64,000 bases of DNA, taken from positions 704,001 to 768,000 of the forward strand of contig CAVSIV010000006.1 in assembly GCA_963728205.1 (NCBI GenBank), given 5' to 3'. A program made the position numbers and the translations under genes. This document shows, piece by piece, positions 1-64,000 of the stretch. The stretch's first letter is position 1. The number at the start of each line of letters is the position of its first letter. The notes beneath the pieces are model-generated. The model did no database searches, had not been told where the DNA came from, and was given only the letters and a program-made list of their open reading frames with translations. The DNA comes from an uncultured Chloroflexia bacterium (lineage in GTDB: Bacteria > Chloroflexota > Dehalococcoidia > UBA2979).

Positions 1-662
1 AGGCGGGCTCGAAGTCGGCGCGCGACGTCTCCGGCGCGTAGGCGGGACGCCGCGGCGGCGGCGGCGGGCGGCGGCGGCATCGGCGCGGCGGGCGGCGCGA
101 CGGTGGGCGCCGGCCGTGCCGCCGCCGGCGCGGACGCGCCCCCCGCGCCCGCTCCGCGCAGCAGCGACTCGATGCGCTCGAGGCGCGCGCGGATGTCGCG
201 CACCTCGCCGGTCAGCACCGTCAGCGACTGCTGCACCGCGGCGATCGCCGGGTCGGCCCCACGGCCGAGCAGCTCGCGCGCCTGCGCGACGGAGTCGTCG
301 ATGATGCGGTGGGCGCGCTCGCGGGCATCCTCGAGGATCAGCTCGACGTCGGCGGCGGCGGCGGCGGTCGACGGCACGTCCGTGGCGGGCACGCCGTGCG
401 CGCCCGGCGGGCGCGGCGCGCTGCCGGCGCGCGGCGACTGCGGCAGCGGCGTGCGCGCGGGAGGCGGCGCCGCCGCCGGCGGGTGCGCCGACGCGCGCTC
501 GGCGCCGTCGCCGCCGCGCGGCCCGTCGCCCCCAATCGTCACGAGCAGCAATCCCAGCGCGCGCAGCACGGCGCCGAAGCGCTCCTCGGCCGACTGCGCC
601 AGCCGGCCGGCGCCGCTCTCCGCACCACGAAGCTCGCGCAGGAGTTCGTCGTCATAGGGCAT
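1..662 (-). CDS. hypothetical protein, partial (runs off window start); coiled-coil segment plus Pro/Ala-rich linkers
   Basis: ATG at 662 just downstream of the response regulator stop; reads MPYDDELLRELRGAESG...ILEDARERAHRIIDDSVAQARELL...VRDIRARLERIESLL with no stop seen before base 1; absent from the ORF track. Confidence 0.65.
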   Translation of the reverse strand, partial: MPYDDELLRELRGAESGAGRLAQSAEERFGAVLRALGLLLVTIGGDGPRGGDGAERASAHPPAAAPPPARTPLPQSPRAGSAPRPPGAHGVPATDVPSTAAAAADVELILEDARERAHRIIDDSVAQARELLGRGADPAIAAVQQSLTVLTGEVRDIRARLERIESLLRGAGAGGASAPAAARPAPTVAPPAAPMPPPPAAAAAASRLRAGDVARRLRAR

Positions 663-684
663 CGCTGAACCGTTCGTCCCGTCG

Positions 685-1395
<711 letters not shown>

Positions 1396-1601
1396 TGTGC
1401 GCAGTGTAGCGATCCATATCGGGCGCGTGTACCCCGGGAGGGACCGCGCGGGCGCCGGCGAGCGCGCGATGTTGCTGCGCCGACGGCGCTTCCCGCTGGG
1501 GGGATTTCGTGTAGACTGCGCGCGTCTCAGAGCCCCCAACCCAGCCACCGCAGCGCATAGCACCATGCGTGGTTTCGCGACGCGGCCCACATGGAGGTCG
1601 A

Positions 1602-2555
1602 ATGCAGAAGTACATCATCCGACGCCTTGTCCTGATGATCCCGACGCTCTTCGGGCTGACGTTCCTGGTGTTCACGATGGTGCGGCTGATGCCCGGCGAC
1701 ATCGTCGCGCTGATTGCCGGCGACTACGGGGCAACGAGTCAGGCGACGCGACAGGCGATCCTGAAGGACTTCCAGCTCGACAAGAACATTCCCGAGCAAT
1801 ACGTGATCTGGCTCGGCCAGGTGAGCCGGCTGAACATCGGCCGCTCGCTCATCAGTGGCCGCAGCGTCCAGAGCGAGCTCGGGTCGCGGCTGCCGGTCAC
1901 GCTCGAGCTCGGCGTGCTGGCGCTGCTGTTCTCCGTGGCGATGGGCATCCCGATCGGGATCCTGTCCGCGGTCAAACAGGACAGTGTGGCGGACTATACG
2001 GGCCGGAGCTTAGCCATCGGCCTGCTGGCCGCGCCCAACTTCTGGATCGCGCTCGTGCTGATCGCGCTCGCGGGCAGATATTTCAGATGGGGCGTCCCAC
2101 CAACAACCTATGTCGGGTTGACCGAGAACCCGATCGCCAACCTCAAGCTGATGGCCATCCCGGCGATGCTGCTGGGAGCGGCCTCGTCCGGCGGCGTGAT
2201 GCGGTTCACACGCACCGCCATGCTCGAGGTGCTGCGCCAGGACTACATCCGGACGGCGCGCTCCAAGGGCCTCGCCGACCGCGTCGTGATCATCCGGCAC
2301 GCGCTGAAGAACGCGCTGATCCCGGTGATCACGGTCATCGGACTGAGCGTGCCGACGCTCGTCGGCGGCTCGGTCATCATCGAGAGCGTGTACTCGATCC
2401 CCGGCATGGGGCGGTACTACATCTCCGCGATTAACCAGCTCGACTTCCCGGTCGTGCAGGCCATCAACCTCGTGACCGCGATGGCGGTGATCATGGCCAA
2501 CCTCGGCGTGGACATCACCTACTCGTGGCTGAACCCGCGGATCAGGTACTCCTAA
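1602..2555 (+). CDS. peptide/nickel ABC transporter permease (DppB/OppB family)
   Basis: GGAGG RBS, MQKYIIRRL start, EAA-like DYIRTARSKGL...HALKNA. Confidence 0.92.
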   Translation: MQKYIIRRLVLMIPTLFGLTFLVFTMVRLMPGDIVALIAGDYGATSQATRQAILKDFQLDKNIPEQYVIWLGQVSRLNIGRSLISGRSVQSELGSRLPVTLELGVLALLFSVAMGIPIGILSAVKQDSVADYTGRSLAIGLLAAPNFWIALVLIALAGRYFRWGVPPTTYVGLTENPIANLKLMAIPAMLLGAASSGGVMRFTRTAMLEVLRQDYIRTARSKGLADRVVIIRHALKNALIPVITVIGLSVPTLVGGSVIIESVYSIPGMGRYYISAINQLDFPVVQAINLVTAMAVIMANLGVDITYSWLNPRIRYS

Positions 2556-3475
2556 TGGCGACCAACGCGCTCGACACCGGCGCCTTCTTCGCGGCCCCGG
2601 CACCGTTCTACCGCCGCTACCCGTCGACCACCTGGCGGTTCATCCGGCAGTACCCGCTCGGCGCCTTCGGCGCGCTGATCGTGATCATCCTGCTGGCGAT
2701 GGCCGCCGTGCCGGCGGTGTTCACGCCGCTCTCCGCACAGGACCCGCTGAAGCAGGCGATCATCGATCGCCTGCAGGGTCCGTCGCTCGCCCACTGGTTC
2801 GGCACCGACGAGCTCGGGCGTGACATGTACTCGCGCATCGTCTACGGCGCGCGCACGTCGATCATCATCGGGTTCGGCGTCGTGTTCCTCAGCCAGATCC
2901 TCGCGATGACGTTCGGCACCGTGTCGGGTTACCGCGGCGGCGCGTTCGACACCGTCTTCCAGCGCTTCATCGACATCGGGCAGGCCATGCCCGGCCTGGT
3001 CTTCGTCATCCTCGTGCTCGTCACGCTGCGCAGCCGCATCGGCGACATCGGCGCCATCGTCCTCTCGGTCGGCCTGCTCATCGCGACGGGTTCGTCACGC
3101 ACGATCAGAGGTGTCGCGCTCTCGATTGCGACCGAGCAATACGTCGAAGCGGCACGCGCGCTGGGCGCACGTGACATCCGCATCATGTTCCGGCACGTCA
3201 TACCGAACCTGTTCTCCATCGTGCTGGTGAGCGCGTCGATCCTGGTGGGCAGCGCGGTGCTGATCGAGGCGGCGCTGTCGTTCCTGGGCTACGGCGTGCA
3301 GCCGCCGACCCCGAGCTGGGGCCGCATGCTGAACGACGCGCGCCAGAACCTCGTGCGCGCGCCGCACCTCGCGATCTTCCCGGGCCTCGTGATCTTCTTC
3401 ACGGTCTACAGCTTCAACATGCTGGGCGACGCCCTGCGCGACAAGCTGGACCCGCGCCTGCGGGGCTCGAAGTAG
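2555..3475 (+). CDS. peptide/nickel ABC transporter permease (DppC/OppC family)
   Basis: TAATG overlap with upstream gene; HWFGTDELGRD, YVEAARALGA, PPTPSWG, GDALRDKLDPR. Confidence 0.92.
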   Translation: MATNALDTGAFFAAPAPFYRRYPSTTWRFIRQYPLGAFGALIVIILLAMAAVPAVFTPLSAQDPLKQAIIDRLQGPSLAHWFGTDELGRDMYSRIVYGARTSIIIGFGVVFLSQILAMTFGTVSGYRGGAFDTVFQRFIDIGQAMPGLVFVILVLVTLRSRIGDIGAIVLSVGLLIATGSSRTIRGVALSIATEQYVEAARALGARDIRIMFRHVIPNLFSIVLVSASILVGSAVLIEAALSFLGYGVQPPTPSWGRMLNDARQNLVRAPHLAIFPGLVIFFTVYSFNMLGDALRDKLDPRLRGSK

Positions 3476-3505
3476 CGGGCATCGCTCGCACGGTTCCGTC
3501 CACGC

Positions 3506-3538
3506 GAAGAGCGGCGCAGATGCGCCGCTCTTCTCTTT
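3506..3538 (+). terminator. probable intrinsic terminator
   Basis: 13-bp inverted repeat GAAGAGCGGCGCA/TGCGCCGCTCTTC followed by TCTTT, 30 nt after the dppC-like stop. Confidence 0.6.
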
Positions 3539-3686
3539 GGCGCGCGGCAGCCTTCAGGCCTGCCGTGTGCAGTGGCCACCTCTCGCTGCCTGCGGTGGCC
3601 ACCTCAGCGGCGAGAGGTCGCCGCCTCCTGTCGAGGGAGGCACTCGCGATCCACGGCAGTGGCGCCGTGCGCGCATGAACGTCACC

Positions 3687-3778
3687 CAAAGCGGCGGCAG
3701 ATATGCCGCCGACAGAAGCGCGGCGCCAGCCGCGGACTGCGTCCGCGTCCTGTCGGCGGCATGTCTGCCGCCGCTTTG
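3687..3778. repeat. REP/REPIN-like palindromic element, copy 1
   Basis: CAAAGCGGCGGCAGATATGCCGCCGACAG ... CTGTCGGCGGCATGTCTGCCGCCGCTTTG with internal hairpin CGCGGAC-TGC-GTCCGCG. Confidence 0.9.
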
Positions 3779-3876
3779 ACATTCCGACGAGCCCCCAAAC
3801 CCGCCGCGCGCCGGAGGGCGATCGTGTATCGTCCTCCGCCGGACTCGACTCCCGACCCGATCCGAAGGAGCGCGCG

Positions 3877-5541
3877 ATGCAGATGACCGGCGGCCAGGCC
3901 CTGGCGCAGTCGCTCAAGCTCGAGGGCATCGAGACGATCTTCGCGCTCCCCGGCATCCAGCTCGACTACGCCGTCGACGCGCTGTGGGAGGAGCGGGACC
4001 ACTTCAAGATCGTGCACACGCGCCACGAGCAGGCCACCGCGTACATGGCCGACGGCTTCGCGCGCACGACCGGCGAGATCGGCACGTCGCTCGTCGTGCC
4101 CGGCCCGGGGCTGCTGAACGCCGCCGCCGGGCTGTCGACCGCATACGCCTGCAGCTCGCCGGTGCTCTGCGTCTCCGGCCAGATCCAGTCGGACCAGATC
4201 GGCCTCGGCCGCGGCGCGCTGCATGAGATCAACAACCAGCTCGAGACGATCTCGTCCGTCGTGAAGCACGCCGAGCGCGCGATGACGCCGCAGGAGATCC
4301 CGGGCATGGTGCACCGCGCGATCCGCGAGCTGCAGACGGGCCGCCCGCGCCCGGTCGAGATCGAGGTCCCGCCCGACGTGCTGGGCGCCGTCGCCGACGT
4401 GACGCTGATGGAGCCGGAGGCGTACGACCGCTCGCGCGAGCACCCGGCCGACGAGGACGCGCTCGAGCGCGCGGCGCAGGTGCTCGGTCGCGCCGAGCGC
4501 CCGCTCATCTGCAGCGGCGGCGGCGTGCTCTCCGCCGGCGCGTGGGAGGAGCTGCGCGAGCTCTCGCGCATCCTCGAGGCGCCCGTGCTGATGACGAGCA
4601 ACGGCCGCGGCGCCGTCTCCGACCGCGACTACCACGCGCTCTCCGGCCAGGTCGCGACGCGTGCGCTGCTCGGCCAGGCCGACGCGATCCTCGCCGTCGG
4701 CACGCGCTTCATGGTCTCGATCAGCCCGCAGCTGGGCGGCACGATCGCCGACGGCGCGCAGGTGATCCAGGTCGACGTCGACCCCGAGGAGGTCGGCCGC
4801 AACCGCACGCCCGACATCGGCATCGTCGCCGACGCGAAGGCCGCGCTCTCCGGGCTCGTGGCCCGCGTGCCGGCGCGCAACCGCAAGCGCGAGTCACGCG
4901 AGGCCGAGCTGACCGCCGTGCGCGACGAGGCCCGACGGCGCTGGTCGGAAGCCGAGCTGCAGTCGGCATACGGGATGGTCCTGCGCGAAGAGCTGCCCGA
5001 CGACGGCATCGTGGTGAGCGAGAGCACGCAGGTCGGCTACTGGTGCAACGGCGGCGCGTTCCCCGTCTACGAGCCGCGCACGTTCCTGACGTCGGGCTAC
5101 CAGGGCACGCTCGGCTACGGCTTTGCCACGGCGCTCGGCGCGCAGGTCGGCAACCCCGACCGCAGGGTCGTCTCGATCAACGGCGACGGCGGCTTCATGT
5201 ACAACGTGCAGGAGCTGTCGACGATGGCGCAGCAGCACATCCCGCTGGTCACGGTCGTCTTCAACGACAACGCGTTCGGCAACGTCCGCCGCATCCAGAC
5301 GCTGCGCTACAACAACCACACGCTCGCGACCGAGCTGCACAACCCCGACTTCGTCACGCTCGCCGGCGCGTTCGGCATCGCCGGCTACCGCGCCGAGGGC
5401 CCCGACGCGTTCCGCAAAACGTTGCGCGAAGCGCTCGCGAACGGCCGGCCGGCGCTGATCGAGGTGCCGATGCCGCCCGCCGCCGGCCTGAGCGGCGCGT
5501 TCGCGATGGAGCCGCTGCCGCCGCGGCCGGTGCTGCATTAG
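3877..5541 (+). CDS. thiamine pyrophosphate-dependent enzyme (acetolactate synthase-like family)
   Basis: AAGGAG RBS; TRHEQ, VPGPGLLN, ThDP motif GDGGFMYN...NDNAFG. Confidence 0.9.
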   Translation: MQMTGGQALAQSLKLEGIETIFALPGIQLDYAVDALWEERDHFKIVHTRHEQATAYMADGFARTTGEIGTSLVVPGPGLLNAAAGLSTAYACSSPVLCVSGQIQSDQIGLGRGALHEINNQLETISSVVKHAERAMTPQEIPGMVHRAIRELQTGRPRPVEIEVPPDVLGAVADVTLMEPEAYDRSREHPADEDALERAAQVLGRAERPLICSGGGVLSAGAWEELRELSRILEAPVLMTSNGRGAVSDRDYHALSGQVATRALLGQADAILAVGTRFMVSISPQLGGTIADGAQVIQVDVDPEEVGRNRTPDIGIVADAKAALSGLVARVPARNRKRESREAELTAVRDEARRRWSEAELQSAYGMVLREELPDDGIVVSESTQVGYWCNGGAFPVYEPRTFLTSGYQGTLGYGFATALGAQVGNPDRRVVSINGDGGFMYNVQELSTMAQQHIPLVTVVFNDNAFGNVRRIQTLRYNNHTLATELHNPDFVTLAGAFGIAGYRAEGPDAFRKTLREALANGRPALIEVPMPPAAGLSGAFAMEPLPPRPVLH

Positions 5542-5661
5542 GCGCGCGGCAGAGCCCGTCCTGAGCCTCCCGAAGGGCTTCAGGCCTGGCGTGTCAGTGG
5601 CTGCACTCGCAAGGTCACGGCAGGCCCGAAGCCGGCCGCGCGCCATCGAAAGGACCACCCC

Positions 5662-6699
5662 GTGCCCGACCCGCTCCGCATCGGCCTGATCGGCGCCGGC
5701 GCCAACACCCGCCTGCGACACATCCCCGGCTTCCGCGCCATCGACGGCGTCGAGGTCGTCGCCGTGTGCAACCGCAGCGAGGAGAGCGGCCGCCGCATCG
5801 CCGACGAGTTCGGCATCGCGCGCGTCGAAACCGACCCGGCAGCGATCTTCGCCGCGGGCGACGTCGACGCCGTCTGCATCGGCACCTGGCCGTACATGCA
5901 CCGCGAGTACACCGTGCGCGCGCTCGAGGCCGGCAAGCACGTGCTCTGCGAGGCGCGCATGGCAATGGACGCGACCGAGGCCCGCACGATGCTCACCGCC
6001 GCGCAGGCGCACCCCGACCTCGTCGCGCAGATCGTGCCGGCGCCGTTCGACTTCAAGTCGTGGCCCACCATCCGACGCGCGGTCAACGACGGCACGCTCG
6101 GCGACATCCGCGAGGTGCACGTCACGCTGCTCAGCGGCCAGTCGCTGAACCTCGCCGCGCCCCCGCACTGGCGCGAGCAGACGGCGCTATCGGGCATGAA
6201 CACGATGATGTTCGGGATCCTCGTCGAGGTCGTGACCCGCTGGCTCGGCCCGACGCGGCGGGTGATGGCCGACGGCGCCACGTTCATCACCGAGCGCCGC
6301 GCGCCGGACGGCCGCACGGTCGCGCTCGACGTCCCCGACAGCCTCGGCGTGCTCGCAAACTTGGAGCGCGGCGCACGCGTCACCTACCGCGTGAGCACCG
6401 TGTTGAACGCGCCGCGCGACGTGAACGGCATCTCGATCTACGGGACGAAGGCGACGCTGCACTGGGAGATGGGCGACCGCATGAGCTTCGCCGCGCTCGG
6501 CGAGCAGCCGGCGCCGCTGGAGCCCGACGCCGGGACCGCCGGGGAATGGCGCGTCGAGCAGGACTTCGTCGACTCGATCCGCGACGGCAAGCCGGTCGAG
6601 CTGACGAACTTCGAGGACGGCGTCCACTACATGCGCGTCACCGAGGCCGTCGCGCGCAGCCGCGCCGAGGGCCGCTCCGTCGCGCTCGACGAGGTGTAG
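5662..6699 (+). CDS. Gfo/Idh/MocA family oxidoreductase
   Basis: IGLIGAG Rossmann motif; AGKHVLCEARM (CEAR variant of CEKP). Confidence 0.88.
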   Translation: MPDPLRIGLIGAGANTRLRHIPGFRAIDGVEVVAVCNRSEESGRRIADEFGIARVETDPAAIFAAGDVDAVCIGTWPYMHREYTVRALEAGKHVLCEARMAMDATEARTMLTAAQAHPDLVAQIVPAPFDFKSWPTIRRAVNDGTLGDIREVHVTLLSGQSLNLAAPPHWREQTALSGMNTMMFGILVEVVTRWLGPTRRVMADGATFITERRAPDGRTVALDVPDSLGVLANLERGARVTYRVSTVLNAPRDVNGISIYGTKATLHWEMGDRMSFAALGEQPAPLEPDAGTAGEWRVEQDFVDSIRDGKPVELTNFEDGVHYMRVTEAVARSRAEGRSVALDEV

Positions 6700-6706
6700 G
6701 CCGCGC

Positions 6707-6811
6707 AGGCGGCGGCCGAGATGCCGCCCGTGCCGGCCTCGCCCGGCGGGCCGCACTTCATGGCGTCCGACCGCCGACCGGGATCTGTCGGCGGCATGTC
6801 TGCCGCCGCTT
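6707..6811. repeat. REP-like element, copy 2 (degenerate left arm, intact right arm)
   Basis: TCGGCGGCATGTCTGCCGCCGCTT at 6788-6811; AGGCGGCGGCCGAGATGCCGCCCG at 6707-6730. Confidence 0.75.
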
Positions 6812-7745
6812 AGCCGATCAGCAGCGTCGCCACGACGCCGGCATGATCCGACGCGAAGACCTCGCCGGCAGGTGCCGCGCCCACGACCGCCGCGGACACC
6901 GGCTGCACGCCGCTGCCGAGCAGCACGTGATCGATCCGGCGGCTGTACGGACCCGCCGCGGCGCGGCCGTCCTCGCAGCACGTGAGGCCGTCGCCCGTTC
7001 CGGCCGCCGCCCAGGCGTCGGCCAGCTGGCCCGTCAGCAGCGCGAACGCGGCGTCGGGCGACGGGGGACCGCAATTCAGGTCCCCGAGCAGCACGGTCGC
7101 CGGCCCGGACATCGGGCCGGCCAGCAGCTCCGCCGCCTGCGCGCGCCGAGCCTCGTCCGCGCCGGCCGTGCCCTCGAGGTGCGTGTTCACGACCCGGACC
7201 GCGCGGCCGCCGACCTCCACGTCGACTGCCGTCCAGCCCCGCGTGAGCGGGCCAATCACCGGGATCGGCAGCGACGTCGCGAAGTGCGCAGCCTCCGTCT
7301 CGAGCACGCGCGGCGGCGATGCCCCGCCCGACCGCACCAGCGTCACGTTGCGGTCGGTGAGGCGCACGCGCATCGGCTGCGGCCCCGCGAGCGGGAGCTC
7401 CGCCGCAAACGCGTCGACGCTCGCCGCCACCGCGTAGCTCAGCCCACGCAGCGTGAGTGCGTCGAGCAGCAGCTGGAGGAAGTCGAGCGCCACGTCCGTC
7501 GCCGGCCCGGGCGCGTCGAGCGGCGCCGTCTGGAAGAGGGCGACCTCCTGCAGCCCGACCACGTCCGGCTGCGCGCCGGCGATCTCGTCGGCCCACGCCT
7601 CCGCGCGCGCCGGCGGCCGGGAGGCCGCGACGTGCCCCCACGCATCCGCCGGCGAGACGCGGCCGGACATCAGCGCGTCGGGGTCGAAGCCGAACGAGAC
7701 GTTGCGCGTCGCGACCGTGAGCCGCGCGCCGGAGTTCGTCACCAC
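6810..7745 (-). CDS. endonuclease/exonuclease/phosphatase (EEP) family protein
   Basis: VATRNV, PDVVGLQEV, VNTHLE, LLGDLN, RIDHVL, ASDHAGV; GTG start immediately after the upstream TAG. Confidence 0.85.
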   Translation of the reverse strand: MVTNSGARLTVATRNVSFGFDPDALMSGRVSPADAWGHVAASRPPARAEAWADEIAGAQPDVVGLQEVALFQTAPLDAPGPATDVALDFLQLLLDALTLRGLSYAVAASVDAFAAELPLAGPQPMRVRLTDRNVTLVRSGGASPPRVLETEAAHFATSLPIPVIGPLTRGWTAVDVEVGGRAVRVVNTHLEGTAGADEARRAQAAELLAGPMSGPATVLLGDLNCGPPSPDAAFALLTGQLADAWAAAGTGDGLTCCEDGRAAAGPYSRRIDHVLLGSGVQPVSAAVVGAAPAGEVFASDHAGVVATLLIG

Positions 7746-7747
7746 GC

Positions 7748-8533
7748 CTAGAGCCCGCTCCAGCGCGGCGCGCGCTTCTCGGAGAACGCCACCGGGCCCT
7801 CGACGCGGTCCGGGCTCGCGTTGTGGCGCTGCAGCCAGTGGTAGTTGCGGTTGATCGCCGACTCCAGCGGCAGGTCGAGGCCGCGCAGCGCGCCCTCCTT
7901 CGTGCCGCGCACGGACAGCGGCGCGCACTCCAGGATCTCGCGCGCCCACCGCTCGGCCGTCGGCATCAGCTGGTCGTGCGGGACGACCTCGTTCACCAGG
8001 CCGTAGCGCTCGGCGGTGTGCGCATCGATGTTCTTCGCCGTCAGCATCATGCCCATCGCGAGCTTGAGCGGGATCTGGCGCGGCAGCCGGTGGATGCCGC
8101 CGGCGCCGGCGTAGAGCCCGACGCGAGGCTCGGGCAGCCCGAAGCGCGCCTGGTCGGAGGCGACGATGATGTCGCACGCCAGCGCGATCTCGCAGCCGCC
8201 GCCCATCGCCCACCCGTTCACCGCCGCGATCACCGGCTTGAACAGGTCCCAGCGGTCGGTGATGCCGCCGAACCCGCCGCGGCGCGGCGTGACCCCCTGC
8301 GGCAGCCGCCCGGTGCCCGACGCCGTCGCCTTCAGGTCGTTCCCGGCGGAGAACGCGCGACCGGCGCCCGTGAGGATCGCAACCCACACGTCGTCGTCCG
8401 CCGCGAAGTCGTCCCAGATGCCGGCGAGCTCGTGGTTCGCCTGCGCATGCAGGGCGTTCAGGACCTCGGGGCGATTGAGGGTGACGTACGCGACGCGGTC
8501 GCGCTTCTCGTACGTGGCGAAGTCGTAGGCCAT
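7748..8533 (-). CDS. enoyl-CoA hydratase/isomerase family protein
   Basis: LNRPEVLNAL, AFSAGNDL, AVNGWAMGGGCE, FGLPEPRVG, AFSEKRAPRW; AGGAG RBS. Confidence 0.92.
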   Translation of the reverse strand: MAYDFATYEKRDRVAYVTLNRPEVLNALHAQANHELAGIWDDFAADDDVWVAILTGAGRAFSAGNDLKATASGTGRLPQGVTPRRGGFGGITDRWDLFKPVIAAVNGWAMGGGCEIALACDIIVASDQARFGLPEPRVGLYAGAGGIHRLPRQIPLKLAMGMMLTAKNIDAHTAERYGLVNEVVPHDQLMPTAERWAREILECAPLSVRGTKEGALRGLDLPLESAINRNYHWLQRHNASPDRVEGPVAFSEKRAPRWSGL

Positions 8534-8679
8534 GCATCGGCTCCTATCGCGGCCCCGGCGCGGCCCGCCGCGCCCCCGGGGCGCGCGCATTCTAGACGAT
8601 GCTTCGCGTCGCGCCCGGCGCGCCGGGTAGACTCGGGCGGCTCGCGGCGCGGCGCCGCGACGGGGGACACGGAGCGAGG

Positions 8680-9102
8680 ATGTCGCGAGGCGTCTGGGTG
8701 CGGATCGACGGCGGGGGTCCCGAGTGGGCGCTCGAGAGCATGCTGCTCCGCCTGGCGATCAACGCCGCCGGCCTGCTGCTCGCCGCGGCGCTGGTCCCCG
8801 GGATCACGATCGGCGACTGGCAGTCGTTCGTCGCCGCGATCGCCATCTTCGGCATCGTGAACATGCTGCTGCGGCCGATCGCGATGCTCCTCTCGTGCTG
8901 CCTGATCGTGTTCACCTTCGGGTTCTTCGTGCTCGTCGTGAACGCGATCCTGCTCGCGGCGACCGCATGGACGGCCGGCCGGCTCGGTCTCAACTTCACG
9001 GTCGACGGCTTCTGGTCCGCGTTCTTCGGCGCGCTGATCATCTCGGTCGTGTCGGTGCTCGCGAGCATCTTCGTCCGCCGCCCGGTCCGCCGGGTGATGT
9101 AG
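8680..9102 (+). CDS. YvlD-like 4-TM membrane protein (phage holin family)
   Basis: IVNMLLRPI...FTFGFFVLVVNA...VDGFWSAFFGALIIS pattern. Confidence 0.8.
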   Translation: MSRGVWVRIDGGGPEWALESMLLRLAINAAGLLLAAALVPGITIGDWQSFVAAIAIFGIVNMLLRPIAMLLSCCLIVFTFGFFVLVVNAILLAATAWTAGRLGLNFTVDGFWSAFFGALIISVVSVLASIFVRRPVRRVM

Positions 9103-9201
9103 CGCCGCGCACTCCTTCTCCACGCGCACTCCGTGCTCGCGTGAGCACACTCCCTTCGGGCCGTACCATCAGGTGAACCGCTCGGAAGGGCACGGACGTC
9201 C

Positions 9202-9831
9202 TTGGACCCGATCGATCGCGGACTCGAGGGCCTGGTCAACGGGCTCGCCGGCCACAACGCGCTCATCGACTCCCTCGCGCGCTTCGCGGCGAGCGACCTC
9301 GTCTTCTTCGTCGTGCCGGTGGTGCTCCTGCTCTGGTTCTGGCCGTCGCCGAGCCAGGCGACACGCCAGCGGTACGTCGGCGCCATCGTGGTGGGCGGGG
9401 TGCTCGCGCTCGCCATCGGCACGTTCGCCGGCGCGCTGCGCACGGAGTCGCGCCCGTTCGCCGTCGACGCGACGGTCACGAAGCTGATCCCGCACGCCGC
9501 CGACAACAGCTTCCCGAGCGATCACGCACTGCTCGCGTTCAGCGTCTCCTGGGTGATCCTCTGGTGGCGCCGGGCGGCCGGTGCCGTCGCGCTGGCGCTG
9601 GCGTGCCTGGTCGCGCTGGGTCGCGTGGTCGTCGGCGTGCACTGGCCGATCGACGTCGTCGGCAGCGCGCTGATCGCGCTCCTGGCCGCGTGGATCGCCG
9701 TCTTCAGCGTGCCGCTGTGGGCGTACCCGCAGCGCGTCGCGAGCCGCGTGCTGCCGGAGTGGCTCGTGGCGAGCCCGGAGAGCGACGCGGACGATCCGAC
9801 CCGCGCGGCCGAGGAGCGCGCCCCCGCCTGA
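9202..9831 (+). CDS. PAP2 family phosphatase (BcrC-like undecaprenyl-diphosphatase)
   Basis: SRPF, SFPSDH, GRVVVGVHWPID motifs with hydrophobic helices. Confidence 0.85.
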   Translation: MDPIDRGLEGLVNGLAGHNALIDSLARFAASDLVFFVVPVVLLLWFWPSPSQATRQRYVGAIVVGGVLALAIGTFAGALRTESRPFAVDATVTKLIPHAADNSFPSDHALLAFSVSWVILWWRRAAGAVALALACLVALGRVVVGVHWPIDVVGSALIALLAAWIAVFSVPLWAYPQRVASRVLPEWLVASPESDADDPTRAAEERAPA

Positions 9832-9843
9832 TCGGCGCGGGAC

Positions 9844-9937
9844 CGTCAAGCGGCGGCAGCATGCCGCCGATAGAAGCGCGGCGACAGCCGCGGACGGTGT
9901 CCGCGCCCGGTCGGCGGCATGCTGCCGCCGCTTGACG
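9844..9937. repeat. REP/REPIN-like element, copy 3
   Basis: perfect 27-bp inverted arms CGTCAAGCGGCGGCAGCATGCCGCCGA / TCGGCGGCATGCTGCCGCCGCTTGACG, between convergent genes. Confidence 0.9.
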
Positions 9938-9951
9938 TTCATGCCGCGCGC

Positions 9952-12756
9952 CTACTGGCCGACCGGCGCCCTGCCCTTGCGCAGCATCCGCGGGCCGCGG
10001 CCGGCGCGCGACGGCGTGCCGGGCGGCTCGACGCGCACTGCGCACGCCTTGTACTCCGGAATCCCCGACGCCACGTCGAGCACGTGGTTCGTGAGGAAGT
10101 TCGCGGCCATGCCCTCGAGCTGCACGAACGGGACGAACAGCTCGCCCCGTCGCATGCGGTCGACGACGTGCACCTCCGCGACAATCTCGCCGCGCCGCGA
10201 CGCCAGCTGCACGGCGTCGCCCTCTGCCACGCCCAGCCGGTCGGCGTCCGCCGGGTGCATGTCGACGGCGACGACCGGCACGAGCTCGAGCAGGCCCGGC
10301 ACGCGACGCGTGATCGTGCCGGTGTGCCAGTGGTAGAGCGAGCGCCCGGTGATCAGCGTGTACGGGAAGCGCTTCGACGGCAGCTCCGCCGCGGGCGGTC
10401 CCTGCTCCACCGCCACGAACTTGCCGAGCCCGCGCGGGAAGTCGTCCTGGAACAGCCGCGGCGTGCCGGGGTGGTCCGGCGTCGGGCACGGCCACTGGAT
10501 GCCGCCCTCGCGCTCGAGCCGCGCGTGCGACAGCCCGGCGATGATCGGCATCAGCGACGCCATCTCGTCAAAGATCTCCGCCGCCGACCGGTGCTCGTAG
10601 GCGCGCGTCGGTCGCTCGAGGATGCGGCACACGCGCCGCGCGATGTCCTCCGTGATCGCCCAGTCGTCCCGCGCCTCGCCGGGCGGCGGCAGGATCGGCC
10701 GCACGAGCTGCACGCGCCGCTCGCTGTTCGTGAACGTGCCGTGCTTCTCCGCGAACGACGTCGCCGGCAGGATCACGTCGGCGATCTCGGCCGTCTCGTG
10801 CATGAAGATGTCCTGCACGACGAGGAAGTCGAGGTGCTCGAACGCCTCGCGCGCGTGTGCCAGGTAGGGGTCCGAGATCAGCGGGTTCTCGCCGACGACG
10901 TACATCGTGCGCAGCCGGCCCTCGAGCATCTCGTCGATCATCGCCGTCGACTGCAGCCCGGCGGCACGGTCGATGTCGGACTCCCACGCCGCCGAGTACT
11001 TGTCGTGCGCGGGGCCGTCGAGCGGCTCGTAGCCGGGGAAGACGTTCGGGAGACAGCCGGAGTCCGAGCAGCCCTGCACGTTGTTCTGCCCGCGTAGCGG
11101 GGAGATGCCGTTGCCCGGCCTGCCGACCTGCCCGGTGAGCAGCGCGAGGTTGATCAGCGACCGCGCGTTGTCCGAGCCGTTCGTGTGCTGGGTGATCCCC
11201 ATGCCCCAGATCATGCAGGAGCCGCGCTCGTGGCCGTCGCGGTCCGGCCGCGGCCGCGCGTAGAGCCGCGCGGCGCGACGGATGTCGTCGGCGGGCACGC
11301 CGGTCACGCGCTCGGCATCCTCCGGCGTGACCTGCTCCGCGGCCGCGCGCCAGGCGTCGAAGTTCTCGGTACGCCGCGCGACGAAGTCGCGATCCCAGAG
11401 CTCCTCCTCGAGGATGACGTGCGCCATCGCGTTGAACAGCGCCACGTCGGTGCCCGGCCGCGGCTGCAGGTGGATCTCCGCGACGTCGCAGATGTCGACG
11501 CGGATCGGGTTCACGACGATCAGCGCGGCCCCCCGCGCCTCGACGGCGCGGCGGATGCGCGACGCGACCACCGGGTGGTTCTGCCCGGTGTCGCTGCCGA
11601 CGACGAGCAGCGTGCCGGCGTTGTCGTAGTCCTCGTACGAGTTGCTCGTCGCGCCGGTGCCGACCTGCTCCTGCAGCGCGACGACCGACGGCGCGTGGCA
11701 CAGCCGGGAGCAGTGGTCGATCGAATTCGTGCCCATCACGGCGCGCACGAACTTCTGCAGGACGTAGCCGTCCTCGTTCGTGGCCTTCGCCGAGGCGATG
11801 CCGGCGAACGAACCCAGCGAGTCCGCGAAGCGCCCGGCGACGAGGTCGAGCGCCTCGTCCCATGTCGCCCGCTCGAACTTGCCGTCGCGCTTGATCAGCG
11901 GGTGCGTGAGCCGCTCCTCGGATGTGACGAACGGCAGGCCGAAGCGGCCCTTCACGCAGGTCATGCCCTGGGACGAGCCGTTGTCGGGCTCGCCGTCGAC
12001 CCACGCGATCTCGCCGTCGCGCTCGTGGACGGCGAGGCCGCAGCCGACGCCGCAGTACGGGCACGTCGTGTGGACGGTCGTCGTCGCGCCCTGGCGGCCG
12101 CTCGCCGTCGCCGGGGCGCCGGCCTTCGGGAAGAGCGCGCCGGTGGGGCATTGCGAGATGCACTGGCCGCACGAGGTGCAGGTCGAGTCCTCCCAGAGCG
12201 AGTCGAAGGCAGCGCCGATGTGCGCGGTCTCGCCGCGGCCGTTGATGCCGATCGCGCCGATGTGCTGTGTGCGCTGGCAGGCGTCCACGCAGCGGCCGCA
12301 GAGGATGCAGTCGGCCATGTTCAGGGTGAAGAAGACGTTGGAGTCGTCCTGCGGCGCCCGGACGCGCGGCGCGAACGACGAGGCGTCGAGGCCGTGCGCC
12401 TGCGCGTGGTGCGTGGCCATGCCCTTGCCGCGGCCGTCGGCGGACATGCCGACGGTGAGGTCGAGGACGCCGCGGCGCACGCGCACCGCGCGCTCCGACT
12501 GCGTGCGGACGACGGCGCCGGCGGCGGCGGCCGGCGTGTGGCAGGCGGCGGCGAGGCGCGGCGCGCCGTCGACCTCGACGAGGCACGTGCGGCACGCGGC
12601 GAGCGGACCGCGCGCGTCCGGCTTGCAGAGGTGGGGAAGGTCGACGCCGGCGGCGAGCACCGCGTCGAGCAGCGTCGCGCCGCGGGGGACCTGGACGGTG
12701 ATGCCATCGACGGTGACGTCAATCGGCGGAGCCATGACGGGCATGTCCAGGGGCAT
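9952..12756 (-). CDS. fdhF: formate dehydrogenase alpha subunit (Mo/W-bisPGD, Cys-type; FdsA/FdhF-like)
   Basis: N-terminal 2Fe-2S, two ferredoxin motifs CILCGRCVDAC and CTSCGQCISQCP, CPYCGVGC, IDHCSRLCHAPS, PLRGQNNVQG, GTFTNSERRVQ, PEYKACAV; GGAGG RBS. Confidence 0.9.
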   Translation of the reverse strand: MPLDMPVMAPPIDVTVDGITVQVPRGATLLDAVLAAGVDLPHLCKPDARGPLAACRTCLVEVDGAPRLAAACHTPAAAAGAVVRTQSERAVRVRRGVLDLTVGMSADGRGKGMATHHAQAHGLDASSFAPRVRAPQDDSNVFFTLNMADCILCGRCVDACQRTQHIGAIGINGRGETAHIGAAFDSLWEDSTCTSCGQCISQCPTGALFPKAGAPATASGRQGATTTVHTTCPYCGVGCGLAVHERDGEIAWVDGEPDNGSSQGMTCVKGRFGLPFVTSEERLTHPLIKRDGKFERATWDEALDLVAGRFADSLGSFAGIASAKATNEDGYVLQKFVRAVMGTNSIDHCSRLCHAPSVVALQEQVGTGATSNSYEDYDNAGTLLVVGSDTGQNHPVVASRIRRAVEARGAALIVVNPIRVDICDVAEIHLQPRPGTDVALFNAMAHVILEEELWDRDFVARRTENFDAWRAAAEQVTPEDAERVTGVPADDIRRAARLYARPRPDRDGHERGSCMIWGMGITQHTNGSDNARSLINLALLTGQVGRPGNGISPLRGQNNVQGCSDSGCLPNVFPGYEPLDGPAHDKYSAAWESDIDRAAGLQSTAMIDEMLEGRLRTMYVVGENPLISDPYLAHAREAFEHLDFLVVQDIFMHETAEIADVILPATSFAEKHGTFTNSERRVQLVRPILPPPGEARDDWAITEDIARRVCRILERPTRAYEHRSAAEIFDEMASLMPIIAGLSHARLEREGGIQWPCPTPDHPGTPRLFQDDFPRGLGKFVAVEQGPPAAELPSKRFPYTLITGRSLYHWHTGTITRRVPGLLELVPVVAVDMHPADADRLGVAEGDAVQLASRRGEIVAEVHVVDRMRRGELFVPFVQLEGMAANFLTNHVLDVASGIPEYKACAVRVEPPGTPSRAGRGPRMLRKGRAPVGQ

Positions 12757-12802
12757 TGGAAGGCCTCCGTGTGGTTGGCGCGGGCCGTGGCCCGCTCTCA
12801 CA

Positions 12803-12830
12803 TCGGCGGCATGCTGCCGCCGCTTGACGT
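12803..12830. repeat. single REP-like arm, copy 4
   Basis: TCGGCGGCATGCTGCCGCCGCTTGACGT, identical to 9911-9938. Confidence 0.85.
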
Positions 12831-12845
12831 GAACCGGTCGAGCGC

Positions 12846-14318
12846 TCAGTCGAACGCGGCCGGGAACGTCTCCAGCGCGGACGCCACCGGGCGACCGGCC
12901 ATGCCGCCGAGCTGGCACAGCGACGCCTCGGTCAGCACCTCGATCACCTCGGCGATGCGCGCGCGGTCCGGCGTGGGCGCCTCGAGCAGGCCGAGCAGCC
13001 GCGCGGTGCCCTCGCGGCACGGCGTGCACTCGCCGCACGACTCGCGCATGTTGTACGCGGTCAGCGAGCGCGTGATCGCCGCGATGTCGGCGTCCGGCGG
13101 CAGCACCACCGCGCCGCCCGCGCCCAGGCCGCGCATCTCCAGCGGCCGGTCGAACTCGGCGGGCGGCACGAACCGGCCCGACGGCCCGCCGAGCAGCACC
13201 GCGCTCACCCGGCCCGGCATCGCCCCGGCCATCGCCAGCACGCCCGCCCACGTCATCGCGCCGTCGACCGGCACCTCGTACAGCCCCGGCCGCGGCACGG
13301 CGCCGGAGAGCGGCAGCAGCTTCGTCGGCGGTGGCGGGTCGTCGAACACCGTCGTCACGGCGGCGAGCGTCTCGGCGTTGTTGATCACGGTCGGGCGGCC
13401 GAACACGCCCTGGTCGGTCGCGTACGGCGGCTTGAAGCGCGGCACCGGCCGCTCGCCCTCGACGCTGTTCATGATCACCGACTCTTCGCCGCAGACGTAC
13501 CCGCCCGCGCCGGAGCGGACCTCAATCTCGGCGGCCACGCGCGCACCGAGCGCGTCCCCGCCCACGATGCCGGCGGCGCGAGCGTCGGCCAGCGCGGCCT
13601 CGAAGGCGGCGCGGGCCTTGCGCGCCTGGCCGTTCACGTAGACGAAGACGCGGGTCACGCCGGTCGCGTGGCAGCACATCAGGATGCCCTCGAGCAGGCG
13701 GTGCGGGTCGCCCTCGAGCAGGTGGCGGTCCTTGAACACGCCGGGCTCGCCCTCCTCGGCGTTGACGAGCAGCACCTTCTCGCCGCCGTGCGCCGCGACG
13801 AGCTTCCATTTCGTCGGCACCGCGAAGTGCGCGCCGCCGCGGCCCGTCAGGCCGGCGCGCTCGACGGCTGCGATCGTCTCCTCGGGCGGCCGGCTGAGGG
13901 CGTACGCGAGCGCCGCGTAGGCGCCGCGGCCGAGCACGTCGGCGAGCGAGCCGTCGTTGCGTCCCAGGCGCGCCGCGAGCCCGCGCTCGCCGGTGCCGGC
14001 ATAGCCCTCGGCGTCGCAGCGGCCCTCGAGGCAGTCGACGACGGACTGCGGGCCGGCCTGGTCCAGCCTCGCGTGGCGGTGGACGTGGCCCTCGCGGACG
14101 ACGGTGGCGGCCGGCGCGGCCCAGCACGCGCCGTCGCACGCGGCCTCCGCGAGCACGCCGGCGCGCGGGCCGAGCGCTTCGCGCAGCGCGTCGAGCGCCA
14201 GCGCGGCGCCGACGGCGTCGCCGCAGGTGCCGCGGTGCATTAGCACGCGCGGGGCGGCCGGCGCGGGGTGCGCGGTGCGCAGCGCGGCGTAGGCGTCGGG
14301 GAGGCGCGCGGTGGTCAT
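12846..14318 (-). CDS. NuoF/FdsB-like FMN/NADH-binding subunit
   Basis: GLTGRGGAHF, NAEEGEPGVFKDR, GYVCGEES, NNAETL, ESCGECTPCREG, SLCQLG. Confidence 0.88.
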   Translation of the reverse strand: MTTARLPDAYAALRTAHPAPAAPRVLMHRGTCGDAVGAALALDALREALGPRAGVLAEAACDGACWAAPAATVVREGHVHRHARLDQAGPQSVVDCLEGRCDAEGYAGTGERGLAARLGRNDGSLADVLGRGAYAALAYALSRPPEETIAAVERAGLTGRGGAHFAVPTKWKLVAAHGGEKVLLVNAEEGEPGVFKDRHLLEGDPHRLLEGILMCCHATGVTRVFVYVNGQARKARAAFEAALADARAAGIVGGDALGARVAAEIEVRSGAGGYVCGEESVIMNSVEGERPVPRFKPPYATDQGVFGRPTVINNAETLAAVTTVFDDPPPPTKLLPLSGAVPRPGLYEVPVDGAMTWAGVLAMAGAMPGRVSAVLLGGPSGRFVPPAEFDRPLEMRGLGAGGAVVLPPDADIAAITRSLTAYNMRESCGECTPCREGTARLLGLLEAPTPDRARIAEVIEVLTEASLCQLGGMAGRPVASALETFPAAFD

Positions 14319-14818
14319 CGCTTCGCTCGCGTTCGGCCCGCGGGGCGGGCCGTTGCGGCGCGCTCCACCGGGGCGTCGGCGAGCCGCGCCCGGAGCTCGT
14401 CGGGCGTGAGGCGGCCGTGCAGGCGCTCGTGCTCGTCGACGACGACCGGCGCGAGCGCGCACAGGAACTGGCAGTCGACGCCCGCCGTCCGCTCCGGCGC
14501 GGCCGCGAGGAGCGCGGCGGCGCCGGCGAGGTCGCACGCGACGCCGGTGCACACGTGCCACCGGCCGGGAACCGGCGGCGCGAGGCGCAGCTCCGAATAG
14601 GCGGTCGCGGTCGCGTACACCTCGGACGCCGGCACGCGCGTGTGCCGGTGGACGTGCTCGATCGCCTCGCGCGGCAGCCAGCCCAGCGCGTCCTGCGCCG
14701 CGTGCAGCGCCGGCAGCAGCTGGTCCTTGCGACGCGGCAGCGCGTCGATCGCGGCGGCGGCGGCCGCGAGCGCGGCCGGGTCGGCGGCCTGCAGGTTCGC
14801 GTTCGAGTCGAGCGTCAT
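14315..14818 (-). CDS. NuoE/FdsG-like 2Fe-2S subunit
   Basis: LLPALHAAQDALGWL, EVYATATAY, VCTGVAC...CQFLCALAP; ATGA overlap with the nuoF-like gene. Confidence 0.82.
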   Translation of the reverse strand: MTLDSNANLQAADPAALAAAAAAIDALPRRKDQLLPALHAAQDALGWLPREAIEHVHRHTRVPASEVYATATAYSELRLAPPVPGRWHVCTGVACDLAGAAALLAAAPERTAGVDCQFLCALAPVVVDEHERLHGRLTPDELRARLADAPVERAATARPAGRTRAKR

Positions 14819-14923
14819 GGCGGCATTGTAGAGCGCGCGTCGCGGGGGATCAGGCGAGGCGCGGCACGCTTCGTATGCGCCGCGCAGCGACCTGTTCGCG
14901 GACGTCGCGCTCGGGGACGCCGC

Positions 14924-15715
14924 CTAGTCTTCGAGCAGGCTCTCCGCGATCGCGTTGAGCTGCGCGTCGGTCACCCCTGCCGCCGCGAGGTAGCCGACGG
15001 CGGACCCGTGCCGCTCGTCGACCCCGGCCAGCGCGAGCGCCATCACGTCCGGGTTCGCGATCGCGGGCCCGGTGCGCGCGGTGCCGTAGAAGGCGGCGAG
15101 GCGCGCGGCCCCGGCGTCGTCGAAGACGAGGTGGCGCGCGGTGAGGGCGTAGTCCTCGACGATCGTGTCGCGATCGACGCCGAGCGCCGATAGCAGCAGC
15201 GCCGCGAGCAGCCCGGTGCGGTCCTTCCCGGCGGTGCAATGGAAGACGGTGGCACCCTCGGGCGAATCCGCGAGGTGGCCGAAGATGCGGGCGACGGTGG
15301 GTCGGCCCTCGTCGAGCATGCTGAGGTAACCCGCGGCGACCGGCCGCGGGTCGTCCCGGTCGGCGGCCGGGGCCGGCACGGCGGCGCGGTGCGCCGCGGT
15401 CTCGACCTCTGCGATCAGCGGCACGTGGTGGTGCCGCACGCCGCGCGCGCCGAGCGGGCCCGCGCCGAAATGGCTGCGCTCGGCGAGCGTGCGCAGGTCG
15501 AAGACGTCGGTGACCGCGAGCGATGCGATCGTGTCGACGTCGCGCGGCGTGACCAGCTCGAGCGCGGCGGAGCGAAAGACGCGCCGCCAGCGGACGCGAT
15601 GACCGTCGGCCGTCGCGTACCCGCCGAGGTCGCGGAAGTTCTGTGCGCCGTCGAGGGCGATCAGTCGCTCGAGGTCGTCTTCGGCGCGGTGGACAAGCGT
15701 GCTGTGGTGCTGCAT
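14924..15715 (-). CDS. tyrosine-protein phosphatase (PtpB/Y_phosphatase3 type)
   Basis: NFRDLGG, DLRT, active-site HCTAGKDRTG, DYALT. Confidence 0.9.
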   Translation of the reverse strand: MQHHSTLVHRAEDDLERLIALDGAQNFRDLGGYATADGHRVRWRRVFRSAALELVTPRDVDTIASLAVTDVFDLRTLAERSHFGAGPLGARGVRHHHVPLIAEVETAAHRAAVPAPAADRDDPRPVAAGYLSMLDEGRPTVARIFGHLADSPEGATVFHCTAGKDRTGLLAALLLSALGVDRDTIVEDYALTARHLVFDDAGAARLAAFYGTARTGPAIANPDVMALALAGVDERHGSAVGYLAAAGVTDAQLNAIAESLLED

Positions 15716-15785
15716 GAATTCATTCTGCCGCGATCGCGCCGGCGGCGTGTTGTCGCCGCGTAAACGGCGAACGCCGCGTCGCCGG

Positions 15786-16583
15786 CTACCCCGCGGTCGC
15801 CGCGTCGCCGACCGTCAGCTCGCCCCCGGAGCGCGGGACCGCGAGCACGCCCATCGTCGGCTCGTCCTGGCCCATGCCGCGCGTCAGCGTCGTCATCACC
15901 TGCAGGTCCCGCTCGCCCGTCACCGGGTTCGCGTGCGTTGCGAGACAGCGGATCACCGGGCCGGTGACCTCGAACTCGAGCGCACCGACGCGCACCGAGC
16001 GCCCGATCCACTCGAGCTCCTCCCACGGACGCAGGCCGTCGAGCACGACGTTCATGCGAAAGCGCCGCTCGTCGACCTCCGCGCCGATCACCTCGGCCAG
16101 CGCAGCGACGCTCGCCGACGCCATGAGCGTGACATGCCGCGGTCCGCGGTCGTGGAAGCGCGGCGTCGCGCCGTCGCCGACGAGGTGGAGCGCGTCGCCG
16201 GGTTTCAGCGACGAGTCGTCGAGGCCGCGCACGTACGCGGTCACCGCGTCGGCGAGGCGACGGCGGTCGGCAGGGTCCGCAACGTCGCCGACCGCGAGCG
16301 TCCTGCCGTCGAGGCGCACTTCGAGGCGACGGGTGTCGGCGTCGAATGCGGCGGCGAGCCGCGCGAGGCCGGGGGTGTTCATCAGCACCGTGAAGCGTTC
16401 TTTGCGCCACCAGTCGGCGCCGGCCATCTCGCGATCGGGGGCGGCGAGCGCGCTCTGGAGCAGGAAGCCGAGCACGCGGTCGCCCTCGGGTGCGCCGGAG
16501 GCGAGGACCCGGAGCCGGTCGCACGGCTCGGCCGACATGCCCTTCACGGGGTAGCGGTAGAGGCGGGCGACGGTGGCGGTCAT
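15786..16583 (-). CDS. MOSC domain protein
   Basis: LYRYPVKGM, GDR, RRFRMNVV, RCLATHANP, LTVGD. Confidence 0.88.
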   Translation of the reverse strand: MTATVARLYRYPVKGMSAEPCDRLRVLASGAPEGDRVLGFLLQSALAAPDREMAGADWWRKERFTVLMNTPGLARLAAAFDADTRRLEVRLDGRTLAVGDVADPADRRRLADAVTAYVRGLDDSSLKPGDALHLVGDGATPRFHDRGPRHVTLMASASVAALAEVIGAEVDERRFRMNVVLDGLRPWEELEWIGRSVRVGALEFEVTGPVIRCLATHANPVTGERDLQVMTTLTRGMGQDEPTMGVLAVPRSGGELTVGDAATAG

Positions 16584-16733
16584 GCGCCGCATGATAGGCG
16601 AGCGGAAGGCGTGCCGCCTTCCGACTCAGCGACGCCGCGACACCGTCGACCGCCGGGCCGGACGCTGGCCGACGGTTGATTCGCGTGCCGAGTCGGAGGG
16701 CGGCGCGCCCTCCGCTCGCCGAGTCTCGCGTCG

Positions 16734-19700
16734 CTACCGCACGGTGCTCGACTGCGCCTGCTTCACGACCTCGATGCGGTCGGGGAGGCGTTCCGCCAGC
16801 TCCGGCACGTGGGAGATCACGCCGATCACGCGCGTGCCGCCGGCGAGGGTCTCGAGGCCCTGCACGGCGAGGTCCAGCGACTCCGCATCCAGCGAGCCGA
16901 AACCCTCGTCGAGGAAGAGCGACTCCAGCGCGACGGCGCCGCCGGCGCCCGACAGCTGGGGGAGGTGCTCGGAGAGCGACAGCGCGAGCGCGAGGCTCGC
17001 GAGGAACGTCTCGCCGCCGGAGAGCGTCTTCACCGAGCGGCGCTCGTCCCCGTTGAGACGGTCGACCACGAGAAACTCGTCGTCCTCCGCGATCAGCTCG
17101 TAGCGCCCGCTCGTGAACTGTCCCAGGTGCTGCGAGGCGTCGGCGGCGAGCAGCTGCATCGCCTCCTGCTGCACGTAGGCGATGAAGCGGTTGCCGCGCA
17201 GCTCCTGCTCGAGCGCGCCGGCGAGCGCGGCCGACGCCTCGTGTGAGCGGATCTCGTCGCGCATGCGCTGCGACTCCGCGACGGCACCGTGCGCGTGCTT
17301 GAGCCGCTCGCCCAGCGCGCCGAGCTGACCGGAGACGCCGCGCTCCTCCGCCTCGTGCGCGAGCATGATCCCGCGCAGCGGCTCGATGCCGGGCTCGCCG
17401 TCCGCGACCGCCTCGCGCCAGGCGCCGGCGAACGCCGCGCGCGCCGCCGCGGCGGCGTCCTCCGCCTCCCGACACGCGGCTGCCGCCGCCGTCGACTCCG
17501 CACCCGCCTGCGCGCGCGCCGCCTCCCGCGCCTCGCGCTGGCCCTGGGCCGCGGCGAGCGCCGCGGCCAGCTCCCCCAGCAACGCGTCGAGCGCGCGCGC
17601 CCGCGTCGCGCGTTGCTCCGCCGCTGCGAGCTGCGCCCGCAGCTCGACGGGCGGCGCGTCGTCGTCCCCGCGCCGGGCGGCGAGCCGCTCTTCCGCCACC
17701 GCGCGCGCCGCGTCCGCCTGCTCGCGCGCCTGCGCCGCCCGCTCGAGCGCGACCGCCGCCTCGCGGTCGGCGCGCTCGGCGTCGCGGGCGACGGCGCCGG
17801 CATCCGCAGCCGTCCGCGCGGCCTGCAGGTACGCCTCGACGTCCGCGATCAGCGCCGCCGGCGCCGCGTCGTCCTCGGCGCGCGGCCCGTCGGCCGGCAC
17901 GACCTCCTGCGGCACCCGCGCCAGCGCCAGCCGCAGCGCGCTCGCCGCCTCGCGGTGCGCGGCCGCCGCCCGGCGCGCGGTGACGGCCCGCTCGCGCGCT
18001 GCGCCCACCGCGGCCATCGCGGCCTCGAAGGCCGCGGGCAGTCCGTCCTCCGCGGCGAAGCCGAGGCGCGCGTCGACGTCGGCGCGGCGCTGCTGAAGGT
18101 CGGCGAGCATGCGCGTCGCGGCCTCGGCGCGCGCGGTCGACGCGGCGACGGCGGCGGAGCGCTCCTCGGCGAGCGCACGCGCCTCCTGCAGCACGTGCTC
18201 CGCCTCGCGCACCGCCGCTGCGGCCGCGTCGAGGTTCGGCGCCTCCTCCGGGTGGATCTCGGTGATCGTCTCGCCGCACACCGGGCAGCGATCGCCGGGC
18301 TTGAGCGCCCGCTGCAGCCGCGCCGCGGCGTGGCGAACGCGCAACGACTCCAGCAGCTCGCGACGCGTCTCCACGGCGGCGACCGCCCGGTCGCGCGCCT
18401 TCACCGCCGACGCGCTCGCGGCCTTCGCCTGCTTCAGATCGTCGCGCGCCAGCGCGCCAATCTCGCGCGCCTCCCGCAGCTCGTCGCGCAGCTGCTCGTA
18501 CGTCGCGCAAATCGCCTCGAGCTGGCGCGCGTGCTCCGCCCGTTCCGCCTCCTGCCGTTCGGCCGCGCCCTGCTCCGCGTCGGCCTCCGCCGCCGCGCCC
18601 TCGCGCTGCTCCGCCGCGCGCATCGCCCGCCCGGCGGCGGACGCCAGCACCGCGGCGGCCGCGCCGCGCGCGGCTTCGGCGTGCGCGCTCTCCTGCAGCG
18701 CCTTCGCGTGGGCCACGGCCGCGCGCTGCGCCCCCGCCCGCGCCTCCTGCAGCGCGCGCTCCGCCGCGGCAAGCGCAGCGGCCGCCTGTGCGACGTCGCG
18801 CTCGGCCTCCTCGCGCAGCGCGATCAGCGACACACGGCGCTCCACCTCGCGGTGCGCGTCGGCGTCGTAGCCCAGCCGCGCGCGCTCCGCTTCCGCGGCC
18901 GCGCGCTCCTTGGTCGCCTGCGCGATGCGCGTGCTCGACGCGGTCAGCTCCTGCTCCGCGCGCGCCAGCGCGTCGGCCGCGCTGCGGGCCCGCTGCCCGG
19001 CCTGCGCCGCCGCCTTCGCCGCGTCGCGGTCGGCGCGCGCGAGCTCGGCGAGCGCGGCCAGCCGCTCGCGGCGCTCCGCGAGCACGCCCGCCCGCGTCTC
19101 GAGCGTCGCGCGCTCCGCCTCGAGCGCCGCGATCGACTCCGGCGTGGCGACGTCGAGCCGCGCGAGCTGCGTCTGCAGCGTCTCGGCCCGCGTGCGCGAC
19201 TGGCCGGCCCGCCGCGCGGCGATGCCGCGCGCCTCGGCGTAGATGCCGAGGCCGAGCAGCCGCGTCATGATGTCGCGCCGCTCGCGCTGGTCGCCCTTGA
19301 GGAACGAGTCGAACGCGCCCTGCGGCAGGAGGACGGTGCGGATGAACGTCTGGTAGTCGAGGCCGAGCACCTTCGTCACCTGTTCCGTGACGTCGCGCGA
19401 GCGGTCCGCGATCGGCTCCCACTCGCCGTCCTCCGTCTGGCGCTCGAACCGCGTCGCGGTCGTGCCGGGCGCGCGCCGGCTCACGCGGTAGTGGCGGCCG
19501 CGCGTCGAGAACTCGAAGTGCACGGACATCGCGTTCGCACCGTGAGAGATCAGCTGGCGCGTCGACGCGCCCACGCGCGGCACCTGGCCGTACAGCGCCC
19601 ACGTGATCGCGTCGAGCAGCGACGACTTCCCGGCGCCGGTCGGACCCGTGATGACGAACAGCCGCCGCCCCTCGAAGTCGACGCTGGTCGATTCGCGAAA

Positions 19701-19739
19701 GGCGGTGAACCCCTTGAGCTCGAGGCGCAGCGGCTTCAC
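16734..19739 (-). CDS. sbcC: SbcC/Rad50-like SMC ATPase
   Basis: Walker A GPTGAGKSS, LPQGAF, coiled coils with Zn-hook CPVCG, LSGGE, LFLDEGFGSLD, ISH. Confidence 0.93.
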   Translation of the reverse strand: MKPLRLELKGFTAFRESTSVDFEGRRLFVITGPTGAGKSSLLDAITWALYGQVPRVGASTRQLISHGANAMSVHFEFSTRGRHYRVSRRAPGTTATRFERQTEDGEWEPIADRSRDVTEQVTKVLGLDYQTFIRTVLLPQGAFDSFLKGDQRERRDIMTRLLGLGIYAEARGIAARRAGQSRTRAETLQTQLARLDVATPESIAALEAERATLETRAGVLAERRERLAALAELARADRDAAKAAAQAGQRARSAADALARAEQELTASSTRIAQATKERAAAEAERARLGYDADAHREVERRVSLIALREEAERDVAQAAAALAAAERALQEARAGAQRAAVAHAKALQESAHAEAARGAAAAVLASAAGRAMRAAEQREGAAAEADAEQGAAERQEAERAEHARQLEAICATYEQLRDELREAREIGALARDDLKQAKAASASAVKARDRAVAAVETRRELLESLRVRHAAARLQRALKPGDRCPVCGETITEIHPEEAPNLDAAAAAVREAEHVLQEARALAEERSAAVAASTARAEAATRMLADLQQRRADVDARLGFAAEDGLPAAFEAAMAAVGAARERAVTARRAAAAHREAASALRLALARVPQEVVPADGPRAEDDAAPAALIADVEAYLQAARTAADAGAVARDAERADREAAVALERAAQAREQADAARAVAEERLAARRGDDDAPPVELRAQLAAAEQRATRARALDALLGELAAALAAAQGQREAREAARAQAGAESTAAAAACREAEDAAAAARAAFAGAWREAVADGEPGIEPLRGIMLAHEAEERGVSGQLGALGERLKHAHGAVAESQRMRDEIRSHEASAALAGALEQELRGNRFIAYVQQEAMQLLAADASQHLGQFTSGRYELIAEDDEFLVVDRLNGDERRSVKTLSGGETFLASLALALSLSEHLPQLSGAGGAVALESLFLDEGFGSLDAESLDLAVQGLETLAGGTRVIGVISHVPELAERLPDRIEVVKQAQSSTVR

Positions 19740-20929
19740 GACAGCACCACCGCCTCTTCCATCAACTCCCGGAAGAGGGCGAGCAGCTCGAGCCTGGGCT
19801 CGGCGCCGTGCTCGGCGCGGTAGTAGCGGACGAACAGCTGCTCGGGGGAGAGCGTCGCGAACTCCGACTCGGGACTCGCCGCGTCGTCGCGCTGGTAGTC
19901 GAGCCGCACGTCGACGGCCTGCGGGATCGCCTCGCGCAGCCGCTGCGCCAGCCCCGGCTCGGGCGCGTCGACCTCGAGCACGGCCCGGACGTAGGCGTCG
20001 CCGGCCCCGGCAGCCGCCGCGATCACCGCGTCAGGTGTCCCGCGCAGCTCCATGAGCTGGCGGCCGCGCGCGAGCGGGATCGCCCGCTGCTCGACCGGCC
20101 GCCCGGGCCGCGCGTCGATCACGCGCACGACCTTCTGCTGGCCGCGCTCGCCGAAGTCGAGCTGAAGGGGCGAGCCCGCGTAGGCGGTCGGCGCCGGCGC
20201 GTCGGCGATCACCTGCGGCTGATGGATGTGGCCGAGCGCGAGGTACTGCGGCTCCGCCGGCAGCGCCTGCGGCGAGACGCCGTAGGTCTTGTCGATGTGC
20301 AGCCGGCGCTCCGAGCCGTCGACCGCCGCGAGCAGCGCGCCGTCGACGAAGAGGTGCCCGGCCAGGAGGTGGATGCGGCCCGGCATGAAGCCCTCGACCA
20401 TCCGCGCGTACACGTTTGCCACGCGGTCGTGGTACGTCTTGCGCGACTCCGCCTCGTCCTGCACGACCTCGAGCGCGTCGAGCACCTTGCCGTCCGGCAC
20501 CCACGGGATCGCCGCCACCTCTGCGACCTCGGCTTCCTGCATGCCGGGATGCCCGGCGGGGCCCCGCGTGAAGGTCACGATCCCGCCGGCGCTCGCGGGC
20601 AGGATCACGTTCGACTGCACGCGCACGCCGACCAGCTCCGACAGCCGCCCCATCGCCTCGAGGCGGCGCGGTGAGTCGTGGTTGCCGGCAAGCAGCAGCA
20701 CCTCGACGCCGGCGCCGACGAACTCGCGCAGCGAGTCGAACAGGAGCCGCTCGGAGCCGGGGCCCGGCGAGGCGCTGTCGAAGATGTCGCCGGCGACGAT
20801 CAGGACGTCGACACGCTCGTGCGTGGCGACGTCGAGGATCTCGGCGAGGACGTCGTGCATCTCCTCCGCGCGCGAGCGGCCGCGCAGCGTGCGGCCGAGG
20901 TGCCAGTCGGCGGTGTGGAGGAAGCGCAT
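19736..20929 (-). CDS. sbcD: SbcD/Mre11-like metallophosphoesterase nuclease
   Basis: HTADWHLG, AGDIFD, AGNHDS, GHLF, LGHIHQPQ, YAGSPLQLDFGE. Confidence 0.93.
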   Translation of the reverse strand: MRFLHTADWHLGRTLRGRSRAEEMHDVLAEILDVATHERVDVLIVAGDIFDSASPGPGSERLLFDSLREFVGAGVEVLLLAGNHDSPRRLEAMGRLSELVGVRVQSNVILPASAGGIVTFTRGPAGHPGMQEAEVAEVAAIPWVPDGKVLDALEVVQDEAESRKTYHDRVANVYARMVEGFMPGRIHLLAGHLFVDGALLAAVDGSERRLHIDKTYGVSPQALPAEPQYLALGHIHQPQVIADAPAPTAYAGSPLQLDFGERGQQKVVRVIDARPGRPVEQRAIPLARGRQLMELRGTPDAVIAAAAGAGDAYVRAVLEVDAPEPGLAQRLREAIPQAVDVRLDYQRDDAASPESEFATLSPEQLFVRYYRAEHGAEPRLELLALFRELMEEAVVLS

Positions 20930-21003
20930 CAGGCGCCACCTTGTGCTCGCGCGGGCTTCCGCCCGCGTCGGCTGTCCGGGCGCGCGGCCCGTCGGCAAGT
21001 CAC

Positions 21004-21090
21004 AGCGGCGGCAGATCTGCCGCCGACACGACGCGGACGCAGTCCGCGGCTGTCGCCGCGCTCCTGTCGGCGGCATATCTGCCGCCGCTT
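21004..21090. repeat. REP/REPIN-like element, copy 5
   Basis: AGCGGCGGCAGATCTGCCGCCGACA...CGCGGACGCAGTCCGCG...TGTCGGCGGCATATCTGCCGCCGCT, between herA and sbcD. Confidence 0.9.
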
Positions 21091-21134
21091 CACGATCATG
21101 CTCATGCCCGCCGCGCGCCCGGACTTCGCTGCCA

Positions 21135-22894
<1,760 letters not shown>

Positions 22895-22898
<4 letters not shown>

Positions 22899-23962
22899 CC
22901 GAACACCTCCTCGCGCGCCGGGCGCGCGACCGATGCGGTGACCAGGCGCCGGATGAAGAGCCGGTCGCCGAGCAGGTGCGTGAGGCGGGCCTCGAGCGCC
23001 GCGACCGGCGTGAGGTTCTGCGGCGCGCGCGGGTCGCGCACGGGCGACGACGCAAGACGCGGCATCAGCACGGCGGTCTCGTCGGCGAGCCGGACGGCCT
23101 CGGCGAGCGGCAGCGTGCCCGACGTCTCGAGCCGCATGACGCCGCCGAGCGGGTGGTACTGCACCCCGAGGTCGGCGAGCCGCAGGAACCAGGAGTAGCG
23201 GCCGTCGGTCTGCGCGCCGCCGTTCACGGCCTGCGCGTCGGCGGGCGGGATGTGGAACACGGGCGTGCGCTCGCCGGCGCGCAGCGTCGGCAGCAGGTCC
23301 ATCTCCGCACGGCCGATGTACCACTGCTGGATGCGCTTGATGTAGCCGACGACGTGTCGCCCCGGCGAGCGGAGCGAGCGCAGCGGGCCGTCGACCAGCG
23401 TGAGCGCCGACTCGTCCCGCGACAGCTCCTCGGCGAGCTTCGATTCCTCGTCGAGCATCACCTGGTTCAGCCGCGCGACCAGCGCGTTCGCGGTCGACGC
23501 GCGCCGCACCGGCTCGGCGCGAAAGACGAGCCGCGCGCGGCCGGCGGTCATCTCGATGTCGGGGGCCGCACCGTCGTCGACGAGCCCGGCGGCGTCTCCG
23601 GTGTAGAAGTACCGGCGCTCGATGCGCATGCGGTCGTCGAGCAGCCGCGCGGGGACGCCCTGGCGGCGGCGCGGGGCGGCGCCGTCGAACGGCCCGCAGC
23701 GCACGGCGCCGACGCCGAACGACCCGAACAGCCCGAAGATCGGGGTGCCGTCCGGCGCGTCGTCCATCGCGTGCGCCTCGGCGCGACGCACGCCATCCAC
23801 CACCTGCACGGCCGGGAGCGAGGCCGGCGCGGGGGTGACCGGCTGCCATACGTGCCGCTCCACGGTGACGTCGGGCGGCCCGGCCGCGGCCTCGTCGGCC
23901 TCGGCGTCGAACTGCATCGAGGTGCCGTACTCGGGCTGCCAGGGCAGGAGTCGGACGGACAT
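22895..23962 (-). CDS. nurA: NurA-family nuclease
   Basis: VVDGVRR, LVDGPL, GYIK, GERTPVF, SWFLRL, DPRAPQNL..LEARL; ATGA-coupled to herA. Confidence 0.8.
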
Positions 23963-24088
23963 CGGATCGCCTGGGAGTCGGGGAGACACCGCGGTCTGGA
24001 AGGGACCCGCGCAGTATAGCGCATCGAACACCAGTTCGGGTCAGGTGCTTCAGCGATTACGGGGTTTCCGGCCGCACGGCTTCCGTCC

Positions 24089-24182
24089 TCGAAGCGGCGG
24101 GAGACATGCCGCCGACAGGACGCGGACGCAGTCCGCGGCTGGCGCCGCGCTTCTGTCGGCGGCATGTCTGCCGCCGCTTTGA
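24089..24182. repeat. REP/REPIN-like element, copy 6
   Basis: AAGCGGCGGGAGACATGCCGCCGACAG...CGCGGACGCAGTCCGCG...CTGTCGGCGGCATGTCTGCCGCCGCTT. Confidence 0.9.
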
Positions 24183-24289
24183 CTCCAGGGGACCCGACGC
24201 CTGCCCCGTGGCCCCGGTGGCACCCGTCAGCGGCGGGCGTTACGCCCGGCGTTCGCCGTCGGCGCCTTCGCCGCTTACGCTCGCTTCCC

Positions 24290-25054
24290 ATGACAGAGCA
24301 CCGCCCCGAGCGCGTCTTCGAGCCCGGTGTCGACCGTGCGCGCTACGTGCAGCGCATGTTCGGCGAGATCTCCGACCGCTACGACCTCCTCAACCGGGTG
24401 ATGACGCTCGGGCAGGACCAGTCGTGGCGGCGCGAGGCCGCGCGCGAGCTGGTCCGGCCCGGCGACTGCGTCGTCGACGTCGGCTGCGGCACGGGCGACC
24501 TGACGTTCGCGTGCCTCGAGGCCGGCGCGGACAACGTCGCGGCCGTCGACTTCGCCCGGCCGATGCTCGGCCGCGCGCGGGCGAAGGCCATCCACATGGG
24601 CCTGCGCGACCGCGTGTGCTGGGTGCACGGCGACGCCACGCGGCTGCCGCTCGGCGACGCCAGCGTCGACGGCTGGTGCTCCGCGTTCGTCGTCCGCAAC
24701 ATCCCCGACCTCGACGCCGCGCTGGCCGAGGCCTTCCGCGTGCTGCGCCCCGGCGGCCGGCTGGCGACGCTCGAGATCCCGCGCATGGATCGGGGCTGGC
24801 TGCGCCCCCTGGCGCGCGTGCACTTCCAGCGTGTCGTGCCGCTCCTCGGTCGCGCCATCGCCGGACACGCCGAGGCGTACCGCTACCTGCCGGTGTCGGT
24901 GGACCACTTCCTCACGCCGCCGGAGTTCACGCGCCGCCTGATCGCGGCCGGCTTCCGCATGCGCCGCGTCGACCTGCTGATGCTGAACACGGTGGCGCTG
25001 CACGTCGCCGAGAAGCCGGCGGTCCCGGCGGACGGCTCCGCGTTGGCGGGCTGA
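24290..25054 (+). CDS. menG: UbiE/MenG-family (demethylmenaquinone) methyltransferase
   Basis: RYDLLNRVMTLGQDQSWR, VDVGCGTGD, DATRLP, RVLRPGG, AYRYLPVSV. Confidence 0.85.
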   Translation: MTEHRPERVFEPGVDRARYVQRMFGEISDRYDLLNRVMTLGQDQSWRREAARELVRPGDCVVDVGCGTGDLTFACLEAGADNVAAVDFARPMLGRARAKAIHMGLRDRVCWVHGDATRLPLGDASVDGWCSAFVVRNIPDLDAALAEAFRVLRPGGRLATLEIPRMDRGWLRPLARVHFQRVVPLLGRAIAGHAEAYRYLPVSVDHFLTPPEFTRRLIAAGFRMRRVDLLMLNTVALHVAEKPAVPADGSALAG

Positions 25055-25114
25055 GCAGCCGTCGGCCCCCGTGACATGCTCGATGAGCGCGGGCCGAGCG
25101 GCCCGCGGCGCGCG

Positions 25115-25594
25115 CTACCTCAGGAACGCATCACCCAGGGGCGAACGCGGCACGTCATCGCCGGCGTTCACCATGTGGTGCGCGAGCGGGCCCAGGCCGG
25201 ACAGCACCTCCGCGATCTCCTGCTCGCCGACACCCGCCTCGCGCATCGCCGTCGTGAACAGGCGCAGCCAGCGGCCGGCGGCGCGCTCGTCGATCACGAA
25301 CGGGAAGTGGCGCATCCGCAGCCGCGGGTGGCCGTAGCGCTCGCTGTAGCGCGGCTCGCCGCCGAGCCACTGCTCGACGAACAGCTTCTGCTTCTCGCGC
25401 CCGGGGCCCAGGTCGTCGGGGAAGAGCGGGCGCAGCACCTCGTCGCGCTCCACGTGGTCGTAGAAGGCGTCGACGATGCGCTCGACGGCGGCGCGCCCGC
25501 CGACGCGCTCGAACAGCGGCGCGGCGCCCTCGGGCGCGCGGGCCGGCCGCCGCGACGGCGGTGGCGACGCGGGGAGGTCGCGGGGGGAGGTCAT
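25115..25594 (-). CDS. group II truncated hemoglobin (GlbO-like)
   Basis: FERVGG..VDAFY, LFVEQWLGG, YSERYGHPRLRMRHFPF, RWL, AHHMVN. Confidence 0.9.
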   Translation of the reverse strand: MTSPRDLPASPPPSRRPARAPEGAAPLFERVGGRAAVERIVDAFYDHVERDEVLRPLFPDDLGPGREKQKLFVEQWLGGEPRYSERYGHPRLRMRHFPFVIDERAAGRWLRLFTTAMREAGVGEQEIAEVLSGLGPLAHHMVNAGDDVPRSPLGDAFLR

Positions 25595-25815
25595 GGGCTC
25601 GTCTCGTCTCCGGGGCGTCGCGCCTCGCGCCGCACGTCCGCCGTGTCGTCGCGTCGCTCGTACCCGGAGCAGGCGCGCACCGGCAGCGGCGGGTACTTCG
25701 GAAAGCGCGGGTCCGCTTCCGACCGGCCGCAGCGCAGGAACACGGAGCCGCGCGCGCTCTCGACGCGTCGCGACCACGCGCAGGTGTCGCACAGGCCGGC
25801 CGGGACGAGGGTCAC
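25591..25815 (-). CDS. small four-cysteine hypothetical protein (74 aa)
   Basis: GLCDTCAWSRRVESARGSVFLRCGRSEADPRFPKYPPLPVRACSGY; TACACT box 6 nt before GTG; ATGA overlap with the globin. Confidence 0.7.
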   Translation of the reverse strand: MTLVPAGLCDTCAWSRRVESARGSVFLRCGRSEADPRFPKYPPLPVRACSGYERRDDTADVRREARRPGDETSP

Positions 25816-25958
25816 GCACTCAGTGTAGGCGACGCGGGCTGGAGGCGTGCTTCGCGCGGCGCTCGGTCGAGGCGCCGGTCGCCGCCGGTCGCCGGGCGGT
25901 GCGCCGGCCACTGGTAGGATCGTCGTCCACGACGACGCGACGCCCGGCAAGGAACACG

Positions 25959-26171
25959 ATGCACGCCCACCTCCAGGCCGTGATGCCCTACGAGCTCCAT
26001 GGCACCCGCTACTACCAGCTCGTCTTCGTCCCCGAGGGGCAGCAGCGCCCGCAGCAGGCGCGCCTCTCGCACGACATGATCTACGCGGACCCGCGGCCGG
26101 GCGATCAGATCGAGGTGCACGCCATCCTGGGCGTCGTCGACCGCGTCGAGCGCGCCGCCGCCGCCGACTGA
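25959..26171 (+). CDS. small hypothetical protein (70 aa)
   Basis: AAGGA RBS; MHAHLQAVMPYELHGTRYYQLVF...; protein-like composition unlike the shadow frames. Confidence 0.7.
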   Translation: MHAHLQAVMPYELHGTRYYQLVFVPEGQQRPQQARLSHDMIYADPRPGDQIEVHAILGVVDRVERAAAAD

Positions 26172-26200
26172 GCGGACCGAGCACCAGGCGAGGAGCACAC

Positions 26201-27214
26201 GTGACGAACCAGCCGGCCGACGGCGAGACGCCGCCGGGCCTCCGCTTTCCCGACAGCGACGACTTCCCGACGGGCCCCGCCGTCGGCGAACCGCTCCCGG
26301 ACTTCACGCTCCCAGACCAGTCCGGCGCGCCGGTCACGTTCTCCGCGGCGCGCGGCGACCGGCGGGCGGCCGTCGTCTTTCTGCGCTCGTCGCGCTGGTG
26401 ACCGTACTGCCGCACGCAGCTGGTTCAGCTGCAGCAGCACCTGGCGGACTTCGAGGCCGAGGGCGTCGCCGTCTTCGCGATCCTGCCGGACGCGCCCGAG
26501 GCGCTGGCCGCGTTCGCGACCGAGTACGGCATCACCTACCCGTTGCTGAGCGACGCCGACTCCGCGGCGATCCGCCGCTTCGGCATCCTCAACACGCTGA
26601 TCCGGCCGGACGAGGCAATCTACGGCATTCCCTATCCCGGCACGTACATCACCGACGCGCAGGGCGTCGTCGTGGAGAAGCGCTTCTACCGCCGCTACCA
26701 GGTGCGCGACGACGTCGAGTCGCTGCTGCACGCGCGCTTCGGCGCCGCGCTGCACGCCGAGCAGGACGCGGCGGTCGCGGCCGAGTCGCCGGGCGTGCGG
26801 GTGAGCGCGGTCCTCGGCGGCAGCGAGTTCGTGTTCCAGCGGCGCGCGACGCTGTTCGTGCGGCTCGACCTCGACGCCGGTCTGCACGTCTACGGCCCGC
26901 CGGTGCCGGAGGGCTACATCGGCACCGAGGTCACCGTCGCCGGCCCGGACGGCCTGATCGTCGAGCCGGCGGCCTACCCGCCGACGCACCCCGTGCGCTT
27001 CGAGGCGCTGAACGAGACGCTGCACGTGATCGAGAGCCCCGTCGAGATCGCCGTCCCGCTCACGGCGAACATCCGCGAGGGCGACGCGGTCCCGCTGGAG
27101 ATCACGGTCCAGTACCAGGCGTGCGACGACCGCCAGTGCTTCCTTCCGCAGCGCCAGGTGCTGCAGCTCGACGTCCCGCTGGCGCCGCTGAACCGCCCGC
27201 CGCGCCGGGGCTAG
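26201..27214 (+). CDS. putative selenoprotein: AhpC/TSA (redoxin) domain with UxxC, fused to a DsbD N-terminal-like domain
   Basis: AGGAG RBS plus GTG; GEPLPDFTLPDQ...FLRSSRW-TGA(26399-26401)-PYCRTQL continues in frame to YPLLSD and C-terminal YQACDDRQCFLP. Confidence 0.82.
26408..26439 (+). promoter_or_regulatory. candidate bacterial SECIS hairpin
   Basis: GCAGCTG-GTT-CAGCTGC (26416-26432) with lower stem TGCCGC/GCAGCA; apical-loop G lies 22 nt after the UGA. Confidence 0.65.
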
Positions 27215-27220
27215 CCGTCG

Positions 27221-27470
27221 CGACGCCATCCGCCGCCGCGAGCGCCATCCGCCGCCGCGACGCCATCCGCCGCCGCGACGCCATCCGCCGGCGGGACGCC
27301 ATCCGCCGCCGCGACGCCATCCGCCGGCGGGACGCCATCCGCCGCCGCGAGCGCCATCCGCCGCCGCGACGCCATCCGCCGCCGCGACGCCATCCGCCGC
27401 ACGCCATCCGCCGCAGCGACGCCATCCGCCGGCGCGACGCCATCCGCCGGCGGGACGCCATCCGCCGCCA
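27221..27470. repeat. tandem array, 14 copies of an ~18-bp unit CGACGCCATCCGCCGCCG
   Basis: counted directly; units 15-19 bp with few variants and no spacers. Confidence 0.92.
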
Positions 27471-27564
27471 CAGCGGCGGCAGATATGCCGCCGACAGGGC
27501 GCGGACGCAGTCCGCGGCTGACACCGCCCATCCGTCGGCGGCATGTCTGCCGCCGCTGTGGCGG
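27465..27564. repeat. REP/REPIN-like element, copy 7
   Basis: CCGCCACAGCGGCGGCAGATATGCCGCCGAC ... GTCGGCGGCATGTCTGCCGCCGCTGTGGCGG. Confidence 0.9.
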
Positions 27565-27618
27565 ACCGCCCGCGCCACCTCGACTCATCCCGGCATGGAA
27601 CGCACCGATCGGGAGGGA

Positions 27619-27688
27619 TCGGCACCCTGCCTGGTGCCGCTCGACCCCACTGGCGCTCGGCACCCTGCCTGGTGCCGCTCGACGCCAC
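27619..27688. repeat. two direct copies (38-bp period) of hairpin CGGCACC-CTGCCT-GGTGCCG
   Basis: TCGGCACCCTGCCTGGTGCCGCTCGAC at 27619 and 27657. Confidence 0.8.
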
Positions 27689-27712
27689 GGGCGGTGCCCC
27701 TACGATCGCGAC

Positions 27713-28594
27713 ATGACGAACGCCCCCGCCGCCGCGCCCGACACCGCCCGCCTGCTCGTCCAGTGTCCCGACCAGCCCGGCATCGTCGCGGCCGTATCGA
27801 GCTTCCTCTTCGCCCACGGCGCGAACATCGTCCAGGCCGACCAGTTCTCGTCGCTCGGCGGGCACGGCCGCTTCTTCATGCGCACGGAGTTCGAGCTCGG
27901 CGGGCTTGACCGGCCGATCGGCGACGTGGAGCGCGCGTTCGCTGCCGAGATCGCGCCGCGCTTCGAGATGGAGTGGCGCGTCTCGCTCGCCGCGCGCCGG
28001 CCGCGCGTCGCGATCCTCGTGTCGCGCTTCGATCACTGCCTGCTCGAGCTGCTCTGGCGCTGGGGCCGCGGCGAGCTCGCGATCGACATCGCCGTCGTGA
28101 TCTCGAACCACGACCGCCTGCGCGAGGCCGTCGAGCGCTTCGGCATCCCGTTCCGCCACCTGCCGGTGACGCGCGAGACGAAGGCGGCGCAGGAGGCGGA
28201 GATCCTCGACCTCGTCGACGCGGAGCGCGTCGACCTGATCGTGCTCGCGCGCTACATGCAGATCCTGTCGAGCGACTTCGTCGCACGGCACCCGGCGCGC
28301 GTGATCAACATCCACCACTCGTTCCTGCCCGCGTTCGCCGGCGCCGACCCGTACGGCCAGGCGTTCGACCGCGGCGTCAAGATCATCGGCGCGACGGCGC
28401 ACTACGCGACGCAGGACCTCGACGAGGGGCCGATCATCGAGCAGGACGTGGTGCGGGTGTCGCACCGTGACACGCGCGACGACCTGGTGCGGCTGGGGCG
28501 CGAGGTGGAGCGGTCGGTGCTGGCGCGCGCGGTGCAGTGGCACATCGAGGACCGGGTGTTCGTGCACGGCAACAAGACGGTGGTGTTCCGATAA
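27713..28594 (+). CDS. purU: formyltetrahydrofolate deformylase
   Basis: ACT domain [60 protein letters not shown]. Confidence 0.96.
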
Positions 28595-28713
28595 ACCGTC
28601 ATCCTTGCTAACATCGTTGCAATGACTCACCACCCCGCGCTGCGATGGCGCGGACACCGCACCCCTGGTTCGCCTCACCTGGTCTGCCCGGCCACACTGC
28701 GCGGAGACGTGCT

Positions 28714-31236
28714 GTGACCCCGCTGCGCGGCATCATCGGCCGCATCTCCGGGCGCCGCCCGGCCGACGCGAACACGACCGGCGGCGGCGCCGCGACCCCT
28801 TCCGCGCCCGCCCGCACCCCCAGCACCCAGCCCCGCGCCGAGGCAGGCTCCGACCGCTCCGGCTCATCAGCACGACAGGGACCCGACACGAATTCGAACA
28901 CGCAGGAACGCCCGGCCGCTTCGCGCAGCCGTGGCTCGCGCGGCGGCCGCGGACGCGGCGGCCGCGGCAAGAACACGTCCACCGAGAACACGACCACGAC
29001 GACGCAGGCGCCGCAGGCCGCGCCTGAGCCGAAGGCCGCCGCCGCGAAGCCGGCCGCGTACTCGTGGGGCAAGAAGGCCAGCGACGACGAGTCGGCCCGG
29101 CAGGTGCTCGAGGAGCGCCGCCGCGACCGCAATCGCCGTCGCGGCCGCTACCGCCCGCCCGGGAAGCTCGAGGCGCCGCTCCCCGAGGACGTAGCGTTCC
29201 GGTCGGCCGACGAGGGCGGCGACCGCTCGATCCTCCCCGCCCGCCGCCGCCGCCCCAAGGGGCTGCGCACGACCGAGCGCGTGCTCGTCGGCGGCGCGCG
29301 CATGCTGACCGGATTCGTCAGTCGGCCCTTCAACACCGGCGACCTCACGCCGCACCCGCTCGAGGCCGGCGCGCACGCCGCCGACCGCTCGACACCCCCC
29401 GGGGCCGGGGCTGCGGTTGACGCGGAGGCCGACGTCGACGCGACGCTCGAGGCGGACGTCGATACGACGATTGCCGGCGAGCCGGACATGGACGCGAAGG
29501 CCGTCGCGGCGCGCGAGCTCGCGGCCGCGTCGTCCGCGGACACCGGCGACGGCGCGGCGGCGACGCGCAAGCGTCGTCGCGGTCGGCGCGGCGGACGCGG
29601 GCGGCGACGCCCGGAGCAGAACGGCGCCACGGCCGCCGGCGCGCACGACGAGCACGACGAGCACGACGAGCGCGTCGCGGAGGCCGACGTCGCGGCCCAG
29701 ACCGAGGTGGCCGAACCGGCCCAGACCGAGGTGGTGGCCGCGTCGGCCCAGGCCGAGCCCGAGCCGACGCGGACCCCGCGCAGCGCCGAGACCACCCTCG
29801 TGCAGCCGACCCCCGCCGAGGAGACCACCGTCGAGGAGACCCCGGCGCCGGCGCGTCGCACGCGGCGTCGCCCCGCCGCGACCGATGATCGCGCGACGAG
29901 CGACCGCTCGACCGACACGGCGGCCGCGGCAGACGCGGATGCCGGAGCCGCCGCCTCCGCGGCGGAGGCGAACGCCAACGCCAACGCCGACGCCAATCGC
30001 GCGTCCGCAGCCGACGCCGGTACGGCGGTCGCGGAGCCGACCACGTCCCGCGGCACGCGCCGCTCGTCGTCGTCGGGCAGGCGCACCGCCCCCGCGGCGG
30101 CGATCGCGGACGCCGACCTGCCGGCCGCCTTCTCGGCGCTCGGCCTCGCCCGGCCGACGCTCGAGCTGCTCGCCGGCTACGGCTTCGGCGTGCCGACGCC
30201 GATCCAGGAGCGCGCCGTCCCCGAGCTGCTCAACGGCCGCGACGTCGTCGGCATCGCCCAGACCGGCAGCGGCAAGACGATCGCGTTCGGCGCGCCGATG
30301 GTCGAGCGGCTCGACCCGGACCTGCGCGCCGTGCAGGCGATCGTGCTCGTGCCGACGCGCGAGCTGGCGCAGCAGGTGCTCGAGGTGATCGCCAACCTCG
30401 GCGCGCCGTACGGCCTCGAGGCAGTCGGCCTGCTCGGCGGGCGCTCCCTCGATCGCGACTTCAAGGCGCTGGAGCGCAACCCGCACATCGTCGTCGGCAC
30501 GCCCGGCCGCATCATCGACCACCTCGGCCGGCGCACGCTGTCGCTCCGGCAGGTGCGCTACGCGGTGCTCGACGAGGCAGACCAGATGCTCGACATCGGC
30601 TTCATGCCCGACATCCGCCGCATCCTCGGCCGCACCCCGCGCGCCCGGCAGACGGCGCTGTTCTCGGCGACGATGCCGACGTCGATTCAGCGGCTCGTCT
30701 ACCAGTTCATGCACGACCCGGTCACCTGCTCGGTCGACCCCGAGCTCAGCACCGTCGAGTCGGTTCAGCAGATCTATTACGAGGTCGCGTCGCGCGACAA
30801 GGTGCGCGGCCTCAAGGAGCTGGTGGAGCGCGAGCTCAAGGGGCGCACGCTCGTCTTCTGCAAGATGAAGCGCGGCGTCGACCGCGTGGCGCAGCGGCTC
30901 GACGACGCCGGCGTGCGCGTCGGCGCCCTGCACGGCGACATGGACCAGTCGCGCCGCGACCACGTCGTGCGGGATTTCCGCGAGGGCAAGCTCGACATCC
31001 TGATCGCGACGAACGTCGCCGCGCGCGGCCTCGACATCCCCGAGATCACGCACGTCGTGAATTTCGACTTCCCGCAGAACCTCGAGGAGTACGTGCACCG
31101 CATCGGCCGCACCGGCCGCGCCGGTCGCGACGGCAAGGCGATCACGTTCGTCTGCGAGGACGACCTCGATGCGCTCGTGGAGCTGCAGTCCGAGTTCGGC
31201 GACCGACTCACCACCGAGCGACTCGAGCTGTACTAA
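28714..31236 (+). CDS. DEAD-box RNA helicase with a long disordered N-terminal extension
   Basis: Q motif PTPIQ, AQTGSGKT, PTRELA, TPGR, DEAD, SAT, ARGLD, HRIGRTGRAG; start uncertain (GTG 28714 has GGAG; ATG 28645 is an alternative). Confidence 0.9.
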   Translation: MTPLRGIIGRISGRRPADANTTGGGAATPSAPARTPSTQPRAEAGSDRSGSSARQGPDTNSNTQERPAASRSRGSRGGRGRGGRGKNTSTENTTTTTQAPQAAPEPKAAAAKPAAYSWGKKASDDESARQVLEERRRDRNRRRGRYRPPGKLEAPLPEDVAFRSADEGGDRSILPARRRRPKGLRTTERVLVGGARMLTGFVSRPFNTGDLTPHPLEAGAHAADRSTPPGAGAAVDAEADVDATLEADVDTTIAGEPDMDAKAVAARELAAASSADTGDGAAATRKRRRGRRGGRGRRRPEQNGATAAGAHDEHDEHDERVAEADVAAQTEVAEPAQTEVVAASAQAEPEPTRTPRSAETTLVQPTPAEETTVEETPAPARRTRRRPAATDDRATSDRSTDTAAAADADAGAAASAAEANANANADANRASAADAGTAVAEPTTSRGTRRSSSSGRRTAPAAAIADADLPAAFSALGLARPTLELLAGYGFGVPTPIQERAVPELLNGRDVVGIAQTGSGKTIAFGAPMVERLDPDLRAVQAIVLVPTRELAQQVLEVIANLGAPYGLEAVGLLGGRSLDRDFKALERNPHIVVGTPGRIIDHLGRRTLSLRQVRYAVLDEADQMLDIGFMPDIRRILGRTPRARQTALFSATMPTSIQRLVYQFMHDPVTCSVDPELSTVESVQQIYYEVASRDKVRGLKELVERELKGRTLVFCKMKRGVDRVAQRLDDAGVRVGALHGDMDQSRRDHVVRDFREGKLDILIATNVAARGLDIPEITHVVNFDFPQNLEEYVHRIGRTGRAGRDGKAITFVCEDDLDALVELQSEFGDRLTTERLELY

Positions 31237-31335
31237 GCGGCGGCAGACACGCCGCCGATATCACCGCGGCCCACGGGCCGCGTCCCGCGGCGGGCACGGC
31301 CCGCCGCTACATCGGCGGCGTGTCTGCCGCCGCTT
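31235..31335. repeat. REP/REPIN-like element, copy 8
   Basis: AAGCGGCGGCAGACACGCCGCCGAT ... ATCGGCGGCGTGTCTGCCGCCGCTT. Confidence 0.9.
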
Positions 31336-31396
31336 GCCGCTTGCCGCTTGCCGCTTGCCGCTTGCCGCTTGCCGCTTGCCGCTTGCCGCTTGCCGC
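31329..31396. repeat. heptanucleotide microsatellite (GCCGCTT)9 plus a partial unit
   Basis: nine perfect units at 31329-31391; the first unit is the end of the REP arm. Confidence 0.95.
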
Positions 31397-31419
31397 GTGT
31401 CGCGCATCGCCGCGCCCGG

Positions 31420-32400
31420 CTAGTCGCCCGCCGGCACCCCCGCCGACACCGCGGCGCGGATGAACGCGTTCGCCCGCGCGTTCGCCTCGCGGGCGATCGT
31501 GAGCGGCATGCCGACGAACCCGTGGATGCCGCCGGGGTACACCGCCAGCTCCGCCTCGTTTCCCGTCGCACGCCACCGCTCGTACATGAACAGCGTGTCG
31601 TCGAGCAGCGGGTCCTCGGTGCCGACCGTGAACAGCGCCGGTGGCATGTCGTGCAGGCGCGCGAACAGCGGCGAGACGTCGGGGTCGCGCCGGTCGCGGT
31701 CGGGGCCGAGGTAGTGGTCGTAGAACCACGCCATCGTCGCGGTCGGGATCAGCAGGCCGTCGGTGCGGAAGCGCTGGCTCGGCGTCATCGACAGGTCGTA
31801 GACGCCGAAGACGAGGTTCGCGGCGGCGAAGCCGGTGAAGGCGTGGCGGTCGCGCATGCGCAGCAGCGTCGCGGCGGCGAGGTGCCCGCCGGCGGAGCCG
31901 CCGCCGATCACGAGCCGGTCGGTGCCGAACTCCGCGCTCGCGTGCTCCACGAGCCAGGTCGCCGCGGCCTCGCAATCGTCGTTGCCGGCCGGATACGCGT
32001 GCTCGGGCGCGAGCCGGTATTCGACGCTGATCACCGCGACGTTCGCCGTGGTGGCGGCCTCCCACAGCGAGACGTCCTGGCCGTCCGCCGCGCCGAGCAC
32101 CCAGCCGCCGCCGTGAATGTAGAGGTAGACGCCGTCGACGCGGTCGGGCACCAGGAGCCGCACCGGAACGCGCAGCCCGTTCGCCTCGATGGTGCGCTGT
32201 TGCGCCTGCTCGAGCCGCACGAGCGGCCCGCTGACCGCGCTCCCCTTCTCGCGTGCCGCGCGGATGGCAGCGGGCTGCTGGGTGTGCGTCGGCGGCGCCT
32301 GCGCGAGCAGCTCCGCCACGCGCGCGTTGAAGGCGCGCGTCTCCTCGCTGACGGCCGTTGGCAGGAAGACGGCGGGATCGACATCGCGGCGGTCGGACAT
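31420..32400 (-). CDS. HSL-family alpha/beta hydrolase (esterase)
   Basis: HGGGW, YRLAPEH, GGSAGG, DPLLDD, HGF; GGAGG RBS. Confidence 0.92.
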   Translation of the reverse strand: MSDRRDVDPAVFLPTAVSEETRAFNARVAELLAQAPPTHTQQPAAIRAAREKGSAVSGPLVRLEQAQQRTIEANGLRVPVRLLVPDRVDGVYLYIHGGGWVLGAADGQDVSLWEAATTANVAVISVEYRLAPEHAYPAGNDDCEAAATWLVEHASAEFGTDRLVIGGGSAGGHLAAATLLRMRDRHAFTGFAAANLVFGVYDLSMTPSQRFRTDGLLIPTATMAWFYDHYLGPDRDRRDPDVSPLFARLHDMPPALFTVGTEDPLLDDTLFMYERWRATGNEAELAVYPGGIHGFVGMPLTIAREANARANAFIRAAVSAGVPAGD

Positions 32401-32696
32401 GCTGTGGCCTCCCCTCGGAGCGCGCGCTGGACGGGCCGCATGGTAGCCGCCCCCGCAACGCGGCGAGCAGCAGTCGTCAGGCTGCTATTTCCAGGGGCGT
32501 CGACCGCCGTCGCCGCTTCGCCGCCGATCCGCCGCGCACGACGCGGAGGTCCGGGCGTTCCGGTCGCCGCGCTCTCCCCGAACACCGGGGGCTCACGCGG
32601 CCCGGCTCGCCGCCGGCGCCCCCCGGTCGCCTCTGGCGTGCGCCCGGGGCCGCCCGCATACTCACCGCATCACGAGCACGGGGCGAGGGGGCAGCG

Positions 32697-33692
32697 GTGC
32701 GACGGATCTCCATCGGCATCAACTGGCAGGGCGACTTCAACCTGGACGACGTCGTCCAGCAGGCGAAGGTCGCCGACGACGCGGGGGTCGACTCCCTCTT
32801 CGTCGCCGAGGCCTGGGGCCGCGACGCCTTCAGCATCCTCGCCGTGCTCGCCCGCGAGACCCACAACATCAAGCTCGGCACGAGCATCGTGAACATCTAC
32901 TCGCGCAGCGCAGCCGCGATCGCGCAGCACTTCGCGACGCTCGACGAGATGTCGCAGGGCCGCATGATCATCGGGCTCGGCAGCTCCGGCCCGAACGTGA
33001 TCGAGCACTTCCACGGCGTGAAGTTCGAGAAGCCCCTCACGCGCGTGAAGGAGTACGTCGACGTCATCAACATGCTGATGGCCGAGGAGCCCCTCAATTA
33101 CAGGGGCAAGATCTACGATCTGCAGCGCGGCTTCACGCTCCGCTTCAAGCCGTTCCGGCCGCACATCCCGATCTTCCTCGCGTCGATCACGCCGAAGTCG
33201 CTGCAGCAGACGGCGGCCATCGCCGACGGCTGGTTCCCGATCTTCATCCCGAAGGCGCAGTGGAAGCCGCAGCTGGACGCCTTCCGCGGCTACGTGCGCG
33301 ACGCCGGCCGCAACCCGGACGACGTGATCGTGCGCAACCCCAACGGCGTCACGGTGACCGACAAGCCCGAGCGCGCGCGGGAGGCCACGGCGGCCGGCGC
33401 GTCGTTCTACATCGCGCGCATGGGCGACTTCTACTACGAGCACTTCGTGCGCATGGGCTACGCCGACGAGGCGAACGCGGTGCGCAAGGCGTGGGCCGAG
33501 GGCGGCTCCACCGCCGGCGCGGCCGCGCTCCCCGAGGACCTCGTGGACGAACTCGGCACCGCCGGCTCGGTCGAGGAGTGCATCGACGCGATGGAGCAGG
33601 CCGAGGCGGCCGGCTTCCAGATGCACTCGGTCGGCGTGGCGGAGCGCGACCCGAAGAAGCGCGGGGAGATCTACCGGCAGCTCGTGGGGTAG
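32697..33692 (+). CDS. LLM class (flavin/F420-dependent) oxidoreductase
   Basis: AEAWGRDAF, IKLGTSIVNIYSR, TLDEMSQGRMIIGLG, ADGWFP. Confidence 0.9.
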   Translation: MRRISIGINWQGDFNLDDVVQQAKVADDAGVDSLFVAEAWGRDAFSILAVLARETHNIKLGTSIVNIYSRSAAAIAQHFATLDEMSQGRMIIGLGSSGPNVIEHFHGVKFEKPLTRVKEYVDVINMLMAEEPLNYRGKIYDLQRGFTLRFKPFRPHIPIFLASITPKSLQQTAAIADGWFPIFIPKAQWKPQLDAFRGYVRDAGRNPDDVIVRNPNGVTVTDKPERAREATAAGASFYIARMGDFYYEHFVRMGYADEANAVRKAWAEGGSTAGAAALPEDLVDELGTAGSVEECIDAMEQAEAAGFQMHSVGVAERDPKKRGEIYRQLVG

Positions 33693-34217
33693 CCGAGAGC
33701 GCGTCCCGCCGCCCGTGCCGCCCGTCCGCGGGCCGCGGCGACGGCCCGCCGTGCGGTCCGCGGCGGTGCCACCGCGCCGCGACGTCGACCAGACGCTCGC
33801 CGGCGGCGCTGAGTCGCGCGGTGCGACGCCTCTCTACGGGCGACGTGCGCCCGTCGCCGCGGGCTGAGGCTGCGGGCGCCGTCCAACGATTCCCACGTCA
33901 GCGGTGGCGTCGCGACGACGATCCGATCCACTCCCCGACGGCGAACGCGGCGCCGAGCGCCGCGCCTGAGCGTCTCGGGTGCCGCAATAGCCTCGTGACA
34001 TCACTGGACAGCAGCGACACGCGCCTGTGATCGCTCCACGCGTACGGTATCGCGGGAACCCCGAACGTCACGCGGGGCGCCGCGGTCAGACGCAGCGTGC
34101 CCTTCCCGGAGAAGCAGCGCACAAGCCGCGATGGCCCGCACGGACACGAGCGGCGCCGGTCGTCCCACCGACTTGCAGGCGCCGATCACAACGGAGCAGC
34201 AGTGAAGGAGCAGTCGA

Positions 34218-34631
34218 ATGGCAGACGGGCAGAGCGGCGGACAGCCGTCGGCGACCGAGGAGGCACGCGTCCAGGCGGAGCGCACCCGCGAGCAGGCCGA
34301 GGATCTGGCCTCGCGCGCGAGCGAGCGCGCGGCGCAGGTGGGTGAGCAGGCACGCGCAACGCTCGAGGAACAGAGCGAGCGCGGTCGCGAGCGCGTGGCC
34401 GAGAACATGGACCAGATCGCGGACCGCCTGCGCGGGCAGGGTGACGGCGGACCGACCGGCAAGGTGACTGACCGCGCAGCCGAGGGCATCGAGCGCACCG
34501 CCGGGTATCTGCGCGAGCGGGACGCCGGCGAGATGCTCTCCGGCTTCGAGGGGTACGTGCGGAAGCATCCGCTCCAGGGCGTCGCCGTCGCCGTCGCCGC
34601 CGGCTTCCTCGTTGCGCGAATGCTGCGCTAG
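34218..34631 (+). CDS. ElaB/YqjD-like tail-anchored stress protein
   Basis: AAGGAG RBS; charged helical repeats followed by YVRKHPLQGVAVAVAAGFLVARML. Confidence 0.7.
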   Translation: MADGQSGGQPSATEEARVQAERTREQAEDLASRASERAAQVGEQARATLEEQSERGRERVAENMDQIADRLRGQGDGGPTGKVTDRAAEGIERTAGYLRERDAGEMLSGFEGYVRKHPLQGVAVAVAAGFLVARMLR

Positions 34632-34648
34632 ACGGAGGGGGGAGTGAC

Positions 34649-35110
34649 ATGAACGAAGCAGGAACGCGACCCCTTCGCGAAGACCTGCATCGCGGACAGT
34701 CCGAGGTACGCGGAATCGGCAAGGAGACGTCGGAGCTCGCGGCGGACTTCGCCGAGCTCATCCGGCTGGAGCTCGAGCTGGCGAAGAGCGAGCTCGGGCA
34801 AATCGGCAGCAGGGCGGCACGCGGCGCCACGTGGGGCGCCATCGCCGGCGGGACGGGATTCTGGATGGCCGGGTTCCTCGGCCTCGCGGCGATGTTCGCG
34901 CTCGCAATCGTGATCCCGCTCTGGGCGGCTGCCCTCGTGACGGCCGCCGGCTGGGGCATGGTCGCCCTGCCGGCCGCGGCCATCGCGTACGGGCGCATCC
35001 GCCAGGCCACGAGCAAGCCGGAACGCACGATCGCAACGCTGAAAGAGGATCTCGAATGGGCTCGACACCTGGCGACACGGAGCAACGGATCCGATGGCAA
35101 CGGGACGTAA
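34649..35110 (+). CDS. YqjE/YhjD-like 2-TM protein (phage holin family)
   Basis: ELIRLELELAKSEL, two TM segments, PLWAAALV, PERTIATLKED. Confidence 0.8.
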   Translation: MNEAGTRPLREDLHRGQSEVRGIGKETSELAADFAELIRLELELAKSELGQIGSRAARGATWGAIAGGTGFWMAGFLGLAAMFALAIVIPLWAAALVTAAGWGMVALPAAAIAYGRIRQATSKPERTIATLKEDLEWARHLATRSNGSDGNGT

Positions 35111-35463
35111 TCGCGCGCAAGGTCGACCAACTCGAGCAGCGCGCCGAGTCGGACATCAAGCGGGCGCGCCGCCGTGCGGCGTTCCGCGCGACCCACGTGG
35201 CGGACCTGGTCCCCGGCGTCCCGGCGATCGCCCGCGCCGCCCGCGAGCGCCCGCTGCAGGTGCTCGGCGGATCGGTGGCGGCCGGGTTCGCGGTCGGCTG
35301 GTTGACCGGTCACTCGAACGACGGTGACGCGCGTCGCCCGGCGGCCATCGAGTCGCGGTCCTCGGACCATGGCACGGGCCGCGGGTGGCTCTCCCTGGCG
35401 CCGCTGGGGCTGGCCGGTGCGCTCGTCATCCTGTCGCTGGCGCGCCGGTACCGGTCCGAGTAG
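35056..35463 (+). CDS. DUF3618-like hypothetical membrane protein
   Basis: MGSTPGDTEQRIRWQRDVIARKVDQL...ERPLQVLGGSVAAGFAVGWL; third gene of a typical triad. Confidence 0.6.
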   Translation: MGSTPGDTEQRIRWQRDVIARKVDQLEQRAESDIKRARRRAAFRATHVADLVPGVPAIARAARERPLQVLGGSVAAGFAVGWLTGHSNDGDARRPAAIESRSSDHGTGRGWLSLAPLGLAGALVILSLARRYRSE

Positions 35464-35508
35464 GGAACGGCCCGCGCGCCGGCACGCGGCGAGCCGAGCC
35501 GGCCCCCT

Positions 35509-37215
35509 CTACACCGCGTCCACCTCGGCCGGCTCTTCCTCCTCGCGCCCGCGGCGCAGCCGCCCCAGCGCGTCCCCGAGGAAGTCGCCGACGTTGCGCA
35601 GCACCGAGGCGCCCGGCCGCCGCTCGCGGCCCAGCCGTCGCACGCGCTGCTCGCGGCGACGGCGTCGCGCCGATCCGCGGCCGTGCATCGCCTCCGCCAG
35701 CGCCCGGCGCAACGCCGGCGCCAGCAACCGCGCGGCGCCCTGCGCATCCGCCTGGGCACCCCCCGCGGGCTCCGCGACGATCAGGTCGATGGCGCCGAGC
35801 TCCAGCAGGTCGCGCGCCGCGACGCCGAGCGCCTCCGCCACTTCCGGCGCGCGCTCGCGATCGCGGAAGAGGATCGCCGCGGCGCCCTCCGGCGACGTGA
35901 TCGCGTACATCGCGTTCTGCTGCATCAGGATGCGGTCCGCGACCGTCAGCGCCAGCGCGCCGCCCGACCCGCCCTCGCCGATCACGACCGACACCGTCGG
36001 CGTCGTCAGCGACGCCATCGTCGCCAGGCAGTCCGAGATCGCGCCGGCGAGACCGGCCGCCTCGTCCGCGATGCCGTCGTGCGCTCCCGGCGTGTCGACG
36101 AGCGTCACCAGCGGCAGCTCCAGCCGCTCGGCGAGCAGCATCAGCCGGCGCGCCTTGCGGTAGCCCGCCGCCGACATCCGCCCGTCGTGCCGCGCGCCCG
36201 CGAGGTCGAGGTCGCCGCGCTCCTGCCCCAGGATGACGACGTTCGTGTCCCCGATGCGCCCGAGCCCGCCGACCAGCGCGGGGTCGTCCTCGCCGGCCCG
36301 GTCGCCGAGCAGCGGGACGAAGTCCGACGTCAGCCGGTCGATGTACTGCATCGCGCGCGGCCGCCCCGGGTCGCGCGCCCGCTCCACGACCGACCAGCCG
36401 CCGTCGAGGTCGCGCACCTCGACCGGCGGCGGCAGCAGGTCGGGGTCGGGCGGCGCCGGGCGGCGCAGCAGCGTCGCGATGCGGATCAGGTAGTCGCGGA
36501 TCGCGACGCGCGGCAGCACCGCGTCGACCTGCCCGGCCGCGAGCAGGTCCTCCGCGCGCAGCGCCTCGCGCGACTCGCCGGCGTCGTGCACGGCGCGCAC
36601 GCGTGGCCCGGCGAAGCCAATCAGCGCGCCCTGCTCGGCGATGATGACGTCGGCCTGCGTGGCGTACGACGCGTAGACGCCACCCGTGGTCGGGTCGGCC
36701 AGCATCGAGATCATCGGCACGCCGGCCTCGTGCAGGCGCGCGGCCGCCGCGGCGGTCTTCGACATCTGGAACAGCGCGACGATGCCCTCCTGCATGCGCG
36801 CGCCGCCCGAGCACGTCACCGCGATGAACGGCAGGTCGGCATCGCGCGCGCGGTCCATGGCGGTCGCGACGCGCTCGCCGACGGCGTAGCCCATCGACCC
36901 GCCGATGAATCGGAAGTCGCTGACGGCGGCGACGACGTTGATCCCGCCGATGCGCGCCGTGCCGGTGACCACGGCCTCCTCGCCGCCGCTCTTGCGCCGT
37001 GCCTCCTCGAGCCGCTCGGGATACGGCCGCGAGTCGGCGAAGTGGAGTGGGTCGGGGGTCTCGGTGCCGGAGAACTGCTCGTCGAACGAGCCGGCGTCGA
37101 AGAGCAGCGCGATCCACTCGCGCGCGGCGATCGGCTCGAGCGCCGCGGGCGGTGCGCCGGCGGCGGTGTTCGCCCCGGTCGTCTCGGGCGTGGGCATGGA
37201 CGTGGGGTCTGGCAT
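35509..37215 (-). CDS. fused acetyl-CoA carboxylase carboxyltransferase beta/alpha (AccD-AccA)
   Basis: beta part DFRFIGGSMG, SGGARMQEG, PTTGGV, IGFAGPRV; alpha part GYRKARR, VDTPGA, IGEGGSGGALA, SPEGAAAIL; start uncertain. Confidence 0.88.
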   Translation of the reverse strand: MPDPTSMPTPETTGANTAAGAPPAALEPIAAREWIALLFDAGSFDEQFSGTETPDPLHFADSRPYPERLEEARRKSGGEEAVVTGTARIGGINVVAAVSDFRFIGGSMGYAVGERVATAMDRARDADLPFIAVTCSGGARMQEGIVALFQMSKTAAAAARLHEAGVPMISMLADPTTGGVYASYATQADVIIAEQGALIGFAGPRVRAVHDAGESREALRAEDLLAAGQVDAVLPRVAIRDYLIRIATLLRRPAPPDPDLLPPPVEVRDLDGGWSVVERARDPGRPRAMQYIDRLTSDFVPLLGDRAGEDDPALVGGLGRIGDTNVVILGQERGDLDLAGARHDGRMSAAGYRKARRLMLLAERLELPLVTLVDTPGAHDGIADEAAGLAGAISDCLATMASLTTPTVSVVIGEGGSGGALALTVADRILMQQNAMYAITSPEGAAAILFRDRERAPEVAEALGVAARDLLELGAIDLIVAEPAGGAQADAQGAARLLAPALRRALAEAMHGRGSARRRRREQRVRRLGRERRPGASVLRNVGDFLGDALGRLRRGREEEEPAEVDAV

Positions 37216-37306
37216 GGGCCGCTCCGGTGCTGCTGCTGACGAATCCAGATTCATTCTAGATGCAGCGTCGCGGCTGCCTGCAGGGGGTGGACCCGCCGGG
37301 GTCACG

Positions 37307-37473
37307 CGGCGGCACTGGCGCCCCGCCGCGGCGGCGGAGACGCCGCCGATCTGTCGGCGGCACTGGCGCCCCGCCGCGGCGGCGGAGACGCCGCCGATCT
37401 GTCGGCGGCACTGGCGCCCCGCCGCGGCGGCGGAGACGCCGCCGCTCTGTCGGCGGCATGTCTGCCGCCGCTT
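37307..37473. repeat. three tandem 48-bp units ending in a REP arm (copy 9)
   Basis: CGGCGGCACTGGCGCCCCGCCGCGGCGGCGGAGACGCCGCCGATCTGT at 37307, 37355 and 37403, then CGGCGGCATGTCTGCCGCCGCTT. Confidence 0.92.
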
Positions 37474-38323
37474 AGAAGAAGCGCCGCAGCGCTGACACCG
37501 TCACGTCGAGCTGATCGTGGTGCACCCAGTGGCCGGCGTCCGCGACGATCTGCGTGCGCGAGTCGCGGAAGTACTCGTCGAGCGGCTTTCCCTCGTAGCG
37601 GTCGCGGTGGAACGGCGACTCGGTGCCGGCGAGGTGCAGCACCGGGCACTCCACCGCCGCGAAGATGCGCGCCATGTCCTCCGCGGCAATCTCGACCGGC
37701 GAGCGGCCGCGCACCCACGCGTCGAACTTCCACACGTAGCCGCCATCGATCCCGAGCGTCCCCCAGCGCGCGAGATGCATCGCCATCTCGGGGGTGAGAT
37801 GCGGGTTCGCCTCGTGCATGCGGTCGCGCGCCTCGTCAATCGTCGGGTAGACGCGCGGCGTCTGGTGCTCGTACGAGCGCGTGCGCTGCGCCCACTCGCG
37901 GAACCGCTCGGGCGTGACGCGCTCGTCGTGCTCCATGCGCGCACCGGCGCCCTCGATGGAGACGACGCGCTCGAACATCGAGGGGAACGTGCCTGCGGTG
38001 AGCAACGCGATGGCGCCGCCGAACGAGTGGCCGACGACCGTCGCCCGCCCGCCGACCAGCTCGATCAGCGCGACGAGGTCGAGCGCATGCTCGGCGAGCG
38101 AGTACAGGCTGCCGGTCGCGTGCTGCGAGTCGCCGTGGCCCCGCAGATCGCACGCGATCACGTGGTAGTCGTCGCGAAAGGCCTCCGCGACGCGATCCCA
38201 CGACCGCGAGTGGTCGCGACCACCGTGCACCAGGATCAGCGGCGGATGCTCGGCATCCCCCCACGTCCAGTAGGAGAGCCGCAGCCGCTGCGACTGGTAG
38301 TAGTGCTGCCACGGTTCGGGCAC
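37472..38323 (-). CDS. alpha/beta fold hydrolase
   Basis: VHGGRDH, DLRGHGDS, GHSFGG, AGHWVHHD; GAGGAG RBS. Confidence 0.9.
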   Translation of the reverse strand: MPEPWQHYYQSQRLRLSYWTWGDAEHPPLILVHGGRDHSRSWDRVAEAFRDDYHVIACDLRGHGDSQHATGSLYSLAEHALDLVALIELVGGRATVVGHSFGGAIALLTAGTFPSMFERVVSIEGAGARMEHDERVTPERFREWAQRTRSYEHQTPRVYPTIDEARDRMHEANPHLTPEMAMHLARWGTLGIDGGYVWKFDAWVRGRSPVEIAAEDMARIFAAVECPVLHLAGTESPFHRDRYEGKPLDEYFRDSRTQIVADAGHWVHHDQLDVTVSALRRFF

Positions 38324-38423
38324 AGACGCTCCTCGCACTGCACGGCCCGTGGGAGTCGCTCTCGTTGCACTCCCGGCGCCGCCCGGCTTGACGCGCGCGA
38401 TCGGCCGTCCCTACCGTCGGCGC

Positions 38424-40043
38424 GTGGCCGAGGATACCGGCGCGACAGCAGCCGACGATCAACTGCCCGCGTATGTGCGCGGGCTTCTCGATCCCGCCGC
38501 CTACCCACACGCGCCCTCCCGCGTGACCCCGGTGCAGACGCACATCTCCTATGTCTTCCTCGCCGACGACCTCGTCTACAAGACGAAGAAGCCGGTCGAC
38601 TTCGGCTTCATCAACCAGGTCGACGCCGCCGCGCGCGAGCGCTTCTGCCACGCGGAGGTCGATCTCAACCGCCGCCTCGCGCCCGACGTCTATCTCGACG
38701 TCGTGCCGGTCGTGCGACTCGCGGGCGGCGGCTTTGCGGTCGAGCCGTCGCCCGACCGAGCCGCCGGCGGCGAGGTCGTGGAGTGGGCGGTGAAGATGCG
38801 CCGCCTGCCCGACGACCGCACGCTCGCCGCGCTGCTCGCCGCGCACGACGCGCCGGCCGACATCGTGCCGCGCCTCGTCTCGCGGCTGGTCGCGTTCCAC
38901 GAGCAGGCGCGGCGCGTCCCCAACGACCCCGCCTTCGCCGGCGGCGCGGCGGAGCGCGCGTGGTGGACGCGCGAGTCGGGCGAGGGCGAGGGCTTCATCG
39001 GCCGCACGTGGGACGCGCGCGACGCCGCCCGCACGCGTCGCTTCGCCGAGACGACCGTCGAGAGGGAGCAGGCGCTCTTCGACGCGCGGCTCGCCGACGG
39101 GCTCGTCGTCGAGGGCCACGGCGACCTGCACGCCAACCACGTCTACGTGCTCGGCCCGCGCGTCGAGGACCTCGCGATCGTCGACTGCATCGAGTTCAGC
39201 GACTGGTTCCAGTTCCGCTACCTCGACGTCGGCTACGACGTCGCGTTCCTGGCGATGGACCTCGAGGCGCGCGGCTACCCGGAGCTCGGCGACGAGCTCG
39301 CCGGCCGCTACATCGCGCGGCGGCAGGACGAGACGATGGGCGTGCTGCAGCCGCTGCACCGCGCGTTTCGCGCGTTCGTGCGCGGGAAGGTGGAGTCGAT
39401 CGGCGCGTTCGCGCCCGAGGTGCCGGTCGAAGAGCGGCGGCGGCTCGAGCGCTCCGCCGCGGCCTACTTCCGGCTGGCCGCGCAGTATGCGGATCGGCGC
39501 GCCGACCCGGCCGTGATCGTGCTCGCCGGGCTCTCCGGCACCGGGAAGTCGACGGTCGGCGGGGCGCTCGCGGGGCGCATCGGCGCGGCGATGGTGTCGT
39601 CCGACCGCGTGCGCCGCGACCTCGGGGGGTCGTCGCGCATGTGGCAGCGGTTCGAAGAGGGCGCGTACTCGCCGGAGCTCAGCGCGCGCACCTACGCGGA
39701 GATGCGCCGCCGCGCGGCGGCCCACCTCGCGGCCGGCCGGCCGGTGATCCTGGACGCCACGCACGCGCGCCGCGCCGACCGCGACGCCGCGCAGCAGCTC
39801 GCGCGCGACGCCGGCGTGCCGTCACTGATCGTCGAGCTGCGGCTCGACGGCGCGGAGGCGCTGGCGCGCCTGGCCGAGCGCGAGCTCGCGCAGCACGACA
39901 CGCGCGTCGACCCCGAGGCGTTCCGGCAGCACGTCGGGTCGTTCGAGGCGATCACACCGGCCGAGGGCCGGCTGCTCTCGGTCGACGCCGCGCAGCCGCC
40001 CGGCATGCTCGCGCGCGAAGCCGCCGACGCGCTCGCGGACTGA
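38424..40043 (+). CDS. bifunctional APH-like phosphotransferase / P-loop kinase (Rv2004c-like)
   Basis: QTHIS, EVDLNRRLAP, HGDLH, DCIEF, GLSGTGKST, SSDRVR, ILDAT. Confidence 0.88.
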   Translation: MAEDTGATAADDQLPAYVRGLLDPAAYPHAPSRVTPVQTHISYVFLADDLVYKTKKPVDFGFINQVDAAARERFCHAEVDLNRRLAPDVYLDVVPVVRLAGGGFAVEPSPDRAAGGEVVEWAVKMRRLPDDRTLAALLAAHDAPADIVPRLVSRLVAFHEQARRVPNDPAFAGGAAERAWWTRESGEGEGFIGRTWDARDAARTRRFAETTVEREQALFDARLADGLVVEGHGDLHANHVYVLGPRVEDLAIVDCIEFSDWFQFRYLDVGYDVAFLAMDLEARGYPELGDELAGRYIARRQDETMGVLQPLHRAFRAFVRGKVESIGAFAPEVPVEERRRLERSAAAYFRLAAQYADRRADPAVIVLAGLSGTGKSTVGGALAGRIGAAMVSSDRVRRDLGGSSRMWQRFEEGAYSPELSARTYAEMRRRAAAHLAAGRPVILDATHARRADRDAAQQLARDAGVPSLIVELRLDGAEALARLAERELAQHDTRVDPEAFRQHVGSFEAITPAEGRLLSVDAAQPPGMLAREAADALAD

Positions 40044-40071
40044 CGCGGGCGGGGCCGCGCGTGCCCGCCGT

Positions 40072-40162
40072 CAAGCGGCGGCAGACATGCCGCCGACGGA
40101 ACGCGGACGCAGTCCGCGGCTGGCGCCGCGCGTCGTGTCGGCGGCATGTCTGCCGCCGCTTT
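40072..40162. repeat. REP/REPIN-like element, copy 10
   Basis: AAGCGGCGGCAGACATGCCGCCGAC...CGCGGACGCAGTCCGCG...GTCGGCGGCATGTCTGCCGCCGCTT. Confidence 0.9.
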
Positions 40163-40235
40163 GGCCGCCCCGCTCGCCGGGGGCGGCGCCGGTGCTACAT
40201 TCGGCGCCGTTCGCCCCGTCGCCGAGGAGCCGCCC

Positions 40236-41402
40236 ATGCCCGAGTCCCTCACCCCCGAGCTCGTCGCACTGCGCGACCGCGTGCAGGCCTTCGTCGACGA
40301 CGACCTGCGTCCGCTGGAGGACGCGCTCGGCGACGACCCGGACCCCGCGGTCCCCGACGACACGCGACGCCGCGTGCGCGAGCGCTCCCGCGAGCTCGGC
40401 CTCTTCCAGATGACGCAGCCGGCCGCGTTCGGCGGCGCCTCGACGGGGCCGCTCGCACTCACGGTCGTGCGCGAGACGCTCGCCGCCGCCAACCTCCGCC
40501 TCACCCGCTTCGTCTTCGGCCCCGGCCCGGGCGTGCTCGGGCAGGCCACCGGTGAGCTGCGCGAGCGCTATCTCGAACCGCTGCTGCGCGGCGAGAAGAG
40601 CGGCGCGTGGGCGTTCACCGAGCCGGCCGTCATGGCCGACGGCCAGCGCCCGACGTGGGCGCGCCGCGACGGCGACGACCTCGTGATCACCGGCCGCAAG
40701 GCCTACGTCAGCGGCGGCGCCACCGCCGACTTCTACTCGGTGCTGGTCAACGTCGAGGAGGACGCCGGCGGCCCCGGCGGCACCGCCATGGTCGTCGTCG
40801 ACCGCGACGTGCCCGGGCTGTCGATCGAGCGCGCGTTCCACAGCATGGAGGGCGGCAACCACGTCGAGCTGCACCTCGACGGCGTGCGCGTGCCGCAGAG
40901 CCGCGTGGTCGGCAAGGTGGGCGAGGGCATGCCGCGCGCGCTTGGCAACATCAGCCAGATGCGGCTCGGCATGGCCGCGCAGGCCTCCGGTCTCGCGATA
41001 TGGACGACCAACTACGTCGAGCAGCACATCACCGCGCCGCACCGCAGCGGCGTGCGCCTGGGCGACCGCGAGGGCGTGCGCATGCACTTCGCCGAGATGC
41101 GCATCGGCACCTACGCCGCGCGCGCGATGCTCTACCGCACCGCGCGCCTGGTGGAGGCGGCCGAGCGCGAGGACGAGGTGATGAACGAGGTGATGGCGAC
41201 AAAGGTCTTCACGACCGAGCACGTCGGCCGGGCCGTCGACACCGCGATCCAGCTCGTCGGCGGCCAGGCGCTGATCGTGGGCCATCCGCTGGAGCGGCTC
41301 TACCGCCAGGTGCGGTCGATGCGCATCGCCGAGGGCGCGTCGGACCTGCTGCGCCTCAACCTCGCGCGCGGCCGCATCGAGTTCCACGCGGGCCGGCTGT
41401 AG
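40236..41402 (+). CDS. acyl-CoA dehydrogenase family protein
   Basis: AFTEP, ITGRKAYVS, IQLVGG, LERLYR, RIAEGAS; GAGGAG RBS. Confidence 0.9.
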   Translation: MPESLTPELVALRDRVQAFVDDDLRPLEDALGDDPDPAVPDDTRRRVRERSRELGLFQMTQPAAFGGASTGPLALTVVRETLAAANLRLTRFVFGPGPGVLGQATGELRERYLEPLLRGEKSGAWAFTEPAVMADGQRPTWARRDGDDLVITGRKAYVSGGATADFYSVLVNVEEDAGGPGGTAMVVVDRDVPGLSIERAFHSMEGGNHVELHLDGVRVPQSRVVGKVGEGMPRALGNISQMRLGMAAQASGLAIWTTNYVEQHITAPHRSGVRLGDREGVRMHFAEMRIGTYAARAMLYRTARLVEAAEREDEVMNEVMATKVFTTEHVGRAVDTAIQLVGGQALIVGHPLERLYRQVRSMRIAEGASDLLRLNLARGRIEFHAGRL

Positions 41403-41487
41403 CGACGTCGGACGCGCCGCCGCGCACAACGACGGCAGGCGCCAACGGCGAGCGGCGAGCCGCCGGCCCGCTGGTATCGTCGGCCAC

Positions 41488-42273
41488 GTGACGACCTCTC
41501 CCGACCGGCCCACCCTCCGCATCGTCGGCTGGAACATCCGCGCCGGCGGCGGACGGCGCGCCGTCGCGATCGCCGACCAGCTCGCGCGCTGGTCCCCCGA
41601 CGTCGTCGCACTGAGCGAGTTCCGGGCCACCCCGCCGAGCGCCGCGCTCGCGGCCGCCCTCGCCGCCGCCGGCCTCGCGCATCAGCGCACCACCGCCGAC
41701 CCGCGCGACCCGCGCACGAACGCGCTGCTGCTCGCAGCGCGCTGGCCCGTACGCGCCGTCGGGCTGCAGCGCGCTCCGGCCGAGCCGCGGCGCTGGCTGC
41801 TCGCGCGCGTCGCCGCGCCCGCCGCTGCCGGCGGTCCGTTCGCGGTCGGCGCGCTGCACGCGCCGAACTTCGTGACCGGCCGCAAGCTGCCGTTCCTCGA
41901 CGCGCTGCACGACGTCGTCCGCGCGTGGCGCGGCGGCCCTGCGCTGCTGATCGGCGACACTAACACCGGCCGCAGCGGAGTCGACGAAGAGTCGCCGGTC
42001 TTCGACCGCCGTCACCACGACTGGATGGAGGCGATGCACGCGCGCTGGCCCGACGCCTTCCGGCACCACCACGGCGACGGCGCCCGCGCGTTCACCTGGT
42101 ACTCGCCGAACGCGGGAAACGGGTTCCGGCTGGACGAGGCGTTCCTCGAGCGCCGTCTCGCACGGCGCCTGCTCGACGTCCGCTACGCGTGGGGCGCGGA
42201 CGCGGCGCCGGCCGCCGCCCGGCGCGACGCGCTCAGCGACCACGCCGCGCTGATTGTCGACCTCGCCCGCTGA
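41488..42273 (+). CDS. EEP family (ExoIII-like) protein
   Basis: WNI, DVVALSE, IGDTN, FTWYS, FRLD, SDHAAL. Confidence 0.82.
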   Translation: MTTSPDRPTLRIVGWNIRAGGGRRAVAIADQLARWSPDVVALSEFRATPPSAALAAALAAAGLAHQRTTADPRDPRTNALLLAARWPVRAVGLQRAPAEPRRWLLARVAAPAAAGGPFAVGALHAPNFVTGRKLPFLDALHDVVRAWRGGPALLIGDTNTGRSGVDEESPVFDRRHHDWMEAMHARWPDAFRHHHGDGARAFTWYSPNAGNGFRLDEAFLERRLARRLLDVRYAWGADAAPAAARRDALSDHAALIVDLAR

Positions 42274-42282
42274 CCCCTCCCC

Positions 42283-42450
42283 CAAGCGGCGGCAGACACG
42301 CCGCCGATATCGGCGGCGGCCGCGGCCGCCGATCCGCGGCAACGCACACCGGCGGCGTGGGCGCGGCGCCTGCGCCGGGTCTTGCCTGCTCGCTCCGGGA
42401 TCGGCGGCGGCCGCCGCCGGCCACATCGGCGGCGTGTCTGCCGCCGCTTG
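42283..42450. repeat. REP/REPIN-like element, copy 11 (long spacer)
   Basis: CAAGCGGCGGCAGACACGCCGCCGAT ... ATCGGCGGCGTGTCTGCCGCCGCTTG, between convergent genes. Confidence 0.88.
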
Positions 42451-42478
42451 CGGCGGACGGGCGGCGCGCCCGACCGCC

Positions 42479-43456
42479 CTACTTCCGCGCCATCGCGGCC
42501 GCCGCGTCGAACGTCGCCTGGATCGAGCGGCGCATCACGGCGTCGACGTCGTCCTCGCTCGCGCCGTGCTCGCGCAGCCACGGCAGCTCCCACGTCGGCA
42601 CCGGCAGCCAGCAGTCGGGGTTCGCCGGCCGCGGGCCGCCGAAGCGCATGCACGGCGAGCCGTCGTGGCCCAGGCACGTCTGCTCGGCGTAGCCCGCCTG
42701 GATCAGCTCGAGCGCGAGGCCCGCGCGACGCTCCATCTCCTCCTCGCCGCGCATCGTCCCGAAGCGGTCGAGCCCGACGGTCGAGCCGCGCGCCGCCAGG
42801 CGCTTGAGGTAGTCGACGTCGTGCGAGTCGTTCGAGTGGCCGATGGTGACGGCGCGCAGGTCGAGGCCCTCGTCCTCGAAGATGTCGAGCAGCGGGGTGC
42901 CGAGCTCGTCGGTCGCGAGCGTGTGGCACGAGATCGGCACGCCGGCCGCCTTCGCCGCGCGGGCGGCGCCGCGCGCGCAGCGCTCGAGGTTCGCGCGCGG
43001 GCTGAAGCCCGGCGGGCCGTCGTTGAGCCGGTACTCGAGGTCCCACGCCAGCTTGATGATGCCGGGCTTGATGCTGGTGCCCTCGATGCCGTCGCGGAGC
43101 TCTCGCAGGAAGTGCTCGGCGACGTCGTCCGGGTCGCGGCCCATCAGGTACGCGGGCACCCAGCGGTAGACGCCGGTCGCGCACACGACGTGCACGCCGG
43201 TGTTGGCCTCGGCGACGCGCTGGAACAGCGCGATCTGCCGGCCGAGGTCGAACGGCGTGAGGTCGATCAGCGCGTCGATGCCGGCGGCCTTCACGCGCTT
43301 GAGCGCCTCGACGTTCGACGCGACGGCCTCGTCCGTGTCGAAGATCCAGGGCAGCCGCTCCATGCCGGCGGCGCCTGCCGTGAAGTGCTCGTGCGACAGC
43401 GTGCGGCCGAGCTGGCTGCTGTCGATCGGCCCGTTGATGGTCTGAACGGTGCTCAC
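42479..43456 (-). CDS. phosphotriesterase-family amidohydrolase
   Basis: TLSHEH, VCATG, GIIKLA, CHT, IGHS, GLDRFG, LGHD. Confidence 0.88.
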   Translation of the reverse strand: MSTVQTINGPIDSSQLGRTLSHEHFTAGAAGMERLPWIFDTDEAVASNVEALKRVKAAGIDALIDLTPFDLGRQIALFQRVAEANTGVHVVCATGVYRWVPAYLMGRDPDDVAEHFLRELRDGIEGTSIKPGIIKLAWDLEYRLNDGPPGFSPRANLERCARGAARAAKAAGVPISCHTLATDELGTPLLDIFEDEGLDLRAVTIGHSNDSHDVDYLKRLAARGSTVGLDRFGTMRGEEEMERRAGLALELIQAGYAEQTCLGHDGSPCMRFGGPRPANPDCWLPVPTWELPWLREHGASEDDVDAVMRRSIQATFDAAAAMARK

Positions 43457-43717
43457 CGAGATCGCTCCCCCCGCGATGCAGGCCGGGCCGCGTCGATGCG
43501 CGGCCGTGCTGGCGTGCGCACTCTACGCCATGCATTTCCGCGCTCGTGGTGCGCGGTCCCGCGCTCGCGCGGGACCGCGCACCAATCCTCCTCCGCGCAT
43601 GTCGGCTGACACCGGCACGCGCTCCGTCGGCGCGCGGTCGTCGTGATGCGGCTCGGCGGCATGCGCGCGGAGAGACGCCGTACTATGGCGCGCGCCGCAC
43701 ACGCGAGGGAGGCCCCG

Positions 43718-44623
43718 ATGTCCATCGACGAAGCGCTGCTCCGGCACCTCTACCGCTACGATCGCACGCTGCCGCTCCTGCCCACGAGCGAACCCGAGAC
43801 CGTGATCGACATGCGCACGATGGCGCCGGTCGAGTCGCTCGCGCGTGAGCGCGTGACGTTCGGCTCGACGCACGATCAGCGCGTGCTCGCCACCCTCACG
43901 ATGCCGGCGACGGGCGCGCCGTTCGCGGCGATCATCCTGCAGCACGGCTCGACGCCGATGGGCCGGCACTCCTGGCAGACGCGGCCCGCCGGCCCGCTGC
44001 ACGTCACGCTCGCGCAGGCCGGGTTCATGACGGTCGCCGTCGACGCCTACGGCTTCGGCTCGCGTGAGACGCCCGACGACCGCGGTCGCCTGCGCAGCGA
44101 CCGGCCCGACCTCCTCTTCCGCACACGCGACCAGCGCATGCAGGCGGTGCAGGATCTGATGCGCACCGTCGACCACCTGCAGACACGCGACGACGTTCGC
44201 GGCGATGCGATCGGCTACCTCGGCGTGTCGATGGGCTGCCGCATCGGCGTGCCGTTCTTCGCGCTCGACCCGCGGGTCGCCGCCGGCGCGTTCTTCGTCG
44301 GCGGCACCGCGCCGTACTCGCGCTTCGCGGTGCGCGGGACCGCGTTCGCCGACCTCGAGAGCGACGAGCGCCTGGCATTCGAGCTGACCGATCCGATCAC
44401 CTTCGCGCCGCTCACCGCCGGCCGTCCCGTGTTCATGGCGAACGGCCGGCGCGACGTGCTCGTCACGGAGGAGGGCGGCCGCGTGCTGCAGGCCGCGATG
44501 GGCGAGCCAAAGACGCTGCGCTGGTTCGAGGGCGGCCACGGCGAGTCGCCGCCGGAGCTGTTCGACGAGGCGCGCGACTTCCTCGCCGAGCACCTCGGCG
44601 CACGCGTAGCCGCCGGACGGTGA
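43718..44623 (+). CDS. alpha/beta hydrolase (DLH/peptidase S9-like)
   Basis: GGAGG RBS; QHG, GYLGVSMG nucleophile elbow, NGRRD, GGH. Confidence 0.8.
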   Translation: MSIDEALLRHLYRYDRTLPLLPTSEPETVIDMRTMAPVESLARERVTFGSTHDQRVLATLTMPATGAPFAAIILQHGSTPMGRHSWQTRPAGPLHVTLAQAGFMTVAVDAYGFGSRETPDDRGRLRSDRPDLLFRTRDQRMQAVQDLMRTVDHLQTRDDVRGDAIGYLGVSMGCRIGVPFFALDPRVAAGAFFVGGTAPYSRFAVRGTAFADLESDERLAFELTDPITFAPLTAGRPVFMANGRRDVLVTEEGGRVLQAAMGEPKTLRWFEGGHGESPPELFDEARDFLAEHLGARVAAGR

Positions 44624-44658
44624 TCAACACGCACCGCCTCGCCACAATCGCCGCGTCG

Positions 44659-44813
44659 CAAGCGGCGGCAGACACGCCGCCGACCGCGGCGCTGCCGCAC
44701 GACCGCGCGCCGCGGCCCGCGCTCGCCCCCCTCAGCGGCGGCAGACACGCCGCCGACACCGAACGCGTCCTGGAGGGCGCGACCTGCCGGCGGCGTGTCT
44801 GCCGCCGCTGAGG
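44659..44813. repeat. REP cluster, copy 12 (two left arms, one right arm)
   Basis: AGCGGCGGCAGACACGCCGCCGAC at about 44661 and 44734; CGGCGGCGTGTCTGCCGCCGCTGAGG at 44788. Confidence 0.88.
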
Positions 44814-44865
44814 TTCACTCCGGACCCCGCCCGTCCCCGACGACCCGGCCACGAAGGAGCCCCCG

Positions 44866-45462
44866 ATGCCCGCACTCCAGTATTGCCCCCGCTGCGCCAC
44901 CACCCTCACCACGAAGCCCGACGGCGGCCGCGACCGCCTCGCCTGCCCCGACGATTCGTGCGGCTTCATCCACTACGGCGACTTCTCGATCGGCTGCGCC
45001 GGCGTCGTGATCCGCGACGGCCGCGCGCTGCTCGTGCAGCGCGGCATGCAGCCGTTCGCCGGCTCGTGGCAGATCCCCGGCGGCTACGTCGAGCACGACG
45101 AGCCGCTCACGCTCGCGGTCGAGCGGGAGGTGCTCGAGGAGGCGAACATCGAGGCGAAGGTGCGCGACGTGATCGCGTTCCGCCACTCGATCGGCGGCTC
45201 GATCGGCGGGCCGAGCACGAACCTCTACGTCGTCTTCCGCCTCGACCCCGTTTCCGGCGAGCCGCAGGCCGACGGCGACGAGGTCCGCGAAGCCGGGTTC
45301 TTCACGCTCGACGAGATGGCGCAGATGGAGGCCGTGCAGGGGCTGTCGCGCTGGGCGATCGAGAAGGCCCTCGCGACCCCGACGGACGGCGGGCTCCAGC
45401 TCGACTCCGGCGCGATGGGGAGCGTGCGTCCCGGCTGGCAGCTGTTCGGTCTGCCGCACTGA
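44866..45462 (+). CDS. NUDIX hydrolase with an N-terminal zinc ribbon
   Basis: YCPRC...ACPDDSC; Nudix box PGGYVEHDE...EREVLEEAN; AAGGAG RBS. Confidence 0.9.
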   Translation: MPALQYCPRCATTLTTKPDGGRDRLACPDDSCGFIHYGDFSIGCAGVVIRDGRALLVQRGMQPFAGSWQIPGGYVEHDEPLTLAVEREVLEEANIEAKVRDVIAFRHSIGGSIGGPSTNLYVVFRLDPVSGEPQADGDEVREAGFFTLDEMAQMEAVQGLSRWAIEKALATPTDGGLQLDSGAMGSVRPGWQLFGLPH

Positions 45463-45606
45463 GCCGCCAGGCGCCGGGAGGGGTCCGCCCGGGTAGCCAC
45501 GGGTACCCCCGGGGTGTATTCTGCCTCGACGAACTCTTCCGTGAACGTAATGGTCACGGTTGGCCTGTCTGAACCGCGCGTTGCGCCCCACCGAGCGGAG
45601 CCTCCC

Positions 45607-47064
45607 GTGAGCATCACGCCACCCCCGTCGCGACGGGCCGATGATGAGAGCGATCCTCGCGGACACACGGGCCTGACCGGCGCACGAAACGGCGAGACGC
45701 ACCTCAACGGTGCGATGAATGGGCGACACAGCGCGGTCGCCGAGCCGCCCCCGCCGCCGCCCTCAGCTGCCCCGATCGCGACCGAGAGCGGCCGTCGCGG
45801 CGCACCGCCGTCACGCGGCCGCGCCGTCGCGGCGAACATGTTCGACTCGCTGTCGCACACCGGCTTCCGCTGGTTCTTCGGCGCGATGATGGGCCAGATG
45901 GCCTCGATGAACATGCAGATGCTCGTCCGGGGCTACCTCGTCTATCAGATCACCGGCTCGTACGCAGACCTCGGCGTCGTCTCGCTCGCGTCGGCCGCGC
46001 CGATGATCCTGCTCTCGCTCCACGGCGGCGTGATCGCCGATCGCGTGCCCTGGAAGAAGTACGTGGTGATGGGGGGCCAGTTCCTCAGCGCGATGAACGC
46101 GCTGTGGATCGCCCTCCTCCTCGTGGTGGGAGTGCTCTCGTTCCCGGCGCTGCTCGTGGCCGCCGTCCTCCAGGGCGTGATCCAGGCGCTGATGATGCCG
46201 GCGCGCCAGGCGATGATCCCCGAGGTCGTCGGGATGCGGCGGCTGATGAACGCCGTCGCGCTGAACTCGGCGGGCATGAACTCGATGCGCCTGATCGCCC
46301 CGGCGATCGGCGGGTTCCTGCTCGCGCTCTGGAACCCGTCCTGGGTCTACTTCATCATGACCGCCGGCTACCTCTGGGCGACGGTGCTGCTGATCAAGGT
46401 GCCGAAGGAGCCCGACCCCGCCTTCTACGACGACCGCCAGGGCGGCACGCCACGCGGCGGCCGGCGCCACGAGCCGGGCGGCCTGTTCGACGGCATCCGC
46501 TACATCATGCACGAGCCGACGCTCCGCATGATCCTCGGCGTGAACGTGCTGCTGATCCTGATGTCGATGCCCTACGTCTTCCTGCTGCCCGGCTTCGTCG
46601 AGAGCGTGCTGCACGAGGGCCCGGACAAGCTCGGACTCTTGCTCAGCTTCACCGGCGGCGGATCGCTCGTCGGCGCGCTCGTGATCGCCGCGCTGCCGCC
46701 GAAGCGGCGAGGCATGCTCTTCCTCCTCTCGTCGCTCTTCCAGGGCATCATGCTGATCGTCTTCTCGTGGTCCACGTGGTTCTGGATCACGGCGCCGGTC
46801 ATGGCGCTGATGGGCATCGGACAGGCGGGACGGCAGTCGTTCAGCAACGTCCTCGTCCAGTCGTACACGGACGACGAGCACCGCGGGCGCGTGATGAGCG
46901 TCTACATGTGGCAGTTCGGCCTGACGTCGCTCGGGACCTTCATCGTCGGCGTCATGGCGTCGCTGATCGGCGCGCAGCTGGCGCTGGGCGGCACGTCCGT
47001 CGCGATGGTGGTCATCGCGCTGGCCGTGCTCGCGTTCTCGCCGCGCATGCGCAACCTCGACTAG
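45607..47064 (+). CDS. MFS transporter (EntS/DHA3-like)
   Basis: GGVIADR, PARQAMIPE, NAVALNS, RGRVMS, about 12 TM segments; start uncertain (GGAG plus GTG at 45607). Confidence 0.88.
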   Translation: MSITPPPSRRADDESDPRGHTGLTGARNGETHLNGAMNGRHSAVAEPPPPPPSAAPIATESGRRGAPPSRGRAVAANMFDSLSHTGFRWFFGAMMGQMASMNMQMLVRGYLVYQITGSYADLGVVSLASAAPMILLSLHGGVIADRVPWKKYVVMGGQFLSAMNALWIALLLVVGVLSFPALLVAAVLQGVIQALMMPARQAMIPEVVGMRRLMNAVALNSAGMNSMRLIAPAIGGFLLALWNPSWVYFIMTAGYLWATVLLIKVPKEPDPAFYDDRQGGTPRGGRRHEPGGLFDGIRYIMHEPTLRMILGVNVLLILMSMPYVFLLPGFVESVLHEGPDKLGLLLSFTGGGSLVGALVIAALPPKRRGMLFLLSSLFQGIMLIVFSWSTWFWITAPVMALMGIGQAGRQSFSNVLVQSYTDDEHRGRVMSVYMWQFGLTSLGTFIVGVMASLIGAQLALGGTSVAMVVIALAVLAFSPRMRNLD

Positions 47065-47130
47065 CACCGGCCCCGCCGGTTCCGGCGTCCGTTCGCGGCG
47101 AGTGGACGGGCCTCGCGCGCGCGTAGGAAC

Positions 47131-48819
47131 ATGCGGCGCGTGAACGGGTTCGCAGCGCAAGAGCGAAGCGGCAGCTGGCGCTGGGCGATCCCCGCGCTGC
47201 TCCTCGTCGCACCCTTCGCCCTCTGGCCCATCGGCGCGCTCGCCTGGCGCGCCGCGTCGCCCGGGGGCGCGCTCTCCGCGAGCGTCGTCGCCGACATGGC
47301 GCGCAGTCGCTTCTACTGGGGCCGGCTCGGGTACACGACGCTCGAGGCGACGGCCTCGCTCGCGCTCGCACTCGTCGTGGGGCTGCCCACGGCCTACGTC
47401 TGCTCGCGGCTGCGCTTCCCGCTGCGCAGCCTGCTCCGGCTGCTCGCGACGCTGCCACTCCTCGTACCGACGCTCGTCATCGCCCTCGCCTTCCGCCAGG
47501 TGCTCGCGCCGGGCGGGTGGCTGAACGACGTCCTCGCGGGGCTCGGGCTGGCCCCCGTCCACGCGGCCGGCGCGTTCTGGCCGATCCTCGCGGCGCACAC
47601 GATGTACGGCGTCGCCGTGGTCGCGGCGCTCGTCGGCAACGCCTGGGCGTCCGTCGACGTGCGTGCCGAGGAGGACGCGGCGCTGCTCGGCGCCGACCCG
47701 CGCGGCGTCTTCCGGCACACGACGCTGCCCGCGCTGATGCCGGCGCTGCGGCTCGCATCCGCCATCGTCTTCGTGTTCGCGTTCACGTCCTTCGCGATCG
47801 TGCTGGTGCTCGGGCGGCCGGGCCTGGACACGCTCGAGGTCGTGATCTTCCGCGCGGCGCTCGCCGAGACACGGCTGCCGCAGGCCGCGGTGCTCGTGAT
47901 CGTCCAGGTCGCGGCGACGACGCTCGCGCTGCTCGCGTTCGGCGCGGGCGGCGATTCCGAGCGCGGCGCGCTCCCCGTCGGCACCGGCGGTCACGACGTG
48001 CCGCCCCTGCGCGAGGCGAGCTGGCAGCAGCGGGCGCTCGTGCTCGCCGTCGTCGCCGCGATCGCGCTGCTCACGCTCGCGCCGCTCGCGGCGCTCGTCG
48101 CCGGCGCGCTCAGGACCGGCGCCGCCGGCGGCGTCACGGCCGCGCACTTCCGCCATCTCGTCGACCACGCGGATGCCGCCGGCGTCGCGCCGCTCGACGC
48201 GCTCCGCTGGAGCGCGACCTTCGCCGCCGGCGTCGGCCTGCTCGCCATGATCGCCGGCACCGCCGGCGCGCTGGCCGTCGCTCGGTCGCGCGGGGCGGGG
48301 GGCGTGCTGCTCCGCGCCGTGCTGCGCCTGCCGCTCGCGGTGCCGGCGGTCGGGCTCGCGCTCGCGTTCCTGCTCACGTTCCACCACGGGTGGAACGACC
48401 TGCGCGGGTCGCCCTGGCTCGTGCTGGCAGCGCACACGGTGATCGCCTATCCGATCGTGCTGCGCGTCGTGCTCGGCGCGCCGCGTGCCGACACCGCGCA
48501 CCTCGCCGACGCCGCACGCATGCTCGGCGCGTCGGGCTGGACCGTGTGGCGCGCCGTGCGGCTGCCGCCGGTGCGCCGCGCGATGCTCGTCGGCGCGCTG
48601 CTCGCCGCCGGGCTGTCGCTCGGCGAGTTCGGCGCCACATCGCTGCTGCAGCGCCCCGCCTTCGCCACCGCGCCGATCGCGATCTACGGCGCGCTCGTCC
48701 AGCCCGGCTCCGACGCGCTGGGGCGCGCGCTCGCCCTCTCGACCATCCTGCTCGCCGCCGCCGCCGCGCTCTTCCTCGCGGTGGAGCTCGCGCGCCGGCG
48801 CGACGCGAGGCCACGCTGA
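47131..48819 (+). CDS. ThiP/FbpB-type ABC permease (duplicated domain)
   Basis: two EAA loops EEDAALLGA and DAARMLGAS; FTSFAIVLVLG, SLGEFGAT. Confidence 0.85.
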   Translation: MRRVNGFAAQERSGSWRWAIPALLLVAPFALWPIGALAWRAASPGGALSASVVADMARSRFYWGRLGYTTLEATASLALALVVGLPTAYVCSRLRFPLRSLLRLLATLPLLVPTLVIALAFRQVLAPGGWLNDVLAGLGLAPVHAAGAFWPILAAHTMYGVAVVAALVGNAWASVDVRAEEDAALLGADPRGVFRHTTLPALMPALRLASAIVFVFAFTSFAIVLVLGRPGLDTLEVVIFRAALAETRLPQAAVLVIVQVAATTLALLAFGAGGDSERGALPVGTGGHDVPPLREASWQQRALVLAVVAAIALLTLAPLAALVAGALRTGAAGGVTAAHFRHLVDHADAAGVAPLDALRWSATFAAGVGLLAMIAGTAGALAVARSRGAGGVLLRAVLRLPLAVPAVGLALAFLLTFHHGWNDLRGSPWLVLAAHTVIAYPIVLRVVLGAPRADTAHLADAARMLGASGWTVWRAVRLPPVRRAMLVGALLAAGLSLGEFGATSLLQRPAFATAPIAIYGALVQPGSDALGRALALSTILLAAAAALFLAVELARRRDARPR

Positions 48820-50270
48820 TGTCGCGCCTCGAGGTCCGCTCGCTCTCGCGCTTCGACCCCGACCGCGCGACCGTGATCGAAGAGGTGTCGTTCGGCGTCG
48901 AGGAGGGCCGCATCTGCGCCATCGTCGGCCCGCCCGGCTGCGGGTCCACGTCGACCCTGCGCCAGGTGGCGGGTCTCGACCGGCCGGACGCCGGCGACGT
49001 GCTGCTCGGCGAGCGCACACTCGCGCCGATCCCGCCCCACCGGCGCGGCATCGGCATGGTTACCACCGACGTGGCGCTGTTCCCCGACCTCGACGTGCGC
49101 CGCAACGTCGAGTTCGGCCTGCGCATGCGGCGCTGGCCGCGCGGCAACCGCGAACAGCGCGCCGCCGCGATGCTCGCGCGCTTCGGCCTCTGGCCGCTCG
49201 CCGCGCGACGCGTCGACACGCTGTCCCCCGTCGAGCGCCTGCGCGTCGCGCTCGCGCGCGCGCTGGCGCCGCAGCCGGCGCTGCTGCTGCTCGACGCCCC
49301 GCTCGCGGCGATCGACGAAGCACACCGCGCCGCCGTGCGGACGGAGCTCGCCGACGCGCTGCGCGCGGCGGAGACGACGACGGTCGTCGCCACGCACGAC
49401 CTGCGCGACGCGATCGCGATCGCCGACGACATCGTCGTCATGGACGAGGGCCGCGTCCTGCAGAGCGGCCCGCTGGCCCGCGTGCTCGCAAGCCCCGGCT
49501 CCGTGCGAGTCGCGGCACTGGTCGGCTACGAGACGCTGATCTCCGGCGAGGTGCTCGACGGCCGCGTGGTCGAGGAGGGCGTCGGCGCGATGCGCGTGCC
49601 CGACGGCTTCCCGCTCGAGCACGCGGCGGTGGTCCTGGCGCACCCGTCGACACTGCTGGGCGTGCCGCCGGGGCTCAACCTCGGCAGCGGCGTGAGCGGC
49701 ACCGTCGCAGCGGTGCACCCGCAGGGGCCGATGCACCTGCTCGAGCTCGAGGTCGGCGAACGCCGGCTCGAGGTGCGCTGGGAGTGGGACCTGCGGCCGC
49801 CGGCGCTCGGAACGCAGCTCGAGGTGGTGGCACGCCCCGGCACCCTGCGCTACTTCAACGCGCCGTGGCCGCCCGTCCCGCCCACGCGCGCGCCCGAGCC
49901 GGAACCGGAACCCGCCGCGGCCGAAGGCGAGGACGACGAGGAGCCGGAGGAGGCGATGTCGACGCCGGAGCCCGCCAGCGACGAGGAGGCGGGCCCGCCG
50001 TCCACGGAGCCGCCGTCCGCGGCCCCGCCGTCCGCGGCCCCGCCGTCCGCGGCCCCGCCGTCCGCGGCCGCGCCGTCCGCGGAGCCGCCGTCCGCGGAGC
50101 CGCCCCGCGAGACTACCGCCGACCGCGACGCCAGCCCGCCCGCGTCGGCGGTGCCGCCCGCCCGGCGCGGCGAACCCGCGCCGGAGCGAGGGCAGCACGG
50201 GACTCGCGTCCCGCCGCCGTCCGCGACACCGCCGAGCCCGCGCCATCCGAGCATGCCCACTTTCGACTGA
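48819..50270 (+). CDS. ABC ATP-binding-like protein with degenerate motifs, TOBE-like domain and Pro-rich tail
   Basis: TGATG coupling; GPPGCGST, LFPDLDVRRNVEFGL, RVALARALAPQP, ATHD. Confidence 0.8.
   Translation: MSRLEVRSLSRFDPDRATVIEEVSFGVEEGRICAIVGPPGCGSTSTLRQVAGLDRPDAGDVLLGERTLAPIPPHRRGIGMVTTDVALFPDLDVRRNVEFGLRMRRWPRGNREQRAAAMLARFGLWPLAARRVDTLSPVERLRVALARALAPQPALLLLDAPLAAIDEAHRAAVRTELADALRAAETTTVVATHDLRDAIAIADDIVVMDEGRVLQSGPLARVLASPGSVRVAALVGYETLISGEVLDGRVVEEGVGAMRVPDGFPLEHAAVVLAHPSTLLGVPPGLNLGSGVSGTVAAVHPQGPMHLLELEVGERRLEVRWEWDLRPPALGTQLEVVARPGTLRYFNAPWPPVPPTRAPEPEPEPAAAEGEDDEEPEEAMSTPEPASDEEAGPPSTEPPSAAPPSAAPPSAAPPSAAAPSAEPPSAEPPRETTADRDASPPASAVPPARRGEPAPERGQHGTRVPPPSATPPSPRHPSMPTFD
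49995..50105 (+). repeat. 15-bp coding tandem repeat (PPSAA/PPSAE), about 7 units
   Basis: CCGCCGTCCGCGGCC units inside the C-terminal tail. Confidence 0.85.
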
Positions 50271-50316
50271 CGAGAATCTCGACGGGCGCTGGCGCGCCCG
50301 ATTACGCTGGCTCGCG

Positions 50317-50847
50317 ATGCAACCACCAGCCGTCGATGCGCTGATCCGTCGAGACCCCGAGGCGCGCGCCCTGCGCGCGCTCGCGCGCGCCGTCGAGCGA
50401 CTCCCGAGCCACCGCCACCCCGAGGACGCCCTGCAGATCGTCGTCGATCTCGCGCGCTCGCTGACGCACGCGACCTACGGCGCGCTTGCCGTGACCGACG
50501 AGCACGACCGCACCCAGGGCTTCGTGGTCTCCGGCGTCGACCCCGAGCGCATGCGCAGGCTGCGCACGCCGCCGCAGGGCCACGGGCCGCTCGGCTCGCT
50601 CCGCGAGGACGGCCGACCCGTCCGCTACGACGACGTCCGCCTGCACGCCAGGGCGTTCGGGTTCCCGCCACACCACCCCGAGATGCAGCGCATGCTCGGC
50701 GTCGCGCTGTGGGCGTTCGGCGAGGTGCGCGGCTCGCTCTACGTGACCGACCGCCGGGACGACAATCCGTTCGACGACGGCGACGAGCTCGTCGTCGTCA
50801 CGCTGGCGCGGCACGCGGGCCACGTCATCGAGACGGAGTGGTACTAG
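50317..50847 (+). CDS. stand-alone GAF domain protein
   Basis: ATYGALAV, GFPPHHPEM..MLGV, GSLYVTD, PFDDGDE (DosS/DevS-type GAF). Confidence 0.8.
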   Translation: MQPPAVDALIRRDPEARALRALARAVERLPSHRHPEDALQIVVDLARSLTHATYGALAVTDEHDRTQGFVVSGVDPERMRRLRTPPQGHGPLGSLREDGRPVRYDDVRLHARAFGFPPHHPEMQRMLGVALWAFGEVRGSLYVTDRRDDNPFDDGDELVVVTLARHAGHVIETEWY

Positions 50848-50872
50848 CGCGCGGCGAGGGCGAGAGCGGTGG

Positions 50873-51544
50873 CTACTTCGCCACGTACCGGTCGAACCAC
50901 TCGATCGACTTCAGCCACGAGTCCATCGCCGCCGGCTCGTTGTACGACGGACGCGTGTCGTTGAAGAACGAGTGGCCCGCGCCGGGGTAGATCGTGACGT
51001 CGCTCGGGACGCCCGACTCCTTGAGGGTGTCGCGCAGCATCTCGACCTGCGGGACCGGGATGCCCTGGTCCTCCTCGCCGTAGGAACCGAGCACCGGCAC
51101 CTTGATGCCGGCGATCTGCTCCTTCGCCGGCATGCCGCCGCCGTAGTAGACGTGCACCGCGTCGACGTTCGAGGTCGGCCGGATCGCGGTGGCGAGCGCG
51201 AGGCCGCCGCCCATGCAGTAGCCGACGCACCCGGCCTTCGCGACGCCGCGCTCGTCCTTCAGCCATGCGATCGCGGCGTCAATCTCGCGCGAGGCGACGT
51301 CGCGCTCCATGGACATCGCAAGCTTGCGCGCCTCGTCCGGCTCGCTGGCGACCTGGCCGTGGTAGAGGTCGGGCGCGAAGGCGAGGTAGCCCTCGACGGC
51401 GTAGCGATCGGCGATCTCCTTGATGTCGGGGGTGAGTCCCCACCACTCCTGGATCACGACGAGGCCGCCCTTCGGCGTGCCGTCGGGCTCGGAGAGGTAG
51501 CCGCTCACCTTGACGCCGTTGTGCTCAATGTCGATATCGGGCAT
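50873..51544 (-). CDS. dienelactone hydrolase family protein
   Basis: IQEWWGL, APDLY, GYCMGG, YPGAGHSFFN. Confidence 0.92.
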   Translation of the reverse strand: MPDIDIEHNGVKVSGYLSEPDGTPKGGLVVIQEWWGLTPDIKEIADRYAVEGYLAFAPDLYHGQVASEPDEARKLAMSMERDVASREIDAAIAWLKDERGVAKAGCVGYCMGGGLALATAIRPTSNVDAVHVYYGGGMPAKEQIAGIKVPVLGSYGEEDQGIPVPQVEMLRDTLKESGVPSDVTIYPGAGHSFFNDTRPSYNEPAAMDSWLKSIEWFDRYVAK

Positions 51545-51618
51545 GCCGTCTTCCCCTCAGGTGCGCTCGGGACAACGGTGGCGAGTATACGCATCCGTCC
51601 GCCGCCATCGCCCGGGCT

Positions 51619-51650
51619 GCGCGGGTTGCGCGGGTTGCGCGGGTTGCGCG
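51619..51650. repeat. short tandem repeat (GCGCGGGTT), about 3.5 units
   Basis: read directly; intergenic. Confidence 0.7.
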
Positions 51651-51688
51651 GCATGCTCAGCCCGCTCACACGGGGCCGTTCGCCCCGG

Positions 51689-52396
51689 CTACTGGATGTC
51701 CGCGGGTGTGATCGTGAACAGCGTGCGGCAGTGGTCGCCGGCCGCCACCTGGTGAGCGAGGTACCAGCCATCGGGCGCCTCGATGGCGAACTCGTAGGGG
51801 CGCGGCGGCTTGTGCACGTCGAGCGACTCGGCCTGCATCTGGTCGACCTCGATCACGACGCCGCTGGTGTCGATGAACGCGATGTCGAGGTTGATGTGCG
51901 TGTTCTTCATCCAGAAGCCGGCGTTGCCTTTGGCGTCCGGGTAGTAGAAGAGCATGCCCCGGCCCTCGAGCGTGGAGCGGCCGGAGAGCCCGATGCCGTA
52001 CTCCGAGACCCTCGGGACCTCGACGGGGAGGGTCACCGTTGTGCCGTCCGCGCGCGTGAACTCCACGACCGGGAGCTGATCGGTGGGGATGGCGGCGGTG
52101 GAGGCGACGCGTTCGCCGCTGGGTGTCGCGGTACCCGTGGGGGCGGTCGTGGGAGCCGCGGTGGCGGTCGTGGGAGCCGCGGTGGTGGCGGCGGTCGTCG
52201 CCGGCGAGGCTGAGGCGGCGGCCCTCGGCGGAGCGGCGGTCGTCGCCGCGCGCACCGGCGACGCGGGTGAGGACGCCGATGGCGTGGCCGTCGCGGACGA
52301 GCCGCTGCAGGCCGCGAGCGTCAGCGACGCGAGCGCGAGCACGCACGCCAGGAGGCGGCGGGCCGAGCGGAGGCGAGTCGCGATGCTGCGGGGCAC
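51689..52396 (-). CDS. DUF192 domain lipoprotein with Thr/Ala/Pro linker
   Basis: lipobox LAAC; GLSGR..GMLF...FWMKNT...LDIAFID; TACCAT 7 nt before GTG. Confidence 0.82.
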   Translation of the reverse strand: MPRSIATRLRSARRLLACVLALASLTLAACSGSSATATPSASSPASPVRAATTAAPPRAAASASPATTAATTAAPTTATAAPTTAPTGTATPSGERVASTAAIPTDQLPVVEFTRADGTTVTLPVEVPRVSEYGIGLSGRSTLEGRGMLFYYPDAKGNAGFWMKNTHINLDIAFIDTSGVVIEVDQMQAESLDVHKPPRPYEFAIEAPDGWYLAHQVAAGDHCRTLFTITPADIQ

Positions 52397-52465
52397 GGAC
52401 ACGATGGTAGAGAGGCGCGCCGTCGATTGACAACGTGGCGAGGGGCCTGACACGCTCAGAATCCG

Positions 52466-53269
52466 ATGCCCAACCGCACGCTGGACGTGGCGCTGCGTCT
52501 CTGGCCGCAGGCCCGGGACGCCGGCACCATCGACGACCCGTCGGACCTCGACGCCCTGCTGGAGACGCAGGGTCAACCCGGCGCGCCCGCGTTCGAGGCG
52601 GGCGTGCGGGGCACGTTCGCGTGCTTCCTCCCCGGCGAGGAAGCCACGCTCACGCTGCCGACCGGCGAGCAGACCGCGTCGGACGCGGAGGCGCGCTTCG
52701 TCGGCCACCTGCTCGTCACGCGCACGCTGCTCGCCGCCGGCCTCCACGTCGACGACCGCGTGACCGCCGCGATGGCCGACGCCTACGCGCTGTCGTGGAC
52801 CGCGCGCGACAGCACCCGCTACGGCCAGACGCCGCTCGCGCTCGCGACGTCGCTCTGGCTCATCGCCCTCGACCCGGCCGGCGCGTCGGACCACCCGCTC
52901 CCGATCGACTGGAGCCCCGCGTGCTTCGCCGACGCCGAGCGCTGGGATCTCGGGTACCGGCTGTTCTCGCACTACGACATCCGCGAGCGCGCCATCGACT
53001 GGGCGACGTTCGTCAGCGCGGCGCCGGGGCGGCACGAGGGCGTGTCGGTGTTCGCGATCGTGGAGCCGCTGCTGCGGCTCGGCCAGGACGCGCGGGTGCG
53101 GATCGCGCTCGCGGCGCTGAGCGAGGCGGCGGAACGTTCCGGCGGGCGTGCGCCCGCCGCGGCGATGCTCGAGCGCGGTCGCATCGCCGCGCTGCTGCAG
53201 GCGTTCGTACGCGACGTGGTGCGCCGCCCCGCCGGCGGCCCCGAGAACCGCCCCCGACCGCAGGTATAG
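52466..53269 (+). CDS. hypothetical protein
   Basis: 267-aa ORF with protein-like composition; no motif recognised. Confidence 0.7.
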   Translation: MPNRTLDVALRLWPQARDAGTIDDPSDLDALLETQGQPGAPAFEAGVRGTFACFLPGEEATLTLPTGEQTASDAEARFVGHLLVTRTLLAAGLHVDDRVTAAMADAYALSWTARDSTRYGQTPLALATSLWLIALDPAGASDHPLPIDWSPACFADAERWDLGYRLFSHYDIRERAIDWATFVSAAPGRHEGVSVFAIVEPLLRLGQDARVRIALAALSEAAERSGGRAPAAAMLERGRIAALLQAFVRDVVRRPAGGPENRPRPQV

Positions 53270-53299
53270 GCGGGCCCGCTCCGGAACGGCGCTGACGTG

Positions 53300-53447
53300 C
53301 GCCTCAGCGGCGGCAGACGTGCCACCTCAGCGGCGGCGGACGCCGCCGACAGGACGGCGGCGTCCGCCGCCGATTCGCGCGCGGGTTCCACCGCCCGGCG
53401 GCCCTGCCGCCGGAACTGTCGGCGGCATGTCTGCCGCCGCTGAGGCG
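53300..53447. repeat. REP cluster, copy 13
   Basis: GCCTCAGCGGCGGCAGACGTGCC ... TGTCGGCGGCATGTCTGCCGCCGCTGAGGC, with extra internal CGGCGG hairpins. Confidence 0.85.
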
Positions 53448-53530
53448 GCGTGTGCCATGTCGAGTCGCGTCGGGATGGGTCGCGACGGCAACGGCAGCGG
53501 GAAGCGAGCGCGGCCGCTCGCCCGAGGCGG

Positions 53531-53995
53531 TCAGTCCGCCGCGACGCGCCCGGCCGAGTCTTCACCCAGCGCCGACTCCGGCTCGCCGGGGATCTCGGTG
53601 TCGCCGAGGTTCACGTTTGCGATCTCGTTGATGCGCTCGAGCACCGTGAGCAACTCACGGTCGTCGTCCTTCGCCATGTCCGGGATGTGGTAGCCGCCGA
53701 ACGCGTCGACCACCGTCTTGTGGTCGTCGATCACGAAGTCCGGCACGACCGGCACGCCGAAGGTCTTCAGCCGCTCGTGGTGATCCTCGAGCGGCTTGAT
53801 GAAGTAGTCGGTGATGTACTCGTCGAGGTCGTGGCGCTTCATGTCCCAGCGCCGGATGCCGACGCCCGACCAGATGTAGATCGTGTGTCCGGCTTCGCGC
53901 AGGGACTCGAAGACCTCGCGCGTGTGGTTGCGCAGCTTGCCGTTCCACATGATCAGCGTGTTGTCGACGTCGAAGAAGATGTTCAACTTGCGCAC
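53531..53995 (-). CDS. minimal HAD-superfamily hydrolase
   Basis: motif I FFDVDNTL, motif II IWS, K, motif IV VIDD. Confidence 0.75.
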   Translation of the reverse strand: MRKLNIFFDVDNTLIMWNGKLRNHTREVFESLREAGHTIYIWSGVGIRRWDMKRHDLDEYITDYFIKPLEDHHERLKTFGVPVVPDFVIDDHKTVVDAFGGYHIPDMAKDDDRELLTVLERINEIANVNLGDTEIPGEPESALGEDSAGRVAAD

Positions 53996-54091
53996 GGGGT
54001 GTTGGGGCTCTCCTTCGCGGACGGCCGTCGAGGGGCGATCCGTGGGTGCTCGGTGGGCGGGACCGTCAGGCGAGTCTAACCCGCCGGACGG

Positions 54092-54874
54092 CTACGCCGG
54101 GACGCCCGCGTGCTTGCCGATGAACGCGCCCACGGCCTGGTTGTACGCGAGCGCGTCCTCGAAGTAGACGGAGTGCCCGAGGCCCGGGAACTCGCGGTAC
54201 TCGGAGCCGGGAACCAGCTCGTGGACGCGGCGGATGATCGCCGGCGGCGTCAGCGCGTCCTCGCCGCCCACGATGAACAGCGTCGGCACCGTCAGGCGCG
54301 ACACGCGCTCGCGGTCGGGCGCGCCGCCGACGGGCATGCCGGTCGCGGCGTCGCGCGGCGGGTTGAGCCCGGCGATCTGGCGGTAGAGGAACGTGCGCGC
54401 CGCCTGGCTCGCCTGGAATGAGGCGCCGAGCGCTCGCTCGGCCAGCGGCGTGTCCTGCCCCGGCGCCTGCTCACGCAGGCGCCGCGCTTCGTCCTGCAGC
54501 TCCGGCCAGTCGAAGAAGCCCCACGTGTCGCACATCACCAGCGCCGTCACGCGCTGGGGGTGGTCGACGGTGAACCCGAGCGCCGTGCGCCCGCCCATCG
54601 ACTGCGCGACGAGCGCCGCGCGGTCGATCTGCAGTTCATCGAGCAGCAGCTCGAGGTCGCGCACGAACTCCGTCGCGCCCTTCTGCTCGGGGTCCGTCGA
54701 GCTGCCGAAGCCGCGGTGGTCGATCGTGACGCAGCGGTAGCGGTCGCGGAACGCCGGCACCTGCTGCCACCACGACAGGTGGTTGCCGGCGGCCCCGTGC
54801 AGGAAGACCACGGCCGGTCCCTCGCCGTGGCTCTCGTAGTACAGGTCGATCCCGTTGAGCTGGGCGATCGGCAT
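54092..54874 (-). CDS. alpha/beta fold hydrolase
   Basis: FLHG, DHRGFG, AQSMGG, GHSVYFE. Confidence 0.9.
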   Translation of the reverse strand: MPIAQLNGIDLYYESHGEGPAVVFLHGAAGNHLSWWQQVPAFRDRYRCVTIDHRGFGSSTDPEQKGATEFVRDLELLLDELQIDRAALVAQSMGGRTALGFTVDHPQRVTALVMCDTWGFFDWPELQDEARRLREQAPGQDTPLAERALGASFQASQAARTFLYRQIAGLNPPRDAATGMPVGGAPDRERVSRLTVPTLFIVGGEDALTPPAIIRRVHELVPGSEYREFPGLGHSVYFEDALAYNQAVGAFIGKHAGVPA

Positions 54875-54877
54875 GGC

Positions 54878-55894
54878 TCACTCCTCCCGGGCGGCTTCCT
54901 CGGGCGGCAGCACGCACGAGGTGAACGTGAAGGCGAAGGCGGCGAGCCCGTCGGACTCGGTCTCGAGCACGAGTGAGCGGCGCTCGACCTCGTCGCTGCG
55001 GACGAGACTGTACATGCGCGGGGCGTCGACGTGGACGGTGCCGTCGGCGGCGACGTCCTCGCCCGCGAGGTCGCCCGGCGGCGCGCCGTCGACGCGCACG
55101 CGGAGTGTGCCGGAGCCCCCGGCCATCGGCGGGTGCAGCACGAGGTTGACGTCCGCGGCCATGGAGTCGAGGTGGATGCGGCTCGGGTGCGACGCGCCGA
55201 ACGGCCGCGCGGCGCTCTCGGCCTGCAGCAGCCAGTCGCCCTCGAGGTAGAGCGTGCCGTCCATGTGCTTGCCGGGGTCGGTGAAGGTCATCGGGCGGTC
55301 GGGCGTGACGGTGCCGACGTTGCCGAGGCGGCCGCGCGCATAGCCGCAGTAGAGCTCGGGCGTGACGTGGTAGCAGACCGCGCCGGGCCCGTCCTCCGGT
55401 CGCACCGGCTCCATGATCTCGGGGAGCGGCGTCGCGAAGCCGGGCTGCTCGGCGAGCAGGTGCTGGATCAGCTGCTCGGACTCGCCGTAGGCGCCCTCGC
55501 CGAAGTGGCGCGCCTTGATCTTGCCGTCGACGCCGACGAAGTACTTCGCGGGCCAGTACTTGTTCGCGTAGGCCTGCCAGATCTTGTACTCGTTGTCGAG
55601 GACGACCGGGTAGTCGATGGCCTGCGCCGCGACGGCGCGACGCACGTGATCGGCGTTGCGCGCGAAGCCGAACTCCGGCGTGTGCACGCCGACGATCACG
55701 AGCCCGTGATCGGCGTAGCGGCGGTGCCACTCGGTGAGGTACGGCAGCGTGCGCAGGCAGTTCACGCAGGTGTAGTCCCAGAAGTCGACGAGGACGACCT
55801 TCCCCGAGCCGCGCACGGCGACGGGTCCGCCCTGGAGCCACTCGCCGCCCGTGAACTCGGGGGCATAGACCGGCCCCTGCTCCTCCTGCGTCAT
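54878..55894 (-). CDS. redoxin-domain protein (DipZ C-terminal-like)
   Basis: LVDFWDYTCVNCLRTLP, GVHTPEF, NKYWPA, HFGEGAY, TPELYCGY, AFTF. Confidence 0.88.
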   Translation of the reverse strand: MTQEEQGPVYAPEFTGGEWLQGGPVAVRGSGKVVLVDFWDYTCVNCLRTLPYLTEWHRRYADHGLVIVGVHTPEFGFARNADHVRRAVAAQAIDYPVVLDNEYKIWQAYANKYWPAKYFVGVDGKIKARHFGEGAYGESEQLIQHLLAEQPGFATPLPEIMEPVRPEDGPGAVCYHVTPELYCGYARGRLGNVGTVTPDRPMTFTDPGKHMDGTLYLEGDWLLQAESAARPFGASHPSRIHLDSMAADVNLVLHPPMAGGSGTLRVRVDGAPPGDLAGEDVAADGTVHVDAPRMYSLVRSDEVERRSLVLETESDGLAAFAFTFTSCVLPPEEAAREE

Positions 55895-56058
55895 CGGCGC
55901 GTCCTCTCCCTGCGGGCGAGTGTACGACGGGACCCCGTCGCCGGCGGCGCCGGACACGCCGTCGATATCGGTCGGCGTGCGGGCTTCGACCCACGCGTTG
56001 CGGGCACGCCGGTCGAGCCATGTCGCGCTCGCCACGGCCCGCGGCCTTCGTCGCATAC

Positions 56059-56093
56059 TAACGCTTGTCGTTATTATCGCGGCGCGTTACGCT
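56059..56093 (+). promoter_or_regulatory. higBA promoter with two palindromic operators
   Basis: TTGTCG-17 nt-TACGCT; TAACG-N5-CGTTA (56059-56073) and TATCG-N5-CGTTA (56075-56089). Confidence 0.7.
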
Positions 56094-56099
56094 TGCGCC

Positions 56100-56384
56100 G
56101 TGATTGGGAGCTTCCGGGACCGAGACGCTGAGCGCCTGTTCGCGCGTCAGTCCGTTCGGAGATGGTCGCCTGAACTGCAGCGGGTTGCGCTTCGGAAGTT
56201 GCGGATGCTCGACGCCGCGGAACGTCTCGACGACCTGCGCGTGCCACCGGGGAATCGCCTGGAACGACTGAGTGGGGACCGCGCCCGGCAGCGCAGCATT
56301 CGCATCAACGACCGGTGGCGAATCTGCTTCCGCTGGCGGTCGGGGGACGCATACGAGGTTGAGATCGTTGACTACCACGTGTGA
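56100..56384 (+). CDS. higB: HigB/RelE-family toxin
   Basis: IGSF..., DLRVPPGNRLERL, SIRINDRWRICFRW, VEIVDYH. Confidence 0.92.
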   Translation: MIGSFRDRDAERLFARQSVRRWSPELQRVALRKLRMLDAAERLDDLRVPPGNRLERLSGDRARQRSIRINDRWRICFRWRSGDAYEVEIVDYHV

Positions 56385-56393
56385 GGCGATGTG

Positions 56394-56693
56394 ATGACAG
56401 TCAAGAAGCTTGCGCCGATCCACCCGGGTGAAGTGCTACTCGAAGAGTTCCTGAAGCCGATGGGGATGAGCCAGTACCGACTCGCGACCGACATCAGCGT
56501 GCCACCGCGTCGGATCAACGAGATCGTTCACCACACGAGAGGGATCTCCGCGGATACCGCACTGCGGCTCTCCCGTTACTTCGGGACCACGGAGCGCTTC
56601 TGGCTCAACCTGCAGGCGCAATACGATCTCGACGTGGAGCGCGACCGTCTTGGTGATCGGCTCGACCGGGAGGTCATCAAGAGGGCGGGCTGA
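56394..56693 (+). CDS. higA: HigA antitoxin (HTH)
   Basis: PIHPGEVLLEEFL, RINEIV, TALRLSRYFGT..FWLNLQ. Confidence 0.93.
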   Translation: MTVKKLAPIHPGEVLLEEFLKPMGMSQYRLATDISVPPRRINEIVHHTRGISADTALRLSRYFGTTERFWLNLQAQYDLDVERDRLGDRLDREVIKRAG

Positions 56694-56825
56694 GAGCCCT
56701 CGCTGGCTTCGGCGATCACCCGCCCGCGCAACGCAGCACCAGGAACGGTGCGCATGCCGAGGCGCTCTCCCCGGGTTCCCGCGCACGCAAGACGGCTGCC
56801 CCTCGGCGCGGATGCACGTTCATCG

Positions 56826-57047
56826 CTACGGGCGGTCGACGGCCTCCGGGGGTTCCACGGCGGCAGCCCGGCGGCCAAACGGAGCGAAGCTGCTCCAGAA
56901 CAGCAGCGACAACGCGACGCCTGCGAGTCCGACGGCGATCAGGATCGCGCCCACGATCTTGATGTCGATGCCGGCGATCGTGTAGTTCACCGCCCACGCG
57001 AGGATCGCGCCGACGGCGACGAGAAACAGACTGAATCCGATGCTCAT
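56826..57047 (-). CDS. small 2-TM membrane protein (DUF6458-like)
   Basis: MSIGFSLFLVAVGAILAWAV...VGAILIAVG; GGAG upstream. Confidence 0.7.
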   Translation of the reverse strand: MSIGFSLFLVAVGAILAWAVNYTIAGIDIKIVGAILIAVGLAGVALSLLFWSSFAPFGRRAAAVEPPEAVDRP

Positions 57048-57186
57048 GGTTCCGCTCTCCATTTCGGGCCGCTGCACGCGGGCAGTTCGGCATCACCGAT
57101 CGTCCGTCGGAGGACGGTCGTCTGGTCCTGCAGCCGTCGATCTCCGTCCGGCGCCCGCGCGGCCGAGGGCGAAGCCGGCATCGCGC

Positions 57187-57471
57187 CTAGATCGCGCTGC
57201 GCCGGCCGCCGCCGCTCGCCAGCATGCGGAATACGAAGATCACCAGGATCGCGCCGCCCGCCGCGATGGCGATGCTGCGAGGGTTGAACCCCGTGACGTC
57301 CCCAAAGCCGAGTGCGGTGCTGATGAACCCGCCGACGATTGCCCCGGCCACGCCGAGCACCGCTGCCAGCACGAGGCGTCGCAACCCGATGCCACCGGGC
57401 CCTCCGCCCAGCACGAACTCCGCGAGCAAGCCCGCGACCAGTCCAACGAGAACCCACGTGAAGAAACCCAC
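57187..57471 (-). CDS. GlsB/YeaQ/YmgE family stress-response membrane protein
   Basis: WVLVGLVAGLLA...LGVAGAIVGG...GAIL; GGAGG upstream. Confidence 0.85.
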   Translation of the reverse strand: MGFFTWVLVGLVAGLLAEFVLGGGPGGIGLRRLVLAAVLGVAGAIVGGFISTALGFGDVTGFNPRSIAIAAGGAILVIFVFRMLASGGGRRSAI

Positions 57472-57901
57472 GTCCCGCGCCTCCCTGCCAATCCGACCCG
57501 GACCATCGTCAGTCCGAGGCGTCACGCGAGCGTTACGCGCGACCCGTTCACTCGTGTCGGGACGAGACGCGTTGCGTCCGTCTCTCGCGGCGTCGGCGCC
57601 CCGCGCCCTGCGGCCGGGGCTCCGAGCACGGCGACCTCGTCGCGGACGTCGTGGAGCCGGGCGCGTTCAGTCGAGCGGGCATTGCGGCATGCGCGCAGCG
57701 GCGCGATGCCAGAATGCGTCGCCGTCGGCATGCGCTTGGTGATCGGGGTCGTGCGTGGCCTGCGGCCGTGCGACGGTCGGCCGTCTACCCGGGCGGCGGC
57801 GCCGAAGCCAGTACCGTTCCCAGTACGTCATGTCTGCCATCGCGCGTCTCCCATCGCAGTGCGTTGATGGATCCCCATTGCGGCGCCGCGGCGGAACGTG
57901 G

Positions 57902-58261
57902 TCACGACCGGCCGGCCGCGCCGCGCGCCTCCGCCGGCTCGACCGCCGTGCGGTTTCGCGCGGCGGACGACGGTGCCGGTGCCGGTGCGGGTGCCGGTGC
58001 GGCGAGGCCGACTTCGAGCCGCGCGTCGCCGAGTCGATGCCCGTTCAGCGCGGCGATCGCCTTCGCCGCCGCTCCGGGCGTCATGTCGACGTACGCGATC
58101 GCGCCGGGACGCCGCGTCGCCGCGTGGACCGGGCGCATGTAGCCGAGCACCTCCCCATGCGGCAGGAGCAGCGAGCGGATCGTCGCCTCCGTGGCGCCAT
58201 CGGGCAGGTTGCCGATCTGGACTCTCTGGCGTTGCTCGCCACGCGTCAGCTGATCAACCAA
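57902..58261 (-). CDS. RRM-domain RNA-binding protein with (AP)n tail
   Basis: RNP2-like VQIGNL, RNP1-like AIAYVDM, AIAALNG. Confidence 0.7.
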   Translation of the reverse strand: MVDQLTRGEQRQRVQIGNLPDGATEATIRSLLLPHGEVLGYMRPVHAATRRPGAIAYVDMTPGAAAKAIAALNGHRLGDARLEVGLAAPAPAPAPAPSSAARNRTAVEPAEARGAAGRS

Positions 58262-58622
58262 GGGACGTCTCTCTCCCCGACGGCGGGCGGCGTCGGCAGG
58301 CCGGCGCGCGGTGCCCGCGATCGGTGTTGCGGCGTGTTCCGGGCGAGGTCGAACTCCGCGGCATCACCAGCCTCGGCCATGGGCTGTGACGCGAGCGTGA
58401 CAACCGCGATCTCAGCCTCGGGGCGGATGCACGAGGCGAACGCGGCCGGGATCGCGGCCGGTCGGGGTCGGGGTCATTCGGGGGTGGCGGATGAGGGCGC
58501 GTGGGCGCGTGCCGTCGGTAACTGCCCGGGATCCCACCAGAGCGACGGGCACGCGCAGGGAGTCGCACTCCCGGGTCAGGCGGCTGAGGTGCTCGAGATC
58601 CTCGACCGCCCGGCGGGATCGA

Positions 58623-58898
58623 CTAGGCGCGCGGCCGCGCCTCGCTCACCTTGAGCGCCTGTCCGCCAAGCTCGTGGCCGTCGACCGCCTTGATCGCGTT
58701 GGGGGCATCCGCCTGCGACATCACCACGAACGCGTAGCCCGCCGGGGACTTGGCGGGGTCCTCCGAGGGGCGCTCATACGAGGTGACGGCGCCGTGCACC
58801 GCGAAGAGCGCACGGACGTCCGCCTCGCTCGCGCTCGGCGCGAGATTGCCGAAGTGAATCCGCTGGGTCGCCTTGGAGTCGATAGTCTGCTCAGTCAA
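58623..58898 (-). CDS. RRM-domain RNA-binding protein
   Basis: IHFGNL, AGYAFVVM, AIKAVDGHELGGQALKVSEARPR; start uncertain (TTG). Confidence 0.85.
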   Translation of the reverse strand: MTEQTIDSKATQRIHFGNLAPSASEADVRALFAVHGAVTSYERPSEDPAKSPAGYAFVVMSQADAPNAIKAVDGHELGGQALKVSEARPRA

Positions 58899-59671
58899 TG
58901 ACACACTCTTCCATCCGGACAAGCCGGAATACGAGCGCTGTCCCATGTTGGGACGGCGCTTCATCCGAGTCTCGAATCTCAGGAGCCGATACGTGTGGGG
59001 GACGTGCCTGCGGCGGAGCATGAGGCGCGCACTTCGGGTGCGCTATGGATCACGGTAGCACCGCGACGGTACCGGCGCGCGTCGGCGTGATGCGGGAATC
59101 ATCGCATCGTCGACATGAATGCCGCAGCATTCGTCGCGCACTGGGTCTGCGATTTCGCGGGCGCGTTCTCGTCGCGAATGCCTCGGGGCCGGACGTCGCA
59201 CCCCGGATGTGACGGCGGCGACACGCAGGCACCCGGCCGCGCGCTCGCGGTCCGTGCCGGTGCGACGAACCGTGGTACGGTGAGAGCCGGCGCGTTCCAG
59301 ACGCGCACCTCAGATTCCCCTCAGCCGGCACGTCCCGCACACGTTCCCCCTCTCGAGAATCTGAGCTCGGAAGGCGCCCGGTCCGGATGGACCGGGGCGT
59401 TGATGCCGGGCATCGCCCGGCCGGAAGAGCCGCCCGTCACCATCGCCGTCCGCCGGTTGAGCGCTTCCCGCCGCGGCGAGCGTCGGACGTGCGCACCCGG
59501 CTTTCGGCCGGCGATCCGGTGCACGCGCGGCGCGCGCCGCGTCCACCCAGGCAAGAGGCAGAGGAGTCCGACCATGGCCGATGTCATGGCTGAGCGCGTA
59601 CGTCGCGCGTCGCGGCTCACGCTGAGCGCGCCGCCGGCGACATCCGCCGCCTCGCACCTCGCGGCAGGAGC

Positions 59672-62600
59672 ATGACCGCGATTCGCTCTGCCATCAGCCG
59701 TTCGGCCCCGGCTTCGCCGTGGGACAGTCGAGAGCCCATTCGCCAGGAGCTCTTCGGCGTCGACCGCCTCGAACGGCACGCGCGGAGCCTCGCGGCGGCG
59801 CAGCCGGTGACGGCGAAGCCCGCGCGGGGCCACTCGCTGACGGCGCGGCTCGCCGACAACGCGGCCGTCCTGGTCGCGGCGCATCGCGACATTGCCGCGG
59901 CGGTCGACGCGGGACAGGCGATCACCCCGGCGGCAGAGTGGCTGCTCGACAACTACTACCTGGTCGAAGCGCACATCCGCCAGATGCCGGTCGCCCTGCC
60001 GCGGGGCTACTACCGGCAGCTGCCGAAGCTCGCCGACGGCCCGTTTGCCGGGTACCCGCGCGTGTTCGGCCTGGCCTGGGCCTTCGTCGCCCACACGGAC
60101 AGCCGGTTCGAACCCGAGATGCTGTGCCGCTACGTGCAGGCCTACCAGCAGGTCCAGCCGCTCACGATCGGCGAGCTCTGGGCGGTGGCGATCACGCTGC
60201 GCATCGTGCTCGTCGAGGATCTCCGGCGCCTCGCCGAGCGAACCGTGAACGGCAGCGCCGCGCGGCAGGAGGCGGACGCTGTCGCCGACCGCCTGCTGGG
60301 TGTCGGGGGACGCTCCGCGGAATCGGTGGCCGTGGTGCTCGCCGAACACGGGCGCGCCCCGCTGCCCGAGGCGTTCGCCGTGCAACTCGCCCTGCGGCTG
60401 CGCGACCAGGATCCGCAGATCACCCCCGCGTTGACGTGGCTCGACGAGCGCCTCGCCGCGCAGGGGACGACGACCGACGCGGCCGTCCACGACGAGCACC
60501 AGAGCAGCGGCGTCGCGAACGTCACGGTGCGCAACATCATCACGAGCATGCGCCTGATCGCCGAGGTGGACTGGACCGAGCTGTTCGAGCGGATGAGCCT
60601 CGTCCACTCGGCGCTGGCGGCCGGCCCGGGATTCTCGGACATGGACTTCCCGACGCGGAACCTCTACCGCAGCGCGGTCGAGCAGCTGGCGCGCGGGTCG
60701 CACCACACAGAGCTCGACGTCGCGCAGAGCGCCGTGCTGGCGGCAGCCCGAGCCGCTCCCGCAGCCGAGCGCGACGCGCCGCGCGAGGGCGATGCCGGCT
60801 ATTACCTCGTCGGCGGAGGACGTCGCGACTTCGAAGCGGTCGATGGGCGTCCGGCCCCCGCTGCGCCTCCGCGTCGGTCGCCTGAGCCGCTCGCTCGGCA
60901 TCGGCGGCTATATCGGCGCCATCGCTCTCGTCGCCGCGGCGCTCCTCGCCATCCCGTTGTCCGCGCTGGCCGCGGAGGGCCTCGGCGTTCGGTGGCTGAG
61001 CGTGCTCGGTGTGCTGGGCGCGATCCCCGCGATCGACGCGGCCGTCGCGCTGGTGAACCGCATCGTCGCGCGCGGCTTCGGCGCAACCCTCCTGCCCGGC
61101 GCTGGAACTCCGCGACGGCGTTCCGCAGCGCCTGCGCACGCTCGTCGCGGTGCCGACCTGCTCACGACGCCGGAGGCGGTCGAGGAGCAGATTGAGCGCC
61201 TGGAGATCCACCACCTCGCGAGCGCGGACGGCGACCTGCACTTCGCCTTGCTCTCCGACTGGGTCGACGCCGACACCGAGCACGACGAGCGCGACGACGC
61301 CCTGCTCGCCGCCGCGGCAGCCGGGATCGCGCAGCTCAACCGGCGTTACGGCCCGGCGCCGGCCGGCGACCGCTTCCTGCTGCTCCATCGCCGACGCGTC
61401 TGGAACCAGGGCGAAGGGCGCTGGATCGGCTGGGAGCGGAAGCGCGGCAAGCTCCACGAGTTGAACCGGCTGCTGCGCGGCGCGACCGACACCACGTTCC
61501 TGGACGTCCACGGGCAACCGCCGGCCGTGCCGCCGGACGTCCGGTACGTGATCACGCTCGACGCCGACACCCGGCTGCCGCGGGAGACCGTGCGCCGCCT
61601 GATCGGAAAGATGGCGCATCCGCTCAACCGGCCCCGCCTCGACGCCGTCGCCGGCAGGGTCGTGGAGGGCTATGCGGTGCTCCAGCCGCGTGTCACGCCG
61701 TCGCTGCCGGTGGGGCGCGAGGGCTCGCTCTTCCAGCGCATCTTCTCCAGCATGAGCGGCATCGACCCCTACGCCTCCGCCGTCTCGGACGTGTACCAGG
61801 ACCTCTTCGGCGAAGGCTCCTACACCGGCAAGGGCATCTACGACGTCGACGCCTTCGAGGCGGCGCTCGCCGGCCGGGTCCCGGACTCTACGCTGCTCAG
61901 CCACGACCTGTTCGAAGGCGTGTTCGCCCGCGCCGGCCTCGCCTCCGACGTCGAGGTCGTCGAGGAGTTCCCCGCGCGCTACGACGTCGCGGCCGTGCGT
62001 CACCACCGCTGGGCGCGGGGCGACTGGCAGCTGCTGCCGTGGATCATCGGGCGCGGGCGCGGGACCGGGCCGGCGGGCGGGCCGCGAGCGCGACGCGATC
62101 CCGGCGATCGGCCGCTGGAAGATGCTCGACAACCTGCGGCGGACGCTGTCGGCGCCCGCCGCGGTCGCGGCCCTGGTGGCCGGGATGCGCCCTGCCGCTC
62201 GCGGGCGCTGTCCACCTGGATCGCGTTCGTCCTCGTCGACGATCGTGATGCCGACGCTGATCCCGATCGTCGGCACCATCGTGCCGCGCCGCCCCGGGAT
62301 CACGGCGCGCAGCCAGCTGCGAGCGCTCGGCGACGATCTCCGCCTCGCCGCGACGCTGTCGGTCCTGCTGATCGCCTTCCTCGCTCACCAGGCGTGGCTG
62401 ATGAGCGACGCGATCGGACGCACCCGTCGTGCGCATGTGCGTCACCCACCGGCACCTGCTGGAATGGGTGCCGAACGGCCCAGGCCGCGATCGATCCGCG
62501 GCTCGGGCTGATCGGCTTCTACCGCCGGATGGCCGCCGCGCCGATCGTCGCCGCGGTCGCGGTCGCCGTCGCCGCGCTGTGGGGGCATGGGACGTGGCCG

Positions 62601-64000
62601 CTGGCGGCGGCGTTCGCGGTGCTGGTGGGTCGCGTCACCCGCCATCGCGCGTCGGGCGAGCATCTCTCCGCTGGTCACGAGCCGGCTCCCGGTGTCGGAC
62701 GCGGACGCCCGCGCGCTGGGCTGACGCCCGCCGGACCTGGCGGTTCTTCGAGACGTTCGTGACGGACGCCGATCACATGCTGCCGCCGGACAACTTCCAG
62801 GAGGACCCGGCTCCGGCGCTCGCCAGCCGGACCTCGCCGACGAACCTCGGCCTCTACCTCCTGTCGGTGGTCTGCGCCCGGGACTTCGGATGGATCGGCA
62901 CGCTCGACGCGGTCGAGCGGCTCGAGGCGACGCTCGCCACCATGAGCGGCCTCGCTCGCTTCCGCGGGCACTTCTACAACTGGTACGACACCCGGGAGCT
63001 GCGGCCGCTCGATCCGCGCTACATCTCGTCCGTCGACAGCGGCAACCTCGCCGGCCACCTGATCGCCCTCGCCAACGCCTGCCGCGAGTGGCGCTGCGCG
63101 CCGCTCGCCGACGAGCGGCGTCTCGCCGGCATCGGCGACGCGCTCGACCTGGCGCGCGACGAGGCGGACCGCCTGCCGCGACGGACGCCGCATGGAGACG
63201 GCGACCTGGCGCCAGTTCGACGACGCGCACGCCGCGGTCATCGCCGAGGTGCGGCGGCCGCCCGCGGTCCGCGAGGACATCGCGCAACGGCTCGCCACGC
63301 TGTCCACCCAGGCCGAGACCGTCGCCGACATCGCCCGCGGGCTCGCCAGCGAGCGCGACGAGGACGCCGGCGCGGACCTGCTCTTCTGGGCCGACGCGAC
63401 CAGCGCCGCGATCGACGCGCACCGACGCGACCTCGCCGCATCGGCCGACGCGGCCGCCGCGGGTGCGTCCCGCCTGGTCGCCCTCGAAGAGTCCGCGCGG
63501 GCGATGGCGCTCGCGATGGAGTTCGGCTTCCTGCTCGACCCCGACCGCAAGCTGCTCTCGATCGGCTACTCGGTGGCCGACGGGGCGCTCGACCCGAGCT
63601 GCTACGACCTGCTCGCTTCAGAGGCGCGGCTCGCGAGCTTCCTGGCGATCGCCAAGGGCGACGTGCCGGCGCGTCACTGGTTCCGCCTCGGCCGCGCGGT
63701 CACGCCGGTCGCCCACGGCGCCGCGCTGATCTCGTGGTCCGGGTCGATGTTCGAGTACCTGATGCCGTCGCTCGTGATGCGCGCGCCGGCCGACAGCCTG
63801 ATCGAGCGGACGAACCGGCTGATCGTGCGCCGCCAGATCGACTACGCCGCGACGCTCGGCCTGCCCTGGGGCATCTCGGAATCGGCCTACAACGCGCGCG
63901 ATCTGGAACTTCACCTACCAGTACTCGAGCTTCGGCGATCCCCGGCCTCGGGCTGAAGCGCGGCCTCGGCGACAACGCCGTGGTCGTCGCCCTACGCCAC
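59672..64000 (+). pseudogene. ndvB: cyclic beta-1,2-glucan synthase-like gene (NdvB/ChvB/Cgs), multiply frameshifted, continues beyond the window
   Basis: AEWLLDNYYL, GWERKRGKL, YVITLDADT, LLSHDLFEG, RWARGDWQ, LPPDNFQE, RTSPTNLG, YDLLASEARL, SWSGSMFEYLMP, PWGISES spread across alternating frames; the indels may be sequencing errors. Confidence 0.8.

Follow-up and report, generated by a model that had tools for sequence, protein, structure and literature searches.

Does the TGA at 26399-26401 end a gene, or does it encode selenocysteine (Sec) inside one? In the window (the whole stretch of 64,000 nucleotides analysed here, whose positions are used throughout), the called open reading frame 25847..26401 terminates at this TGA, and the next called frame in the same phase begins only at 26543. 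When the TGA was translated as U, we obtained a single open frame of 337 amino acids, which closes at the TAG at 27212-27214 and in which U is residue 67. The context of this residue on readthrough is ...FLRSSRW-U-PYCRTQLVQLQ.... The original prediction had claimed that one gene is split by the TGA and reads through without interruption for 337 residues, and the translation bears this out. Judging from its sequence, we regard 26201-27214 on the plus strand as a genuine selenoprotein gene that has been hidden from annotation by the in-frame TGA. Its features are as follows.

26190..26194, plus strand: Shine-Dalgarno-like AGGAG, 6 nt ahead of the GTG start, as read from the sequence
26201..27214, plus strand: putative selenoprotein coding sequence of 337 aa with GTG start, TAG stop and one in-frame TGA (translation with TGA as U; orthologues align over residues 1-337)
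26282..26677, plus strand: AhpC/TSA (Prx-like, thioredoxin-fold) redoxin domain, residues 28-159, spanning the TGA (Pfam PF00578; fold)
26399..26401, plus strand: TGA, predicted Sec U67, which opens the U-P-Y-C redox centre (orthologue column; WCxxC homologues)
26408..26410, plus strand: Cys70, second residue of the UxxC centre, matched to the AhpE peroxidatic Cys (in alignments with 1xvw and 4xih)
26416-26422 and 26426-26432, plus strand: stem of a putative bacterial SECIS hairpin, with the loop GUU at 26423-26425 (pair conservation, covariation)
26837..27169, plus strand: DsbD-alpha-like (DsbD_N) immunoglobulin-like beta-sandwich, residues 213-323 (Pfam PF11412; fold)
27122..27139, plus strand: Cys308-x4-Cys313 pair within Q-A-C-D-D-R-Q-C-F-L-P (invariant in homologues)

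The codon at the position of U67 was compared among orthologues. It was TGA in 30 of 31 orthologues and TGT (Cys) in the remaining one. That is, 16 of the 17 orthologues from 41 related genomes possessed TGA in this column, and so did all 14 further orthologues from 400 other genomes sampled from the phylum. These counts leave out three weaker, stop-free matches (two in genome G019 and one in G004; E 1e-52 to 2e-55), which cover only residues 8-283 of the query. The 66 residues upstream of the TGA are conserved in frame in the 30 orthologues, with identity down to 30%. Cys at position 67 had been named as something to look for in homologues, and WCxxC does stand at the Sec column in 22 full-length database homologues; these Cys forms are continuous. 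The Cys70 codon is TGC or TGT in all of the 16 close Sec forms.

These findings bear directly on the possibility that the TGA is a true stop, leaving either a pseudogene or a peptide of 66 residues followed by a downstream protein that starts at about residue 75 or later. Standard open reading frame calling gives this picture, and many public entries of 263 aa, some of them named 'redoxin domain-containing protein' by NCBI, start after the TGA; the apparent frameshift of selA in the host assembly, described below, would also suit it. However, both the Pfam domain and the predicted fold extend across the TGA, the residues upstream of it are kept in frame as stated above, and 30 genomes would not all retain a nonsense mutation in one column. 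The Cys forms are continuous, and a product from residue 75 would be without the whole active centre. Among the best 120 database matches, 87 start no more than 12 residues past the Sec column, the pattern that truncation of gene calls at a TGA leaves behind. We therefore consider a true stop to be extremely improbable. None of the NCBIfam models, including the selenoprotein models, reaches its cut-off with the 337-aa protein.

The UGA might also be decoded as an ordinary amino acid (Trp or Cys), either by near-cognate reading or by a lineage-wide reassignment, and here the Sec machinery of the genomes is informative. The original prediction had pointed to the sel genes of the host genome. We found tRNA-Sec (73.8 bits; anticodon tca by ARAGORN), selB (310 bits) and selD (364 bits, with an in-frame TGA of its own), so that this part held; selA was found too, with matches of 408 and 110 bits, but it is split over two reading frames in the assembly by one frameshift, located at a CTCTCTC run at about 333,050-333,100 of contig C2. 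In all 22 relatives that have selA, the gene lies in one frame. The frameshift in the host may reflect either a mistake in the assembly or a true lesion; the best public sequencing run contained only 0.08 of the sampled words.

The sole orthologue with the Cys codon, L030, sits in genome G005, which is 94% complete and consists of a single contig. In G005 we obtained no match to selA; the best matches to selD (47.3 bits) and selB (187.4 bits) were below the cut-offs of 125 and 242, compared with 362-363 and 297-315 bits in the comparison genomes G001, G007 and G008; and no strong tRNA-Sec was present, the best candidate reaching 49.1 bits against 69-74 in the same three genomes. The TGA form goes together with the Sec machinery, and the genome with the Cys form is one in which we did not find it. 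This pattern argues against decoding as an ordinary amino acid, as do the conserved hairpin that follows the codon and the in-frame TGA within selD of the host genome (G000), G001, G007 and G008, which is presumably the known Sec site of SelD. Moreover, TGA serves as the ordinary stop of the neighbouring UbiE, NurA-like and small upstream genes, indicating that the genetic code is not reassigned. Nothing direct speaks for Trp or Cys at this codon; the idea could be entertained only with a real frameshift in selA, and its probability seems to us very small.

We then consider the hairpin. The original prediction had described a hairpin with an apical G lying 22 nt downstream of the TGA as fitting the SECIS model. 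The hairpin, GCAGCTG-GTT-CAGCTGC, occupies 26416-26432; its stem begins 15 nt past the A of the TGA at 26399-26401, inside the coding sequence, and its apical loop G lies 22 nt past the same A, so the position was verified, and the structure proved to be conserved in relatives. Six stem pairs are invariant in all 16 family orthologues (44-71% protein identity), including synonymous third positions, and the ten codons from residue 67 have the lowest third-position entropy of the gene (0.28 bits, against a median of 1.145). Because the stem is invariant, the covariation test was uninformative within the 16 closest sequences (non-significant; 311 of 500 shuffles reached the score), and the set was extended to 30. 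In the 30 sequences, 93.8% of stem cells are paired, the first loop base is G in every one, and in three stem pairs both partners have changed (GC to CG, GC to AU, and CG/GC). When the 3' partners were slid by 1-3 columns as a control, the pairing dropped to 12-52%. The covariation score of the 30-sequence stem was reached by none of 500 shuffles, a figure that is uncorrected for relatedness and hence is not a probability. The Cys-form orthologue L030 has no such hairpin.

On one sequence, the hairpin is weak evidence. In the window, with its G+C content of 73.5%, hairpins that are perfect, have at least 7 bp and an early loop G and lie at the right distance arise by chance at about 4.5% of positions; the comparative evidence goes beyond what chance offers. 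The fold of 62 nt of the single sequence gave z = 0.08 against shuffles, so single-sequence folding says nothing either way about a SECIS. The loop of the host genome, at only 3 nt, is small for such an element, and the loops overall are 3-5 nt. From its comparative pattern, namely invariance in close relatives and compensatory changes in distant ones, the hairpin of 6-7 bp after the TGA fits a bacterial SECIS.

What kind of protein would this gene encode? The N-terminal domain matched PF00578 (E 1e-31; 109.9 bits, cut-off 26) across the TGA, in agreement with the earlier claim that the TGA occupies the first CxxC position of an AhpC/TSA redoxin. The AF2 model of the whole chain had a pLDDT of 94.4 and a pTM of 0.90, and its redoxin domain matched BcpB (5epf, Z 19.5), AhpE (5id2, Z 19.4) and ResA (2f9s, Z 14.9). 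In the nomenclature of the field, the protein belongs to the Prx-like thiol:disulfide oxidoreductase selenoproteins (PF00578, UxxC), which are an already known class. According to PMC9312934, PMC13188914 and PMC2398784, this class is defined by pfam00578, a UxxC or UxxU motif and the existence of Cys homologues, and it corresponds to 'Prx-like 1' of the GOS study.

Among solved structures, the N-terminal domain is closest to those of AhpE and BCP (PrxQ), for example 1xvw and 5epf. AhpE is related in sequence (E 5e-14), and the AhpE and BcpB folds superpose with Z values of 19.4-19.5 and an rmsd of about 2 Å over about 150 residues. The protein might accordingly be a Sec-dependent peroxidase, in which peroxide would convert U67 to a selenenic acid that C70 would then resolve, with the DsbD-alpha-like domain as a built-in recycling partner passing electrons from thioredoxin. 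Membership in the AhpC/TSA family, the nearness of these peroxiredoxins and the alignment of C70 with the peroxidatic Cys of AhpE all favour it, and the truncated-haemoglobin gene found divergently upstream at 6 of the 17 family loci hints at oxidative or nitrosative stress. However, that synteny lies within one taxonomic family and has possibly just been inherited. Furthermore, the protein lacks three of the four catalytic residues of peroxiredoxins. When it is aligned with AhpE (1xvw, and 4xih, which is the R116A mutant), the P-x3-T-x2-C motif and the Arg are absent and the Cys alone is kept, as C70: Arg62 stands in place of the Pro, Sec67 in place of the Thr and Pro146, which is invariant in the aligned homologues, in place of Arg116. 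That is, the centre is U-x-x-C here and T-x-x-C in AhpE and BCP peroxiredoxins. No NCBIfam peroxiredoxin model exceeds its cut-off (the best gave 47 bits against 140), and W-C-x-x-C is typical of disulfide reductases of the ResA/TlpA/CcmG type, of which ResA is also among the fold matches. We consider a peroxidase unlikely, at perhaps one chance among several. Such a peroxidase overlaps our preferred explanation, and the substrate is the only difference between them.

The C-terminal domain had been proposed to resemble the N-terminal domain of DsbD and to carry its Cys motif, and this assignment stands. PF11412 matched with E 1.4e-6 and 28.8 bits, a small margin over the cut-off of 25, at profile positions 17-117 of 119. 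The N-terminal domain of ScsB (6c29) superposed on model residues 188-326 with Z 12.1 and an rmsd of 2.4 Å over 126 aligned residues, and a model of the domain alone matched 6c29 (E 2.5e-5), 6dps (7.9e-5) and 1l6p (1.6e-4), and also 1jpe. Unrelated Ig-like ear domains score similarly and are mixed in among the DsbD-alpha fold matches (E 1e-4 to 1e-5, TM 0.44-0.65), so the assignment rests on Pfam and the Cys pair. The sequence of this domain gave no match in the PDB at E up to 10. The pair lies in YQACDDRQCFLP (residues 305-316), with Cys308 at 27122-24 and Cys313 at 27137-39, and Q306, C308, C313 and P316 are invariant in all 63 aligned homologues. The spacing is C-x4-C, compared with C-x5-C in E. 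coli DsbD-alpha. One orthologue in G004, L039, has kept U-x-x-C and lost the C-terminal Cys pair, which means that the second centre is not indispensable.

The location of the protein also has to be considered. It could be exported and act outside the cytoplasm, receiving electrons from a membrane DsbD, CcdA or ScsB in the manner of DsbD-alpha with CcmG/TlpA. All the matched DsbD-alpha and ScsB-alpha domains are periplasmic according to their PDB titles, and of the 22 full-length Cys homologues (35-45% identity), 6 begin with a hydrophobic stretch that resembles a signal peptide. Against this, the other 16 Cys forms are without a hydrophobic N-terminus, and neither a hydrophobic N-terminus nor a twin-arginine motif was found in the protein, its in-frame upstream extension or the 14 distant Sec forms. 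The translation of 337 residues likewise shows no transmembrane segment, as the original prediction had said of both signal peptide and membrane span. In the flanks of the gene, a Pfam scan of 300 of the 367 segments, about 1.5 kb per side (loci L023-L049 completely and L050 in part, with L051-L056 left out), revealed no CcdA/DsbD-beta gene, no thioredoxin, no thioredoxin reductase and no conserved redox partner gene beside the selenoprotein gene. We think that there is only a slim chance of export.

The scanned flanks contained a globin gene at 6 of the 17 family loci (the divergent truncated-haemoglobin gene mentioned above), PurU at 5 of the 17, and MFS transporters.

Taken together, we think it likely that a single gene here encodes a two-domain selenoprotein that is soluble, most probably cytoplasmic, and would work as follows. 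SelB and Sec-tRNA(Sec), which the hairpin starting 15 nt after the UGA, within the coding sequence, is predicted to recruit, would decode UGA codon 67 as selenocysteine. The selenol/thiol pair of W-U-P-Y-C would then cycle between its reduced form and a selenenylsulfide, and reducing equivalents would pass between this redoxin centre and Cys308-x4-Cys313, within one protein or within a dimer. By analogy, the exchange between the two centres may resemble that of DsbD-alpha with DsbD-gamma, CcmG and DsbC, here in one polypeptide without a membrane domain. These steps are not equally certain. Insertion of selenium at U67 is very probable; thiol-disulfide reductase chemistry is somewhat favoured; and a direct relay between the Sec67/Cys70 and Cys308/Cys313 centres seems to us an even matter. 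More tentatively, we speculate that the protein may be a self-contained, membrane-independent cytoplasmic relay of the DsbD type with a Sec nucleophile, widespread in Chloroflexota and almost wholly hidden from annotation, but we hold this broader picture to be rather doubtful.

The DsbD-alpha module is known as a periplasmic adaptor. If true, a cytoplasmic relay would put this module into cytoplasmic redox chemistry. The fusion also offers a natural covalent pair in which electron exchange between DsbD-alpha-type and thioredoxin-fold domains, and the contribution of selenium to it, may be studied, with natural Cys forms, including one from a genome in which we did not find the Sec machinery, as material for comparison. 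Models of how bacterial SECIS elements vary can make use of the hairpin, which is very short, strongly conserved and has a loop of 3-5 nt. Many records would be put right by a dedicated profile, in a phylum that the BSepDB paper (PMC13326102) reports to be rich in selenoproteins.

Finally, we compared the protein with known systems. It shares with the Prx-like selenoproteins the Pfam domain, the position of Sec, the UxxC motif and the existence of Cys homologues, and it differs from them in having a further DsbD_N domain at the C-terminus, about 150 aa long, with an invariant Cys pair of its own. Our literature search found no description of a selenoprotein combining AhpC-TSA and DsbD_N, nor of such a fusion to a DsbD_N domain lacking a signal peptide, and the combination is absent from the selenoprotein fusions listed in PMC2398784 and from the family table of PMC13188914, as far as the accessible parts of these two sources extend. 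Thus, the fusion of a DsbD-like domain to a Prx-like selenoprotein seems to be undescribed, which agrees with the earlier remark that Prx-like selenoproteins are known and this fusion is poorly described.

The C-terminal domains of M. tuberculosis DipZ, whose structure is solved (5cyy), likewise place a beta-sandwich after a thioredoxin-like domain, and they aligned with model residues 10-335 (Z 11.4, rmsd 3.6 Å), although only 168 residues, or half, were aligned. Unlike the present protein, DipZ is joined to a membrane DsbD-like domain and is without Sec. With DsbD-alpha and ScsB-alpha (1l6p, 1jpe, 6dps, 6c29), the protein shares the beta-sandwich and a Cys pair near the C-terminal strand. 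In addition, its DsbD-alpha-like domain adjoins a thioredoxin-fold domain, the same kind of domain as the DsbD-alpha partners DsbD-gamma, CcmG and DsbC (complexes 1vrs, 1z5y, 1jzd). In contrast to those systems, it has neither a signal peptide nor a membrane beta domain, and both domains are carried on one chain, with the predicted Sec in the partner centre.

Window positions 26201-27214 carry a genuine selenoprotein gene that standard annotation misses. As the original prediction had claimed, ordinary ORF calling splits the gene at the TGA 26399-26401, and when this TGA was translated as U, a single uninterrupted frame of 337 residues was obtained, reading ...FLRSSRW-U-PYCRTQLVQLQ... around residue 67. 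The features of the gene and its surroundings are as follows.

26201-27214, + strand: selenoprotein coding sequence; GTG start with AGGAG six bases ahead of it, TAG stop
Residues 28-159: AhpC/TSA domain, with the TGA inside its span (Pfam, E 1e-31)
Residues 213-323: DsbD_N domain (Pfam, 28.8 bits; cut-off 25)
26416-26422 / 26426-26432, + strand: stem of a putative SECIS hairpin, loop GUU, loop G 22 nt past the UGA
25115-25819, - strand: bacterial-like (truncated) globin gene, divergent from the selenoprotein gene

None of the NCBIfam models reached its cut-off with the read-through protein; the best was a thiol peroxidase model (47 of 140 bits), and the 'SelL-related redox protein' model also scored below its cut-off (42.8 of 120 bits). 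In the adjacent genes (UbiE-type, NurA-like and small upstream), TGA is an ordinary stop, and thus the codon is not reassigned in this genome.

We searched 41 related genomes, among them that of the window itself, and obtained 17 full-length orthologues. Exactly one in-frame TGA was present in 16 of them, including the window's gene, and its place in the translated loci was constantly W-U-P-[YF]-C. The in-frame TGA was absent from the orthologue of one relative, G005, which reads W-C-P-F-C with the Cys codon TGT. A second search, of a phylum-wide sample of 400 additional genomes (E ≤ 1e-40), yielded 14 more orthologues with 30-42% identity to the query, all 14 possessing TGA in the same column. 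That is, TGA was found in 30 of 31 orthologues overall; three weaker partial matches without stops (two in G019 and one in G004) were left out of these counts. Separately, weaker AhpC/TSA-like matches with an in-frame TGA occur in the genome and its relatives (e.g., G000:C1:1138406-1139086, G001:C25:2466-2831 and G012:C34:12703-13011), and these may be further Prx-like selenoprotein genes.

The original prediction had proposed looking for Cys at the Sec position in homologues. Besides the TGT of G005, W-C-x-x-C was present in 22 full-length proteins among the best 120 database matches to the read-through protein. Another 87 of the 120 start no more than 12 residues past the Sec column, typically at the Val75 codon (GTG or ATG) to give 263-residue products, and 11 start still further downstream. 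Where names are given, the matches are called 'redoxin domain-containing protein', and their sources are Dehalococcoidia or Chloroflexi metagenome-assembled genomes. The selenoprotein family is stored in public databases mostly as truncated calls.

The sel genes, which were also to be looked for, were found in the window's own genome (G000), with one reservation about selA. The tRNA-Sec scored 73.8 bits and was called by ARAGORN as tRNA-SeC with anticodon tca, and selB scored 310 bits. The selD gene (364 bits; contig C4:155115-156053, locus L020) has its own in-frame TGA, as it does in G001, G007 and G008, and thus SelD, too, is probably a selenoprotein in these genomes' lineage. The selA gene (contig C2:332097-333424, locus L009) is split between two frames, with the junction at a CTCTCTC run, unlike that of the 22 relatives possessing selA, in all of which it is unbroken. 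The split may be an assembly error; among public sequencing runs, the best match contained a fraction of 0.08 of the sampled words. These 22 were among 24 relatives searched; selA was not found in the other two, G026 (54% complete) and G005 (a single contig, 94% complete). In G005, selD and selB were below the cut-off (47.3 bits vs 125, and 187.4 vs 242) and the best tRNA-Sec score was 49.1 bits. The genomes with the TGA form G001, G007 and G008 gave 362-363 bits for selD, 297-315 for selB and 69-74 for tRNA-Sec. Thus, the lone Cys-form lineage is the very one for which our searches did not find the Sec machinery, as would be expected if the TGA codes for selenocysteine.

The predicted position of the hairpin, with an apical G 22 nt downstream of the TGA, was correct. 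The fold by itself was unremarkable (z-score 0.08), and about 4.5% of positions in the window, whose G+C content is 73.5%, have a similar hairpin at a suitable distance. Six stem pairs were invariant in the 16 family orthologues, and covariation among these was therefore uninformative (311 of 500 shuffles reached the score). The invariance extends to synonymous third positions, though the proteins are just 44-71% identical: third-position entropy averaged 0.28 bits in the 10-codon window from residue 67, and the median of 330 such windows was 1.145. All windows with lower entropy fell in the C-terminal tail, where the alignment is gapped, and were rejected as artefacts.

When the 14 distant orthologues were added, compensatory changes appeared: the outer pair switches from GC to CG in G159 and G311, the fourth pair from GC to AU in G089, and the closing pair is either CG or GC. 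In these 30 sequences 93.8% of cells pair in the stem, and sliding the 3' partners by 1-3 columns lowered pairing to 12-52%. Changes on both sides were seen at three pairs, matched by 3 of 500 shuffles with kinship uncorrected, and the stem covariation score was reached by 0 of 500 shuffles, likewise uncorrected for relatedness. The first loop base was G in 30 of 30 sequences. The hairpin was not found in the G005 Cys-form gene, the sequence of which differs at that place. The peptide after Sec is constant in Sec forms ([RKM]-x-Q-L-[VG]-[QE]-L), whereas Cys forms vary there (RTHLTSFQ, RTQVIEMQ, KTQMAELQ and others), and this fits an RNA constraint overlying the coding sequence. The bacterial SECIS is described in general terms as a stem-loop that follows the UGA directly on its 3' side (PMC9312934).

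The full-length AF2 model was of high confidence, with a pLDDT of 94.4 and a pTM of 0.90. Its N-terminal domain was closest to AhpE and BCP-type peroxiredoxins (sequence E 5e-14, Foldseek E 1.5e-10, Z 19.4-19.5). The domain also resembles disulfide reductases of the ResA/TlpA/DsbE type (Z 11-15). In the alignment with AhpE, Cys70 occupies the position of the peroxidatic Cys, whereas Sec67 stands at that of a conserved Thr, Arg62 replaces Pro, and Pro146, invariant in the family, replaces Arg116; the mutant entry 4xih (R116A) confirms the Arg column. Because the Thr, Pro and Arg of AhpE are replaced, we rejected a strict peroxiredoxin identity; the domain is a CxxC-type, here UxxC-type, redoxin.

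A DsbD-like C-terminal domain with a Cys pair had also been claimed, and the Pfam match was joined by structural support. Residues 188-326 of the model matched the ScsB N-terminal domain 6c29 (Z 12.1, rmsd 2.4 Å over 126 residues), and Q306, C308, C313 and P316 were invariant in 63 of 63 homologues. Folded alone (pLDDT 94.1), the domain matched 6c29 and the DsbD-alpha of N. meningitidis and E. coli (E 2.5e-5 to 6e-4), with similar scores from unrelated Ig-like ear domains; a plain sequence search of the domain against the PDB gave no match. The nearest solved two-domain analogue was found in M. tuberculosis DipZ, whose two C-terminal domains (5cyy) aligned with model residues 10-335 (Z 11.4). 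The G004 orthologue (locus L039) keeps W-U-A-F-C, and its C-terminal domain has diverged and lost both C-x4-C cysteines.

With the components in hand, we infer that Sec insertion at codon 67 would be SelB-dependent and directed by the hairpin. On the reading that we favour, the product would be a soluble selenol/thiol-disulfide oxidoreductase, the UxxC centre of which might exchange electrons, in either direction and inside a single chain or between the chains of a dimer, with Cys308/Cys313 of the tethered DsbD-alpha-like domain. Sec67 acting as a peroxidase is a less likely alternative. Such a relay is plausible by analogy with the complexes of DsbD-alpha with DsbD-gamma, CcmG and DsbC, entries of which were among the fold matches of the lone C-terminal domain.

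No hydrophobic N-terminus was detected in the window's protein or in the 14 distant Sec forms. It was absent from 16 of the 22 full-length Cys forms and present in six (P0073, P0101, P0102, P0111, P0112 and P0121), so exported relatives seem to exist. We scanned about 1.5 kb on either side of the orthologous genes with Pfam, covering 300 of 367 open segments (loci L023-L049 in full), and detected no gene for CcdA/DsbD-beta, thioredoxin or thioredoxin reductase. Among the 17 family loci, 6 have a divergent truncated-haemoglobin gene on the upstream side and 5 have PurU on the downstream side; the gene contexts of more distant orthologues are unrelated. The globin adjacency may be a functional hint or just inherited synteny.

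An ORF of 70 residues without a Pfam match (25959-26171, + strand) ends 29 nt ahead of the selenoprotein start and is kept at the same place, with 63-85% identity, in 5 of 31 loci (G000, G001, G003, G015 and G016), the window's own L023 (100%) included. At 27214-27469, about 14 copies of an 18-nt tandem unit (consensus GCCGCCGCGACGCCATCC) begin at the last base of the selenoprotein stop codon and lie in the spacer ahead of the PurU-like gene. A 114-nt element in two copies, 84% identical (24068-24181 and 27447-27560), flanks the block of UbiE-like gene, globin gene, small ORF and selenoprotein gene; each copy contains an inverted repeat of 30-31 nt, its arms about 35 nt apart, and the element resembles intergenic repeats of the REP or MITE kind.

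Selenoprotein families are defined by a conserved domain together with a Sec motif (PMC13188914, PMC9312934), and by this definition the window's gene is a member of the Prx-like selenoprotein family. The GOS study counted 225 'Prx-like 1' sequences (PMC2398784), and a 2006 survey (PMC1794560) listed the Prx-like family in Deltaproteobacteria and, for Chloroflexi, recorded three families of selenoproteins. According to the BSepDB paper (PMC13326102), there are Dehalococcoidia genomes that encode 46-49 selenoproteins. In a 2026 review, a rhodanese/DsbD fusion is the only mention of DsbD (PMC13188914). Our search of the literature on PF11412/DsbD_N and on Dehalococcoidia selenoproteins found no description of the present architecture; BSepDB and a GOS supplementary figure may record the fusion. 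Taken together, this kind of selenoprotein is already known, and what seems new is its two-domain form with a DsbD-alpha-like domain.
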